NCBI GenBank assembly: GCA_963737065.1
Contig: CAVTRC010000001.1
Span: 1,408,001-1,472,000 of the forward strand
DNA length: 64,000 bases
DNA from: Candidatus Eremiobacteria bacterium
Lineage (GTDB): Bacteria > Vulcanimicrobiota > Vulcanimicrobiia > Vulcanimicrobiales > Vulcanimicrobiaceae
Direction of reading: 5' to 3'
Both the position numbers and the translations under genes were made by a program. How positions within the stretch are numbered: the first letter of the stretch is position 1; each line of letters opens with the position of its first letter. A model generated the notes under the pieces. It was not told where the DNA came from. It did no database searches and saw only the letters and a list, made by a program, of their open reading frames with translations. This document shows positions 1 through 64,000 of this stretch, piece by piece.

Positions 1-635
1 ACACCGACGCCTTTTGGTCCGTAGAACTTGTGCGCGGAGATCGAGAGCAGGTCGACACCGAGCGTATCGGGGCGTATATCGATCCACGGCGCCGCTTGCA
101 CGGCGTCGGTATGGAACGCAACGTTGCGCGCGCGAGCGCGTGCAGCGAGTTGCGCAATCGGTTGAATCGTGCCGATCTCGTTATTCGCAAGCGCGACCGT
201 TGCAAGCACCGTATCGGTGCGGATCGCGGATGCGAAGCGGTCGACGTCGATGAGTCCGCGGTCGTCCACCGGCACCAGTGTCACGTTGAATCCCTCATCT
301 CCCAGCGCCTCGAGCGCGCGTAATACCGCGTGATGCTCGATGACGGTCGAGACAATATGCCGGCCGCGGCCGCGCAATGCGCGCGCGACGCCGAGGATCG
401 CCTGAGTGTCCGATTCCGATCCACTGCCGGTGAACGTAATCGTTTTACGCGGGACGCCAAGGATCGCCGCGATGCGGTCGCGCGCATCGTCCAGTCCCGC
501 GCGGGCGCGCCGGCCTTCCGCGTGCAGCGAACTTGGATTGTATCCCGCTTGCGCAAAGTAGGGAAGCATTGCCTCGAGCACTTCTTGACGCACCGGCGTC
601 GTAGCGGCGTAATCGAGATACAGGCGATTGTCCAC
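1..635 (-). CDS. iscS: cysteine desulfurase IscS/NifS family (runs off window edge)
   Basis: Manual translation from GTG at 635: VDNRLYLDYAATTP...NPSSLH...ITFTGSGSES. Not in the ORF track because it is truncated by the window. Confidence 0.9.
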   Translation of the reverse strand, partial: MDNRLYLDYAATTPVRQEVLEAMLPYFAQAGYNPSSLHAEGRRARAGLDDARDRIAAILGVPRKTITFTGSGSESDTQAILGVARALRGRGRHIVSTVIEHHAVLRALEALGDEGFNVTLVPVDDRGLIDVDRFASAIRTDTVLATVALANNEIGTIQPIAQLAARARARNVAFHTDAVQAAPWIDIRPDTLGVDLLSISAHKFYGPKGVG

Positions 636-720
636 GAATTCTCAGACCCTTCTCAGAGCGTCACCCTACGATAACACCTGTGCGAAGCTCCATTGCACAC
701 TCCGAGAAGTAGCAACGGGA

Positions 721-751
721 AAGGGTGGCCGGAAGAACTCCGGCCACCCTT
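721..751 (-). terminator. intrinsic terminator-like hairpin downstream of rarA
   Basis: Perfect 13-bp stem AAGGGTGGCCGGA/TCCGGCCACCCTT with a 5-nt loop. Confidence 0.75.
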
Positions 752-787
752 CATTTATGCACGCCGAGCGACCGCCTAGCTGAAGCA

Positions 788-2035
788 TTAGCGGTCGTGC
801 GCTCCAGGCTCGTAGTATGTGCGGTCACGCAGATTTTCAGGCAAGTTTTGTTGCTTGACGGAATAGTCGTCGTGCGCGTAATGATAGCCTCTGCCGTATC
901 CAAGCTGTTTCATCAAGCCCGTCGGCGCGTTGCGCAGGTGCAACGGCACGGGATCGTTGCGCGTCTCCTGGACATCTTGGATTGCGGCACCATACGCGCG
1001 TCCGACGCTGTTGCTCTTCGGCGCTTTCGCTAAATAGAGCGTCGCATGCGCGAGCGGATAAAAGCCTTCCGGCATTCCGACGAAATGCACCGCTTGCTGT
1101 GCCGCTATCGCGACTTGGATCGCTTGCGAATCCGCTAATCCTACGTCTTCCGACGAGAGAATGACTAAGCGCCGCGCGATAAACAACGGCTCCTCGCCGC
1201 CGTCCAGCATTCGAGCGAGCCAATAGACCGCAGCATCCGGATCGCTCGCGCGTATACTCTTGATGAACGCGCTGACGATGTCGTAATGCTGCTCGCCGCC
1301 TTTATCATACGTCGATCCGCGTTTTTGGAGCGCCTCGAGCACGAGCTGGCGATCGATTTGCTTCGTGCCATTCCGAAGCAGTGCGGTTTCCGACGCGAAT
1401 TCGAGTGCATTGAGCGCGGTGCGTGCGTCGCCGTTCGCATATCCAATCAGCGTTGCCCGCGCATCGGGTTCCAGATGAATGTTGTGCGCGCCGAGTCCTC
1501 GCTCCGTATCATCAACCGCGCGCTGGACGATCGCAGCGATCTCTTCGTCGGCCAATTGCTGCAGCACGAACACGCGCGCACGCGATAGTAGCGCCGAGTT
1601 CACTTCAAAGGACGGATTTTCGGTTGTTGCGCCGATCAGCGTCACCGTTCCATCCTCCACGTACGGCAACACTGCGTCTTGCTGCGCCTTGTTGAACCGG
1701 TGAATCTCGTCGATGAAGAGTACCGTGCGCCGGCCTACGCTACGCCGCGCCTGCGCTTCGGCAACCACGCGACGTAAATCGGCGACGCCGGCACTGACCG
1801 CCGACAGCTTTTCAAAATGCGCGCCGGTCGAACGGGCGACGATTTCCGCAAGCGTCGTCTTCCCGGTGCCCGGCGGACCCCAAAGAATCATCGATGGTAC
1901 GCGATCCGTTTCGATTGCCCGACGCAAGGCGCGTCCCACACCGACGATTTGTTCTTGCCCGACGTACTCTTCGAGCGTGCGAGGGCGCATGCGCGCAGCG
2001 AGGGGCGCGTCCGGCTCGCCAAAGAGCGAATTCAT
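788..2035 (-). CDS. rarA: replication-associated recombination protein A (MgsA/RarA AAA+ ATPase)
   Basis: PLAARMRP, GPPGTGKT, FIDEIHRFNKAQQD, GATTENPSFEVN, SEDVGLAD motifs. Confidence 0.95.
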   Translation of the reverse strand: MNSLFGEPDAPLAARMRPRTLEEYVGQEQIVGVGRALRRAIETDRVPSMILWGPPGTGKTTLAEIVARSTGAHFEKLSAVSAGVADLRRVVAEAQARRSVGRRTVLFIDEIHRFNKAQQDAVLPYVEDGTVTLIGATTENPSFEVNSALLSRARVFVLQQLADEEIAAIVQRAVDDTERGLGAHNIHLEPDARATLIGYANGDARTALNALEFASETALLRNGTKQIDRQLVLEALQKRGSTYDKGGEQHYDIVSAFIKSIRASDPDAAVYWLARMLDGGEEPLFIARRLVILSSEDVGLADSQAIQVAIAAQQAVHFVGMPEGFYPLAHATLYLAKAPKSNSVGRAYGAAIQDVQETRNDPVPLHLRNAPTGLMKQLGYGRGYHYAHDDYSVKQQNLPENLRDRTYYEPGAHDR

Positions 2036-2042
2036 GCCTTGC

Positions 2043-4121
2043 TTATAACAGAGTTTTCGTCCACCAGTCCAGCATACGCGAATAGAGATCGCGACGGTGC
2101 ATGATTTTCCGTGGACCGTGGTGTTCGCCCGGATAGACGAAATACTGTACCTCTTTACCGGACTTCATAAAGGCGTCCAGTAATGAGAGCGAGTTCATGA
2201 GATGCACGTTGTCGTCCGACGTCCCTTGCAAGATCAGCAGCGACGCTTTCAATTGTCCGGCCGACGGCAGTACCGACGTGTTGCGATACGCACGGACTTG
2301 TTGTGACGGCATGCCCATGTACCGTTCGGTGTACGCGCTGTCGTAGAAGTGCCAATCTGCGGGCGGTGCACCCGCAATACCGGATTTGAATGCCGCACGT
2401 GCATGCGTGAGCGTGAACGCCGTGAGATAGCCGCCATAGCTCCAGCCTTCAAGACCGAACCGCGTCGCATCCGCGTAGGTCTGCTGCTTCATCCAGCCGA
2501 CGCCGGCAAGTTGTCCCGCCATTGCAATCTCGCCCATGCGGTGGAAGAACATCCGCTCCGCAGAAGCGCGATCGATTTGCGAAGCGGGCCCCGAAACGGT
2601 AAACACGAGGAACCCGTGCTGTGCGAGCAAGAACGGGAAAAGTCCCGGCCACCGATTGACGGTTTCGTTATCGTCGATGCCGAGCGGACCACCGTACGGC
2701 GTAAAGATCACCGGATAGCGTCTATTCGGATCGAAATCTTTCGGCACGACGAGCGTCGCATCGAGGGTGCCCCAGGGTGACGGAATCTCCAGCGCGCGAA
2801 CGGTACCCAAGTCGAAGCGCGAGAGATCGGGCGTGCGAAAGATGAACGCAGCGTGGCCGTTGAACCTGGCCCGTACGACGGTCGTCGGGTGATTGTACGC
2901 GGAAAACGTGTCGATGAAATTACTGCTGTGCGCGGCGAGCACCACGTTGTGCGTTCCCGGTGACGGCGTCAGGTTCTCAACCGCGCCGCCACGCAAAGCG
3001 ACGCGCAAAAACGAACGATCGCGCCGGGTGGGATAGTAGGCATCGATGTATGCCGCATTCGGATCGACGCGTAGCACGGAGCGTACGGTATAGTTTCCGG
3101 TGATGCGGCGCCATCGTCGACTGCGTATGTCGATCGCCCACAAGGACTGCCGTCCGCCTCGCTGCGAGAGCAGGTACAACGTGCGGCCGTCTTTCGACCA
3201 ATCCGGAATCGGTTCCACGTCGACGAACTTGGGATCGAATTCACTCGCGATCGTGCGTTGAGAGCCATCGTTACCGAAAGCGACCCATCGCAGATGCCGC
3301 TGCGCTCGATCGATGATTTGATCGAGCAGCACGTCGCCGCGTGGAGACCACGAAAACGAGAGGACGTACTCGTCGTTACGGCCGCCCTCATAGAGCGCAT
3401 GCGACTGCGCCGACGCAACGTCGACGACGTTGAGCGAGACGCGCGCATTCTTATCGCCGGCCAGCGGATATCGCTGCTCTTCCACAACGTTGATGCGCGG
3501 AACATAATTTTGCACCGGAAACGGCTGAATCGGCGTTTCATCAAACGAGAGGTAGGCGATTCGCGTTCCGTCCGGTGACCATGCAAACGCGTGCTCAACG
3601 TTCATTTCTTCGCTGTAAAGCCAATCGGGATCGCCGTTTATCCGCGTCGCGGACCCGGTGGTCGTCAATCGTCGTGCGCGTCGCGTCCGCACGTCGACGA
3701 CGTAGAGATCGTTTTCGTGAACGTACGCGATACGCCGGTCATCGGGCGACCATTGCGGATCGTCTGCGTCTTGCGCTAACGAGAGTTCGCCGCCGCTTTG
3801 CGGATCGATCGTTTCGAGCGAACCGGCGTTGATCGACGCGATCGTGCGGCCATCGTGCGACCACGCGATTTCCGAGACTTCGCGCGAACGCGTCCCGCGC
3901 TGTTCGGATTTCGCATGAAAAAGCAAACGATCGGCGTTCGTGCGCATGTCGTGAATTCGAAGAACGGCGGGATCGCCTTCTTTGAAGCCCGGAGTGCTGT
4001 AGACGTACGCGGACCCGTTCGGAGCCCAGCGGAATGAGGACGGCGGTGTGCCGTTCACCGGATGCTGCGCAACGATATCGTTGACGGTCAATAGTCCCGC
4101 CAGCGTGACGACGGCGATCAT
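2043..4121 (-). CDS. S9 family dipeptidyl peptidase IV-like serine peptidase
   Basis: DPPIV beta-propeller (NGDPDWLYSEE), GWSYGG nucleophile, DDNVH and YPGEHH. Start taken at ATG 4121; the longer ORF-track N-terminus overlaps the lptA-like gene. Confidence 0.9.
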   Translation of the reverse strand: MIAVVTLAGLLTVNDIVAQHPVNGTPPSSFRWAPNGSAYVYSTPGFKEGDPAVLRIHDMRTNADRLLFHAKSEQRGTRSREVSEIAWSHDGRTIASINAGSLETIDPQSGGELSLAQDADDPQWSPDDRRIAYVHENDLYVVDVRTRRARRLTTTGSATRINGDPDWLYSEEMNVEHAFAWSPDGTRIAYLSFDETPIQPFPVQNYVPRINVVEEQRYPLAGDKNARVSLNVVDVASAQSHALYEGGRNDEYVLSFSWSPRGDVLLDQIIDRAQRHLRWVAFGNDGSQRTIASEFDPKFVDVEPIPDWSKDGRTLYLLSQRGGRQSLWAIDIRSRRWRRITGNYTVRSVLRVDPNAAYIDAYYPTRRDRSFLRVALRGGAVENLTPSPGTHNVVLAAHSSNFIDTFSAYNHPTTVVRARFNGHAAFIFRTPDLSRFDLGTVRALEIPSPWGTLDATLVVPKDFDPNRRYPVIFTPYGGPLGIDDNETVNRWPGLFPFLLAQHGFLVFTVSGPASQIDRASAERMFFHRMGEIAMAGQLAGVGWMKQQTYADATRFGLEGWSYGGYLTAFTLTHARAAFKSGIAGAPPADWHFYDSAYTERYMGMPSQQVRAYRNTSVLPSAGQLKASLLILQGTSDDNVHLMNSLSLLDAFMKSGKEVQYFVYPGEHHGPRKIMHRRDLYSRMLDWWTKTLL

Positions 4122-4264
4122 CCCGGTTGCTGCGCGCTCTCGCAGCGCGTCACCTTGTATTATTCCGCGTAGTGCAGCTCGATTGCGCTTGATTCCACGT
4201 ACAGCGCGCCGAGACTCGTGCGAATGCGGCAACGATGAAACGCACGACCGTCGGCTCGCACGCG

Positions 4265-4948
4265 CTAGGTCGGCGAAGGGCTCGGCTGGGGTGTGTGCTT
4301 TTCCAGCGGGTTCTTGATCGTGATCGGCTTCGGCGTTGCGAAATGCGGGTTCACTTGGCTTGGGAATTGCATCACGACGTTGCCTTCCGCGTGCGCCTTT
4401 CCGGTGATCGTGTCGTACACGACGTGCTGCGCCGTCATGTTGCGGTCGCCTTGCACGATGTGCACGTTTCCGTTGAGATCGAGTTGGTGCGTCGTGTCGT
4501 TCAGCACGCCCTTTGCTGCGTCGACGGTCGTGTCGGCTTGCACGTAGTGCACGTTGCCGGTCGCAGTGTAGACCTTCGCTGTTCCGTCGATGTTGACTTG
4601 ATCCGCGGTCAGCGTCGCGGGTCCTTTGGAGTTGGAGGCTTTCGAGGTAGACAGCCCGGCGAAGTTTCCTTGCGAATCGTGCATGACGACGTGGCCGTAA
4701 ATCGTTGCGGCCTTCGTTTTGTAGTTGCCGTTTGCGCGATCGCCCGTGATGTCGCCGCCTTCGCGCGTCATCGTGACCTGATTGGACGTGGAGAAATCGC
4801 CTGTCTTGAAGTTCACGTCGACCGACGTCATCTTGACGGTCCACACGCCGACGGTGAACTGCGTGCCGCTGCCGGCAGCGGAGGGCGGCGGCTTAGGCGC
4901 CGCGGCGACGAGCGCTACGGCGGTAAGGAGCGAGAGCGCGTGTTTCAT
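4265..4948 (-). CDS. LptA/OstA-family beta-jellyroll periplasmic protein
   Basis: Signal peptide plus repeated A-x-G-N-V-H-x-x-Q strands typical of OstA/LptA. Confidence 0.75.
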   Translation of the reverse strand: MKHALSLLTAVALVAAAPKPPPSAAGSGTQFTVGVWTVKMTSVDVNFKTGDFSTSNQVTMTREGGDITGDRANGNYKTKAATIYGHVVMHDSQGNFAGLSTSKASNSKGPATLTADQVNIDGTAKVYTATGNVHYVQADTTVDAAKGVLNDTTHQLDLNGNVHIVQGDRNMTAQHVVYDTITGKAHAEGNVVMQFPSQVNPHFATPKPITIKNPLEKHTPQPSPSPT

Positions 4949-5607
4949 TGCTGAGAACGGACCTTTACGCTATGACGTTCGACCGCACCGAGAAGTTCCG
5001 CGATACGGTCGTATTTCATCACGCCTTCACGTAAGAGGCGCGCGGGCGATCGGCTCAGGTCCACGATCGATGCTTCGCCTTCATAGCGCGTGGGCCCGTT
5101 TAGGACGAGTAGATCGGCGCCCGGCAGTTCACTCGTATCGTCACCACCGCGATACGGCGGCCTGCCGCTTTGATTCGCGCTCGTCACGGCGAGCGGCCCG
5201 CACCGTTCCAAGATCGCCTTTGCGAGCGGCTCGTCGGGCACGCGGAATCCGAGTGTCGGCATTCCAGCCGTCACTTCATCGCTGATGAATTCCGGCTTGC
5301 GTACGATGACGATGACGGGGCCGGGCAAGAGCCGCTTTGCCGCGAGAATCGCAGCCGAGTTTCCCGGAGCGAACTCCAAGAATTCAACGGGCGTAGCAAC
5401 ATGCAGCGTCAGCGGCTTTTCATCGGGCCGGCGCTTCGCGCGATAGACCTTGTCGACAGCGGCCGAACGATATGGATCGCACGCGATGCCGTAGCTCGTT
5501 TCGTTGGGGAAGATGATCGTACCGCCGTCAAAGATGACGCGCGCGCATCCTTCGACGAGCACCTCGAGCGCCTCGTTTCGCGCGTCGAGTACGGCCCCGA
5601 TCGCCAT
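4945..5607 (-). CDS. tsaC: L-threonylcarbamoyladenylate synthase (Sua5/YrdC/TsaC)
   Basis: FPNETSYGI, KRRPDEKPL, LPGP, TSANQSG motifs. Confidence 0.88.
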   Translation of the reverse strand: MAIGAVLDARNEALEVLVEGCARVIFDGGTIIFPNETSYGIACDPYRSAAVDKVYRAKRRPDEKPLTLHVATPVEFLEFAPGNSAAILAAKRLLPGPVIVIVRKPEFISDEVTAGMPTLGFRVPDEPLAKAILERCGPLAVTSANQSGRPPYRGGDDTSELPGADLLVLNGPTRYEGEASIVDLSRSPARLLREGVMKYDRIAELLGAVERHSVKVRSQQ

Positions 5608-5728
5608 CAGAAATGTTCCTTCGGAAATGGTGTGAGAGCGTTCACCAGGCCGAGGCAACACGAGCCGCGGTGTGCTTTAGCACATAAGGCGAGTGTTAAC
5701 GACGGCATGGTGACCGCTCTCACGCCAT

Positions 5729-8097
<2,369 letters not shown>

Positions 8098-8103
8098 TGG
8101 TTC

Positions 8104-8136
8104 AAAAAGTTCGCGGGGCGCTGGTGTGCGCCCCGC
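8104..8136 (-). terminator. intrinsic terminator-like hairpin after atpC
   Basis: 9-bp GC stem GCGGGGCGC/GCGCCCCGC (8113-8136) followed on the minus strand by GAACTTTTT. Confidence 0.55.
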
Positions 8137-8176
8137 TTCACTGTATCGGGCCTTTCGGCATGCTTTCTAAGCCGCT

Positions 8177-8554
8177 TCAATGGCTTCCGACCAGGCGTAG
8201 TTTCGCGTTAGCGAACTCTATTGTCGCGGGATCCGCTGCACGCGCGAGTTCCTCGCGCGTCTTTGCGACGTCAATGTCTTCGAACCCGAGCGCCTGATCG
8301 ACGAGAATCGTCACGCGATCCGGGAGCGCTTGCATGAACCCTTCGGCGGTAGCAAGTTCGAGACGTTCAGTCTTCCCGTCGGCGGCGACGTTCGCGCGCA
8401 GAACGCCGGGCTTGAGCGCGGCAAGAAACGGCGCGTGATGCGGAAGGATGCCTTCCTCGCCTTCCGTCGTTACGGCAATAACCAGCTCGGCATCGCCCTC
8501 GAAGACGACCTTCGTCGGCGTGATGAGCTTGAACGGGATCGTCGAAGCGGCCAT
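8177..8554 (-). CDS. atpC: ATP synthase F1 epsilon
   Basis: LITP...GEEGILPHHAP; last gene of the atp operon. Confidence 0.93.
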   Translation of the reverse strand: MAASTIPFKLITPTKVVFEGDAELVIAVTTEGEEGILPHHAPFLAALKPGVLRANVAADGKTERLELATAEGFMQALPDRVTILVDQALGFEDIDVAKTREELARAADPATIEFANAKLRLVGSH

Positions 8555-8588
8555 CAGAGCGTCGCTTCTAACGCGCGCGAGGCGTGCA

Positions 8589-10148
<1,560 letters not shown>

Positions 10149-10166
10149 TCACGCAGGAAATTGGCA

Positions 10167-11069
10167 TCATGTATTTACCAAAGCCTCCGCCCCGCCGACG
10201 ATTTCGAGAAGTTCCTTCGTAATCGCGGCTTGGCGCGCGTTGTTCATTTGAATGGTCAGTTCGTCGATGAGTTTGCCGGCGTTGTCGGTCGCGTTGTTCA
10301 TTGCCAGCAATTGCGCGGCGAAGAACGCCGCATCGGTTTCGAGCATCGCGGAGAAGATCGTGAACTCGAGGTACTTCGGCAGCAAGCGCGAGAGCACGAA
10401 TTCAGGCGACGGCGCAAATTCGACCGATCCTTTTGCTCCATGCGGTTCGGCCGGTCGCGGCGTATCAGCTTGATCCTTCGACAAGGCCAGCACGACGGTA
10501 TCGCGCAGAATGGGCACCATTTGGCGGGTTTCCGGCTTTTGCGACAACATCGAAATGAGTTTCGACGAGATGAGCGTGATGCCGGAAATCCGGCCGTTGA
10601 TAAAATCGTCCGTTACAAGTTTCGCGACGTCGCGCGCCACCTCGATCTTCGATGGCGCGTTGAGCACCCACGTCGGATGGCTCGCCTTCCCCATACGACG
10701 CACGGCGTTGCGTGCTTTGATACCGACGGTATACCACGTCACGTCTTTTTGATCGCGTGCAAAAAGCTCGCCGGCGCGAATAACGTTGGAGTTGAACGCC
10801 CCTGCGAGGCCTTTGTCGGCCGTCATCAAGATGACGCCGAGCGGCGCATTCGCGTTTCCCGGTTTCATGAACGGATGGTCGACGCTCGTTACCGCGTTCA
10901 TCAAGTCGCGCAGCATCTCCGCAAGCGTATCCGCGTAGGGACGCGCTTGCTTTTGTGCCATCTCGGCGCGGCGGATCTTTGCCGCGGCGACTTGTTTCAT
11001 CGCCTTGGTGATCTGCTGCGTGTTCTTCAGCGAGCGAATGCGCTCGCGAAGATCCTTGACGCTCGGCAT
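10167..11069 (-). CDS. atpG: ATP synthase F1 gamma
   Basis: QITKAMKQVAAAK, DKGLAGAFN, ARQAAITKELLEIVGGA. Confidence 0.97.
   Translation of the reverse strand: MPSVKDLRERIRSLKNTQQITKAMKQVAAAKIRRAEMAQKQARPYADTLAEMLRDLMNAVTSVDHPFMKPGNANAPLGVILMTADKGLAGAFNSNVIRAGELFARDQKDVTWYTVGIKARNAVRRMGKASHPTWVLNAPSKIEVARDVAKLVTDDFINGRISGITLISSKLISMLSQKPETRQMVPILRDTVVLALSKDQADTPRPAEPHGAKGSVEFAPSPEFVLSRLLPKYLEFTIFSAMLETDAAFFAAQLLAMNNATDNAGKLIDELTIQMNNARQAAITKELLEIVGGAEALVNT
10474..10496. repeat. degenerate REP-like repeat copy embedded in frame in atpG
   Basis: TCCTTCGACAAGGCCAGCACGAC. Its reverse complement shares CTG..C.TGTCGAA.G with the atpD copy. Confidence 0.5.
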
Positions 11070-12568
11070 TAAAAGCTCTTGTTGAACTCCGTCAGCGCCG
11101 CGTTCAGTCTTTGCTTCGTATCGTCCGAGAGCTGGCCGCTCGATGCGATGGTCTGCGGAATCTCCGGATGCTTCGAGTGCAGGAACTCGATGAAGCCCGC
11201 AGCCCAGTTCTGCAGGCGCGGAGTCGCGATATCGTTTACGTACCCGGTGGTCGCGCCGTAGAGGATCGTCACTTGATCTTCCATCGCCATCGGCTGATAC
11301 TGCGGCTGCTTCAGCAATTCGGTGAGTTTTTCGCCGCGCATCAGTTGCATCTGCGTCGCCTTGTCGAGGTCGCTCGCAAGTTTCGCGAACGCCGCAAGGT
11401 CGCGATACTGAGCGAGCTCCAGTTTGAGCGGACCTGCTACGCCTTTCATCGCCTTCGTCTGCGCGGAACCGCCGACGCGCGAAACCGATAAACCGACGTC
11501 AACCGCGGGACGAATGCCTTGAAAGAAGAGGCTCGGCGTGAGGTAGATTTGCCCGTCGGTGATCGAGATGACGTTCGTCGGAATATACGCGGAGAAATCA
11601 CCCGCTTGGGTTTCGATGATCGGCAGTGCCGTCATCGATCCGCCGCCGAGTTCGTCGGAAAGCTTCGCCGCCCGTTCGAGCAGACGCGAGTGCAGATAGA
11701 AGACGTCGCCGGGATATGCTTCGCGCCCCGGAGGACGGCGAAGAAGAAGCGCCATTTCACGATACGACTGCGCGTGCTTGGTGAGGTCATCGTAGACGAT
11801 GAGGACGTCTTTGCCTTGATACATGAGCTCTTCGCCCATCGCACAGCCGGCGAAGGGAGCGATCCAGCGCAGCGCCGCCGATTCGGACGGACCGACCGTA
11901 ACGATCGTCGTGTAGTCCATCGCGCCCTTGTGTTCGAGGATTTGCGCCAGCGCGGCAACCGTCGCATTCTTCTGACCGATCGCGACGTAGATGCAGAACA
12001 CGTTCTTGCCCTTTTGATTGATGATCGTGTCGACCGCGATCGCCGTTTTTCCGGTCGAACGGTCGCCGATGATCAGCTCGCGCTGGCCTTTACCGATCGG
12101 AATGAGCGCGTCGATCGCGCGGATACCGGTCTGCAGCGGCTGCTTCACCGATTGACGTTGAACGACCGTCGGCGCGATGTTTTCGATCGTGCGATATTTA
12201 TTCGTTTCGACGGGCCCTTTGCCGTCGACCGGCTGGCCGAGCGGATTCACGACGCGACCGAGCAGCGATTCTCCGACCGGAACGGACGCAATGCGTCCGG
12301 TGCGGCGAACCTTATCGCCTTCTTTGATGTCTTCGTCGTCGCCCATGATGACGACGCCGACGTTGTCCTCTTCCAAATTCAGCGCGACGCCCAGCATGCC
12401 GTTGTGGAATTCGACAAGTTCCGACGAGCGTACGGCGCGCAGACCGTAGACGCGCGCGAGGTTCGCGCCCACCTCGATCACGGTTCCAACTTCGTCCTCC
12501 TGGACGGCCGTGTTGAAGCTCGCAATCTGCTGCTTCAGAATACCGGCGATTTCGTCTGCGTTAATCAT
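11069..12568 (-). CDS. atpA: ATP synthase F1 alpha
   Basis: [38 protein letters not shown]. Confidence 0.98.
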
Positions 12569-12636
12569 TATACGAGGCGCTCCGATCTGATCTGCGCGTA
12601 TTGGTTTGCAAGTAACTCCCCTTGGGCGCCGGCACG

Positions 12637-13182
12637 TTAGCGGCTCCCTGCGAACAACGTTCGCGACAGTTCTTCGAGGCGGCCCGCGACCGTGCCGTCG
12701 ATGCGTCGATCGCCCATGACGACGCGCACGCCGCCGATCAGCGACGGATCGCGGCGTACCGAGACATCGAACTTCTTGCTATAGACGCGCTCGAGCCGGT
12801 CAACCAGCGAACGCAGTTCCGTCTGCGGCAAATCACGAGCGGTGATGACGGTCAGCGGTTCCATCCCGCGCGAGGCGAGTTCAAGCTTGCGATACTCGAC
12901 GATCACGCCGGTGAGAAGCGCTTCGCGGCGCTTGCGCACGAGGAGCAACGCGGTGTGAAGCGCGATGTCGTCGACCCGGCCGTTGAACGCGTTGAGCAGG
13001 GCCTTCTCTTTGTCGCCACGGTCGACGACCGGCGAAACGAAGAATTCGCGCGTCGATGCGTCTTCGTCGACGGCGCGCCCGATGGTGGAAAGATCGTCGC
13101 CGACCTTTTGAATGCGTCCGGCTTGCTGCGCGAGTTGGAAAACGGCGACCGCGTACCGCCGCGCAAGCGTTTCGTTCGCCAT
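12637..13182 (-). CDS. atpH: ATP synthase delta
   Basis: ARRYAVA...DPSLIGG...IDGTV; operon position. Confidence 0.93.
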
Positions 13183-13676
13183 TAGTTCCGCGCTCCGTGT
13201 TCGAGCGACGCGACGAACCGGTCGACGAGCCGCGCGTTCACCCCGCCGTCGACGCGCGTCTCTGCCTCACGCCGGGCGAGTTCGAGCGCTTTTGCCGCGA
13301 GCTCTTCACGTAATTGTTCCCGCGCGGCCGCTCGCGCCCGCTGCAGTTCGCCGGCCGCATTGCGCAGTGCGCGCTCTCCCGCTTCGTTCGCTTCGGCGAT
13401 CATGGCGTCCGATTCGTGCTTCGCTTGATTTGCGGCGCGCTGAGCAATGAGCTGCGCATCGTGTTTCGCGCCTTCGATTTCTTGACGAAGAAGGTCGAGC
13501 GCCGCTTTTGCTTCATCTCGATGGCGTTCCGCCTCCGCGAGCTGGCGGTTTTGATTCGCTTGGGCGGCAAGAACTGCCGGCGCGATGTACTTCGTCCACA
13601 GCCAGACCATCACCGCAAGAAAAAGAATCGCGGAGATGATATCGGACCACTTGGCGACTGCTTCGTAATTCAACAT
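13182..13676 (-). CDS. atpF: ATP synthase Fo subunit b
   Basis: Single N-terminal TM plus Ala/Glu-rich coiled coil; operon position. Confidence 0.88.
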   Translation of the reverse strand: MLNYEAVAKWSDIISAILFLAVMVWLWTKYIAPAVLAAQANQNRQLAEAERHRDEAKAALDLLRQEIEGAKHDAQLIAQRAANQAKHESDAMIAEANEAGERALRNAAGELQRARAAAREQLREELAAKALELARREAETRVDGGVNARLVDRFVASLEHGARN

Positions 13677-14119
13677 CAGCGCTCGGTGACGGTCCGTTCG
13701 ACCATCAGTTCAGCGAGTTGACGGACGAGGCTCTCTTCGCCGACGCGCGCGGCCATCAATTCGGCATCGGCCTGCTTGTCGGCGGCCTCGATCGTCGACT
13801 GCGCCTGCGCTGTGTACGTTGCCGAAATCTCCGACGCTTTGTTTGACCCGTCGGCGCGCGCCTTTGCGATCGTTGCAACCGCATCACGCCGTGCAGCGGC
13901 GCGAATGCCTGCGGCTTCCGCGCGCAGCTTGCTGCCTTCGGTTTGATACTTCTCGTAGTCGGTGTGGACGCTGTTGATATACCTGCGGCGTTCGCGGATC
14001 GCGCGACCAACCGGACGTAAAAAAACGACCGACAAAATCGCGAAGAAGATCGCGAAGTTAATCAGCTGCACCCAGAACGTTCCATCGGGTTGGAGAAACA
14101 TCTCCGCGGCGAGCATCAT
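13676..14119 (-). CDS. ATP synthase Fo subunit b' (second b-type subunit)
   Basis: DGTFWVQLINFAIFFAILSVVFLRPV...ERR plus coiled coil. Confidence 0.85.
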   Translation of the reverse strand: MMLAAEMFLQPDGTFWVQLINFAIFFAILSVVFLRPVGRAIRERRRYINSVHTDYEKYQTEGSKLRAEAAGIRAAARRDAVATIAKARADGSNKASEISATYTAQAQSTIEAADKQADAELMAARVGEESLVRQLAELMVERTVTER

Positions 14120-14131
14120 GATTGTTTCGCT

Positions 14132-14407
14132 TTAGTGCAGGTGCTGCAGCAGACCCGGAACGTTTGCCACGACGAGCAGCAGGTAGAAACCCAAACCGAG
14201 TCCGATGATCGGGAACGCTTCCAGCACGCCGACGCCGAGAAAGAGGAACGTGAAGATGTTCGGACGCGCTTCGGGTTGACGCGCGATCGCCTCCACGGCC
14301 TTGCTCGCAACGATACCGTCGCCGATGGCCGAACCGAATGCCACACCGGCGATAATGATGCCGAACGCCAGCAGGGTCAGGCCTGCAACCAACGCTTCAG
14401 AGGTCAA
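14132..14407 (-). CDS. atpE: ATP synthase Fo subunit c
   Basis: Two TM helices, ARQPE loop, ion-binding Glu in GVLEAF. TTG start with GGAAAGG upstream. Confidence 0.95.
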   Translation of the reverse strand: MTSEALVAGLTLLAFGIIIAGVAFGSAIGDGIVASKAVEAIARQPEARPNIFTFLFLGVGVLEAFPIIGLGLGFYLLLVVANVPGLLQHLH

Positions 14408-14487
14408 GTCGATACCTTTCCATAGTTATCTTAGCTAGTATACCGGGTGACTTTAGCGAGCAAAGTTTTAACTTTGATCGATAAAGT

Positions 14488-15219
14488 CTAGTGATCGGAT
14501 GCCGTTGCGAGCGACAGATAGACGATCGCGAGCAGGGTGAAAACGAACGCTTGTACGGTTCCGACGAAGAAGTTGAAAAACTGTATGAAGAACGGAATCA
14601 CCGTCACGGCGAGCGACAGGTTCACCGGACCGATCGTCACGTGCGACGTCACGATCGACGCGATGATGATGAAGAGCAGTTCGCCCACGAAAATATTGAA
14701 AAATAAACGTGCTGCGAGCGTCGCAGGCCGCGCGAGTTCTTCGAGAACATTGATCGGCGTGAGCCACCAGAAGGGCTTCGCCACGTGGCCGAATTGCTTG
14801 ATCCCGTTTTGACGGATGCCGACCACCCAGCAGATGACGAAAACCATCAATGCGAGCGGCAGCGTCGTGTTCAAATCCGCCGTCGGGGAACCGCCGAACG
14901 GCAGGCCGAGCACCTTAAACGGAAAGATGCCGAATTGATTCAACAAGAAGATGAACACGAAGAGCGCGATAAAGAACGGAACGTACGGCTCGCCCCGTTC
15001 TCCGAGCGTACTCGTCACCAAATCGGCCAGGTAGTTAATGGCGCCTTCGGCGATCGTCTGGCGCTTCGAGACGTACGCGGAGCGGTAGCTGGCACCAACC
15101 AAGGCGAAAAAGACGAGCGAAACGATCATCACGAGCCACGTCGTCATGATCGTGTCGCCATGGACCGTTCCGAACACCGGCCACTGCCAGGGAATGTGCT
15201 CGCCGATTTGCTCGTGCAC
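14488..15219 (-). CDS. atpB: ATP synthase Fo subunit a
   Basis: SPTADLN, LAARLFFNIFVGE, VQAFVFTLL. Confidence 0.95.
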   Translation of the reverse strand: MHEQIGEHIPWQWPVFGTVHGDTIMTTWLVMIVSLVFFALVGASYRSAYVSKRQTIAEGAINYLADLVTSTLGERGEPYVPFFIALFVFIFLLNQFGIFPFKVLGLPFGGSPTADLNTTLPLALMVFVICWVVGIRQNGIKQFGHVAKPFWWLTPINVLEELARPATLAARLFFNIFVGELLFIIIASIVTSHVTIGPVNLSLAVTVIPFFIQFFNFFVGTVQAFVFTLLAIVYLSLATASDH

Positions 15220-15225
15220 GAAACG

Positions 15226-15756
15226 CTATTCTCTTTTAAATGCGCGCTGCACACTCGCCATATACAGCGCTAACGGAAGAAAGAAGCCGGCGAAGTACGC
15301 CGCCATCGACCACCACGGTCCTCGAGCGGCAAATGCCACGGGGACTATACCGAAGACCGCGATTCTTAGAAAACTACTAAAGACGAAGCCCCCGACCGAG
15401 CGCGTTTCGACGACCCGCTCGTTGCTGCGCATCACCAGAAGGTTATTGATGATACCGCAGAGGCCACCAACCAGCAGGGCAAGCGCGGGAATGGGGAACC
15501 GGGGGGCGGTTGCGGCACCGACGATCGCTACGGTGAGCACGGTTCGAAACGAGACCGATTTCTTGAGCGCGCGATACGTCGCGAGATCGGCCGCCGCTTC
15601 GGCGTCGCCATAGCTACGCTCAGTCTTTCCCCAATCCTCCTCGTCAAAATACCGCGAAGCGCTTCGCACAGCCGGCACGCCCATCGCCGGATCCGCACTC
15701 CGCTCGCCTTCCGGAGACTGCGCGCGCCCCGCATCGTGCGGCCCCCGCTCGTTCAT
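15226..15756 (-). CDS. atpI: ATP synthase protein I-like membrane protein
   Basis: About 4 TM helices immediately upstream of atpB. Confidence 0.7.
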   Translation of the reverse strand: MNERGPHDAGRAQSPEGERSADPAMGVPAVRSASRYFDEEDWGKTERSYGDAEAAADLATYRALKKSVSFRTVLTVAIVGAATAPRFPIPALALLVGGLCGIINNLLVMRSNERVVETRSVGGFVFSSFLRIAVFGIVPVAFAARGPWWSMAAYFAGFFLPLALYMASVQRAFKRE

Positions 15757-15938
15757 TCGGTGTGGAACAGCAGCCGCATGGCGCTATATCCGCCGACCGC
15801 GAGGCCAACGATCAAGCCCACGAACGCCCACATTGGCTGGCCCGTACGAGCACCGACGAAGATGCCGAGGAGTAAGCCGGCAAGCGTCGCGCCGGCAAGC
15901 GTGCTGCCGGCAGCAATAACCGGGACGGCATCCTTCAT
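15753..15938 (-). CDS. AtpZ/AtpI-family small membrane protein
   Basis: 2-TM Gly-rich 61-aa protein with ATGA overlaps on both sides, at the head of the atp operon. Confidence 0.7.
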   Translation of the reverse strand: MKDAVPVIAAGSTLAGATLAGLLLGIFVGARTGQPMWAFVGLIVGLAVGGYSAMRLLFHTE

Positions 15939-17092
15939 GAAGCAACGGCGCCGAACGGCTCGGGATACGGCGTTCCCGCGTGACGGGCCAAGAGCCATTC
16001 GACGATGCGCTCCGAGGCATGTCCGTCGCCGTACGGGTTCGCGGCACGCGCCATGCGCGCAAAGTCGACTTCATCGACGAGCAAACGACGCGCCGCGTCG
16101 ACGATTTTTGCCCGGTCGTGTCCGACGAGCTCGAGCGTACCGGCCTCAAGCCCCTCCGGGCGCTCGGTCTCGTCGCGCATCACCAGGACCGGTTTACCGA
16201 GACACGGCGCCTCTTCTTGCAAGCCGCCGGAGTCGGTTAGAACGAACGTCGCCGCTTTGACGGCGGCGACCATGTGCGCGTAGTCGATCGGCTGCACGAG
16301 CACGACGCCCGGAACGTTATCGAGCACGTCGAGCGCAACCGGACGGACGTGCGGCGAGGGATGCACGGGCCAATAGATTTGCGGGCGTTGCGGCAGCCCG
16401 GCGATGTCGCGCATCGCTTCGCACATCTCGCGCATGTGCGGGTGATTCTCGCGACGATGCGCGGTCACGACGATGATGGGACGCGAGCGATCGAGCAGAT
16501 CGAAATCGGGCGGCTTGGGAAGATTGCTGCGGTTCGCGGTCGCGAGGAATGCGTCGATGACCGTGTTGCCCGTGACGATGATGTCTTCGACGTTGACATT
16601 TTCGCGCAGCAGATGCTCGCGCGCGAGCATCGTCGGCGAAAAATGATAGCGCGCAATCGTCCCGGTCAAGCGGCGATTCATTTCTTCGGGATACGGAAGC
16701 CACGGATCGTTCGTCCGCAATCCTGCTTCCACGTGTCCCACGGGAACTTGCTGGTAAAACGCCGCAAGCGCAGCAGAAGTGCTCGTCGTCGTATCGCCGT
16801 GAACGAGCACGACGTCCGGCGTCGCCTCGTTCAGCACGGGCTCCATCCCTTCGAGCACGCGCGTGGTAATTTGCGTGAGCGTTTGATCGCGCGTCATGAT
16901 ATCGAGATCGTAGTCGGGAACGATCCCGAAGAGCTCGAGCAGATCGTCGAGCATCTGCCGATGCTGCGCCGTAACGCAGACGATGTCGTCGATCGCCGGA
17001 TGAGCGCGCAGCGCATGAACGACGGGAGCCATCTTGATGGTGTCCGGACGCGTTCCGAACACCGTCATCACGCGAAGTTTGTGATTCTCCAT
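15935..17092 (-). CDS. wecB: UDP-N-acetylglucosamine 2-epimerase (non-hydrolysing)
   Basis: FGTRPD, HGDT, HVEAGLR, PEEMNR, TDSGGLQEEA, NPYGDG. Confidence 0.95.
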   Translation of the reverse strand: MENHKLRVMTVFGTRPDTIKMAPVVHALRAHPAIDDIVCVTAQHRQMLDDLLELFGIVPDYDLDIMTRDQTLTQITTRVLEGMEPVLNEATPDVVLVHGDTTTSTSAALAAFYQQVPVGHVEAGLRTNDPWLPYPEEMNRRLTGTIARYHFSPTMLAREHLLRENVNVEDIIVTGNTVIDAFLATANRSNLPKPPDFDLLDRSRPIIVVTAHRRENHPHMREMCEAMRDIAGLPQRPQIYWPVHPSPHVRPVALDVLDNVPGVVLVQPIDYAHMVAAVKAATFVLTDSGGLQEEAPCLGKPVLVMRDETERPEGLEAGTLELVGHDRAKIVDAARRLLVDEVDFARMARAANPYGDGHASERIVEWLLARHAGTPYPEPFGAVAS

Positions 17093-17101
17093 AACGCAGC
17101 C

Positions 17102-18176
17102 CTAGATCGTGTGCTTGAAAACGTGCGTAAATTCACCCGAGAGCGCGAGCGCGACGACGCCGAGCAGGAAGCAGACGGCGTAGATCAACAGCACCGCCTG
17201 GCGTACATTCAGCCCAAAGCGGAAGATTAACTGGTGGTGAAAGTGGCCGCGGTCGGCTTCCGTAATTTTCTTCCCGGACCGCGCGCGACGCACGATCGCA
17301 GCGGCCGTATCGAGAATCGGTAATGCGAGCACGACGAGCGGCACGACAATGGAAATCGCAATCGCCGTCTTGCTTGCACCGATAACGGAAACCGTTGCAA
17401 ACACATAGCCGATAAAGAGCGAACCTGCGTCGCCCAAAAAGATCTTTGCCGGATTAAAATTGTATGGAAGAAATCCGAGCGCGCCGCCGGCGAGCGCGAT
17501 CACGACGAGCGCGACCACCGGATTGCCGTGCAGTACCGAGATAGCGAACAAAAATAGGCTTGAAATCGCGGCGAAACCCGAGAGCAACCCGTCGAGGCCG
17601 TCGATGAAGTTGATCGCGTTCATCATGCCGACATACCACAGCAGCGTAAGCGGTACACCGACGTACCACGGGAAATCGATCCAGTTCGAATTCGGATTGT
17701 GATCGAACGGATTCGTGATCCCCGGAATGATGAATCCGTACAACATAGAGATCAGCGCGACGATGATCTGCGCGAACAACTTGTTGCGCGGACGCATCTG
17801 CATGATGTCGTCCCAGACGCCGACGCCGAGGATCAATAGACTGCCGAAGAGCAGTCCGACGAGCCTGTGCACGGTATCGAATTGATCGCTCATCATGTCG
17901 AGCTTTTGGTGCACGCCGACATGCTCGAGCGGAGGGGAAGAGCGCGTACGGCGAGCTCAGCGCGAAGCCGAGCACCGCGAAGAGTGCAAAGGCGAACCCG
18001 AAAAACACCGCGAGGCCGCCGATGCGCGGCGTCGGATGCACGTGAACGTGACGGTCTTCACCGGTACCGACGACGATTTGTAAGTGCGTTGCAAGCTTGA
18101 TCACGAGCGGCGTTGCCGCGGCCGACACGGCGGCCGCAACCACGAAAGTCACGAGATAAATGAACGCAGCCGTCAC
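17102..18176 (-). pseudogene. wecA: WecA/TagO (MraY/GT4 family) GlcNAc-1-P transferase, split by one +1 frameshift (probably a sequencing error)
   Basis: PTPRIGG in the 5' frame; WDD, NAINFIDGLDG, FLGDAGS, DRGHFHH in the 3' frame. Removing one G from the G4 run at 17934-17937 restores one ORF. Confidence 0.85.
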
Positions 18177-18610
18177 GCGCGTGCCGCCTCGAGCGTCGCA
18201 AATTGCGCGATCGCGACGCCGGCCTCGGCGAGCAGTTCACTCGCAACGGGGTCGGGATACCCCATGTCGTAGACGATCTTTTGCAGGCCTGCGCTGATCA
18301 ACAGTTTCGAACAGTTCACGCACGGCTGATGCGTGCAGTACGCGAGGGAACCGGCGAGGCTAACACCGTGTAGGGCGCCTTGCACTATCGCATTTGCTTC
18401 CGCGTGCGTCGCGCGCGCGCAATGCTCGTTGACCACGATGCAGCCTGCCTCGGTGCAGTGCGCGACCCCGCGCGGCGCGCCGTTGTACCCCGTCGTCAGA
18501 ATCCGATGCTCGCGAACGAGCACGCAACCTACGGAAAGACGCGGACACGTTGCGCGCGTAGCGACGGTTCGCGCGATTTGCATAAAATACTCATCCCAGC
18601 CCGGGCGCAT
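18173..18610 (-). CDS. dCMP deaminase / ComEB family
   Basis: RPGWDEYFM, TGYNG, HAEANA, PCVNC zinc motifs. Confidence 0.92.
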   Translation of the reverse strand: MRPGWDEYFMQIARTVATRATCPRLSVGCVLVREHRILTTGYNGAPRGVAHCTEAGCIVVNEHCARATHAEANAIVQGALHGVSLAGSLAYCTHQPCVNCSKLLISAGLQKIVYDMGYPDPVASELLAEAGVAIAQFATLEAARA

Positions 18611-18624
18611 CGTTCCGGCGATTC

Positions 18625-19293
18625 CTACGTATGTGCGCGCACTGCGTGCGGCACGGAGGTGAGACTGCCGAACATCCGGTCTCCGGCGTCGCCGAGGCCC
18701 GGAACGATATACGCGTGATCGTTCAACCCCGCATCGACTGCTGCGGCGACGATGGTAACGCCGGGATGCGACTCATGGATGTGCTCGACGCCCTCCGGCG
18801 CTGCGATCACGCAGACGAATGTCATCTTCCGCGCGCCGCGATCGACGAGCGCGTCGAGTGCGGCCACGCCCGAATGACCCGTGGCAAGCATCGGATCGAG
18901 TACGAACACGTGACGGTCTTCGAGCTGCGGCGGTACGTTTGCGTAGTAGGGCACCGCGCGCAAGGATTGCGGATCGCGATAGAAGCCGAGATGCGCGACG
19001 ACCGCGTCATCGATCACGTCGAGAAACCCCGGAAGCAATCCGAGACCGGCGCGCAGCACCGGTGCGACGACGGGGCGCGTTGCGATGCGTTCAGCCTTCG
19101 TTTCGATGAGCGGCGTCGTGACGTCGTAGTCGCGCAACGGCAACGAACGCGTTGCTTCGTAAGCGAGGAACGCGCCCAGTTCTTCGATGAGCGTCCGAAA
19201 AACCGGCGTCGGCGTATCACGGTCGCGCAAGCGCGCAAGTCGATCGGCGACGGCCGGATGTCGGACGACGTGCAACGCTTCGGAAGCGGGCAT
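18625..19293 (-). CDS. upp: uracil phosphoribosyltransferase
   Basis: VLRAGLG, LDPMLATG, YIVPGLGDAGDR. Confidence 0.95.
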   Translation of the reverse strand: MPASEALHVVRHPAVADRLARLRDRDTPTPVFRTLIEELGAFLAYEATRSLPLRDYDVTTPLIETKAERIATRPVVAPVLRAGLGLLPGFLDVIDDAVVAHLGFYRDPQSLRAVPYYANVPPQLEDRHVFVLDPMLATGHSGVAALDALVDRGARKMTFVCVIAAPEGVEHIHESHPGVTIVAAAVDAGLNDHAYIVPGLGDAGDRMFGSLTSVPHAVRAHT

Positions 19294-19355
19294 GCCCAAT
19301 ATTTAGGGCGGTCGCAATCCGAAGCCTTTACCGGCATGCGCGGGTTGCAACCGTC

Positions 19356-20870
19356 GTGGAGATGGCGCGCGCGGCTCGATCGACCGGCGACCTGTGGGTC
19401 ATGATCGCGACGATCGTCGGGTCGAGCATGGCCTTCATCGACGGCATGGTCGTCACGCTTGCGCTGCCGTCGATTCAACGTCAATTTCATGCCGGAGCCG
19501 GCGACGTCGCCTGGATCGTCGAGCTGTATACGCTTGTCATTGGGTCGCTCATGCTCATCGGCGGCGCCCTTGCCGACATCTACGGGCGGAAACGGATCTT
19601 CACGTTCGGCGTGATTCTGTTTGCAATCGGCTCGGTTGGCTGCGGGTTTGCCTGGTCGATTCCATCGATGCTGGTCGCACGCGTGGTTCAAGGCTGCGGT
19701 GGAATGTTACTCATTCCGTCGAGCCTCGCAGTCCTCGGCGCGCATTTCACCGGCACGGCACGCGATCGCGCGATCGCGGCGTGGTCTGCATTCGGCGCGC
19801 TGACGTCGACGCTAGGCCCGATGGTCGGCGGCGCGCTTATCGATTCGCTGGGATGGCGCTCGGTTTTTTGGATCAACATTCCGCTTGCCGCACTGGTGCT
19901 GTATGCAACGAGCGTTCACATCGACGAAAGCCGTGATGACCGCGCGTCGCGCCACCTGGATTTCACCGGCTCAGCGTTGCTCACCGTTTCGCTCGGCGCA
20001 ATCACGTACGCGCTTATTCGCGGTAGTTCCATCGGCTGGCATTCGGTCTCGACGACCGGTACGGCGATTGCAGGCGTTGCCCTGATGGCAATCTTTGTCG
20101 CACGTGACACGCGCGTAACAAACCCACTCGTTTCGCCTGCAGTGTTCGCGTCGCGAACCTTCGGTACGGTCAACGTTGCAACGCTGCTGCTGTACGGCGC
20201 ACTCGGCGCGAACTTCTACGTGTTGCCGTTCGTGATGATTCAGGGTCATGGATATAACGCGCTGCAAACCGCCTTAGCGACGCTTCCATTGGGAATCTGT
20301 ATGGTTGCGCTCGCGCGTGTTGGCACGGCGCTCGGGCGCACGATCGGTATGCGCACCGTGCTTGCGATCGGCCCAATCGTCATTGCAGGCGGCTTTGTCG
20401 TACTCGCGCTTTTAGAACGGAATTCGACGTATGTAACGACGTTTTTCCCCGGCATTGTCATGATCGGTATTGGACTCGGACTAACTGTCGCGCCCCTGAC
20501 ATCGACGGTTATTGATTCCGTCGCGCCCGAACACGTCGGCATCGCGTCGGGCATCAATAACGCGGTTTCGCGCGTCGCCGGTTTACTTGCCGTCGCGGCA
20601 CTTACGATCGTTCTTGCGAAGTTGTACAACGCCTCGCTGGACCACTCGCTCGATGCCATGCGCGCATCGCCGCGGATACGAGCGGCGGCGAATGCACAAC
20701 GCGACCGCCTCGGCGGCGCTCGCTTCAAAAACGCGCAACTGCAGCTCGCATCAACGCGAGCGTTCGAGCAGGGATTTCAAGGCGTCGCACTCGGCTGCGC
20801 GACGCTGACGCTCCTCGCAGCAGTCGCCAACGCGCTCGGCATTCGGAACGACGAGTTGCAGGCCCGTTAA
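19356..20870 (+). CDS. MFS transporter, DHA2 (14-TM) family
   Basis: FIDGMVVTLALPSI, GALADIYGRKR, WRSVFWINIP. Confidence 0.92.
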   Translation: MEMARAARSTGDLWVMIATIVGSSMAFIDGMVVTLALPSIQRQFHAGAGDVAWIVELYTLVIGSLMLIGGALADIYGRKRIFTFGVILFAIGSVGCGFAWSIPSMLVARVVQGCGGMLLIPSSLAVLGAHFTGTARDRAIAAWSAFGALTSTLGPMVGGALIDSLGWRSVFWINIPLAALVLYATSVHIDESRDDRASRHLDFTGSALLTVSLGAITYALIRGSSIGWHSVSTTGTAIAGVALMAIFVARDTRVTNPLVSPAVFASRTFGTVNVATLLLYGALGANFYVLPFVMIQGHGYNALQTALATLPLGICMVALARVGTALGRTIGMRTVLAIGPIVIAGGFVVLALLERNSTYVTTFFPGIVMIGIGLGLTVAPLTSTVIDSVAPEHVGIASGINNAVSRVAGLLAVAALTIVLAKLYNASLDHSLDAMRASPRIRAAANAQRDRLGGARFKNAQLQLASTRAFEQGFQGVALGCATLTLLAAVANALGIRNDELQAR

Positions 20871-20933
20871 AGGGCTGCGGCATACGAGGGTTTCTGCAAA
20901 TCGCGTGCGATATTGCGCTGTGGAGGGAAACGC

Positions 20934-21707
20934 TTGAAGAAACGGCTACGCACTTGGAAGACTCTGATCGAACAAGCCGTCGAGACGATGCCGGTAGAAT
21001 TCACATTGGCCGATATCGTGGTGCGGAAAACCGCGTTCGAGAAGCACTATCCCGAGAATCGTTTTATCGAAGCGAAGATTCGGCAAAGTCTACAAGTGTT
21101 GCGCGATCAAGGCGTAATCCGGTTTCTCGGACAAGGGCGCTATGAGCGACTCAATATGAAGCCGATATTCAGTCCATTGATTGACCAAACGATTGCAACG
21201 ACATACTCAAATAAGACCCAGTTTGCTCGTGTTGTCTTGGAGACGTGGGCAGAGCTAAACCTCTACTGCTTACATTGCGTGAACGATTCGTTGACCCGCC
21301 TTCCGCATAATACGCCTGTAGCGGACTTTGAATGTCAGTGCTGTGAGGCGCAATATCAACTTAAGGCAAAAGATGGCCGATTCGGCTCGAAGCTCAGTGG
21401 AGCAGCATATGCGCCAACGCTGAAGGCGAGCAAAGAACGTTCCATGCCCGAACACGTCCTGGTCGAGTACGACCGTCGCTTCTCGACGGTCGTTTTCGTC
21501 GACGCCCTTCCCGGATCCGCGATAACGCCGGAACGCGTTGTTGCAAGAGCCCGCCTTTCCGCAAGCGCGCGTCGTGCCGGATGGCAGGGGTGTACGATTC
21601 GCATCGACGGCATTGAACGCGTCGGGATCGTTAGGCCTTCAGGTTTGCCGAGAGAAGCGGTGCGGGCGGCATGGGCGCAGAGGATGAAAATGCGAGCCGC
21701 GGACTAA
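20934..21707 (+). CDS. DpnI/Dam-replacing-family restriction endonuclease with permuted domain order
   Basis: N-terminal winged helix (YPENRFIEAKIRQSLQVLRD...GRY), then the DpnI catalytic domain (CxxC, PVADFxCxxC, QLK, ARRAGWQGC). TTG at 20934 with GGAGG upstream. Confidence 0.88.
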   Translation: MKKRLRTWKTLIEQAVETMPVEFTLADIVVRKTAFEKHYPENRFIEAKIRQSLQVLRDQGVIRFLGQGRYERLNMKPIFSPLIDQTIATTYSNKTQFARVVLETWAELNLYCLHCVNDSLTRLPHNTPVADFECQCCEAQYQLKAKDGRFGSKLSGAAYAPTLKASKERSMPEHVLVEYDRRFSTVVFVDALPGSAITPERVVARARLSASARRAGWQGCTIRIDGIERVGIVRPSGLPREAVRAAWAQRMKMRAAD

Positions 21708-21971
21708 GATCTTGCAAGATTCTATGTTGGCGGCGTTCCGTTCAAAAACGAGTTGGATGATACGCTGCGTTGTTCGAATGTAGTGAAACCTTAGCAATTC
21801 GTAGGCGGCACTTACCATGCAATCATGCGTGCGGCAACAAACCTCGCCGACCTCTTCGTCGGGATAATAGAGGAATGCCCGCTTGATATGCTGGCCTTCA
21901 GCAGGGCATTGAGGATTGAGGCAAGGCCCGCAGCCGCCGTCATCGGACAGCGAAAACCGATACGTCTTCAC
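21639..21971 (-). CDS. hypothetical Cys-rich protein
   Basis: GTG start 4 nt after the glyA stop; fills the gap between glyA and the DpnI-like gene. No recognisable family. Confidence 0.35.
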   Translation of the reverse strand: MKTYRFSLSDDGGCGPCLNPQCPAEGQHIKRAFLYYPDEEVGEVCCRTHDCMVSAAYELLRFHYIRTTQRIIQLVFERNAANIESCKILVRGSHFHPLRPCRPHRFSRQT

Positions 21972-21975
21972 GCGA

Positions 21976-23223
21976 CTACGGGACCTCGAACCGGGATGTT
22001 AATTCGTGAACGCGGGCGCGGAGTTTGCCGACGTTCGCCTTGCCTTCGATATCCGCTAAGCCGTCAAGGATGATCCGTGCGACCTCGCGGCACTCGCTCT
22101 GGCCGAATCCGCGCGACGTGATCGCCGGCGTCCCGAGGCGAATTCCGCTTGCAACCATCGGTTTTTGCTGATCGTACGGAATCGCGTTTTTGTTCACCGT
22201 GATGCTGATCTCATCGAGATACTGCTCGACCGCTCTGCCGGTTAGGCCTTTCACCGACACGTCGACGAGCATCAGGTGCGTATCCGTGCCGCCGGCCACC
22301 AAGCGAAGGCCGCCGCGGACAAACTCTGCCGCCATAGCTTTCGCATTGTCGATGACTTGTTGCTGATACGTCTTAAACGACGGCCGTAGCGCTTCGCCGA
22401 AGGCGACCGCCTTCGCCGCGATCGTGTGCATCAGCGGACCGCCCTGAATGCCGGGGAACACGGTTTTGTCGATCGCTTGCGCGTATGCTTCTTTGCAGAG
22501 AATGATACCGCCGCGCGGTCCACGCAGCGTTTTGTGCGTTGTCGACGTGACGTATTCGGCGACCGGCACCGGCGACGGATGCAATCCGACCGCAACGAGC
22601 CCCGCGATGTGCGCCATGTCGACGAGGAGCACCGCGCCGATTTCATCGGCAATCTCACGGAACGGCGCATAGTCCATGGTTCGCGGATAGGCGCTTGCGC
22701 CGGCAATGATCATCTTCGGTTTGAATTCGCGCGCCTTGGCACGCACGTCGTCGAAGTCGATCAGCTCGCTGTCTTTGCGCACTCCGTACGCGACCGCGTT
22801 GTAGAGCTTTCCGCTGAAACTCACCTTGGTGCCGTGCGTCAAGTGGCCGCCGTGCGCCAGCGACATGCCGAGCACCGTGTCACCCGGCTGCAGTTGAGCC
22901 ATGAAAACCGCCATGTTGGCCTGCGCGCCCGCATGCGGTTGCACGTTTGCATGGTCGGCGGCGAAGATCGTGGTTAAGCGATCGATCGCGAGATTCTCGA
23001 CCACGTCGACGAACTCGCAACCGCCGTAGTACCGCTTGCCGGGATATCCTTCGGCGTATTTATTGGTCATCACCGACGCCATCGCTTCGCGAACGGCGCG
23101 ACTCGCATAGTTTTCCGAAGCGATGAGCTCCAAATTTTCTTTTTGGCGCCGCTCCTCGTTCGCGATCGCTTCAAAAACTTGCGGATCTTCGGCTTCGATA
23201 GCGGACGGTGTCAGGATGTCCAT
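21976..23223 (-). CDS. glyA: serine hydroxymethyltransferase
   Basis: [34 protein letters not shown]. Confidence 0.98.
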
Positions 23224-23235
23224 AACTGCGTTCCT

Positions 23236-23763
23236 TTATAACAACTCTTTCGGCGTGATCGCGTCGCTTATGCTACCGGCTTCGATATCTTTGAGCGTGC
23301 GTTCGCGTTGTGCGTCGCCGAATTCAAAGAGTTGCTCGACGCGGTGCTTGTGACGTTTCCCGTCGGACGCGTCGCCGTCGAACGGCGTGTGCATGAAAAT
23401 GTCGACGAGGCGCTCCGTCATTTCCCATCCGGTGAGGCGTTCGGAGAGCGCGAGCACGTTTGCATCGTTATGCCGGCGTGAAAGCTCCGTCGCCAGCGGT
23501 TCGAATACCGCGGCGCAGCGAACGCCCGGAACTTTATTGGCTGCCATCGAGATTCCGAGGCTCGATCCGCACACGACTACGCCGCGATCGGCCTGGCCGC
23601 TTGCAACGGCTTCGCCGACGGCATATCCATATTGCGGATAATCGACCGGCGTATCGCTGTTCGTGCCGTAATCAATGATCTCGTGACCGCTCGCGCGCAA
23701 GATTTGCGCGATGCGATCCTTATAACCATAGCCGGCGTGATCCGCGCCGAGCGCGATTTTCAT
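23236..23763 (-). CDS. rpiB: ribose-5-phosphate isomerase B
   Basis: GADHAG, CGSSLG, ANKVPGVR, HNDANVL. Confidence 0.92.
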   Translation of the reverse strand: MKIALGADHAGYGYKDRIAQILRASGHEIIDYGTNSDTPVDYPQYGYAVGEAVASGQADRGVVVCGSSLGISMAANKVPGVRCAAVFEPLATELSRRHNDANVLALSERLTGWEMTERLVDIFMHTPFDGDASDGKRHKHRVEQLFEFGDAQRERTLKDIEAGSISDAITPKELL

Positions 23764-23889
23764 TTGGACTGCGCTCCGCTCCACGCATAAACATCAGTCA
23801 TCGGGAAACTCTCCGCGAGGGCGGCCCAATAAACATTTTCGTGCGGACGAACATGTACCGGGACTCCGCCGAGTGAATCTTGCGATGCC

Positions 23890-24597
23890 ATGAAGCTAGC
23901 TTGCACGAGCAGCGCGTTCGCGGGTGCGCTGGATCGCGGAGATCTGACGCAGCTCGAAGTTCTCGATCACGCTGCTCGAGAGCTGAGGATCGACGGCATC
24001 GTCTTGGACGTGCGGCACTTTCCGCGGACCGATGCGGACTACCTCGCCCAAATAAAGAAGATGGCCACCGACCTCGGCTTGACGATCGCCGCGTTGGAAA
24101 GCCGCGACATGCTGACATGCGATACGTCGTCGATGCAACGTGTGCTTGCGGTGGCGTGCGCAGTCGGCAGCCCGTTGATCGCGGCTCCGCTTGGATCGGA
24201 GACACTGCTGCCGTGGAACGCGCAGCTCGCGAAACTCTCCGAAGCGGCGGGGCTTGCAAAGGCCGCAAACGTTACGCTCGCTTTGCGCAACGTGCCGGGG
24301 ACGTTTGCAGCGACGGCTTCAGATTGCAGGCGGGTGTCGAAGGAGACCGATTCCGCCTGGTTGCGGTACGGCATCGAGCCGTCCGCGTTCGATGCGGCGA
24401 GCGATTCGTGCGACCTCGTGGACCGCACCGTGCTGCTATGGTCCAACGCGTTCGCTCCGCCGGAGGCATTCCTAGCGGCGTGGCAATCGTTTTTGGGATT
24501 CGCCGTGCTCACCGGCGACGCGCCGGTATTGGAAATGACAAACGCGATCCGCCGTTGGCGTATCGCGCATGCACGATCCGTGCTCGACCGCAAATAG
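23890..24597 (+). CDS. xylose-isomerase-like TIM barrel protein
   Basis: Overall resemblance to the sugar-phosphate isomerase/epimerase (AP endonuclease 2) family. Confidence 0.65.
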   Translation: MKLACTSSAFAGALDRGDLTQLEVLDHAARELRIDGIVLDVRHFPRTDADYLAQIKKMATDLGLTIAALESRDMLTCDTSSMQRVLAVACAVGSPLIAAPLGSETLLPWNAQLAKLSEAAGLAKAANVTLALRNVPGTFAATASDCRRVSKETDSAWLRYGIEPSAFDAASDSCDLVDRTVLLWSNAFAPPEAFLAAWQSFLGFAVLTGDAPVLEMTNAIRRWRIAHARSVLDRK

Positions 24598-24599
24598 CG

Positions 24600-24770
24600 T
24601 CTGCCACGCGAGGCAACTGAACCTGCGGTCTCGCAGGTGGGTGCGGCCCGGGCGCCGGTACCGCAGGCTCGAGGCCCAAGCGATCCCGTCGTATCCGGAG
24701 CTGATGCTCCCTAGGTATCCAAGTCGGTTCGGCACCTATGCGTGGTGCGCGCTAAGCGCAGTCGAGCCTT
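24600..24770 (-). ncRNA. ssrS: probable 6S RNA
   Basis: Minus strand: 5' CCACGC..AGG..GAACC pairs with 3' GGTTC..CCT.GCGTGG; internal GGGAGC and GCACCCACCTGC..GCAGGTTC resemble Firmicutes-type 6S. Extended -10-like TGGTACTCT upstream. Ends are approximate. Confidence 0.65.
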
Positions 24771-24858
24771 GTTAGAGTACCACTTGCCGTCAAGCCGTCC
24801 TTGCCGGATCGCCGTTGGCGCTTGCGCGGGCGCCGGCACGGCGTGATTGAGCCGCGCT

Positions 24859-25350
24859 ATGCAGACACAACCCCTCGCCCGCGAACGGTACGTTCGCCAC
24901 GGACATCTCGACGTTCCGCGGAGCGCCGAGCGACAGTATGAAGCCGCAAAAGCGTACCTGTCGGGCGATCCGGTCGAGCGCCGTCTTTTTCAGCGATTAC
25001 AGCATCCCGCGGACGGCCGCCACTACGTTTTGGCAATCAATCACCGCAATAGCGATTACTTCGACCCGCGCAGCAACACGATCGGATGGGACCCGTATAG
25101 CGCGCTTCGCACCACGAACGGAGGGCGCCAGTCGCCGGCCCTCGGTCTCGGACATGAAATCGATCATGCGGTCGAAAAGCGTTCCAAGTCGCAGCGGCTG
25201 ATGAATCAATTCGATGCGCGCTACGATGACGCTGAAGAACGCCGTGTCATTCTCGGCAGCGAAACGCATGCCGCGCGCACGCTCGGTGAAGGCATTCGTC
25301 ACGATCATGCGGGAAGCGTGTATCACGTCGCTTCGCCGGTGATGCGATGA
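24859..25350 (+). CDS. small zinc metallopeptidase-like protein (M91/NleD-like, HExxH)
   Basis: IGWDP...QSPALGLGHEIDHA...EERRVI...E...LGEGIR. Confidence 0.65.
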   Translation: MQTQPLARERYVRHGHLDVPRSAERQYEAAKAYLSGDPVERRLFQRLQHPADGRHYVLAINHRNSDYFDPRSNTIGWDPYSALRTTNGGRQSPALGLGHEIDHAVEKRSKSQRLMNQFDARYDDAEERRVILGSETHAARTLGEGIRHDHAGSVYHVASPVMR

Positions 25351-25401
25351 TCGCGCCATCCTGGCGCGAGGAGAGCGTGCGAACGGGCAGAAGCCGCACG
25401 C

Positions 25402-26418
25402 ATGGGTCTCTCGCTCTCCATTACACCGCTTGCGCTCTCGCTTAAACATCCGTTCAAAATCGCGCGCGGCGAAACGTCCGTCGCACGCACCGCGCTCTTC
25501 CGAGTCAGTGACGGCACCGACGAAGGGATCGGCGAGTCGACGCCGATCGAGCGCTACGGCGAATCGCTCGAATCGGTCGAGCACTATTTCGAAGAAAACG
25601 AAATGACGCTCGATGACCCATTCCAGCTTGAACGTCTGCTGCACGAACGGATTCCCGCGGCGGCGCGCGAGGGGCTCGACCTCGCGCTGCACGATCTCAT
25701 CGGCAAGCGACTCGAGCAACCACTATACGCGTTGTTAGGACTCGATCCCGCACGGACGCCCGTGACTTCGTTCACGATCGGCATCAGTGATCCGGAAACG
25801 ACGCTGCGTAAACTTGACGAAATCGGCACGCATCCGGTCCTCAAAGTAAAGCTCGGATTGGGAAGCGCACGCGAACAAGTCGAAACGATGGCCGCAGTTC
25901 GGGGCCGCTACACGGGCACCATCCGAATCGATGCAAATGAGGGCTGGAACGTCGGGACCGCGATCGAGATTCTCGGTGAACTTGCGAAGTACGACATCGA
26001 GTTTTGCGAGCAGCCGATTCCGGCCGGCTCTCCGCAAGGACTCCGCGCGATTCGCGAACGATCCGAAATACCGATCGTCGCCGACGAAGATTCACTTACC
26101 GCTCGAGACCTGCCGCAATTGATCGGCTGCGTCGACGGCGTCAACGTAAAGCTCGCGAAAACCGGCGGCATTCGCGGCGCGGTCGCAATGATTCATGCTG
26201 CGCGTGCCCTCGGCATGAAGATCATGCTCGGCTGCATGGTCGAAAGCGCCATCGCGGCGACTGCGGCCGCGCACATTTCACCGCTCGTCGACTGGGCCGA
26301 CATCGACGGCCCGTTTTTGACGAAGGACGACCCGTTCAGCGGCGTTACGTATCAACACGGAAAATTGATCTTGCCCGATGAGCCCGGACTCGGTGTCAAA
26401 GAACGCGTCGCCGCATGA
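25402..26418 (+). CDS. dipeptide epimerase (L-Ala-D/L-Glu epimerase / DgcA-like, enolase superfamily)
   Basis: PFKIARG, KVK, DANEGW, EQP, ADE, KLAKTGG, GCMVE, DIDG. Confidence 0.92.
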   Translation: MGLSLSITPLALSLKHPFKIARGETSVARTALFRVSDGTDEGIGESTPIERYGESLESVEHYFEENEMTLDDPFQLERLLHERIPAAAREGLDLALHDLIGKRLEQPLYALLGLDPARTPVTSFTIGISDPETTLRKLDEIGTHPVLKVKLGLGSAREQVETMAAVRGRYTGTIRIDANEGWNVGTAIEILGELAKYDIEFCEQPIPAGSPQGLRAIRERSEIPIVADEDSLTARDLPQLIGCVDGVNVKLAKTGGIRGAVAMIHAARALGMKIMLGCMVESAIAATAAAHISPLVDWADIDGPFLTKDDPFSGVTYQHGKLILPDEPGLGVKERVAA

Positions 26419-27473
26419 AGCGCCGGCGCTATGCAATTCTCGCGCCCGGCAAGTTCGTTGACGACGCGAAAACGGCGCACGGCGTTATCGCGTACGGCGA
26501 AGACGATGTCGTGGCCGTCGTCGACGACGACTTCGCCGGAAAGCACGTGCACGATCTGCTTCCGCATCTGCGCAACGATGCACCGATCGTCGGCACCGTG
26601 GAAGAAGCGCTCGCATATCACCCGACGTCGTTGTTGATCGGAACCGCCCCGAAGGGCGGCGCTCTGCCGAATGCCTGGCGTAATGAAATTCTGCGTGCGA
26701 TCCGCGCCAAACTCGAGATCGTGAGCGGTCTGCACGATATGCTTGCGGACGACGAAGAGTTCGCGCAAGCGGCGCGTGCAAACGGCACCGATATTTGGGA
26801 CGTTCGCAAACCGCCGGCAACGCCGATCTTCTCGGGCGCAGCGTACGACGTCAAAGCGCCCGTCATGCTGATGGTCGGCAATGATTGCGCCGTCGGGAAG
26901 ATGACCGTTGCACTGGAGCTCGCGCGCGCAGCTCGCGACGCCGGCGCGCATGCGGAGTTTGTGCCGACGGGGCAAACCGGCATCATGATCGCCGGTTGGG
27001 GGATTTCGATCGACCGCGTAATCGCGGACTTCGCACCGGGCGCCACCGAATTGCTAGTGCTCGAAGCGGCATCGCGCAATCCGGACGTCATCATCGTCGA
27101 AGGACAAGGATCGATCAACCATCCTGCGTACGCGCCGGTGACGCTCGCGCTGATGTACGGCGCGGCGCCCGACGCGCTCGTCCTCGTGGTCGATCCGCTA
27201 CGGCCGACGATCGAGAGCTACGCGACGCCGACGCTCGGTTATCGCGAGCTCATCGGCATTCACGAAGCATTGCTTGCGACCGTGAAGCCCGCGCGCGTCA
27301 TCGGCATCGCACTGAACACGCGCAAACTCGACGATCCGGCCGCGCGTCGCGAGATCGAGCGCGCGAAAGCCGAGACGACGCTGCCCGCGGACGATGTCGT
27401 CCGTTACGGTCCGCACGCGCTGTACGCGGCGATCGCACCGGCACTGCACAAAGAGCGTCCGTGCGGCGCATAG
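26415..27473 (+). CDS. DUF1611 family protein (DgcN-like, P-loop)
   Basis: AKTAHG, IVSGLH, GNDCAVGKMT, TGQTGI, VEGQGS. Confidence 0.92.
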   Translation: MKRRRYAILAPGKFVDDAKTAHGVIAYGEDDVVAVVDDDFAGKHVHDLLPHLRNDAPIVGTVEEALAYHPTSLLIGTAPKGGALPNAWRNEILRAIRAKLEIVSGLHDMLADDEEFAQAARANGTDIWDVRKPPATPIFSGAAYDVKAPVMLMVGNDCAVGKMTVALELARAARDAGAHAEFVPTGQTGIMIAGWGISIDRVIADFAPGATELLVLEAASRNPDVIIVEGQGSINHPAYAPVTLALMYGAAPDALVLVVDPLRPTIESYATPTLGYRELIGIHEALLATVKPARVIGIALNTRKLDDPAARREIERAKAETTLPADDVVRYGPHALYAAIAPALHKERPCGA

Positions 27474-29073
27474 CCGCGCTGCTGATCCTCGTCGCGCTCG
27501 CAGCGTGCACGAAAACAACGACGACCGCGAGAAGCGGCCGTCATTCGTGGACAATTCCGGGCGTGCTGCGAATGGGCGAACAGCAGGAGCCTGATTCGCT
27601 CAACTTAATGTTCGGCAACAACGAATCGACCGATGAAGTGAGTTCGCTGCTCTACTCGTTTCTGATCCGGTACGATGCGGACGGCAATCTGATTCCCGAT
27701 CTCGCGCTCGCAATTCCGACAAAGCACAACGGCGGGATCAGCGCAGACGGAAAGACGATCACCGTTCGCCTGCGCCGCAATGCGCGTTGGTCCGACGGTG
27801 CGCCCGTAACCGCAAGCGATTGGCTCTTCACGTACCACGCGGTGCTCAATCCGCGCAACAACGTCAAATCGCACTACGGATGGGACGGCATCGCGAGCGC
27901 AAAGGCGCCCGACGATTACACCCTCGTCCTTCAGCTCAAACATCCGAGCGTCTCTGCGTTCGACATTTTGACGATGGGCGGCACGGCGTATCCGCCGCTG
28001 CCGTCGCATTTGTTGGCAAAGCCTGCCGGATATCAATCGCGCGCCGATCAATAGCATGCCGGTTTCCAGCGGGCCGTACGTGCTGAAGCAATGGAATCAC
28101 GGCTCGTCGCTCGTCTTTGAGCCGAATCCGTACTACTGGCGCGGCGCTCCGAAGTTACACCAGCTCGTGTGGAAAGTCGTGCCAGATACGAACACACTGC
28201 TCAGCCAACTACAGACGCACGAAATCGATCTCTATCGCGACGTCGATTCGAATTCCGTGCCGAGGCTGTCATCGATTGACGGCGTGGTCGTGCAGCACCG
28301 GTTGATTGCGAATTGGCGTCATCTCGGCATCAATATGAGCCGCCCGCTGCTCTCGGACGTGCGCGTTCGTCAAGCGATCGCCGAAGGCATCGATTGGAAG
28401 CAGATCAACGATACCGTCTACCACGGAATCAACGAGCTCGCCCTCTCCGATATCTTTCCGCAGTCATGGGCGGCTCCGTCGTTGCCGCCGTACCGCTACG
28501 ATCCGCAGCATGCGCGCGCACTGCTTGCGCAAGCCGGCTGGAAGCCCGGACCGGACGGCATCCTTCGCCGCAACGGCGCTTCCGCTGCGTCTTACCGTTT
28601 CCGCTTCAAACAGCGCGAAAAGCAACGAACAATCCGAGGTCGTGATGCAATCGATGCTGCGCGCTCTCGGCATCGACGTCGCGATTCGCAATTATCCGTC
28701 GAGCCTGATGTTCGCAGAGAACGGTCCGCTCTACACCGGAAAATACGACCTCGAGTGGTCGATCAATACCAACGGTCCCGATCCTGACAACGCGGGAAGC
28801 TGGAATTCCGCATTCATTCCGCCGCACGGCGCAAATACGTCGTGGTTACGCGATCCGGTCGTCGACCGGACGAGCGCGGCAGCAGCCGCGACGTACGACC
28901 AGGCCGAACGCAAACGGCTCTACCAACAGGAGGAACAACGCATTCGGCAGGTCGTTCCGGCGGTTTTCTTCTATTGGGAACAGTCGTATTACGGTCTGAA
29001 CAGCGACATCAAAGGGTTCAAACCGGCCGCATTTCTCGTCGACACGTGGAACGCATGGGAGTGGCAGATTTAG
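27461..29073 (+). pseudogene. peptide ABC transporter substrate-binding lipoprotein (family 5), split by two +1 frameshifts (probably sequencing errors)
   Basis: Lipobox LAAC, EPDSLN, IPDLA, WSDGAPVT, SGPY, VRQAI, WNAWEW. Extra bases near 28022 and 28580. Confidence 0.85.
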
Positions 29074-29958
29074 GCGCATCGTTCGCGCAAGCGCTCAATA
29101 TTCGTGAAGGCACCCAGCTACGCTTCGAGCCGGCGCGCAGCGGCGTCGTGAGTTGGAACACGTACGCACCACACGGGCGACTGAAGTTTCGCTTGCTCCG
29201 TGCGGGTGTCCCGGCCACGTCGTGGTATCGACTACGCGGAATGGCACACGAGCGGCCGTAAATCGTTTAGCGCACAAAGCGATCGCGAAGGCGTGCGCGT
29301 CGACGTCGACGTCATCACCGCGGAGCAGCCGTTCGACGGAGTCGAACTCTTCGCAGCCGGCGTTGATTTCAACGTGTTGGCGTTCGCGGCACCGGCTCAT
29401 GCGCTTGCGTCGTTACCGTACGCGCGCGACGCGGTGATTCTCGATGTTCCGGCGTACACGCAATACATCGTAGAAGGGCAGCGCGGCTGGTGCAGCCCTA
29501 CGAGCCTCGCGATGGTGAACTCGTATCACGGCATCGACATCGGTGTCGAAGAAACGGCGCGCAGCGTAGCCGACCGCGCGTACAACGGTACGGGGAACTG
29601 GGCGTTCAACGTCGCCTACAGCGGCAGTTTGGGATTGCGTGCGGTCGTCGCCTATCTTCAGAACCTCGATCAAGCGCAACGCCTCATCGAGCGCAACCTT
29701 CCAGTGATTATCTCGTACTCGTGGAGCGAGGGCGATCTGCCGGGCGCGCCGCTCGAACACTCCGACGGACATCTAGCCGTTTTGTGCGGCTTTACGGCGA
29801 GCGGCGACTGCGCGATGAACGATCCCGCCGCGCCGCTGGTACGCGTGGTCTACCCGCGCGCGCCGCTCGAACGTATTTGGCAGCGCAACAATGGTGTGGC
29901 GTATGTGATCGCGCCCGTAGGCGTCGATTATCTCGACGTGCTTACGTCGCCCGCATGA
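29055..29958 (+). pseudogene. C39-like cysteine peptidase with N-terminal beta domain, one +1 frameshift (probably a sequencing error)
   Basis: Q...WCSPTSLAM, GNWAFN, DGHL, NDPA. An extra T near 29226 splits ...ATSW from IDYAEW... Confidence 0.8.
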
Positions 29959-30479
29959 CACACTCCGCACAGCCGCACGAGCGGGTTGCGAGCATCGTGG
30001 ACGTGAAGGATGCACCGCTGCACATCGCGCTGGTCGAACCGGAAATTCCGCCGAACACCGGAAACGTCGCGCGCTTGTGCGCGGCAACGGGCTGTGCGTT
30101 GCACCTAGTACAACCGCTCGGTTTTCGCATCGACGACCGGGAACTCAAGCGCGCCGGTTTGGATTACTGGCACAACGTCGGCGTCGTGCTGCACCCATCG
30201 CTCGATGCGTTTCTCGATACGACCTCGGCGATGTCGCGCTGGTTCTTTTCGACCCACGCGGCGCACCGCTACACGGACATGAAGTTCGCGCTCGGCGATG
30301 TGCTCGTCTTCGGCCGTGAAACGAAGGGGTTACCAAAGGACCTTCTCGCTCGCTTCACCGACCGCGCCCTTCGCATTCCGATGCGCGAAGGGACCGTTCG
30401 CAGCGTGAACCTCTCCACCGCCGTCGGCATTGCGACGTACGGCGCGCTCACGGCACTCGATTTTCCCGGATTGCGATGA
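29955..30479 (+). CDS. trmL: tRNA (cytidine(34)-2'-O)-methyltransferase
   Basis: EPEIPPNTGN, RAGLDYW, FGRETKGLP, RSVNLS. ATGA overlap with the upstream gene. Confidence 0.93.
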   Translation: MTHSAQPHERVASIVDVKDAPLHIALVEPEIPPNTGNVARLCAATGCALHLVQPLGFRIDDRELKRAGLDYWHNVGVVLHPSLDAFLDTTSAMSRWFFSTHAAHRYTDMKFALGDVLVFGRETKGLPKDLLARFTDRALRIPMREGTVRSVNLSTAVGIATYGALTALDFPGLR

Positions 30480-31264
30480 CGGCACGCGTCACGTATCAGT
30501 TCGTCAACGACGTCTTTCGCGGGCCGGTTTACGGACGTCACGATATTTTCACCGCGCGATCGTTCAACGACTTCGTCCATCGCAACGACGTCGATCTTTC
30601 GCGCGCGATTTTTTCGTTTGACGGCAACAGACCGATCGGAACGATCGTGTTTGCGCAACGCGGCGAACGCGTCTGGCTTTCGCTCATGGGCGTTCTCCCG
30701 GAATATCGGCGGCAAGGCCTGGGGCGAGCGCTCTTTGCCGGAGCGGTCGATACGGTCCGCGCGTCCGGCGCCAAACACATCGAATTCGAGGTCGTGCAGC
30801 GCAACGTCGCCGTACAACAAATGTACGACGGCTTCGGCTTCCGCACCGACGGCGAACTGTTCGTATGGGCTCGAAAGGCGAAGCGCAGCGCTCGCAACGG
30901 GTTGGTAACGCGTAAGCACGCCGCGGCGACCGTACAACGCGTTGCGCGCACGGCGGCGCCATGCTGGCAACGAGAACGTGTTGCTGTAGCGCGCACGCCG
31001 TCCGCGCTCATCGAGGTCGATGATGCATACGCCTTTATTCGCTTACAGGATGAAACTGCGTACGTCCTCGACGCAGATGCGCGCGATGAAGCGAGTGCGC
31101 ATGCCCTACTAGAGCAAATGGATTCGCGCATCCCACACGATATTACGCTTTTTAATGAACCACGCGACTCGGCGCTCAGCGTTGCCTTGCGATGCAGCGG
31201 CTGGAACATTGTCGAACGTCAGTTCAAGATGAGTGATAGCCCTCTTCCGCTGTCCCATCGGTAA
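30476..31264 (+). CDS. GNAT family N-acetyltransferase
   Basis: GVLPEYRRQGLG acetyl-CoA motif; N...YDGFGF. Confidence 0.85.
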   Translation: MTARVTYQFVNDVFRGPVYGRHDIFTARSFNDFVHRNDVDLSRAIFSFDGNRPIGTIVFAQRGERVWLSLMGVLPEYRRQGLGRALFAGAVDTVRASGAKHIEFEVVQRNVAVQQMYDGFGFRTDGELFVWARKAKRSARNGLVTRKHAAATVQRVARTAAPCWQRERVAVARTPSALIEVDDAYAFIRLQDETAYVLDADARDEASAHALLEQMDSRIPHDITLFNEPRDSALSVALRCSGWNIVERQFKMSDSPLPLSHR

Positions 31265-31583
31265 TAGACACCGGCGCATCGTCGGCAGCTTCAATAGAGC
31301 CGAAGATGCCCTTCAGGCACGCCCGGCCGTCAACGCGCATGCAGCCCTTCACGATTCCGTCGAAGTATACGAGCGCGTCAGGCTCTACGATGAAATCGCC
31401 CGTGACGATGCCGCGTCCGAGCGTCTTTACGCCGGAGCGAACGATCAGATTCGCGTGAACGATTACGCCGAAGTCCGCATCACGATCGATAGTAACCGCA
31501 TCCTCATGAATTCCTCGAACCATGTGGGCAGGAACGACGAGCGGAAAGCGCTCGACGAATTGTTCGCGTGTGAGCCGCTCCAT
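31224..31583 (-). CDS. hypothetical protein, possibly bactofilin/polymer-forming-like
   Basis: Repeating G-x-V-x-G beta-helix-like pattern; follows the MFS gene on the same strand. Confidence 0.5.
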   Translation of the reverse strand: MERLTREQFVERFPLVVPAHMVRGIHEDAVTIDRDADFGVIVHANLIVRSGVKTLGRGIVTGDFIVEPDALVYFDGIVKGCMRVDGRACLKGIFGSIEAADDAPVSITDGTAEEGYHSS

Positions 31584-31598
31584 GAGGAACGTCGTTTG

Positions 31599-32813
31599 CT
31601 ACGCCGCTTTGACGCCCTGCGGCTTCGGCATGAAAAACGTGCCGCCGAAGGCAAGAACGGCGAACGCCGCAATCGTGACGTAGACGGTGACGAGGCCGAA
31701 ATCGTCGCCGATTTTTCCGAACGCGGGCGCCGCTAAGCCGCCGATCGTGTTCGCGAGTCCGAGCGTCACGCCGGACGCGACGCCGATGTGCTTGGGCAGA
31801 TACTCTTGGCCAAGGACGACGAGCACGCCGGCCGAGAGCCCGAGCGAAATGCCGAAGCCGAGTGCGAGCACGGTCATCAACGCGAACGGATGGAAATACG
31901 CGCCGCAAACCGCGAGCAATGCACCGGCGGCCGCCGTCAATGCAAGTGAAAGCGTGATGACGCGCCGTCGATCGATGCGGTCCGCGAGACGGCCGCCTTG
32001 CATCGTTCCGATCGCACCGCCCAGCAGTAACGCGAAGAGCGCGACGGAACCGAAGATCGCGTGCACGCCGCTCACGCGCATGATAAAGACCGGCGTAAAC
32101 GTGACGGCCGCGAGAAACGTCGTCGAACGCAATGCGACGACGACCGCCATCAGCGAGAACCCACGCCAATCGTCATTGCCGGCGCGCGCGCGATGGGCGC
32201 GATGCGCCGTCTTGCGAACTTCGTTAAAGCGCGGCAACGCGCGGACGAGGAGCGCGGCTACGGCGACCGCTGGAATGAGAAGAAACGCAACGCCGGGTAA
32301 CCCGAATGCAAGGATCAGCGGAGCGGCTAAAACCGGTCCAACGGCGAAACCCAAGTAGCCGCCGACGGTGAAGGTGCTCATGCCCGACGCGCGTTTTCGC
32401 CCGGCGAAGTAATTCGAGAACCGAGAGCTTTCCGGATGGAATGCCGCCACGCCGATGCCGGAAATCACTGCACCGGCGAGCATCACGGGCAGCGTCGGCG
32501 CGATCCCGATCAATGCCGTGCCGCTCGTCGCGAAAAGAACCGCGACCGGGATGACCCACGCGCTGGACCGCTTGTCGGAGAGATAGCCGAAGAGCGGCTG
32601 AACGACCGAGCCAAAGAGGTTCGCCGCGAGCGTCAGCGTCGCCGCAAGCGTAAGGCTCAGACCGCGATGCGCGACGAGCCACGGAATCATCGCCGGAAGG
32701 ACGCCCTGATTGATGTCGTTCATCAGGTGCGCAGCGGTCAGTAACAGGAGGCCAGAGCGATCGGCTTTGCCCGCGGCGGCGGTGGCTGAGGCAGGGGCGG
32801 TCGCGAGCGCCAT
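31599..32813 (-). CDS. MFS transporter (Fsr/fosmidomycin-resistance-like)
   Basis: HLMND, VVQPLFGYLSD, AAFHPE, GGRLADR, QEYLP. Confidence 0.9.
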   Translation of the reverse strand: MALATAPASATAAAGKADRSGLLLLTAAHLMNDINQGVLPAMIPWLVAHRGLSLTLAATLTLAANLFGSVVQPLFGYLSDKRSSAWVIPVAVLFATSGTALIGIAPTLPVMLAGAVISGIGVAAFHPESSRFSNYFAGRKRASGMSTFTVGGYLGFAVGPVLAAPLILAFGLPGVAFLLIPAVAVAALLVRALPRFNEVRKTAHRAHRARAGNDDWRGFSLMAVVVALRSTTFLAAVTFTPVFIMRVSGVHAIFGSVALFALLLGGAIGTMQGGRLADRIDRRRVITLSLALTAAAGALLAVCGAYFHPFALMTVLALGFGISLGLSAGVLVVLGQEYLPKHIGVASGVTLGLANTIGGLAAPAFGKIGDDFGLVTVYVTIAAFAVLAFGGTFFMPKPQGVKAA

Positions 32814-32840
32814 GCCTGAATCATCCCATACGCCGCGTTC

Positions 32841-32878
32841 ATAAGTCCAATATATTATTCGACTTGGTTTGATAAGAT
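32841..32878. promoter_or_regulatory. divergent LysR control region: T-N11-A box and extended -10 of lysR
   Basis: ATA-N9-TAT at 32841-32855; TG-A-TAAGAT at 32870-32878, 6 nt before the lysR ATG. Confidence 0.55.
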
Positions 32879-32884
32879 AGCGAT

Positions 32885-33778
32885 ATGGAGCTCCGGCAAC
32901 TCCGCTACACTGTGGCCGTCGCGCAGCGGCTGAGTTTCACGCAGGCGGCCGTGGCGCTGTCGGTCGCGCAGCCGGCGCTCTCGCAGCAGATTGCCGGGCT
33001 CGAACGCGAACTGGGGGTGCGTCTCTTCGACCGAACGAACCGGCGCGTGAGCCTCACCGACGCGGGACGCGCATTCGTGCGCCGCGCGGAACGCATCCTG
33101 GCCGATATCGATGGGACCGCCGAAGAGATGACCGCGTACGCCGGCGGGTTGCGCGGCCGCGTCGTGGTCGGAACGTATCAGTCGTTCGCCGAGTATACGC
33201 TGCCGAAGCTGCTCGGACGCTTCCATGCGCGGTATCCCGGCATCGAGATCGCGCTTCGTGAAGGCATGGCGGACGATCTCCTTGCGGCCCTGGAAACGAA
33301 CGCCGTCGACGTCTTCATCGGCCACATCGCGGAGACTCGCTACGCGGGCGATCCGCAGCTTCGCTCGGAACCGCTTTATGATGACGAACTCGTTATTGCG
33401 GTCGGCGGATCGCACCGGCTCGCGTCGCGCAGCACCGTGCGGATGGACGAGCTGCGCGACGAACCATTCATCATTTTCCGCCGCGGCTCTTCGGTGACGG
33501 CGCGCCTGCTGCTCGAAGCGCGCAAGGCGCAATTCGAGCCGCGCGTCGTGTTCGAAAGCGTCGATTCGTTGACGATTCGCTCGCTCGTCGCCGAAGGGCT
33601 CGGCGTCGCGCTATATCCGCGCATGCTCGGCAATATGCCGGGGCCGAATGTGTCGTTGCTCTCGCTCACGCCCGAACGTCTCATCCGAAGCGTCGCACTC
33701 GTCCGGCGCGCCGCGCCGTATGCCCGCTCCGCTGAAACGTTCATCGATTTCATTCGCGACGCGATGGAGTATGCATGA
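32885..33778 (+). CDS. LysR family transcriptional regulator
   Basis: MELRQLRY...SFTQAA...QPALSQQI...LFDR...LTDAG. Confidence 0.95.
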   Translation: MELRQLRYTVAVAQRLSFTQAAVALSVAQPALSQQIAGLERELGVRLFDRTNRRVSLTDAGRAFVRRAERILADIDGTAEEMTAYAGGLRGRVVVGTYQSFAEYTLPKLLGRFHARYPGIEIALREGMADDLLAALETNAVDVFIGHIAETRYAGDPQLRSEPLYDDELVIAVGGSHRLASRSTVRMDELRDEPFIIFRRGSSVTARLLLEARKAQFEPRVVFESVDSLTIRSLVAEGLGVALYPRMLGNMPGPNVSLLSLTPERLIRSVALVRRAAPYARSAETFIDFIRDAMEYA

Positions 33779-34479
33779 GTCGTACGCGAACGCTCGAGCA
33801 AATCAATCGAAGCATCGTTGGATGCACGCGCTGCCCGCAGTTGCGCGCGTACTGCGCCGACGTGGCGCGCACGAAAAAGCGCGCGCACGCCGACGACGAG
33901 TACTGGGGCAAACCGGTGCCCGCATTCGGAAACGATAGCGCGCGCGTGATGATCGTCGGGCTTGCGCCCGGTGCACACGGCAGCAATCGTACGGGGCGTC
34001 CGTTCACGGGCGACGCGTCGGGCGATTTTCTGTACCCGGCGCTGCACCGTGCCGGTTTTGCATCGCACTCGCACGCTCGGCATCGCGATGATGGGCTCGT
34101 GCTGCACGACTGCATGATTACTGCGGCCGGACGTTGCGCACCGCCGAAGAACAAGCCGACGCCGGAAGAACTGCGCAACTGTTTTCCATATTTGCTCGAA
34201 GAGTTCGACGCGTTGACGGATCTGCGCGTGATGATCGGTCTGGGCTCGATCGGCTTCGATGCGATCCTCAAAGTGCTGCGCGAACGAAGGTTCGTGCTCG
34301 ACCCCGAGCGCCCGAGGTTCGCGCACGGCGCTGAAGTACGGGCGGAAAACGGAACCCGCCGCATCGTCGCGTTAGCGTCATATCACCCGAGTCGCCAAAA
34401 CACGAACACCGGCGTGCTCACCGCGCCGATGTTCGATGCGGTTTTCGCTAGGGCGAGGGAGATGCTGACGACGGCGTGA
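33775..34479 (+). CDS. uracil-DNA glycosylase family 5 (UdgB-like)
   Basis: CxxC, GLAPGAHGSNRTGRPFTGD, YHPSRQN. Confidence 0.9.
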   Translation: MSRTRTLEQINRSIVGCTRCPQLRAYCADVARTKKRAHADDEYWGKPVPAFGNDSARVMIVGLAPGAHGSNRTGRPFTGDASGDFLYPALHRAGFASHSHARHRDDGLVLHDCMITAAGRCAPPKNKPTPEELRNCFPYLLEEFDALTDLRVMIGLGSIGFDAILKVLRERRFVLDPERPRFAHGAEVRAENGTRRIVALASYHPSRQNTNTGVLTAPMFDAVFARAREMLTTA

Positions 34480-34825
34480 CGGGCCGGCCGCACATGTCCG
34501 TTACTTGCGTGAGCCCTAACTTATATTGACGCGTTTGCGTGCGCGGATCCGGACGCGGATCACCGAACATCGAACGTGCCGCTTGATACGCTTTCGCGCG
34601 CGACTCGTCATCCGGCCCGCTCAGAATGAGTATCTGGGCAGGCGTTGCGTCGGCGTTTGCTTGGACGAAGACGTCTGCGCCGTCAATGCTCAAGCGCCGC
34701 TCCTCGCAGGAACGCAACGGAAGCGGTGTGCCGCTCGGTGACGGAGACGACGATTGCGCCGACGTCGAGTGTCCGCATGCGCACAGCGCGAGCAGCGCTA
34801 CTGAAACGAGAGCGTTCGTCCGCAC
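34448..34825 (-). CDS. hypothetical lipoprotein
   Basis: Lipobox LCAC, Ser/Pro linker, SC...DMCGR. Confidence 0.7.
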   Translation of the reverse strand: MRTNALVSVALLALCACGHSTSAQSSSPSPSGTPLPLRSCEERRLSIDGADVFVQANADATPAQILILSGPDDESRAKAYQAARSMFGDPRPDPRTQTRQYKLGLTQVTDMCGRPVTPSSASPSP

Positions 34826-35169
34826 GAGTCGACTGCCTTATCGGGAATCATCATCCCGCTCGAACCCGGTTTGAACGAAACGATATGCATCGGCGGCGCG
34901 TTGACCCCGGCGGGTCCGTAGCGCTGCTCCAAGCTGGTGCGCAGATCGTTAGCCTCTTCGATGTTCTCTTGCGAATCGACGGTCAAATACCGCTGAACGG
35001 TGCCGTTCTTCGCGAAGAGAATCTTGATGGCAATGCCTTTGTCGTTCCTGACCAGCTGCTGTCCGCACGATGGTCCCGGCGTGACCGCGAGCGACGGACG
35101 CACACATGCGAATGTCCCCGCCAGTGCCAAGGACACGACAAAGAAACCGGTGACGAGTCGAACTCTCAC
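34798..35169 (-). CDS. hypothetical exported protein
   Basis: Signal peptide; SC...DSCGR; directly downstream of aspS. Confidence 0.7.
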   Translation of the reverse strand: MRVRLVTGFFVVSLALAGTFACVRPSLAVTPGPSCGQQLVRNDKGIAIKILFAKNGTVQRYLTVDSQENIEEANDLRTSLEQRYGPAGVNAPPMHIVSFKPGSSGMMIPDKAVDSCGRTLSFQ

Positions 35170-35176
35170 GCTCGTA

Positions 35177-36955
35177 TTATCGGCCGGTCGCCTGCTGCTG
35201 GTCTGCCGGAGGCGTGCTCTTCAGGTAAAGATCTCGCAAGAGCGCTTCGGGCACGTCTGAAGGCGCGTCCATCATGACGTCGCGCGCGGACTGGTTCTTC
35301 GGAAACGCGATGACGTCGCGCAGATGGTTCTCGCCCGCAGCGAGCATCACGATACGGTCGATGCCGAGCGCCATGCCGCCGTGCGGCGGCGCGCCGTACT
35401 CGAGTGCTTTGACGAAGAAGCCGAACTGATCCTCGATCTGCTGCGCAGTCATGCCGAGCATCTCGAAAATCGCTCGCTGCTCCTCCGGCTTGTGAATGCG
35501 GATGGATCCCGAACCAAGCTCGTAGCCGTTGAGGACCATGTCGTAGTGCTGCGCCCGCATCTTGAGCGGATCGGTGCGCAGATACTGCCACTGTCCCTCG
35601 CCGGGTGAGGTGAACGGGTGGTGCGCCGGATACGGTTTGCCCGTCTCGTCGTCCACTTCCAAGTACGGAAAATCCAGCACCCAACAGAACGCGAACTGCT
35701 TCGGATCGCGCAAACCGCAACGGTCTCCAACGACGTTGCGCATCCTCCCCGCAACGGAGAGCGCAAGTGCTCGCGCGTCGGCAAAAAGCAGAATCGCATC
35801 GCCGGTTTCACTTTGCGTTGCAGCGCGAAGCTTCGCAAGGTGTTCATCGGTGAGAAACTTCTGCGCGGGCGATTTGACACCGTCGCTGCCGAGTGCAATC
35901 CATACCATACCCTTTGCACCGGCGGTTTTCGCCTCTTCCGTGAGCGCATCGAAATCGCGCCGTGAAAGCACCGCCCCGCCGGGATAACGCAACGCAACGA
36001 TCGCACCGTCCGCGTCGATGACCGACTTAAAGACGCCGAAATCGGTTGCCGCAAAGATGTCGTTGACGTGCGCCAGTTCGAGACCGAACCGTAAATCCGG
36101 CTTGTCGACGCCGTAGCAGTTCATCGCTTCGTCATAGGTCAAGCGTGGAAACGGCGCAAGGTCGACGTCCAGCACATCGCTCCAAACTCGACGCATGCAG
36201 GACTCCATCGTCTCGATCACTTCTTCTTGCGTGATGAACGACATCTCCACGTCGAGCTGCGTAAACTCTGGTTGGCGGTCCGCGCGCTGATCTTCGTCTC
36301 GCATGCAGCGCGCGATCTGCATGTACTTCCCGAAACCGGCGATCATGCAAATTTGTTTTAGCAGCTGCGGTGATTGCGGAAGCGCGTAGAAGTCGCCGGG
36401 ATAGAGCCGAGACGGCACGAGATAATCGCGCGCGCCTTCCGGCGTACTCTTGATCAGCATGGGCGTTTCGATTTCGACAAAGCCGCGCTCGTCGAAAAAA
36501 TCGCGCATCGTCTTTACGATCCGGTGGCGCAATACGATGTTATTCTGCATCCGCGGACGGCGCAGATCGAGATACCGGTACTCTAGACGCAAGTCGACGT
36601 CGACGTCGCCATCGACGTTCACTTGGAACGGCGGGACTTGCGAGCGATTGAGAACGTCCAGCGAGTCGACACCCACTTCAACATCGCCGGTCGCAAGCGC
36701 CGCGTTTTCGGTTCCCGCGGGACGCTTGCGGACGGTTCCTATGACGCGAAGCACGTCTTCACTGCGCAAGTGTTCGGCCTCTTTGAAACTCGGATGCTGC
36801 GGATCGAAGACGACTTGGGTGAGTCCCTCGCGATCGCGTAGATCGACGAAAATCAAGCCGCCGTGGTCGCGGCGCCGATTGACCCAACCGTTCAGCTCAA
36901 CGGTTGCGCCCGCATCGCTCGCGCGCAGGGCGCCACATGAAAATCGGGTACTCAC
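35177..36955 (-). CDS. aspS: aspartate--tRNA ligase
   Basis: RRDHGGLIF, TPEGARDY, ALPQSPQ, DRQPEFTQ, GAPPHGG. Confidence 0.98.
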   Translation of the reverse strand: MSTRFSCGALRASDAGATVELNGWVNRRRDHGGLIFVDLRDREGLTQVVFDPQHPSFKEAEHLRSEDVLRVIGTVRKRPAGTENAALATGDVEVGVDSLDVLNRSQVPPFQVNVDGDVDVDLRLEYRYLDLRRPRMQNNIVLRHRIVKTMRDFFDERGFVEIETPMLIKSTPEGARDYLVPSRLYPGDFYALPQSPQLLKQICMIAGFGKYMQIARCMRDEDQRADRQPEFTQLDVEMSFITQEEVIETMESCMRRVWSDVLDVDLAPFPRLTYDEAMNCYGVDKPDLRFGLELAHVNDIFAATDFGVFKSVIDADGAIVALRYPGGAVLSRRDFDALTEEAKTAGAKGMVWIALGSDGVKSPAQKFLTDEHLAKLRAATQSETGDAILLFADARALALSVAGRMRNVVGDRCGLRDPKQFAFCWVLDFPYLEVDDETGKPYPAHHPFTSPGEGQWQYLRTDPLKMRAQHYDMVLNGYELGSGSIRIHKPEEQRAIFEMLGMTAQQIEDQFGFFVKALEYGAPPHGGMALGIDRIVMLAAGENHLRDVIAFPKNQSARDVMMDAPSDVPEALLRDLYLKSTPPADQQQATGR

Positions 36956-37866
36956 GTCGGCTCCTTCAGGGCAGCTTTGATTCCGGAAACGTAATAGTAT
37001 TGTTGCACGAGGTCGCGGGCAAACTTCGACTTCTCCGCGTGCGCGTCAAAAAATCCGAGCACGACCGGCATGTTTGTAAGCATCGCATGCAATCCGAGCG
37101 AGACCGGCGTCATGCCGAGATTCAACCGCACGCCAAAATCAGGATGCTTGCGATAAAACCGCACGGTCGAGCGTCCCGCGAGTTTCATTTTCTCTTTTTG
37201 ATCGTCGTGCGGGACGTCCTGGCAGTGATAGTTAACCGCATCCGGTTCGTAGCGAATCGTGATTCCCGCGCGTTGCAACCGATAGCCGAGTTCCAAGTCT
37301 TCATGACCGTACCCGGTGAAGTCTTCATCGAACTTTCCGACGCGCAGCAGATCATCGCGCCGCGCCGATGCGTTGCCCGTGAGGAAATACAGCCAGGGCA
37401 GCGTTTTTCGCGTTGGCTTATGCAAAGAACCACGCGCTTGCGGATGGTCGCGTTTGTACGCGTAGTCGTCGAGATCTTTCACTTGAACTTCCAGTCCGAC
37501 GACCGCAATGCCGGTTCGCTCGCGATGGTGGCGCAAATGTTGCGAAAGCAGATCGGGCGATGCGAGAATATCGGAATCGTTGAAAAGTACGACGTCGCCC
37601 TGTGCCGCATCGATTCCGGCGTTGCGCGCCATTGCGCGACCGGTATACGGGCCCGGCAAATGCCGGATATTGCGATGCTCGGCATGCACGCCGGCGAGAT
37701 ATTCCGCCGTCCCGTCCGTCGAATTGGAATCGCACACGAGCACTTCGAACGCACTCGCCGGCAAATTTTGCGCGAGCAGCGTCGGAATCACGTGAGCGAG
37801 CGTGTCCAACCGGTTATAGGTCGGAACGACGACGGAAATGTTAGGAGCCTGGCGGAGCATGGTCAT
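36952..37866 (-). CDS. glycosyltransferase family 2
   Basis: SVVVPTYNR, ARNAG, FNDSD, YGHEDLELG. Confidence 0.9.
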   Translation of the reverse strand: MTMLRQAPNISVVVPTYNRLDTLAHVIPTLLAQNLPASAFEVLVCDSNSTDGTAEYLAGVHAEHRNIRHLPGPYTGRAMARNAGIDAAQGDVVLFNDSDILASPDLLSQHLRHHRERTGIAVVGLEVQVKDLDDYAYKRDHPQARGSLHKPTRKTLPWLYFLTGNASARRDDLLRVGKFDEDFTGYGHEDLELGYRLQRAGITIRYEPDAVNYHCQDVPHDDQKEKMKLAGRSTVRFYRKHPDFGVRLNLGMTPVSLGLHAMLTNMPVVLGFFDAHAEKSKFARDLVQQYYYVSGIKAALKEPT

Positions 37867-38836
37867 TGAGCAATCGTTCGACGCCGTGGACGATTCGTGC
37901 GCGGAAGTGCGCAAGAGATGCCTCGTCGGCGAATTCCGGTTTGCGAACCAGCACGCTGGGCACACGGTACGGCGCCCACTCTTGCGAATTCAATCGGAAG
38001 AAGCGATGTTCGAAAGCGACTAACGTGGGCCTGCGCATGGCACTTGCGACATGAGTCGCACCGGTGTCGACGGTAACGATGCAACGGGCGCGTTCGAAAA
38101 GCGCCGCCCAGGTGTAGAACGGAAGGCTGTGCGCGACCGTAAACCCGCGCGTCTCGAACATTCGTGCGTACGGCTCCGATTCTTCGGGGCACGAAACGAC
38201 GAGCGCGTGATACCGCTCGCGCAGTTCTTCCGCAAGCGCTAGCGTGCTGGCTGCCGTGCTCCCGCTTACGAACCAGCGCATACCGAGGTGCAAGACGATC
38301 GGGCTTTCCGGAAGATGCGCGAGCGCCGCGCGGTCGCTCTCGTGCACATCCAACCGTAAGCGTTCGCGACGATCGTTCGCGCCCGCAAGGGAGACCAGCT
38401 TCAAGAGCTGATCGACTTCGTGCGGGACGACAAGCGACGGTTGCCGCTCGCACAGCTCCGGATCCGCAACGCTGATCATCACGCGGTTGAGATACAACGG
38501 CGCGGTGAGGCGCGCGAACCAACGACGCTGATACGTGTACCCCGCCCGGATTGCGGCGCGCGTCGCTCCGACGAGCTGCAAATCGATGCTGCGCGGCGCA
38601 AGCGCAATTGCAACGTCGAAACCATGAAACGACGCACCGAAGACGCTCGATTTTACTTCCCGAGGCAAATCAACCAGCTCGTCGATATCGCTGTTCCGTT
38701 CCATGACCACGCGGTTGTATGGACTGGTCACCATCGTGATACGCGCGTCGGGAAACGATGCTCGCACGGTGGCGATCGCGGGCGTCGAGAGAATGAGGTC
38801 GCCGATGCGATCGGTTCTCGAAAGGAGAATGTTCAA
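37841..38836 (-). CDS. glycosyltransferase family 9 (heptosyltransferase-like)
   Basis: RTDRIGDL, FPDA, VDTGATHVASA. Confidence 0.9.
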   Translation of the reverse strand: MNILLSRTDRIGDLILSTPAIATVRASFPDARITMVTSPYNRVVMERNSDIDELVDLPREVKSSVFGASFHGFDVAIALAPRSIDLQLVGATRAAIRAGYTYQRRWFARLTAPLYLNRVMISVADPELCERQPSLVVPHEVDQLLKLVSLAGANDRRERLRLDVHESDRAALAHLPESPIVLHLGMRWFVSGSTAASTLALAEELRERYHALVVSCPEESEPYARMFETRGFTVAHSLPFYTWAALFERARCIVTVDTGATHVASAMRRPTLVAFEHRFFRLNSQEWAPYRVPSVLVRKPEFADEASLAHFRARIVHGVERLLNDHAPPGS

Positions 38837-39729
38837 CGGCGCAGCGCGTCTTCCAATTCTTCATAGTACGCGTTGCGTGCGAGCCGGTTTGCTGCTCGCA
38901 ATTCGCGGTTGTCCAGCGGGCGGTCGGCCGAAGAATCGCCGGCCTCAACATGAAATCCGCGCGCTTTTTCGATGCCGCGGATCCACTTGTTCACCCCGCG
39001 CTGAACGGGATTGTTGCCCGTTGCCAGATACGTCCGCCAGTGCGGGTGGAGTTTCGCAAGGTGCACGGCCGTACGCGCTTGCGCGCGCGCCTGGCGCACC
39101 ATTTTTACGACGTCGCCGCTACGCCGGCGAGGTTTCCAATGATAGACGAGCGCCTTCGGATTGAACACGGCCTTTACGCCGCCAAAGCGCAGGCGCAATC
39201 CGACGTCGATGTCTTCCCAGCCGTACTCCGAAAAGGATTCATTGAATCCGCCGATCGCGCGAATCGTCACGAGCGGAACCGAAACGTTCGTCGTCCAGAA
39301 GTAGTTGCCGCTGTAGTTCCGCAGTTTCCAAACCGGCGGAGGCAGCTCGTCGAAACTCTCGACGTTGATCGCCCCGCCGCGCACGATCGCTTTCGGATGC
39401 GCGTGATGCGAGCGGAGATGTTCTTCGACGAAATTCGGTAGCGGCAAAACGTCGTCGTCGATAAAGATGATCCGCTCGCCGCTCGCGCGCGCGATTCCGG
39501 CGTTTCGGCCCTTCGCGAGCCCCGAGTTCTGCTGATTGATGACGACGAATTCGCACGATGCACGCGTTTGCGCACGCGCGATCACGTCGGCAGTGGAATC
39601 GCTCGACCCATCATTGACGAGCACTACTTCGTACGAATCTGCAGGAACGGTCTGCTCGAAACACGCGTCGAGCACGCGTTCCAACAACTGGGCTCGGTTA
39701 TACGTACAGAGCTGAATCGTCGCGCGCAT
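38833..39729 (-). CDS. glycosyltransferase family 2
   Basis: CTYNR, NDGS, RNAG, FIDDD, YGWEDIDVG. Confidence 0.9.
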   Translation of the reverse strand: MRATIQLCTYNRAQLLERVLDACFEQTVPADSYEVVLVNDGSSDSTADVIARAQTRASCEFVVINQQNSGLAKGRNAGIARASGERIIFIDDDVLPLPNFVEEHLRSHHAHPKAIVRGGAINVESFDELPPPVWKLRNYSGNYFWTTNVSVPLVTIRAIGGFNESFSEYGWEDIDVGLRLRFGGVKAVFNPKALVYHWKPRRRSGDVVKMVRQARAQARTAVHLAKLHPHWRTYLATGNNPVQRGVNKWIRGIEKARGFHVEAGDSSADRPLDNRELRAANRLARNAYYEELEDALRR

Positions 39730-39752
39730 GGTGGTGGCGGCTTCGACCGGCC

Positions 39753-40772
39753 TTATGCGATCAACTCCTCGACGGCGGCAGCGATGCGCGCCACATCGAG
39801 ATGCGCGATGCACGCATAGTCGCGGCAATGCTCCTTCGTATCGCCGGGATGGCAGCGAAACGTCGGACGCACCGTCGCCGTGCGCGGGCCAAGCGGCGCC
39901 CAGCGATCCGGGAAATCCGACTGAAACGGAAAGATGCCGACCGTCGGCGCACCAACGGCTGCGGCGACGTGCATCGCACCCGTCGTAATCCCGACAAACG
40001 CGCGCGCGTGCTGCGCGAGCGCCCCGAACGCACCAATCCCAAGCCGCCCTGCGATGTTTAGCAGCGATCCCTCGACGGGCGCCGCGTTCGACGCGCGGAT
40101 CGCCTCATTGATCCTCAGATCCGCGTTCGAACCGCTCAGTAAAATAGGCACGCGGAACATTCGTTGCAGCGCGCGTGAGAGCGCTGCCCAGCCTTCGGCG
40201 GGCCAGATACCGCGCTTCGTTGCAATCGCATTCGTCGGATGCAAGATGATGTACGTGTCCTTCAGCAGGGTCAGCGAGACACGGAGTTCGTCGGCGTGCG
40301 CGATATCGTTCGCCGTAGGAACGAATCGTGGCCGTATATCATCGGTGTCGCAACCGATGGCTCGCGCGTAGTCGAGGAGAATATCCGCCCATGGACTCGT
40401 AACATCGCCGCGTTCGCTTCGGACCACGACGCGTTTCGTGAAGCGGCCGGAATACAAGCGCCGCGCTTGACCCACGCGTATCGGAATCCGCGCGAGCTTC
40501 GCGACGCGCGCGGTACGCGGCGTCGCCCACGTTATGACGCACGCGTCGTATCCGCGCTCGTGCAGCAGGTGCGCGAGGGCCGTCTCATCGCCTCCCTCAT
40601 CGATAAGGACGTCGTTGACATCGGGCACACGTTCCAGCGTACTGCGATGTGCCGGCAACGTTAGGGCGTCGACGCGCGCGTAGCGTGAATGCAGTGCGCG
40701 TGCGACAACGCTTGCAACGAGCGAATCGCCGATCCCGCCACCCGCGCAGTACAGCAGCGCGCGATCGGTCAC
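39753..40772 (-). CDS. glycosyltransferase family 9 (heptosyltransferase-like)
   Basis: GTG start at 40772; GGIGDS, TTGAMHVAAAVG, RWAP. Confidence 0.88.
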   Translation of the reverse strand: MTDRALLYCAGGGIGDSLVASVVARALHSRYARVDALTLPAHRSTLERVPDVNDVLIDEGGDETALAHLLHERGYDACVITWATPRTARVAKLARIPIRVGQARRLYSGRFTKRVVVRSERGDVTSPWADILLDYARAIGCDTDDIRPRFVPTANDIAHADELRVSLTLLKDTYIILHPTNAIATKRGIWPAEGWAALSRALQRMFRVPILLSGSNADLRINEAIRASNAAPVEGSLLNIAGRLGIGAFGALAQHARAFVGITTGAMHVAAAVGAPTVGIFPFQSDFPDRWAPLGPRTATVRPTFRCHPGDTKEHCRDYACIAHLDVARIAAAVEELIA

Positions 40773-41642
40773 GCGTTGAGCGTCCGCGCCAACTCGCGCA
40801 TGATACATCCCGTCCAAAAACCTGGCTCGAGCAAGTGCGCGAACGACGCGAGGCGCGTTCTCGCTCGTCGCGATTCCGGCATAAATCGCAAGCAGCGGAT
40901 CGGGGAAGAGCCATCTCGCGCGAATCAGATTCATGCGGTGCGCACCGGTCGCCATGCGAACACGGCGCGACGGCTGCTTGTCGAGGAACTTGCGCGCCAT
41001 GCGCGCTTTCTCCATCGCCTTGCGCGTTTCGACTTCAAGCGTGTTTTCATCGGGCGGCTTGATGTGCCAGATGTAGGCATCCCACGCAAACTTCCAACGC
41101 ATTCCCGCTTCGCGCAGCCGGACGCCGAGTTCCGTGTCTTCCCATCCGTAGAGATGAAACGCTTCATCGAAGGCGCCGACCGCAACAAGCGAATGTTTGG
41201 GAATCGACACGTTGCACGTGCACAGAAACGCACGCGAGTAATTCGCAAACGTAGGTGCCGGGCGCTCTTCATAAGATGGCACATTGAGGATCGGTCCGTT
41301 CACTACGAAGTTGCTCGTCGTATGCGCCGCGTCATGCGCGGCAAGATAGCCCGGCGGTGCTACGACGTCATCGTCGCAAAACAGTACGAGATAGCCGCTT
41401 GCGCGTTCGATTCCGCAATTGCGCGCCTTGCCCCGATTCGGCTCGCCTTCGTAGACGTACGCGACGGGATAGACGCCGCGCGCGGCTTGCCGTTCGACGA
41501 CGCTCTTCGTTTCGTCGGTGGAACCGTTGTCGACGACGATCACTTCAAATGGCGGTGCGCCCGTCTGTTCTTCGAACGACGCGAGCGCGTGCTCGAGATA
41601 CGAGGCGCGGTCCTTCGTGGCAATGACGATGGAGATCCGCAT
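40769..41642 (-). CDS. glycosyltransferase family 2 (+1 frameshift near its 3' end creates an apparent fusion to the GT9)
   Basis: MRISIVIATKDR, VDNGS, FCDDD, YGWEDTELG. Removing one base near 40802 gives ...YMRELARTLNA* with a GTGA overlap. Confidence 0.85.
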
Positions 41643-41646
41643 ACCC

Positions 41647-42864
41647 CTACGACCCGCCGAGCGCAAGAAGTGATTCGGCCATCCGGTCCGCCGCGCCGAC
41701 GTGGGACGCGTAAAGTTCGCCCAGTCGGGATCGACTGCGAGCAATCCATTGGGGGTCGTCGTACCGTTCGAGCGCTACGCGCGCGACGCGTCCCGGCGTC
41801 AGCGTACCGTGCAACTCCACGATGAGCATGTCGTCGGCGTCGATATTGGGCTGCGTGTGGAAGCCGAAGCGCTTCGATACTCGCACTGCAACTTCGCGTT
41901 TGAGCGGCGCTCCGATCAGCGGAATGCGATCGAGATACGTGAGCGGTCCGTTGAACGTGATTTTTTCGGGAGCGTTGAGCGGCGTAATGGCGATCGTCGG
42001 AACACCGAGCGCCGCGAGCTCAATGCACTTCGTTCCGGGCAACGTAACGGCAAGCCGGCAACGCGTCGCGGCTGAGAGCGCGTTGCGCAGAATCGGAAAG
42101 CGAACGCCGCCGTCAACGCTCGTGAGAAAAGCGCGTCCGCCCTCTTCGAATACGTGCCCGCGCTGGGCAAACACGCGCGGATCTCCTCCAGCCTCGACCG
42201 CGTTGCGCACATCGGCGAGCGGCGTGAACGGGGAGATACCGAACCCAATGCCCAAGCCGGGACGCTCGCGGGCGATGCGAAGTGCCATCGTAAAGAAGAA
42301 CGGAATCATGTGCTCGACTTCGTAGCGGCGCGAACCGGGCATGACGAGGATGCCGTCATCCGGTGCGCCGGCTTCGAGCGGTTGCTGCGCTTCGAGCAGC
42401 GCACCGTCGATCGCGAGGTTGCCCACAATGTCGATACGGTCGTCGGGCGTTTGCCACCCGCGCAACTGTTCCGCGTTCTTCGCGTCCGCCGCAAAAAAGC
42501 GCGCGAATTTTTCGCGATAGCGGTTCTTCGAAAACTTGTACGTCGTCGCAACACCGCCGAGGCGCCCGTGGACGCGCAGCGCGTGCATCAAATCACCGCC
42601 GAGATACTGGACGACGTCGACGCTTCGCGGCGCACGTTCGATCGGACGCCCAAGCGCGTAGCGTAGATAGGTCTTCGGATCGTACACATGCGCACTGGGA
42701 TAGAGCCGCTGCGCGAGACCGGCTTCATAGCCCGTCGCGTAATCGTCCGGTACGCAAAAGAGATACACGTCGAGGCCGGGATCGCGTTCGTAGAGGCGTC
42801 GCACCAGCGGACGAAACCATCCCGCAATCTCTCCCGGCCCGTTTGCCGTAAACGCGATCCGCAC
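41647..42864 (-). CDS. LpxB-like (lipid-A-disaccharide synthase-related) GT-B protein
   Basis: NGPGE, VGNL, MPGSR, PGTKCIELAALGVP; LPS gene context. Confidence 0.7.
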   Translation of the reverse strand: MRIAFTANGPGEIAGWFRPLVRRLYERDPGLDVYLFCVPDDYATGYEAGLAQRLYPSAHVYDPKTYLRYALGRPIERAPRSVDVVQYLGGDLMHALRVHGRLGGVATTYKFSKNRYREKFARFFAADAKNAEQLRGWQTPDDRIDIVGNLAIDGALLEAQQPLEAGAPDDGILVMPGSRRYEVEHMIPFFFTMALRIARERPGLGIGFGISPFTPLADVRNAVEAGGDPRVFAQRGHVFEEGGRAFLTSVDGGVRFPILRNALSAATRCRLAVTLPGTKCIELAALGVPTIAITPLNAPEKITFNGPLTYLDRIPLIGAPLKREVAVRVSKRFGFHTQPNIDADDMLIVELHGTLTPGRVARVALERYDDPQWIARSRSRLGELYASHVGAADRMAESLLALGGS

Positions 42865-42882
42865 CGAGTCGTCGCCGCAGTA

Positions 42883-43380
42883 CTACGACGCGTAACGAGC
42901 GATGATCTGCGCGATGACGTCGGTCGTGCTATGTCTCGCAAGATGAGGCGCTAAACGAATCTCGCCGCCGTGCTGCAGCACCACGGTGCGTTCGGGCAAC
43001 TCGTCTTCACGATACTGCGAACTTTTGACGTGGACGTCGGGACGGAGGCGCTCGAGCAGCACTTCGGGCGTGCGTTCGCCGAATTCGACGACGACGTCGA
43101 CGCTGCGCAGTCCCCGCAACACCGTCGCGCGATCTTCGAAGGGCACGAGTGGGCGGCGCTCGCCTTTGAGTGTGCGCACCGATGCATCGGAATTCAATCC
43201 GACGACGAGCGCATCGCCTTGCGCGCGTGCCCACGCAAGGTAGTTCACGTGTCCGGCATGGAGAACGTCGAAGCATCCATTGGTGAAGACGACGCGTTTG
43301 CCTTCGCGGCGCATCGCTTCACGCCAATGTGACGCCTCGTCAACGTCGAGCAGCCGGCCGAGGGACTTATCCGTGCTCAT
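42883..43380 (-). CDS. rfaE2: D-glycero-beta-D-manno-heptose 1-phosphate adenylyltransferase (RfaE domain II)
   Basis: FTNGCFDVLHAGH, GLNSDASV, STT. Confidence 0.92.
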   Translation of the reverse strand: MSTDKSLGRLLDVDEASHWREAMRREGKRVVFTNGCFDVLHAGHVNYLAWARAQGDALVVGLNSDASVRTLKGERRPLVPFEDRATVLRGLRSVDVVVEFGERTPEVLLERLRPDVHVKSSQYREDELPERTVVLQHGGEIRLAPHLARHSTTDVIAQIIARYAS

Positions 43381-44350
43381 GCTCGACTAACGCAAGAATT
43401 TCGTCTGCCGAAGCGGTAGCAGTGCCGAGCTTTTCGACGACCGCGCCTGCCGCAAAGTTCGCAAGGTGCATCGCGCGTTCGATCGGTGCGCCGGCCGCGA
43501 GCGCGAGCGCGAGCACCGCGATGACGGTATCACCGGCGCCCGATACGTCGAAGACCTTGCGTGCAACGGACGGAACATTGAGACGCACGCCGTCGTCGCC
43601 GAAGAGCGCCATACCGTGCTCTCCGCGCGTGATGACGACGTACCGGCACTGCAGCGATTGCAGCAGCGCGGTTCCCACGCGCTCCAGTGACGCCTCGTCG
43701 GTAATCGCGACGCCGGTCGCGGCCGCCGCTTCGCTTACGTTGGGCGCGACGCACGTGACGCCCGCGAAGAGTGAGACGTTTTGCGGCTTCGGATCGGCAA
43801 GCACGAGCGGACACGCGCGCGCGGCGTCGACGATGTCCTCGTTTAACAGGCCTTTCGCGTAATCGCTCAGGATAACGGCGTCGACGCGCGCGGCGCGTTC
43901 GGCAACGTACCGCGCGATGCGGGCGTTGTCGGGACGCTGGATCGGAGCGACGACTTCCCAATCGGCACGCACCACTTGCTGATTGTGTGCGACGATGCGC
44001 GTCTTGCGCGTCGTTGGGCGGTCGCCCACGTTGAAGACGCCGTTGTCGTCTACGTGCTCCTCCGAAAGCAAACGCCGAACGTCGGCCGCGAAAGCATCGT
44101 CGCCGATTGTTCCGACGAATTCGACGTTCGCGTGGAGCGCGCGCAGGTTGTTCGCAACGTTCCCGGCGCCGCCGAGCGTAAAGGAATGATCGGTGACGGC
44201 GACCACGGGAACCGGCGCTTCGGGTGAAATGCGCGAAACGGTCCCCCAGATCCACTCGTCGAGCATCAGATCGCCGACGACGAGGATCTTGCGTCCGCGC
44301 ATACGGTCGAAGAGCGTGCGGGCGTCCGGAACTTGCAGCTGAACGCTCAT
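43367..44350 (-). CDS. rfaE1: D-glycero-beta-D-manno-heptose-7-phosphate kinase (RfaE domain I)
   Basis: GDLMLD, RISPEAPVPV, SDYAKG, DVSGAGDT. Confidence 0.93.
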   Translation of the reverse strand: MSVQLQVPDARTLFDRMRGRKILVVGDLMLDEWIWGTVSRISPEAPVPVVAVTDHSFTLGGAGNVANNLRALHANVEFVGTIGDDAFAADVRRLLSEEHVDDNGVFNVGDRPTTRKTRIVAHNQQVVRADWEVVAPIQRPDNARIARYVAERAARVDAVILSDYAKGLLNEDIVDAARACPLVLADPKPQNVSLFAGVTCVAPNVSEAAAATGVAITDEASLERVGTALLQSLQCRYVVITRGEHGMALFGDDGVRLNVPSVARKVFDVSGAGDTVIAVLALALAAGAPIERAMHLANFAAGAVVEKLGTATASADEILALVEHEHG

Positions 44351-44943
44351 GCTGTTCCGTCGTCGAACATTAGGCGCTGTTCGACTAGATCGCAGACGAT
44401 GTGCGCCATCACCTGGTGCACCTCTTGAACGATCGCAGCATAGCCGTCGGGCCCAAGCAGCACGAGATCGCTGTGCTCGACGATCGTTCCGCCTCCGTTC
44501 CCCGTGAACGCGACCGTAACGGCGCCTTTCGCGCGCGCCGCTTCCATCGCGAGCACGACGTTCTTCGACGTGCCGCTCGTCGTCATACCGATCAATACAT
44601 CACCGGCTTGCACGAACGCTTCGACTTGCCGGCTGAAAATATGCTCGTAGCCGTAATCGTTACCGACGCACGTCAGCGTCGACGTGTTGACGGAGAGCGC
44701 TTCGCTATTGAGGCCCCGACGCTCGCGCAAATAGCGGCCGGAAAGTTCTGCGGCCATATGTTGCGCTTCCGCGGCGCTTCCGCCGTTACCGCACCAATAG
44801 ATGCGCTTTCCGGCGCGCAGCGCGGCGACGACCGCATCGACGATGGCTCGGACTTGTTCGCGATAGTGCGCTGCATCGAGCAATCCACGACGGTCGGCGA
44901 GCAGTGCGTCGAAATCGCGTTGCGCTTTGTAGTCGGTCGTCAC
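44347..44943 (-). CDS. gmhA: phosphoheptose isomerase
   Basis: CGNGGSAAEAQH, GNDYG, TTSG, VQEVH. GTGA overlap with accB. Confidence 0.92.
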   Translation of the reverse strand: MTTDYKAQRDFDALLADRRGLLDAAHYREQVRAIVDAVVAALRAGKRIYWCGNGGSAAEAQHMAAELSGRYLRERRGLNSEALSVNTSTLTCVGNDYGYEHIFSRQVEAFVQAGDVLIGMTTSGTSKNVVLAMEAARAKGAVTVAFTGNGGGTIVEHSDLVLLGPDGYAAIVQEVHQVMAHIVCDLVEQRLMFDDGTA

Positions 44944-45395
44944 GGCTGAATCCAAAAAAGCTCCTCGCCTTGCGAAACCAGCTCACCATTCTCCGGAATG
45001 ATGCGCAGGACCGTCCCGGCGTAATCGCTTTGAATCTCGTTGAAGAGCTTCATCGCTTCGAGAATGCACACGACATCGCCGGCTTCGACGCGGTCGCCTG
45101 GGTTCACGAACGCTTCGGCATCCGGCGACGAGGATCGATAAAAAACGCCGGTCAGCGGCGCCGTGACGCGCTTCAGATTTGCCGGCGCGGCAGGCGGCGC
45201 ACCTGCAGCCGATCCTGGCGACGCCGCGGCTGCAACGGGCGCATGCGCGGCGGGTGCGACGACGTGTGCGCCCGCTTCACGACGCACTAATTCGTAGACC
45301 GCGTCACCGACTTTCACTTTGATGCGGTCGAGATCGTGCTCGTGCATGATCTCGAGCAGTGAAGCGATCGTCTCGGTCTCGTCTTCGTGTGCCAT
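44940..45395 (-). CDS. accB: acetyl-CoA carboxylase biotin carboxyl carrier protein
   Basis: Ala/Pro linker, APLTGVFY, EAMKLFNEI. Confidence 0.92.
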   Translation of the reverse strand: MAHEDETETIASLLEIMHEHDLDRIKVKVGDAVYELVRREAGAHVVAPAAHAPVAAAASPGSAAGAPPAAPANLKRVTAPLTGVFYRSSSPDAEAFVNPGDRVEAGDVVCILEAMKLFNEIQSDYAGTVLRIIPENGELVSQGEELFWIQP

Positions 45396-45399
45396 CTGC

Positions 45400-46671
45400 T
45401 TACTTTGCTTCGCCAAGGGCCGCCGCAACGTCTGCCGCACCGCCCAGCCGGACGCGCCGGTCCTCGCGCGTTTGCAAATCACGCACCACGATGTGACCGG
45501 CTGCGAGTTCGTCGCTGCCGACAATGAGCGCGAAGCGCGCGTTGTTCCGGTCCGCGATCTTTAGATGCGCGAGCAGTTTGCGATCTTCGTAGTCCATGAA
45601 GACCGGCGCTTCGAGCGAGCGCCGCAGTTCGATGGTAATCGGCACCAGCGCAGCGCGTGCTTGTGCGCCGAGTGCAATTGCCTGAACGCCGCTGCGCGGT
45701 AAGGCGCGCTCACCGTGCACCGCTTCGATCATCATCAAAAAGCGCTCGATTCCGAGCGCGAAACCGACCGCCGGCACATCCGGACCCCCAAGCGATTTCA
45801 CCAAGCCGTCGTATCGCCCGCCGCCGCACACGGTCGATTGGGCGCCCAGCGCACTGGACGTGATCTCGAACACGGTACGCGTGTAGTAATCCAAGCCGCG
45901 CACGATCATCGGATTGACGACGTACGGAATGCTCGATTCCTCGAGATACGCTTTGAGCGCGTTGAAGTGTTCGCGACATGCATCGCATAAGCGCGATTCG
46001 AAACTCGGCGCGGTTTCGACGAACGGCCGGTCGCGCTCGTCTTTACTGTCGAGCAGACGCAACGGATTGCGCTCGAGACGGCGTTGGGAATCGGGCGAGA
46101 GTTCGTGCAGATGCGGACGGAAGTGCGCGAGCAACGCTTCACGGTAGTTCGGACGGCACACGTCGTCGCCGATCGAATTGATATTGAGCTTGGCATCGAT
46201 GATGCCGTGGGCGCGCACGAGTTCCCAAGCGAGGCCAATCACCTCGAAATCGGCTTCAGGACCGGCGAAACCCGTGCACTCGACGCCGAACTGATGCGAC
46301 TGTCGATAACGCCCTTTCTGCGGGCGTTCGTATCGAAAGATCGGCCCGATGTAATAAAGCCGTTGCGGGCCCTGCGCAAAGAGATTGTGTTCGAGCGCGC
46401 CACGCATCACGGGAGCGGTCCATTCCGGACGCAGGGTCATCCAACGCTCGCCCTTGTCCGCAAACGTATACATCTCTTTCTCGACGATATCCGTCGTTTC
46501 GCCGACACCGCGAACGAACAGTTCCGTCGCTTCGAACATCGGCGTGCGAACCTCGCCGTAGCCGAAACGCCGCGCAAGATCGTGAATGACCGTCTCGAGC
46601 GCGAGCCATGCTCGTGAATTGGGCGGAAAAATGTCCTGGGTACCGCGCGGCGCGCTGATTTTGGACGGCAT
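45400..46671 (-). CDS. hisS: histidine--tRNA ligase
   Basis: PRGTQD, LRPE, FRYERPQKGRYRQ, VRGLDYY, GGGRYDGL. Confidence 0.98.
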   Translation of the reverse strand: MPSKISAPRGTQDIFPPNSRAWLALETVIHDLARRFGYGEVRTPMFEATELFVRGVGETTDIVEKEMYTFADKGERWMTLRPEWTAPVMRGALEHNLFAQGPQRLYYIGPIFRYERPQKGRYRQSHQFGVECTGFAGPEADFEVIGLAWELVRAHGIIDAKLNINSIGDDVCRPNYREALLAHFRPHLHELSPDSQRRLERNPLRLLDSKDERDRPFVETAPSFESRLCDACREHFNALKAYLEESSIPYVVNPMIVRGLDYYTRTVFEITSSALGAQSTVCGGGRYDGLVKSLGGPDVPAVGFALGIERFLMMIEAVHGERALPRSGVQAIALGAQARAALVPITIELRRSLEAPVFMDYEDRKLLAHLKIADRNNARFALIVGSDELAAGHIVVRDLQTREDRRVRLGGAADVAAALGEAK

Positions 46672-46984
46672 GCGTTAGCACGCCCCAGAACGCATCGCGC
46701 ACCGGGTCTTCTTCGAGGCAAACGTTTTTTCGGGTGATCTCATCGTTGCTGCGTCGCTCACATATCGCAGAGCATATGCTCGCTCCTTGCGCCTCAATCT
46801 CACGCTGGTCTTTGCGGTCGGCGTGCGGTTTGCATTGTGCATCGTCGCGTCTCGCGCGGCGGCTGCGCGCTAAACACGAAACGGCCCGGGGGAATCGACC
46901 GCCACCGCTGGCCCTCGACGTCGACCCCGCATAGGCGACTGATTCGACCTCTAGACGAGATCGCACAGCTCGGGATGGAGCAGT

Positions 46985-48121
46985 ATGCGCGCTGCGATCT
47001 ACGTCGCTCTGCTCGTTGCCTGCATTGCCGCTGCACCCGAATTCACGCGTGCGGTGCTCGCGTCCGCGGCCGCCGTGCTCTTCGAAATGCTGCCGTACGC
47101 CGCTGCGACGGCGGTGCTCGCGCCGATCCTCGGTCGCTTTGCAGGGACAGTCCTGGCATATGCCGGTTGCGGCTGCAGTTCTGGCCCCGGCGCGCGCTCG
47201 ATTCCTGCGGCGCTTGCATGCGCCATGGTGTTCGGCCCGCACGTCGCACTCGCGCGGTGGCTCACGGCGATCGGCGTTGCAGCCGTGCGCGCCAGTCCAT
47301 CCGCGCACGAGCACCGGAGCGCGCCACTCGTTCACGAACTTGCGACGCTTGCGCCTGCGGCGTTGTTCGCGGGAGTGCTGACGGTCGCAGCACCATCACT
47401 TGCGATCGGACAGCGAACGCCCGCGCTGCAAGTCGTCGCCGGAGTTTTGCTCGGCTTTTTCGCGGCGCCGTGCGCGCTCGGCGGAATCGCGCTCGCGTCA
47501 TCGCTCCACGCGCAATCCGCGCTCGCAACCAGCGCAATGCTGTGCGTCGCCGGCATCGTCGACGTTCGCGTGTGGTGGAAGTCACACGCGTCGCATGCGC
47601 GTCCCGATCGCACAACGTATGCGTTGCTCGCGCTGGCGTGCGGTATCGTTGCGTTCCAGCACGGCGCTACGCTCGTGCATCCGCGCATGACCCTGCCGCT
47701 ATGCTGCTGCGCCGCCGTGTGCGCGATTCTCGCGTTTCGACGGAACATCGCGGCGGCGCGATTGCCACGTGTCATCGCCGCAGCGCTCGTAATCGTCGCG
47801 CTGCTCGGTTCACCGCCGCCGCCTCTCGTTGCGACCGAAGCGACGCTCGACACGCTCTATCCCGGTGAGCGCGTGGAGTTCACCGGTGCGTATGAGCCGC
47901 GCGCGGGCCGGGCGCAGGTTGTACGTTATGCAATTACGTGCTGCCGCGCGGACGCGCGTCCCGTCGGAGTCGAACTCGCAAACGCACCCGCAATTTCAAT
48001 CTCGCCGGGCATGTGGATCAGCGTGCGCGGAGTCGTGCAGCGGCGCGGCGATCAACTCATGCTCGTGGCCGAGCGGATCACGCGCGTCGCGCCGCCTGCC
48101 GATCCGTTCGTTTATCTGTGA
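46985..48121 (+). CDS. membrane protein: DUF318-permease-like N-terminus fused to DUF1980 (YcgQ-like) C-terminus
   Basis: Multiple TMs with GCGC and APC motifs; C-terminal RYAITCCRADA...W..V.G...DPFVY. Confidence 0.7.
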   Translation: MRAAIYVALLVACIAAAPEFTRAVLASAAAVLFEMLPYAAATAVLAPILGRFAGTVLAYAGCGCSSGPGARSIPAALACAMVFGPHVALARWLTAIGVAAVRASPSAHEHRSAPLVHELATLAPAALFAGVLTVAAPSLAIGQRTPALQVVAGVLLGFFAAPCALGGIALASSLHAQSALATSAMLCVAGIVDVRVWWKSHASHARPDRTTYALLALACGIVAFQHGATLVHPRMTLPLCCCAAVCAILAFRRNIAAARLPRVIAAALVIVALLGSPPPPLVATEATLDTLYPGERVEFTGAYEPRAGRAQVVRYAITCCRADARPVGVELANAPAISISPGMWISVRGVVQRRGDQLMLVAERITRVAPPADPFVYL

Positions 48122-48143
48122 GCAGGGACGGGGAGAGACAACT

Positions 48144-48410
48144 ATGGCGAACGCAGGACTCGTCGAAGCGCTCGGTTATCTCGCCACCGCAATCGTTGCG
48201 ATCACGCAGCTTCCGCAACTCGCCAAGACGTTGCGCACGCACGACGTGAAGGGCCTTTCGCGCAACACATACGTGTTGATCGTGATCGGTTCCGCGCTCT
48301 ACGTTCCGTATGCCGTTGCAATCCACAGCATTCCCATTCTCATTACGAACGCCTGGATCGTCGTCGTTGCGGCCACGATCCTGAGCTACATCGTTCGCTA
48401 CGGTGATTAG
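48144..48410 (+). CDS. SemiSWEET/PQ-loop transporter
   Basis: 88 aa, 3 TMs, LPQ...KTLRT...GLS...PILITN. Confidence 0.88.
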   Translation: MANAGLVEALGYLATAIVAITQLPQLAKTLRTHDVKGLSRNTYVLIVIGSALYVPYAVAIHSIPILITNAWIVVVAATILSYIVRYGD

Positions 48411-48808
48411 GAGCGGTCGTCGCGCTTACGGGGCTCCAGCACTTCGACCGGAATGCCGTTGGGATCTTCGACGAATGCGATGGCGCGCGTGCCGCTGGGC
48501 GATCTGTAAACATCCTTGACGATTTTCACGCCGTTGCTTTTCAAGCGGGCGATGTAGGGTTCTAAATCGCCGTCGGACTCGATCGCTAAGTGCTCGTAGC
48601 GATTTCCCAGGTGATACGCCGGATGTTCTTCGAGATCGTAGACGAGCTCGATATACGCATTCCAATCATGACCGACGAAGGCCATGTCCGCGTTACCCGG
48701 ATAGTGGTGCGGGCCATCGAGCAGTTTCATCCCAAGCTTTCGCGTGTAGAAGTCGATCGATTCTTCCATGTCGTTCACGAAAATGGACGTATGAAGGAAT
48801 CGCGGCAT
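48407..48808 (-). CDS. VOC family protein (lactoylglutathione lyase-like)
   Basis: FLHT...SIDFYT, IEL, YEHLAI, FVEDPNG...E. Confidence 0.88.
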   Translation of the reverse strand: MPRFLHTSIFVNDMEESIDFYTRKLGMKLLDGPHHYPGNADMAFVGHDWNAYIELVYDLEEHPAYHLGNRYEHLAIESDGDLEPYIARLKSNGVKIVKDVYRSPSGTRAIAFVEDPNGIPVEVLEPRKRDDRS

Positions 48809-48874
48809 TGAGTCTTCCTCCGAGCGGGTAGAACGAGGCAGTTCTTCGCGGATGTCTTTTGGAAATACCCGTCT

Positions 48875-50014
48875 ATGAAGCGCTACGATGCGGCCGTGAT
48901 CGGTCTCGGCGCAATGGGAAGCGCAGCGGCGGCGCATCTGGCGGCGCGAGGCGGGAGCGTGATCGGCCTCGAGCAGTATGCGCTCCTGCACGAGCTTGGT
49001 GCGTCGGCCGGCCGGACGCGCATCATCCGCAAAGCGTACTTCGAAGACGTGGCGTACGTCCCGCTGCTGGAGCGCGCGTACGAACTGTGGCACGATCTCG
49101 AGCATCGAACGGGGCGCACGCTCCTCGACCTCTGCGGCGTGCTCGTCGTCGGAAGCAACGCAACCGATGCGGCGCGCGGCGTTCTGCTCGCATCCGAACA
49201 ATATGGCATCGAAGTGCGCGTGATGGATGCGCCGGAACTCCGCCGCGCGTATCCGCAGATTCGCCCGCTCGATAATGAGATCGGCATCTTCGAACCGAAC
49301 GCCGGCATCGTATTTCCCGAAGCAGCGATTGCAGCACAGCTCGAGGTCGCGCGCGCGCGCGGCGCGACGTTGATCGGGAACACGCGCGTGACCGGATGGC
49401 AGCGCCGCCGTGCATCGCTCGTTATCGACGTCGACGGCAGGCCGGAATACGAAGTCGATCGCATTGTCGTGTGCGCGGGTCCGTGGACGTCCGAGATATT
49501 TGCGCGTTTAGGACTACCGATCACCGTGCAGCGCAACGTGCAATATTGGTTTACACCACAGACGGATGCGTTTTCAGCGGACCGTTTTCCGGCCTTCTTC
49601 GTCGAGCGTGCGGGCTTGCCGGCCCAGCTCTACGGATTCCCCGATCTTGGCGACGGTGTGAAAGCCGCGCTGCACGGCTACGGTCAGACGACGACGGCGG
49701 ACGATTTGAACCGTGACGTCGAGCCGTGGGAAGTTGCAGAGATGCGCGAGCTGCTCGAGGGCTGGATGCCCACTGCCGCGGGCGAACTGCGATTTGTCAA
49801 AGCCTGCATGTATGCGATGACGCCGGATCACCATTTTGCGATCGGCACAGATCGTGAGGACGCTTGCGTCGTGTTTGCCGCCGGGTTCTCGGGACACGGA
49901 TTCAAGTTTGCGCCCGTGATCGGTGAACTGCTTGCACAACTTGCGCTCGACGGCGCGACCGGGCTCGATATCGATTTTCTTTCACCCGTACGCTTTACGA
50001 AGGAGCTCATGTGA
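48875..50014 (+). CDS. solA: N-methyl-L-tryptophan oxidase / monomeric sarcosine oxidase
   Basis: GLGAMG, TRIIRKAYFE, CMY (FAD-binding Cys), GFSGHGFKFAP. Confidence 0.88.
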   Translation: MKRYDAAVIGLGAMGSAAAAHLAARGGSVIGLEQYALLHELGASAGRTRIIRKAYFEDVAYVPLLERAYELWHDLEHRTGRTLLDLCGVLVVGSNATDAARGVLLASEQYGIEVRVMDAPELRRAYPQIRPLDNEIGIFEPNAGIVFPEAAIAAQLEVARARGATLIGNTRVTGWQRRRASLVIDVDGRPEYEVDRIVVCAGPWTSEIFARLGLPITVQRNVQYWFTPQTDAFSADRFPAFFVERAGLPAQLYGFPDLGDGVKAALHGYGQTTTADDLNRDVEPWEVAEMRELLEGWMPTAAGELRFVKACMYAMTPDHHFAIGTDREDACVVFAAGFSGHGFKFAPVIGELLAQLALDGATGLDIDFLSPVRFTKELM

Positions 50015-50015
50015 A

Positions 50016-50369
50016 ATGAACGACCTTGCGGCCAAAGATTGCGTACCATGCCGCGGAGGCATCCCGCCGCTCAACGACACAGAGATCGAGCCGTTGATCG
50101 CGCAACTTCCAGGATGGAACGTCGAGGAGCGCGCGTCGCCGAAATTCGGCAGTGTGAAATATCTCACGCGCGAATATCGTTTCACGAACTTCGCTGAGGC
50201 GATGAACGCGGCGAATGCGGTGGCCAAAATTGCCGAAGAGCAGCAGCATCACCCCGATCTTCACGTCGCATGGGGACGGCTCGGCGTCGAGATGTGGACG
50301 CATAAGATCGGGGGACTGACCGAGAGCGACTTCGTCTTCGCGGCAAAGTGCGACGCTGTTCTAACGTAA
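50016..50369 (+). CDS. pterin-4-alpha-carbinolamine dehydratase
   Basis: CVPC, AEEQQHHPD, WTHKIGGLTESDF. Confidence 0.92.
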   Translation: MNDLAAKDCVPCRGGIPPLNDTEIEPLIAQLPGWNVEERASPKFGSVKYLTREYRFTNFAEAMNAANAVAKIAEEQQHHPDLHVAWGRLGVEMWTHKIGGLTESDFVFAAKCDAVLT

Positions 50370-50398
50370 CGACTTTGGACGAATTTCCGTGAACGTTC

Positions 50399-50421
50399 GC
50401 CGCTTTCTCGGAGAGAGCGGC
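50399..50421. terminator. hairpin between convergent genes
   Basis: GCCGCTTTC/GAGAGCGGC stem; no clear U-tract. Confidence 0.4.
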
Positions 50422-50461
50422 ACTGTAGCCTCAGCGCGAGAACGAGTGATCGGACGCCGTT

Positions 50462-52000
50462 TCAGTTGTTCGCCGGAGGTTGCGCACCTTTTATGATTTG
50501 CGAAAACGGCGTCGAACCGTAATGCATGCCGAACACCGTCGTCGGACTGAGGTGTTCGCGCGCAATCGCGGTAAGCGCTTCATGTAAGTATTCAGGGGTG
50601 AACCACGAATCGTCGCCATCCGGCGCGAACAGATCGCTCGTGTAGAGCAGTCGATGGTCCGGGAAATATACCATCATCTGCCGCTCGGCAGTGGCCGTGC
50701 GGTATGGCACCAAGATGAGCCGGTTCGGTCCGTCGCCAAGTTGCATCGGGCGACTCACGAGTCGTAGATCCGCATGACGCGGATGCTTCTGCAAGTCATC
50801 GGGATCCATTCGATGGGGCGCAGCAATGAGACGACGCAAGATTGGCCCATTGAGATCGAGCGCATAGACCGGAATACGATCCGCTACGGCCTGCCGTACG
50901 CCCGCGATATGGGGCCACGAATCAGATGTCGTAACAACGGCGTTCACGCGCGCGTTGAACATACGTTGCGCGGCATCGATCGCGCGCTGCGTATAGTTCG
51001 GTGACCACGGCGCCTCGATAAGGACGACGCCGTCCTTTTGGCGCACGAATGCTACGTTCCAACCTCCGGGATACTGAACGATTCCCCGCGCTAGCGCGTA
51101 CGGTGACCGCGAGCCGCCGAAGCCGAGTGCGATCGAATCAACGCGGCGCAGCCGGCCGTGGTGTGCTTGGAACATTGCCGGTGGAACGGCCAGGCTTGGC
51201 TCGTCGAGTTTTTGATTGAACGCGAGGCGAATGATTACGGTGTGCGTATCGGGCAAGCCCAGTCTCGTGATCGTCCATTCACGCGGATACACGATTCCGC
51301 CCGGTTCGAGCGTCCATGCGTTATAGACGATCGTCGTCGGCACGTCGCCCCAGACATTCAGAAACGTCTGGCTCGGGTACGCACGAACGAAATCCAATCG
51401 CCACGGCAGCCCGCTTTGCGCGTTGATATAGAGCGTGCACGGTACTTCTCGCCAGCGAAACGTGATGACATGATGCGGCACCCCATGCAACACAACATCC
51501 CGTCGCAAACGGAGGCCTGGGGCCGAGAGAGCCGTCAATATTAGGCGTTCAGGAGCGAACGCGAACTGCTCGTCGTTTTGCGCGATGAGAGAGCCACCGC
51601 CGTACTGCGGTCCGTCTTTCCCTTCGATCGCGGCCACGTCGTCGTTGATAACCGTGACCCGCGGCGTCGCGTCTGGCTCCTGAAGCCACCACTTGTCCGC
51701 GGCATATGCTTCGCTCGTGCGCTCGATCTTTACGCGATGATTGACGAGATCGCGGGTCTGACGCTCGCGAAAGTGATCGATGAAGTACGGGCCGCTTGGA
51801 CGCTCCGACTGCTCGACCATGTCTCGTTCGCCAACCGCCGTGTATGTAATCGATTTGATCGATTGCAGCGCCGCAACACCGCCCATCGATTTCGCTGACG
51901 ATTCCAGCACAGAGCGGGCATTTTTCTCCGCCGAAGGCGCCACGCCCGAAAGGAAAACGAGCGCAATAACGACCAACGCGCGAATTTCCATGCGCGTCAT
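50462..52000 (-). CDS. exported protein with C-terminal metallo-beta-lactamase-like fold
   Basis: Signal peptide; VVLIEAP, TTSDSWPHIAGVR, MVYFP...LYTSDLF, GMH. Confidence 0.7.
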   Translation of the reverse strand: MTRMEIRALVVIALVFLSGVAPSAEKNARSVLESSAKSMGGVAALQSIKSITYTAVGERDMVEQSERPSGPYFIDHFRERQTRDLVNHRVKIERTSEAYAADKWWLQEPDATPRVTVINDDVAAIEGKDGPQYGGGSLIAQNDEQFAFAPERLILTALSAPGLRLRRDVVLHGVPHHVITFRWREVPCTLYINAQSGLPWRLDFVRAYPSQTFLNVWGDVPTTIVYNAWTLEPGGIVYPREWTITRLGLPDTHTVIIRLAFNQKLDEPSLAVPPAMFQAHHGRLRRVDSIALGFGGSRSPYALARGIVQYPGGWNVAFVRQKDGVVLIEAPWSPNYTQRAIDAAQRMFNARVNAVVTTSDSWPHIAGVRQAVADRIPVYALDLNGPILRRLIAAPHRMDPDDLQKHPRHADLRLVSRPMQLGDGPNRLILVPYRTATAERQMMVYFPDHRLLYTSDLFAPDGDDSWFTPEYLHEALTAIAREHLSPTTVFGMHYGSTPFSQIIKGAQPPANN

Positions 52001-52015
52001 CCTAATGCGCCGGCG

Positions 52016-52198
52016 ATGATAAATAACATGAAAGAACTATCAAAAGTTCAAGCGACTCGCTGCGGCGACTCAGCTGCGTTGGGGGCCTTTACCGGTACGT
52101 TTGCGCTGCCGGTCGTCCTTTCGCACGCGGGCGTCACATCGGTCACGCTCGCGTGTGCGATGCTCTGCGTCATCGGTTTGCTCGTGTCGGGACGCTAG
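52016..52198 (+). CDS. possible small membrane protein
   Basis: 60-aa ORF with a hydrophobic C-terminal half; fills the gap and converges on the purH stop. Confidence 0.3.
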   Translation: MINNMKELSKVQATRCGDSAALGAFTGTFALPVVLSHAGVTSVTLACAMLCVIGLLVSGR

Positions 52199-53769
52199 TG
52201 CAGGAAGTAGCGGTAACTCGAAAATACGAGCGCGACGCCGACGCGGTCGGCGGCGGCGATCACTTCTTCGTCACGCACGGAACCGCCGGGCGCAATGATC
52301 GCCGTACATCCGTCCCGTGCTGCCGCTTCCACGCCGTCGGCGAAAGGAAAGAATCCGTCGCTCGCACACGCGGCTCCGCGCGCCCAATCGCCGGCGCGAT
52401 GTGCCGCAATTTGGACGGCGCTGACGCGATTCGTCTGGCCGGCGCAGATGCCGCGCGTCGTGCCTTCTTTCACGATGACGATGCCGTTCGATTTCACATG
52501 GCGCACGACGTCCCACGCAAACGCGACGTCGTACCACTCTTGTGCGCTCGGCTGACGCCGTGAAACGACCGTCCACGCTTCGGCCTCCGCCGCGGGATCA
52601 TCGTCTTCCGCGAGTACGCCGCCCAGTGCACTGCGGACACGCAGTTCGTCGGCAAGCTCATCGGGAAGCGAAGGAACGAAGCGCATCACACGCAGATTTT
52701 TTTTCTTCCGCAGCATCGCAAGCGCCTCATCGTCGAAACGGGGCGCGGCGACAATTTCAAGGAAAAACTTTGACAGCGATTCCGCCGCGGCGCCGTCGAT
52801 CGCCGCATCGGTCGCAACGATTCCCCCGAATGCAGAAACGGGATCTGCCTGGAGCGCATCGTCGATCGCTTTGCCGACCGTCGAGCGCTGCGATACCCCG
52901 CACGGCACCGTGTGCTTCACGACCACCGCGCGCACGAAACGCTCGTGCTCGCTGCCGAACTCCGCGCCGAGCGGTGCGCGCGAAAGCAGACGCAATGTTG
53001 CGTCGAGATCAAGCAGGTTGTTGTATGAGAGAGCTTTACCGTGGAGCTGTGCCGGTAAACGTTCCGGTCGATCGAGATAGAACGCTGCGCGGTTCTGCGG
53101 ATTGGTGCCGTACCGCAGCCGTTGCGAAAGCGGCAGCGTGAGCGCAAGCGCACCCGGCAGCTCGCTTGGAAGAAATTCGCCCTTCGTCCCGAGATAATGC
53201 GATATGGCGACGTCGTACTCTGCTGTACGTTCGAACGCGGCAACTGCAAAGTCACGGCGCATGGAAACGGGTACGGCGCCGGCGGTAAATGCTTCCAAGA
53301 ATTCGGCATACTGCGATGGATGCGTGAGGACGCATACATGGGCAAAGTTCTTCGCCGACGCGCGCAACAACGAAACGCCGCCGATATCGATCTGTTCGAT
53401 GGCCTCGGCAAGCGTCGTGCCTTCTCGCGCAACCGTCTCTTCGAAAGGATACAGATTCACGACGACGGTCGTGATCGGCGCGATTGCATATTTTTCTGCT
53501 TGCGCCCGATGCTCGGCGTTGCCGCGATCGTAGAGGATCGCGCCGAAAACCTTCGGGTGCAGCGTCTTTACGCGGCCGTCGAAAAGCGCCGGGAACCCCG
53601 TCATCTGCTCGACGTCGTACGCAGGAATCCCGAAATCTTCGAGATGCTTTTTCGTTCCGCCGGTTGCGTAGATCACCGTCCCCGCGTCGTGCAGCGCCTT
53701 CGCTAATTCGACGGATCCCGCTTTATCGGACAGCGAAAACAGGGCAGCCGGTTTTGAGGTATCAGGCAA
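52195..53769 (-). CDS. purH: bifunctional AICAR transformylase/IMP cyclohydrolase
   Basis: GRVKTLHP, IDIGG, LRYGTNP, HVKSN, ASDGFFPF. Confidence 0.96.
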   Translation of the reverse strand: MPDTSKPAALFSLSDKAGSVELAKALHDAGTVIYATGGTKKHLEDFGIPAYDVEQMTGFPALFDGRVKTLHPKVFGAILYDRGNAEHRAQAEKYAIAPITTVVVNLYPFEETVAREGTTLAEAIEQIDIGGVSLLRASAKNFAHVCVLTHPSQYAEFLEAFTAGAVPVSMRRDFAVAAFERTAEYDVAISHYLGTKGEFLPSELPGALALTLPLSQRLRYGTNPQNRAAFYLDRPERLPAQLHGKALSYNNLLDLDATLRLLSRAPLGAEFGSEHERFVRAVVVKHTVPCGVSQRSTVGKAIDDALQADPVSAFGGIVATDAAIDGAAAESLSKFFLEIVAAPRFDDEALAMLRKKKNLRVMRFVPSLPDELADELRVRSALGGVLAEDDDPAAEAEAWTVVSRRQPSAQEWYDVAFAWDVVRHVKSNGIVIVKEGTTRGICAGQTNRVSAVQIAAHRAGDWARGAACASDGFFPFADGVEAAARDGCTAIIAPGGSVRDEEVIAAADRVGVALVFSSYRYFLH

Positions 53770-56700
53770 GCGCGAGCTCCGGATGGCGCTTTTCGTGCTG
53801 CGTCAGCGTCGCAGCGATAATCGACGATACGCCGGGCTCTTTCATCGTGATGCCGTACATGCGATCGGCGAGTTCCATGGTCTTCTTGTTGTGGGTGACG
53901 ATAATCATTTGTGCGTTGGCCGCAAGTTCGCGCACGATCGTCGAGAAACGCTCGACGTTTGCGTCATCGAGCGCTGCATCGACTTCGTCGAGCAGGTAGA
54001 ACGGCGAAGGCTTCACGTCGATCAGCGCAAAGATCAGCGCCGCCGCGGTCATCGCGCGTTCGCCGCCGGAAAGCGCCGTAAGCGGCATCAGTTTTTTGCC
54101 GGGCGGCTGCACCGACATCTCAATGCCGGTCTCGGAAAGATTCTCGCGATTCGTCTGCCACATCTTGGCCTGACCGCCGGGAAAGAGCTTCGCGTACATT
54201 TCCGTAAACGCGGCCGACACTTTGTCGAACGTTTCGTTGAACTGCTCTTGGCTCTGCGCTTCGATTTCTTTGATCGACTGCAGCAGCGTTTCACGCGCGG
54301 CGGCCAGGTCTTCGAGTTGCGTACGCAAGAACGTTTCGCGCTCGGCAACGTCTTGGCGTTCGGCCTCGGCGTTGAGGTTTACGTTGGCCGAGAGACGCGC
54401 CAGTTCTTCGCGCAGACGCGGCAGATCTTCCATCACCGCGTCGGATTCTTCGCCGTACCGTTGCTCGACGTCGCGACACTCGTCATCCGTCGCGGGATTC
54501 TGGGCGAATTGCGAGACGAGCATGCCGAGTTCGGCTTCGATCTCCGCAAGGCGCATGCGATGGCGTTCCCCGCCCGCGGCCGCTTCGCGTTCGTCGTTTT
54601 CCGCAGAACGTAAATCTGATTCGAACCGCAAGAGATCGTTCGCCATCGTTTCGCGCTCACGGCGCGCCGCATCGAGCTTGACGTCGAAGTCCGCAACACC
54701 ATGACGCAAGCCTTCGACATGTTCGTGCGAAGTGCGCGTCTGTTCGGCGAGCGCGCCGATTTCCGCCAACATTTGCTCGCGTGCGACCCGCGCGCGTTCG
54801 CTGTCTTGATCGAGCATACCGAGACGGCCTCTGGCCGCGTCGCGCTCGGCAGTAAGCGCGGCGGCACGTTCGCGCAGATCGCTCGCATGGCGGCTGGCGT
54901 CGCTCTGCGCGCGTTCCGCATCGGTGATCTCCTGGCGCGCACGCGCAAGTTCTGCCTCGAGACGCTGCCGCTCTTCGTCGCTGTGCACGGCATCCGGTTC
55001 GGGCGCGTCCAGCTCGCGTCCGCGCAACCGCGCATCCTGCGATTGTGCGACGAGTTCGGTGACGCGCGCTTGCGCCGCGCTCACTTCGGCCTGCATGCGC
55101 TCCAGGTCGCTCCCAAGCGCGGCCATCTCGGAACGCAACTCGGCGGCCTGCACTTCGATGCCCTGGAGCGTTTCGCGAGCAGCGTCACGTGCCGTAATCG
55201 AGGCTTCAGCGCGCCCGCTCGCCTCGTACGCTACGCGCTCCAACTCTTCGAGTTTCGCGCGCATTCCGGTAAGCGTTTCACGCAACGTCTGTGCTTGCAC
55301 GCGCCGAGCCAGAATCGACTTTTCGCGTCGAAAACGGCCGCCCGTGATCGCACCGCCGCCAGTAATCTGTTCGCCGGAAAGCGTGACGATCGTGTCGCGG
55401 AATCCGCGGCCGCGAACGAGCGCAATGCCGGTCTGCAGCGTATCGACGATTAGGACGTTGCCGACGAGGAAACGCACGATGCCTTCGTATTGCGGCTGCG
55501 TGCGAACGAGTGCGTGCGCGTAGCCGATCACGCCGTGGGTCCCGTGCAGCTCCGGCGTCATGTGCTTTGCTTCACGGTTAGCGAGTGTATCGAGCGGAAG
55601 GAGCGTCGCACGTCCCGACTCGTTGCGATTAAGAAACTCGATTGCGCGTTCCGCGTCTTCGGACGTCTTTGTAATGATGTTCGAAAGACGCGCACCGAAC
55701 GCAACGTCGAGTGCGCGCGCGTAGCGCTCGTCGGTCGTGATGAGGTTCGAAACGATGCCCTCGATGCCGCCGAGCTCGTTGCGCTGCCACGCTTCGATCA
55801 CCGCGCGCGTGCCCGGCACGTGACCCTCGAGCGACGCTTCGAGTTCTTCGATCGTGTGCAGACGCGACTCGGCAGCCTTCACTTCGCCGGTGTGTTCCCG
55901 ATGCGCCGCAAGGGAACGTGCGAGATGTTCCTGCGCCGCGATGACGGCCGCTTCCGCCGAATCGACGTGTGCGCGCGCTCGCGAAAGCTGCTGTTCGAGC
56001 GCTCCGAGTTGCGCTTCGCGTTCCGTATAACGCTGCGTCGCCGAGCCGGCTTTCATCTCGAGTTGCGCGGTGCGCTCGCGCGCTGCGTGGAGTTCGCCTT
56101 CGAGACGCTCGGCTTCGGCACGCAGATTCTCGCCCTGCACGCGGCGTTCGGCCTTCTTCGCGGCCATCGCGGCGGCCGTCGCTTCGACCTTGCGCAGCTG
56201 CGTGAAAATCGCGTCCAGCTGTGCGCGCGCTTGAGCGAGCGCGGTTTGCGTTTGCAACTCGCCTTGCCGCGACGCTTCCACGTCGCTCGCGAGCGGCGCT
56301 AAACGCTCTTCCAATTGTGCGATCGTCGCGCCGAGTGATTCGCGCTCGCCTTGCACGCGTGCGGCGTCTTCGTGGGTTTGCGTCGACTGCGCCTCGAGTG
56401 TTTCGCGGCGCGCCAGCGCCGCCGCGTAATCGGCTTCGATCCGCGCGAGCTCGCCCCGTTTGCTCTGCCCGTGCGAGCGGATCTCTTCGAGCTGTAACTC
56501 TTGCTGATACGCACGAGTTCGCAGCTCGGTGAGATTAGCGGCCAGTTTCGCTACGCGCGCGGCGGCGGCGCTACGTACTTCTTCTTGCTTCTCGAGGTCA
56601 ACGCGTAGCGTTTCGCGTTCGCTGCGGCGCGACGCGCTTGCGCGCATGTAGGAGAGAATTTCGAGGTCGCGCACGCGTGCGCTTAGCTTGCGGTAGCGCT

Positions 56701-57337
56701 TTGCGCGGCGTACTTGCGTATCGAGCTCCGGGACCCGGCGCTCGAGTTCTGCGATCAGGTCGTTGATGCGAATGCCGTTTTGTTCCGTCTGCTCGAGTCG
56801 GCGCATCGATTCATGTTTGCGGGCGAGAAATTTGTTGATACCGGCGGTCTCTTCGAAGAGCGCGCGGCGTTCCGTCGGTTTGCTCGTCAGAATCGCGTCG
56901 ATCTGGCCTTGCGAAACGATCGAATACGACCCCGGGCCGAGACCCGTGCCCATCAGCAGCTCGACGATATCTTTCAGGCGCACCTGATTGCGATTGATGA
57001 AGTACTCGCTCTCGCCGGCGCGATACGTGCGTCGCGTGATTTCGACTTCGCGGTACTCCGTGGGCAGTTTGCCGTCTTGGTTGTCGAAGTTCATCGAAAT
57101 CTCGGCCATACCGAGCGGCTTGCGCTTGTCGTTGCCGGCAAAGATTACGTCTTCGAGCTTTCCGGAACGCAGCTGACGGCTCGATGTCTCGCCGAGCACC
57201 CAGCGGAACGCGTCGACCAGGTTCGATTTTCCCGAACCATTGGGCCCGACGATGGCCGTGATGCCGTCCGAAAAATCGAGCGACGTTGCGTCCGCGAACG
57301 TCTTGAACCCAAACGCTTTGATCTTTTTTAATTTCAT
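53762..57337 (-). CDS. smc: chromosome segregation protein SMC
   Basis: GFKTF, GPNGSGKSN, coiled coils, hinge, LSGGE, LDEVDAALD. ATG at 57337. Confidence 0.97.
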   Translation of the reverse strand: MKLKKIKAFGFKTFADATSLDFSDGITAIVGPNGSGKSNLVDAFRWVLGETSSRQLRSGKLEDVIFAGNDKRKPLGMAEISMNFDNQDGKLPTEYREVEITRRTYRAGESEYFINRNQVRLKDIVELLMGTGLGPGSYSIVSQGQIDAILTSKPTERRALFEETAGINKFLARKHESMRRLEQTEQNGIRINDLIAELERRVPELDTQVRRAKRYRKLSARVRDLEILSYMRASASRRSERETLRVDLEKQEEVRSAAAARVAKLAANLTELRTRAYQQELQLEEIRSHGQSKRGELARIEADYAAALARRETLEAQSTQTHEDAARVQGERESLGATIAQLEERLAPLASDVEASRQGELQTQTALAQARAQLDAIFTQLRKVEATAAAMAAKKAERRVQGENLRAEAERLEGELHAARERTAQLEMKAGSATQRYTEREAQLGALEQQLSRARAHVDSAEAAVIAAQEHLARSLAAHREHTGEVKAAESRLHTIEELEASLEGHVPGTRAVIEAWQRNELGGIEGIVSNLITTDERYARALDVAFGARLSNIITKTSEDAERAIEFLNRNESGRATLLPLDTLANREAKHMTPELHGTHGVIGYAHALVRTQPQYEGIVRFLVGNVLIVDTLQTGIALVRGRGFRDTIVTLSGEQITGGGAITGGRFRREKSILARRVQAQTLRETLTGMRAKLEELERVAYEASGRAEASITARDAARETLQGIEVQAAELRSEMAALGSDLERMQAEVSAAQARVTELVAQSQDARLRGRELDAPEPDAVHSDEERQRLEAELARARQEITDAERAQSDASRHASDLRERAAALTAERDAARGRLGMLDQDSERARVAREQMLAEIGALAEQTRTSHEHVEGLRHGVADFDVKLDAARRERETMANDLLRFESDLRSAENDEREAAAGGERHRMRLAEIEAELGMLVSQFAQNPATDDECRDVEQRYGEESDAVMEDLPRLREELARLSANVNLNAEAERQDVAERETFLRTQLEDLAAARETLLQSIKEIEAQSQEQFNETFDKVSAAFTEMYAKLFPGGQAKMWQTNRENLSETGIEMSVQPPGKKLMPLTALSGGERAMTAAALIFALIDVKPSPFYLLDEVDAALDDANVERFSTIVRELAANAQMIIVTHNKKTMELADRMYGITMKEPGVSSIIAATLTQHEKRHPELALA

Positions 57338-57404
57338 TCTTACAGGCGCTCCGCGCTGCGCGCTGCGCGCAGGGCTCCCCGATTTAGCGTCATGCGGCCT
57401 AACA

Positions 57405-58118
57405 TCACAGCGAATCCTTGACGGCGTGGTCGAGTAACAGCGACAAAGCCGCCTCAGCGGCGGCCTGTTGCGCCGCCTTCTTCGATGCGCCCGTGCCGGT
57501 TCCCAACGTCTTTCCGTTGACAATGACGTCCGAGCGGAATTTCGGCATTTGCGGCGTGCCTTCGCTGCGCTCGCGGTAGCTCGGCGTAGCGGAAAGGTGC
57601 TCCTGCGTAAAATGCTGCAATCGCGTTTTGGCGTCCACGAGCGGGTCGGGTGCGTGATTGAGTGCTTTCACGTGCTCGTCGAGGACAAAGCGCGCCGCCT
57701 TGTCGTGCCCGTAGCGCAGCTCCAGCGCGGCAACGAACGCTTCGAACGCATCGGCGAGAATCGAAGTGTTCTCGCTTCCGCCGGCTCCACGCATTCCCGC
57801 GCCGAGCTGAACGAGCTCGGGAAAATCGAGCCGCCGCGCCGTCTGCGCGAGCTCAGCATCATTGACAATGGCCGCTTTGCGCAATGTGAGCCGGCCCTCC
57901 GGCTCATCGGGATAGCGTTCGAAGAGCCACCGCGCGGTGATTGCACCGAGAATCGAATCCCCGAGGTACTCCATGCGCTCGTTCGACACGCCGCCGTGCT
58001 CCTTTGCGTAGCTTTCGTGAACGAACGCTTGCTCGACCAGCGTCAGATCGCCGGCGACGCGAACGCCCGCGCGCCGTAACAGCGCGCGCAATCGCCGCCG
58101 GTGCACTTCGCCGCTCAT
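57405..58118 (-). CDS. rnc: ribonuclease III
   Basis: NERMEYLGD, ADAFEA, C-terminal dsRBD. Confidence 0.95.
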   Translation of the reverse strand: MSGEVHRRRLRALLRRAGVRVAGDLTLVEQAFVHESYAKEHGGVSNERMEYLGDSILGAITARWLFERYPDEPEGRLTLRKAAIVNDAELAQTARRLDFPELVQLGAGMRGAGGSENTSILADAFEAFVAALELRYGHDKAARFVLDEHVKALNHAPDPLVDAKTRLQHFTQEHLSATPSYRERSEGTPQMPKFRSDVIVNGKTLGTGTGASKKAAQQAAAEAALSLLLDHAVKDSL

Positions 58119-58128
58119 CTTGAAGCTG

Positions 58129-59376
58129 TTAACGAACCTTTCCGAACACGATCACGCTGTTGTGTCCGCCGAAACCGAACGAATTGCTGAACGCGACGCT
58201 TACGTCGGCCTTTCGCGCGACGTTTGGTACATAATCGAGCGCGCATTCCGGATCGGGAAATTCGTAATTGATCGTGGGCGGGACAACACCGTCATGCACC
58301 GTCATCACCGTCGCCACGCCCTCGAGACCGCCGGCCGCACCGAGTGCATGGCCGTGCATCGATTTCGTCGAGCTCACCGCGAGGCGCGGATGCTCGCCGA
58401 AGACTTTTTGAATCGCCTGCGATTCCGCAATGTCGCCGAGCGGCGTGGACGTGCCGTGCGCGTTCACGTAGTCGACGTCGCCGGGTTTGAGTTGTGCCGA
58501 ATCGAGCGCACGTTGCAACGCGAGGATCACACCGTTGCCGTCGGGATCGGGCGCCACGATGTTGTACGCGTCGGCCGATTGTCCGTATCCGAGCACTTCG
58601 CAATAAATCTTTGCGCCGCGCGCTTTCGCGTGCTCGTACTCCTCGAACACCAAAATCCCCGCGCCCTCGCCCAGCACGAAACCATCGCGTTCCTTATCGA
58701 ACGGACGCGAGGCTTTCGTCGGGTCGTCGTTACGAGTCGACATCGCTTTCATCGAGCAAAATCCGCCGACGGCGAGCGGTGAAATGCACGCTTCCGTTCC
58801 GCCGGTCAGCATCGCGAGCGCATCGCCGTACGACACGGCGTTGTACGCGGTGACGATCGCATCGTTTGCCGACGCGCATGCGCTCGCGGTTGCAAAGAAC
58901 GGCCCGCGAAAGCCGTACCTCATCGAAATGTGGGCGGGTGCGGCGTTCGCCATCAGCATCGGGATAAAGAAGGGCGAGGTCTTCACCCAGTTCCCGTTTT
59001 GCGCCGCCTTCTCGGACTCGTACCAGAATGTTTGGATGCCGCCGATTCCCGTGCCGATCACTGCGCCGACGCGATCTTTAAAGGATTGATCGTCCGGGAA
59101 CGCCGCATCGGCGATCGCTTCTTTCGCCGCGACGAGTGCGTATTGCGAGAACCGATCCAGGCGCCGCGCCTCTTTTTTTCCGACCAGCTCATCAGCGTTG
59201 AAGTCTTTCACTTCCGCAGCGATGCGCGTGGTGAACAACGTGGCATCGAACACGGTAATCGGCCCCACGCCCGACTCGCCGGCTACGATCCGCCGCCAAA
59301 ACTCGGGAGCCGAATTTCCGAGGGGCGTGACGGCGCCAAGGCCCGTCACGACTACACGTCGCTTATCCAAAACCAC
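58129..59376 (-). CDS. fabF: beta-ketoacyl-ACP synthase II
   Basis: VVVTGLG, SACAS, NAHGTST, SNSFGFGGHN. Confidence 0.96.
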   Translation of the reverse strand: MVLDKRRVVVTGLGAVTPLGNSAPEFWRRIVAGESGVGPITVFDATLFTTRIAAEVKDFNADELVGKKEARRLDRFSQYALVAAKEAIADAAFPDDQSFKDRVGAVIGTGIGGIQTFWYESEKAAQNGNWVKTSPFFIPMLMANAAPAHISMRYGFRGPFFATASACASANDAIVTAYNAVSYGDALAMLTGGTEACISPLAVGGFCSMKAMSTRNDDPTKASRPFDKERDGFVLGEGAGILVFEEYEHAKARGAKIYCEVLGYGQSADAYNIVAPDPDGNGVILALQRALDSAQLKPGDVDYVNAHGTSTPLGDIAESQAIQKVFGEHPRLAVSSTKSMHGHALGAAGGLEGVATVMTVHDGVVPPTINYEFPDPECALDYVPNVARKADVSVAFSNSFGFGGHNSVIVFGKVR

Positions 59377-59436
59377 ACCAACTTACGGCGGTCCGCAGAC
59401 GGCCCCTTGTGACTGCGGTGGTAAGATGTACCTAGG

Positions 59437-59892
59437 ATGAGCCCCATTCGATTGACCGCCGGCTGGGTTGCTATCGCAATCTTGTCCGTAGCAGCAGTCC
59501 CCGCCCAGGCCGACCAGGTATTCTCCACGGTCTCGACTGGTGGGGTGCATGCGCGCGCGTCCGATCCGCCGTACCCGCTCGGCGACGTTTACTATGCTCC
59601 ATGCGGCTGGAACGGCACGTCGGGCCGTGGCTCACGGAACAGACGCCCGCGCCATACCGAACGAAACGGCGGCACGACGATCACGGGCGAGCGCTTCTAT
59701 CCGTATGATATTGCCTCGAACGGCGATCGCAGCGGTGGACGTCGCGGCCGGGGTCACGGCAATCAAAACGGCTACTGCTCGGGACCGATGTCGGGGTACA
59801 ACCCGCGGCCGACGCCCCGGCCCGGTTCGCGCAAGCCAGGACCGCCGCCGAGACGCTACGTCCCGCAGCCGTATGCGTCGCCACGGCGATAA
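59437..59892 (+). CDS. hypothetical exported Arg/Gly/Pro-rich protein
   Basis: Signal peptide ending AQA; TGG-TAAGAT -10-like element upstream. Confidence 0.6.
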   Translation: MSPIRLTAGWVAIAILSVAAVPAQADQVFSTVSTGGVHARASDPPYPLGDVYYAPCGWNGTSGRGSRNRRPRHTERNGGTTITGERFYPYDIASNGDRSGGRRGRGHGNQNGYCSGPMSGYNPRPTPRPGSRKPGPPPRRYVPQPYASPRR

Positions 59893-60065
59893 CGCGCGAA
59901 GGCGCCGTATGTGGCGATCAGACAATCCTTGCTGGCGGCACCTCGCTCTGGTCAGAATCCCGGCCTCGAGGCGCTGGCAGGCTTCTAACCAAGCGGCTTC
60001 TTTCTGGTTCATTGCACGCAGCTCGATGACGTTTGCTCCGCCGGTGGACATATCTACTTAGGGGA
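59890..60065 (-). mobile_element. IS remnant (ISNCY/IS481-like left end and truncated transposase HTH)
   Basis: [21 protein letters not shown]...GLSDRHIRRL from ATG 60012, preceded by CTAAGTAGATATGTCC, which resembles an ISNCY-type end motif. No catalytic domain follows. Confidence 0.55.
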
Positions 60066-60108
60066 AATCGGCCGGCTCTACCTCGGCCGATACGCAGCGT
60101 TGCAGTCC

Positions 60109-60138
60109 TTGCGCGGGGCGGCGACCCTTTGCTATACT
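60109..60138 (+). promoter_or_regulatory. sigma70-type promoter of rpmA
   Basis: TTGCGC-N18-TATACT with a TG extension; ATG 9 nt downstream. Confidence 0.6.
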
Positions 60139-60147
60139 CTCCCGGCT

Positions 60148-60432
60148 ATGTTCGTTTTCGATCTTCAACTTTTCGCATCCAAGAAGGGCGCCGGGTCCAC
60201 CCGTAACGGCCGCGATTCGAACGCGCAGCGCCTCGGTGTGAAGCGGTTCGGTGGTGAGCGCGTGCTCGCCGGCAACATCCTCGTGCGTCAACGCGGCACC
60301 AAGTTCTATCCAGGCGAGAACGTCGGAATCGGTACCGATCATACACTCTTCGCGCTTGTCGAAGGCACGGTTGAGTTTTCGCAGCGCCGCAACAAGAAGC
60401 ACATCAACGTTCGGCCGCTTAGCGCTGCGTAA
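60148..60432 (+). CDS. rpmA: 50S ribosomal protein L27 with N-terminal extension
   Basis: [31 protein letters not shown]. Confidence 0.97.
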
Positions 60433-60456
60433 TCAGCTGCGGTTTCGTAAATGCAG

Positions 60457-60480
60457 AGGGCCGATTGCGGCCCTTTTTCT
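60457..60480 (+). terminator. intrinsic terminator after rpmA
   Basis: AGGGCCG-ATTG-CGGCCCT followed by TTTTCT. Confidence 0.65.
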
Positions 60481-60494
60481 ATTTCTGTAGCTGC

Positions 60495-61760
60495 ATGCAA
60501 TTCATCGACGAAGCCACGATCTCGGTCGCCGCCGGCAATGGCGGCGACGGCATCGTGGCATGGCGTCGCGAGAAATATATTCCAAAAGGCGGGCCGGCCG
60601 GCGGCGACGGCGGCCACGGTGGGAGCATCTACCTCGAAGCAACGCCCGAGCTCTCGACGCTCGTCGAATTTCGGTTCAAACGTCAGTTTTCGGCCGACGC
60701 GGGCAAACCGGGCGGGCAATCAAATAAATCGGGACGCAGCGGTGAAGATCTCACGATCGCAGTGCCGGTCGGCACGATCGTCTATCGCGCGCTCGAAGGC
60801 AAACCGGAAACGTTTCTGACCGATCTTGCGCAGCCCGGTGTTCGCGTCATCGTCGCGCGCGGCGGCAAAGGCGGACTCGGCAATCAACATTTTGCCACGA
60901 GCACGCGGCAGGCGCCGCGCATTGCATACCATGGCGAGCCGGGCGAACGCTGCACGCTGCGTTTGGAGCTTCGATTGCTTGCGGATTGCGGCGTTATCGG
61001 CGTCCCGAACGCCGGCAAATCAACGCTCCTCTCCGTGGTAAGCGCAGCGCGTCCGAAGATCGCGGACTATCCGTTCACGACGCTCGAACCGCAACTTGGC
61101 GTCGTGCGCGTCTCCGATGAAGAGTCGTTTTTTATGGTCGACGTGCCGGGCTTGATCGAGGGCGCGCATGAAGGCGCGGGACTCGGCGATCAATTTCTCA
61201 AGCACGTAGAACGCACGCGCGCGCTCGTGCATTTGCTCGACGGTGCAAAAGCGCTCGATGAGATACTGCGCGACAAAGAGACGATCGAACGCGAACTCGA
61301 CGCGTGGAATCCGAAGCTGCTCGAAAAACCAGCGCTCCTCGTCGTCAGTAAACTCGACTTGCCCGATGCGCGCGAACGCCTAGCGGAGTTGCGCGAACGG
61401 TTCGCCGGCGTGCGCGGGATCAGTTCGGCGACGCGCGAGGGCGTGCAAGACCTCGTCTACGCGATTTGGCAGACGATCAAAGATGCGCCGATGCCGGAAG
61501 TCGTGACGCCGCCGCCCGCGCAGATCGAACTCGTTCCGCGCGATGCGTTCGTCATCACGCGTGACGATAACGGCACCTTCGTCATTGCGGGCGAACGCAT
61601 CGAGCGCCTCGCGTCGATGACGAACTTCGAGTCCGAAGAAGCGCTCGCGCGTTTTGAACGAGCGCTTGCAAAGATGGGCGTCGAGAAGAAATTACGCGAA
61701 CTTGGCGCAGCGGAAGGGGATACCGTGCGTATCGGGCAGTACGAATTTACGTACTCATGA
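60495..61760 (+). CDS. obgE: GTPase ObgE/CgtA
   Basis: Gly-rich Obg fold, GVPNAGKST, YPFTT, DVPG, C-terminal OCT domain. Confidence 0.97.
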   Translation: MQFIDEATISVAAGNGGDGIVAWRREKYIPKGGPAGGDGGHGGSIYLEATPELSTLVEFRFKRQFSADAGKPGGQSNKSGRSGEDLTIAVPVGTIVYRALEGKPETFLTDLAQPGVRVIVARGGKGGLGNQHFATSTRQAPRIAYHGEPGERCTLRLELRLLADCGVIGVPNAGKSTLLSVVSAARPKIADYPFTTLEPQLGVVRVSDEESFFMVDVPGLIEGAHEGAGLGDQFLKHVERTRALVHLLDGAKALDEILRDKETIERELDAWNPKLLEKPALLVVSKLDLPDARERLAELRERFAGVRGISSATREGVQDLVYAIWQTIKDAPMPEVVTPPPAQIELVPRDAFVITRDDNGTFVIAGERIERLASMTNFESEEALARFERALAKMGVEKKLRELGAAEGDTVRIGQYEFTYS

Positions 61761-62377
61761 AGCTCGGTATCTTCGGTGGGACCTTTGATCCCATTCACAA
61801 CGCGCATTTGTTCCTTGCGGAATCCGCGCGGCTCATGGAGAACCTCGATCGCGTCCTGTTCGTGCCGACGAAGCTGCAACACTATCGTAACTCGGCGATC
61901 GAGAGCGCGGAGCACCGTTGCGCGATGGTGCTCGGTGCGATCGAATCAAACCCGGCTTTCGTGCTCGATGATTCCGATCTGCGCCCCGACGCGACCGGGT
62001 TCACCGCCGATCTGCTGCCGCGGTTGCATGCAAAGCACTCGGGCTCGACATTCACGTTTATCATCGGCGCGGATTCACTCGCGAGTTCGACGTGGGAACG
62101 CTTCCCGGAAGTACTCGAAAATCTCGAACGGTTCGTGATTGCACCGCGCCCCGGCGTCCGCGGCGAAGCGTTGCAACGTGTGATTTCCGCGGTGCCCAAA
62201 CACCTGCGCGAGCGGATTGCGACCCTCAACATGCCCGAGCTGCCCGAAAGCGCGACGCTCATTCGAACGCTCCTGTCGCAGGGACGCAGCGTACGGTATC
62301 TCGTACCGGAGGCGGTATGGCAGTACATCGTCGCGCACAAATTGTATGGCGTTGCGCCAGAACCGCTGCTGCGTTAA
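61757..62377 (+). CDS. nadD: nicotinate-nucleotide adenylyltransferase
   Basis: GIFGGTFDPIHNAH, IIGADS, SATLIR. Confidence 0.93.
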   Translation: MKLGIFGGTFDPIHNAHLFLAESARLMENLDRVLFVPTKLQHYRNSAIESAEHRCAMVLGAIESNPAFVLDDSDLRPDATGFTADLLPRLHAKHSGSTFTFIIGADSLASSTWERFPEVLENLERFVIAPRPGVRGEALQRVISAVPKHLRERIATLNMPELPESATLIRTLLSQGRSVRYLVPEAVWQYIVAHKLYGVAPEPLLR

Positions 62378-62769
62378 CGGTTGCAGCGCTGCTGGGCGCA
62401 TGTAGCGGCGGCGCGAACGATCCGCCGGACAATGGCCGCATCTGCGCGGCGTACGCAAGTGAAGGTTCACATGGCGAAGTGGTCGCCAGCGGCGTCGTAC
62501 GTCATGTGCTCGGGACACGCCGAGGACCGAGCGGCGAACATGAAGGCTTCTTACTGCAGCTCAGCGGCGAGTGCGATTTGATGCTCCGGGTCGAGACGAA
62601 CGTTGACCTCACCGGTCCCGTTCCGTTGCGCACCGGTGAACGCGTCATCGTGAAGGGCGAATACGAATTCAATCCGCTGGGTGGCGTGATCCACTGGACG
62701 CATCACGATCCGCGCGGGCATCATCCCGACGGCTACGTCAAGGGCGACGACGGCAAAGTGTATCAGTAA
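62317..62769 (+). CDS. DUF3465 family lipoprotein
   Basis: GGAGG then ATG 62317; lipobox LGAC; GEYE...GGVIHWTHHDP...H..G. Confidence 0.8.
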   Translation: MAVHRRAQIVWRCARTAAALTVAALLGACSGGANDPPDNGRICAAYASEGSHGEVVASGVVRHVLGTRRGPSGEHEGFLLQLSGECDLMLRVETNVDLTGPVPLRTGERVIVKGEYEFNPLGGVIHWTHHDPRGHHPDGYVKGDDGKVYQ

Positions 62770-62831
62770 CAGAGAATACGTTGGCACAACGACGACCGGA
62801 GCGCGCGAGCGCCGTTGAGAACAACTCGCGA

Positions 62832-63425
62832 ATGCACATCGTTCTCGCCAGCGCCTCCCCGCGGCGGCTCGAGCTCCTCACGTCGCTCGGCATCGATGTC
62901 GAGGTTCGGCCGAGCAACTACGGTGAACCCGACGATCCCGACGCAACGCCGCTGGATCTCGCGCGCCGGCACGCGCGAGCGAAAGCGCGCGATGTTCGCA
63001 GCGCGATCGGTGACGCGCAGCTCGTGGTGGCCGCGGATACCGTCGTCGACCTCGACGGCGTAGCGCTCAACAAGCCGCTCGGCAGCATGGACGCCGTTCG
63101 AATGCTTTCTCTCCTCTCCGGGCGCGAGCACCGCGTGCACTCGGCGTTTGCGCTCGCAATGCCCGGCCGGCCAGAGTTGGTCGAAGGCGACTCGACGACG
63201 CGAGTGCGTTTTTATCCGCTAACGGCGCAAGAAATCGGCGACTATGTTGCAACGGGAGAGCCGATGGATAAGGCGGGCGCGTATGGAATTCAGGGGCGTG
63301 CGGCCGCCCTCGTAGAAAGCATCGAGGGCGATTTTTATACGGTGATGGGCTTCCCGCTCGGTCGCTTCATTCGCACGCTGCAGCAATTAGGTTTTTCGCT
63401 GCCGATAACGAAAAAAACGCCATAA
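62832..63425 (+). CDS. maf: Maf/YhdE nucleoside triphosphate pyrophosphatase
   Basis: LASASPRR, AADTVV, KP, DKAGAYGIQG. Confidence 0.95.
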   Translation: MHIVLASASPRRLELLTSLGIDVEVRPSNYGEPDDPDATPLDLARRHARAKARDVRSAIGDAQLVVAADTVVDLDGVALNKPLGSMDAVRMLSLLSGREHRVHSAFALAMPGRPELVEGDSTTRVRFYPLTAQEIGDYVATGEPMDKAGAYGIQGRAAALVESIEGDFYTVMGFPLGRFIRTLQQLGFSLPITKKTP

Positions 63426-63458
63426 TTATGGCATCGTAAAGGGCTACCGGGGGCCGTC

Positions 63459-64000
63459 ATTTTCACTTATCGCGACGAACGCAGATTGTTTGCGCTCATA
63501 ACCGTCATTATCGTGGCCGCACTGGTTGCTATATTGCAAATCAACGCGGAACGATCGGGCAATGAAAGCCCGCTTTCGACGGCCGTAGTGAGCCTCGCGT
63601 CGTTCATCGAGACCGCGTCGACCGTTACGGTTAGTAGTGTGCGCGGCGCAGGTAGCGCGGTCGTTGCGATCCCGCAACTCGAGCGCGAAAACAAAGAACT
63701 GACCGCGCGCAACCGCTCACTCGAACAAGAGAATACGCAGTTGCACGAACTCGCCGCGCAATATGCGAGCGAAGCGAGCGTTCGTCCCATCGTCGACACC
63801 GCGCCGCGCGGCGTGGAAGCGCGCGTGGTAGGCTTCCCGCCGGAAAACGAATCGCGCACGGTAACGATCAATAAGGGCAGCAGCAGCGGTATTCATAAAG
63901 ACGACGGCGTTCTTGCGGGCGGCGGAATCGTCGGTCGCGTCGAATCGGTGACGCCCTTTGCCAGTAAGGTCGTGTTGATTACCGACTACACGAGCCGGAT
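63459..64000 (+). CDS. mreC: rod shape-determining protein MreC (runs off window; start uncertain)
   Basis: Manual translation: TM helix, LERENKEL coiled coil, ARVVG, TINKGS, GIVGRV, SKVVLITD. Confidence 0.88.
   Translation, partial: MFTYRDERRLFALITVIIVAALVAILQINAERSGNESPLSTAVVSLASFIETASTVTVSSVRGAGSAVVAIPQLERENKELTARNRSLEQENTQLHELAAQYASEASVRPIVDTAPRGVEARVVGFPPENESRTVTINKGSSSGIHKDDGVLAGGGIVGRVESVTPFASKVVLITDYTSR

Follow-up and report, generated by a model that had tools for sequence, protein, structure and literature searches.

The gene at positions 20934..21707 (+) of the stretch analysed here, a 64,000-nucleotide window from a Candidatus Eremiobacteria genome, raises the question of what a DpnI-like protein does when its two domains stand in the opposite order to those of DpnI. 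DpnI, a workhorse restriction enzyme that cuts DNA solely where adenine is methylated, is structurally the model case of adenine methylation being read twice, once by each domain. Eremiobacterota, the phylum that carries the gene, is little studied and largely uncultured.

The open frame spans positions 20913–21707 on the plus strand and corresponds to a 264-aa ORF; the protein database entry (P0001) starts at the TTG codon at 20934 and has 257 aa. A Shine-Dalgarno-like GGAGGG motif (20922..20927, +), read from the sequence, lies 7 nt before this TTG and supports the start at 20934, the same as that of P0001. The coding sequence of the 257-aa protein, supported by the ORF and by the Pfam and PADLOC matches, runs from 20934 to 21707 with the stop codon included. 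Residues are numbered here as in P0001 unless ORF numbering (P0001 + 7) is indicated. Between positions 20700 and 22100, no Rfam match and no promoter-like or terminator-like site was found around the gene. The frame is intact, and comparison with orthologues gave pN values of 0.22–0.30 against pS values of 0.72–0.80, the latter saturated, which indicates that the gene is under purifying selection.

Pfam analysis placed the winged-helix profile DpnI_C (PF17726) at ORF residues 13–78 (E = 1.3e-19; score 70.6 bits, cut-off 23) and the catalytic profile DpnI (PF06044) at ORF residues 90–240 (E = 1.4e-37; score 129.5 bits, cut-off 26.7). The winged helix thus comes first, which departs from the canonical order, in which the catalytic domain is N-terminal and the winged helix C-terminal. 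A phmmer search against the PDB returned a crossed alignment with DpnI (4esj), in which query residues 94–238 matched chain residues 12–155 and query residues 13–80 matched chain residues 189–257, and PADLOC labelled the protein mREase_II (E = 3.5e-43). In an AF2 model built from 43 homologues (pLDDT 93.6, pTM 0.88), residues 79–255 superposed on residues 1–180 of DpnI (4kyw_A) with a Z score of 24.1 and an rmsd of 1.9 Å over 176 aligned residues, and residues 6–75 superposed on winged helices with Z scores up to 8.9; the Foldseek match of the catalytic-domain fold to DpnI had an E value of 1.9e-16. These domain and DpnI matches are far beyond chance. The N-terminal winged helix, presumed to be the m6A-GATC reader, covers residues 6–73 (20949..21152, +; Pfam DpnI_C, DpnI alignment, and model), and the C-terminal zinc-bearing PD-(D/E)XK catalytic domain covers residues 79–248 (21168..21677, +; Pfam DpnI, model, and conservation). 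Both domains of R.DpnI from Streptococcus pneumoniae (4esj, 4kyw) are therefore matched by profile and by fold, at about 30% identity for the catalytic domain. The Pfam profiles, the crossed phmmer alignment, our own domain HMMs, and the superposition of the predicted structure agree with one another and confirm the claim of the original prediction that the gene encodes a DpnI-family protein with both domains in reverse order as intact units.

An N-terminal winged helix followed by a C-terminal PD-QxK nuclease is also the layout of the modification-dependent enzyme EcoKMrr, as described in the available part of the review PMC12707154. However, DpnI and DpnI_C were the two profiles to pass their cut-offs in a Pfam scan at E ≤ 1; the one further match, ATR1_N, stayed below threshold, the Mrr_cat profile (PF04471) was absent, and the catalytic domain here carries the DpnI zinc site. 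The resemblance to EcoKMrr is therefore a convergent layout rather than family membership.

To define how the two domains are joined, we derived an HMM of each domain from the 120 close homologues and scanned with both the 150 best of the 1224 family representatives (50% clustering). The canonical order of catalytic domain and winged helix was found in 108 of these 150, and the swapped order in 16, of which 7 were full length; the others had a catalytic domain alone (20), a catalytic domain with two successive winged helices (3), or split catalytic matches with a winged helix (3). Canonical-order proteins (n = 108) had a median of 0 residues before position 1 of the catalytic model, a median of 2 residues beyond the winged helix, and a linker of 12–17 residues (interquartile 12–16) from the catalytic domain to the winged helix. 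In the window protein, the same HMMs defined a junction of only five residues, N-M-K-P-I (21153..21167, +), linking the end that corresponds to the C-terminus of canonical DpnI with the end that corresponds to its N-terminus. The eight swapped representatives longer than 230 aa showed a similar linker (five with 5 residues, the others with 4, 6, and 2), and the six with whole ends had a new N-terminal tail of 4–9 residues and a new C-terminal tail of 6–16 residues. The junction is thus a clean head-to-tail circular permutation, with the former termini fused nearly without a spacer and the former linker opened, which is the pattern expected if tandem copies of a gene had been fused and then trimmed. 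The most likely route would be a single origin in which a canonical Q-type gene was duplicated in tandem, the copies fused, and the outer halves were lost. No intermediate of this route was seen, and a search for longer fused forms (451–2000 aa) found none, which is weak evidence.

The swapped architecture is not a one-off. A 90%-identity protein collection contained 315 matches, and the 120 that were listed all had both domains, with 54–100% identity over 84–97% of the query; a Pfam scan of 30 of the 119 listed non-self matches found the winged helix first in all 30. Within the phylum, the swapped form was present in 56 of the 301 genomes sampled, a count that includes the unpublished genome G212. 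It occurred in 26 of 59 genomes of genus g4 and in one of the four other genomes of the host's own genus in the sample. The name 'Candidatus Eremiobacteraeota' appeared on one of nine clusters. No relative was found in phage records or in IMG/VR viral contigs. Matches in the plasmid collection were confined to the canonical order: gonococcal Drg, carried by a 2.17-Mb record that is classed as a plasmid, and winged-helix-only matches in Lactiplantibacillus. Pfam and PADLOC label proteins of this kind, so the architecture is recognised by domain databases; however, our literature search on DpnI, Dam-replacing proteins, PF17726/PF06044, and Eremiobacterota found no description of the winged-helix-first order and no assay of such a protein.

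Phylogenetic analysis of the catalytic domain used a quick maximum-likelihood method and yielded an unrooted tree of 124 rows, 27 of the 151 rows having been excluded for covering fewer than 140 of 170 columns. All swapped forms, together with four catalytic-only fragments, fell on one side of a branch with an SH-aLRT value of 99. The next enclosing set, of 26 rows (SH-aLRT 95), added 13 canonical Q-type rows and one catalytic-only Q-type row. The swapped form therefore appears to be one clade, and after its origin it would have been inherited, with repeated loss, within one class of Eremiobacterota.

Alignment of the catalytic domain to DpnI by phmmer showed that the E-L-K of DpnI corresponds to Q-L-K here, as the original prediction had read from the protein. 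The DpnI residues E25, D53, and K66 are represented by E103, D131 (codon 21324–21326, +), and K144 (21363–21365, +), and E64 is replaced by Q142 (21357–21359, +). E103, D131, Q142, and K144 are invariant in all 120 close homologues, and so are the cysteines C112, C115, C134, and C137, which are predicted to form the four-cysteine zinc site, lying between E25, D53, and EXK, that was placed in DpnI by PMC3424567 in its available part. The Q-x-K site does not, however, distinguish the swapped form. Within the set of the 150 best family representatives, those of canonical order split into 60 with E and 54 with Q at the E64 position (Q in 54/114), and the canonical groups nearest to the swapped clade on the tree are Q-type with the catalytic domain first; Q142 thus lies within the range of the DpnI family. 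We know of no DpnI-family enzyme with Q at this position that has been assayed.

These residues bear on whether the enzyme cuts at all. If the change from E64 to Q had killed catalysis, the protein could act as a Gm6ATC-binding sensor, as a blocker, or as a recruiter of a neighbouring nuclease. E64 is a site-1 metal ligand in DpnI according to the available part of PMC4117772, and DpnI and gonococcal Drg (translated from L030), the characterised relatives compared here, both carry E at this position. Moreover, in 7 of 20 other loci that we compared, a gene for an HNH protein of about 310 aa follows directly downstream and overlaps the stop codon of the swapped gene, which makes a division of labour conceivable. 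Loss of activity is nevertheless unlikely, since drift would be expected at an inactive site and the four catalytic residues are without exception conserved. In addition, the same Q occurs in nearly half of the canonical-order representatives, PD-QxK sites are active in vitro in MspJI and in vivo in EcoKMrr as far as the available part of PMC12707154 reports, and no partner nuclease lies near the window copy.

To evaluate sequence recognition, we took the residue roles reported in the available parts of PMC4117772 and PMC3424567, transferred positions through the alignment to DpnI (4esj), and scored conservation among the 120 close homologues. In the catalytic domain, the residue making the central minor-groove contact to the m6A:T pairs (DpnI Q18) is Q96, those contacting the G:C pairs (N48, R126, and R135) are N126, R205, and R214, and those forming the methyl cleft (L129, W138, and G140, with R135 in both roles) are L208, W217, and G219, each conserved in 119–120 of the 120. 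A further catalytic-domain contact, S17, is T95 in the window protein and varies between Thr and Ala in the clade, where it is mostly Ala. On the recognition helix of the winged helix, four of the five residues are kept (K229, R231, Q232, and Q235 as K48, R50, Q51, and Q54), and the fifth, E228, a lining residue of both methyl pockets in DpnI, is replaced by A47, an Ala in 120/120. The conserved specificity residues are the main basis on which we predict specificity for Gm6ATC. The protein thus shares with R.DpnI the Cys4 zinc site, the catalytic E25/D53/K66 set, the cleft, and the base contacts, and differs from it in the N-terminal position of the winged helix, in the five-residue junction at what are DpnI's termini, and in having Q for E64 and A for E228.

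The host appears to offer such an enzyme a safe background. Its genome (3.08 Mb in 2 contigs, 95% complete) contained no match to D12/Dam (PF02086), N6_N4 (PF01555), or C5 (PF00145) methylases, and its two matches to N6_Mtase (PF02384, type I-like) each carry an in-frame stop. GATC occurs 25,849 times in the genome, four of them within the gene itself, with a Markov observed/expected ratio of 0.99; the motif is therefore present at the expected frequency and is not avoided.

Across the 301 phylum genomes, we cross-tabulated the gene by hand against D12 methylases, without a statistical test since the genomes are related and not independent. Of the 56 gene-carrying genomes, a number that counts G000 and the unpublished G212, 9 had a D12 methylase, as did 102 of the 245 without the gene. 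Within family f1, the depletion was slight (9 of 54 with the gene against 41 of 153 without it), and outside families f1 and f3, where the gene was found in none of 72 genomes, 59 had a D12 methylase. Eremiobacterota families without the swapped gene almost always carry Dam-class methylases, and we count the co-occurrence pattern in favour of a Gm6ATC nuclease. Among the nine co-occurrences, two D12 matches were weak (E > 1e-4) and one nuclease copy (G142) was broken. In G024, an intact swapped copy lies 3.4 kb from a pair of Dam-family and N6_N4 methylases, which counts against a simple exclusion rule; either these methylases do not make Gm6ATC, or expression is controlled, or the nuclease has another specificity. 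The points that weigh against an active Gm6ATC nuclease are the two substitutions, E64 to Q142 and E228 to A47, the nine D12 co-occurrences, G024, and the slight depletion in f1.

Some of the same observations would fit an active nuclease with a different target, such as another m6A context or a hemimethylated site, or one that cuts at a distance. The Ala at the E228 position of the reader helix, the Thr or Ala at the S17 position, and the roughly six genomes in which an intact copy occurs together with a D12-class methylase, in one case next to it, could be explained in this way, and the new domain order could itself alter how the two domains cooperate. We regard a shifted specificity as improbable, given that every G:C-contact and methyl-cleft residue of the DpnI catalytic domain is conserved and that only one of the five winged-helix residues has changed.

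In the window, the gene stands among core genes (an ATP synthase operon, upp, an MFS transporter gene, glyA, and rpiB). No DNA methyltransferase was present among the 24 ORFs scanned at 11–32 kb of the window, and neither a methylase nor a mobility gene was found within about 10 kb of the gene; its description as a stand-alone gene holds, and in this it resembles R.DpnI. The lower GC content that had been noted was also borne out, with values of 0.544 (GC3 0.593) for the gene, 0.59–0.65 (GC3 0.68–0.74) for its neighbours, and 0.605 for the genome.

Comparison with relatives gave a picture of its history that does not fit the horizontal acquisition first proposed, if this is taken as recent. 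A DNA search of four genomes of the same genus, tblastn with the neighbouring genes, and inspection of the junction sequences showed that G158 and G195, two of these genomes, lack the segment 20871..21975 in the corresponding slot, and in them the MFS and glyA stop codons lie about 22–24 bp apart. In a third genome of the genus, G207, the slot is filled by a 555-bp insert with a GNAT-like frame; we considered this filler as a remnant of the swapped gene and rejected it, as it showed no similarity. The arrangement upp–swapped gene–glyA, with the MFS gene missing, is found in G244, of the same genus, and in G063, of a different one. The swapped protein shares 69% amino acid identity with that of G244 and 62% with that of G063, against 90% and 75% for glyA, a divergence roughly in step with that of glyA. 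A single old residence followed by loss is more parsimonious than three insertions at one site, requiring fewer events, and recent acquisition is therefore unsupported: the gene occupies the same upp–glyA slot in G244 and G063, and the three closer genomes are empty or otherwise filled there. Its lower GC content and patchy spread do mark it as an accessory gene.

The 268-bp spacer between the gene and glyA (21708..21975) is single-copy in the genome. A DNA search in 20 relatives found only two short matches to it, of about 30 bases, and the segment is missing from G244 and G063. A 110-codon ORF on the minus strand (21639–21971) is probably not a gene, having no Pfam, NCBIfam, or PADLOC match; neither a homologue nor the ORF itself was found in the protein collection.

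A GC content below that of the surrounding genes, together with broken or split copies in G142, G148, G157, and G220, might suggest that the window copy is a decaying remnant without present function; among public sequencing runs, no RNA run was listed as matching, and one DNA run shared a small part of the sequence words. This is very hard to reconcile with an intact frame, a good ribosome-binding site, a pN far under pS, the retention of all functional residues, and a confidently predicted fold, and we give it little credence.

Elsewhere in the phylum, the swapped gene sits amid other restriction-type nucleases. We examined the 20 other loci with ORFs chosen by a simple rule of length and GC3, a rule that missed 5 of the 20 nuclease genes themselves. 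Besides the HNH gene, recurrent neighbours encoded a protein of about 330 aa without a Pfam match (11/20 loci), a 113-aa ORF following the HNH gene (6/20), an HNH_2 protein (6/20), and, in one locus each, a GmrSD_N protein and a Cap4-nuclease protein. All of these are missing beside the window copy, and the host genome has the gene for the ~330-aa protein only as one frameshifted copy, 124 kb away. A more far-reaching and, in our view, doubtful proposal is that the swap, Q142, and A47 together altered the cross-checking between the domains, and that in many Eremiobacterota the enzyme serves as the m6A sensor of an undescribed, conserved multi-nuclease module made up of the ~330-aa protein, the swapped DpnI, the 310-aa HNH protein, and the 113-aa protein; the changed cross-checking could relax the need for a second site, make hemimethylated DNA a target, or lead to nicking.

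The reading that best accommodates these observations, to which we assign a probability of roughly 0.7, is that the gene encodes an active, Gm6ATC-dependent, stand-alone restriction nuclease of a Dam-less host. The enzyme would be a DpnI-family restriction endonuclease that depends on modification (type IIM/IV) and in which circular permutation has carried the m6A-reading winged helix from the C- to the N-terminal end. Both this helix and the catalytic domain would read fully methylated Gm6ATC, as they do in DpnI, and D131, Q142, and K144, with E103 and Mg2+, would cut within the site. The host's own ~25,800 GATC sites would be spared because its genome lacks a Dam-type methylase, and DNA from Dam-positive bacteria or from dam-carrying phages would be cleaved. 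The part of the original prediction that cast the protein as a methyl-directed nuclease against foreign DNA thus remains the best reading, and its horizontal acquisition, if understood as recent, does not fit, given the shared upp–glyA slot.

Known systems offer several points of comparison. The neisserial Drg (NmeBII-type) enzymes, described in the available part of PMC4269198 as stand-alone Gm6ATC nucleases of Dam-less hosts with GC content below that of the genome, belong to the same family and share these properties with the window gene, for which the Gm6ATC cleavage is predicted; however, Drg has the canonical order and E-L-K, and its fixed locus is that of the dam gene it replaces, whereas the swapped gene lies between upp/MFS and glyA. 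Helbrecht et al. 2024 (PMC11037411) described fusions in which the DpnI-type winged helix acts as an m6A-GATC sensor on a nuclease, as it is presumed to do here, with the architectures PD-(D/E)XK-wH (FcyTI, Psp4BI), wH-HNH, wH-GIY-YIG, as well as PLD-wH; most stand alone and show Dam-dependent toxicity. The available text of that paper and its 8 supplementary files contain no winged-helix-first fusion to a DpnI catalytic domain and no Eremiobacterota entry.

A natural permutant that keeps the reading residues is a ready test of whether the crosstalk between the two domains depends on how they are tethered, and the swapped enzyme would be a new scaffold for m6A-dependent tools. Also at stake is whether the Q-x-K members of the DpnI family, roughly one in two of the representatives compared here, are active. 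With respect to Eremiobacterota, the result suggests a barrier role for methyl-directed restriction.

Examination of 20 loci carrying swapped DpnI genes (winged helix N-terminal, catalytic domain C-terminal) in other Eremiobacterota genomes revealed recurrent neighbors. In seven loci, an HNH-domain protein of approximately 310 aa begins inside the final codons of the swapped DpnI gene (L040:6726–7972, L043:6735–7975, and L046:6726–7969, as well as L035, L038, L039, and L045), and it is followed in six of these seven by a 113-aa ORF without an assigned family. The arrangement of swapped DpnI, HNH, and 113-aa genes looks like an operon; in L045 it is interrupted by an insertion sequence (HTH_Tnp_1 plus rve).

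Another neighbor, a protein of approximately 330 aa, is encoded next to swapped DpnI at 11 of the 20 loci (L031, L035–L038, L040, L043–L046, and L050; for example, L037:6787–7791 and L040:4548–5564, both on the minus strand), often immediately upstream and on the same strand. Sequence comparison with Pfam, PADLOC, and the PDB yielded no match for it, and its language-model look-alikes, treated as a lead only, include clusters in which a minority of members carry NucS_C, EVE, ScoMcrA_N, or Mrr_cat domains; the protein may be another modification-dependent nuclease. The window's own genome, G000, has a homologue outside the window (C1:1553106–1554090), which tblastn matched as three pieces in different frames, and this copy appears frameshifted.

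Among the best 150 of the 1224 DpnI-family representatives, P0146, P0150, and P0157 (331–352 aa) showed a further architecture, with the catalytic domain followed by two tandem winged helices.

The only DNA-methylase profile matches in G000 were two type I-like N6_Mtase matches outside the window (C1:2180466–2181313 and C1:2123899–2124486), both containing in-frame stops and one spread over three frames. In G024, an intact copy of swapped DpnI is separated by 3.4 kb from a Dam-family D12 methylase and an adjacent N6_N4 methylase (L048:585–2684), a potential self-conflict if the methylase pair makes Gm6ATC.

Around the swapped DpnI gene in the window (20934–21707), two 22-nt segments that agree at 19 of 22 positions form a direct repeat, one at 20712–20733, within the 3' end of the MFS transporter gene, and the other at 21729–21750, shortly past the DpnI-like stop. 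It may be due to chance or be a trace of a rearrangement that joined the two genes. The 268-bp spacer ahead of glyA (window 21708–21975) occurs once in the genome and is missing where G244 and G063 carry the orthologous locus; across 20 relatives, only two short stretches of about 30 bases each matched it. Searches of the spacer for RNA families, promoters, and terminators gave no hits.

Swapped DpnI copies in four genomes (G142:C1:262095–262809, G148:C70:26928–27660, G157:C10:189104–189830, and G220:C89:4198–4687) are probably broken because their matches fall in two adjacent pieces, one with an internal stop; G142 also has a D12 methylase. In G207, the slot between the MFS transporter gene and glyA contains, instead of the nuclease, a minus-strand frame resembling a GNAT acetyltransferase (L023:940–1520). 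Within the genus, this slot is a minor hot spot for gene turnover.
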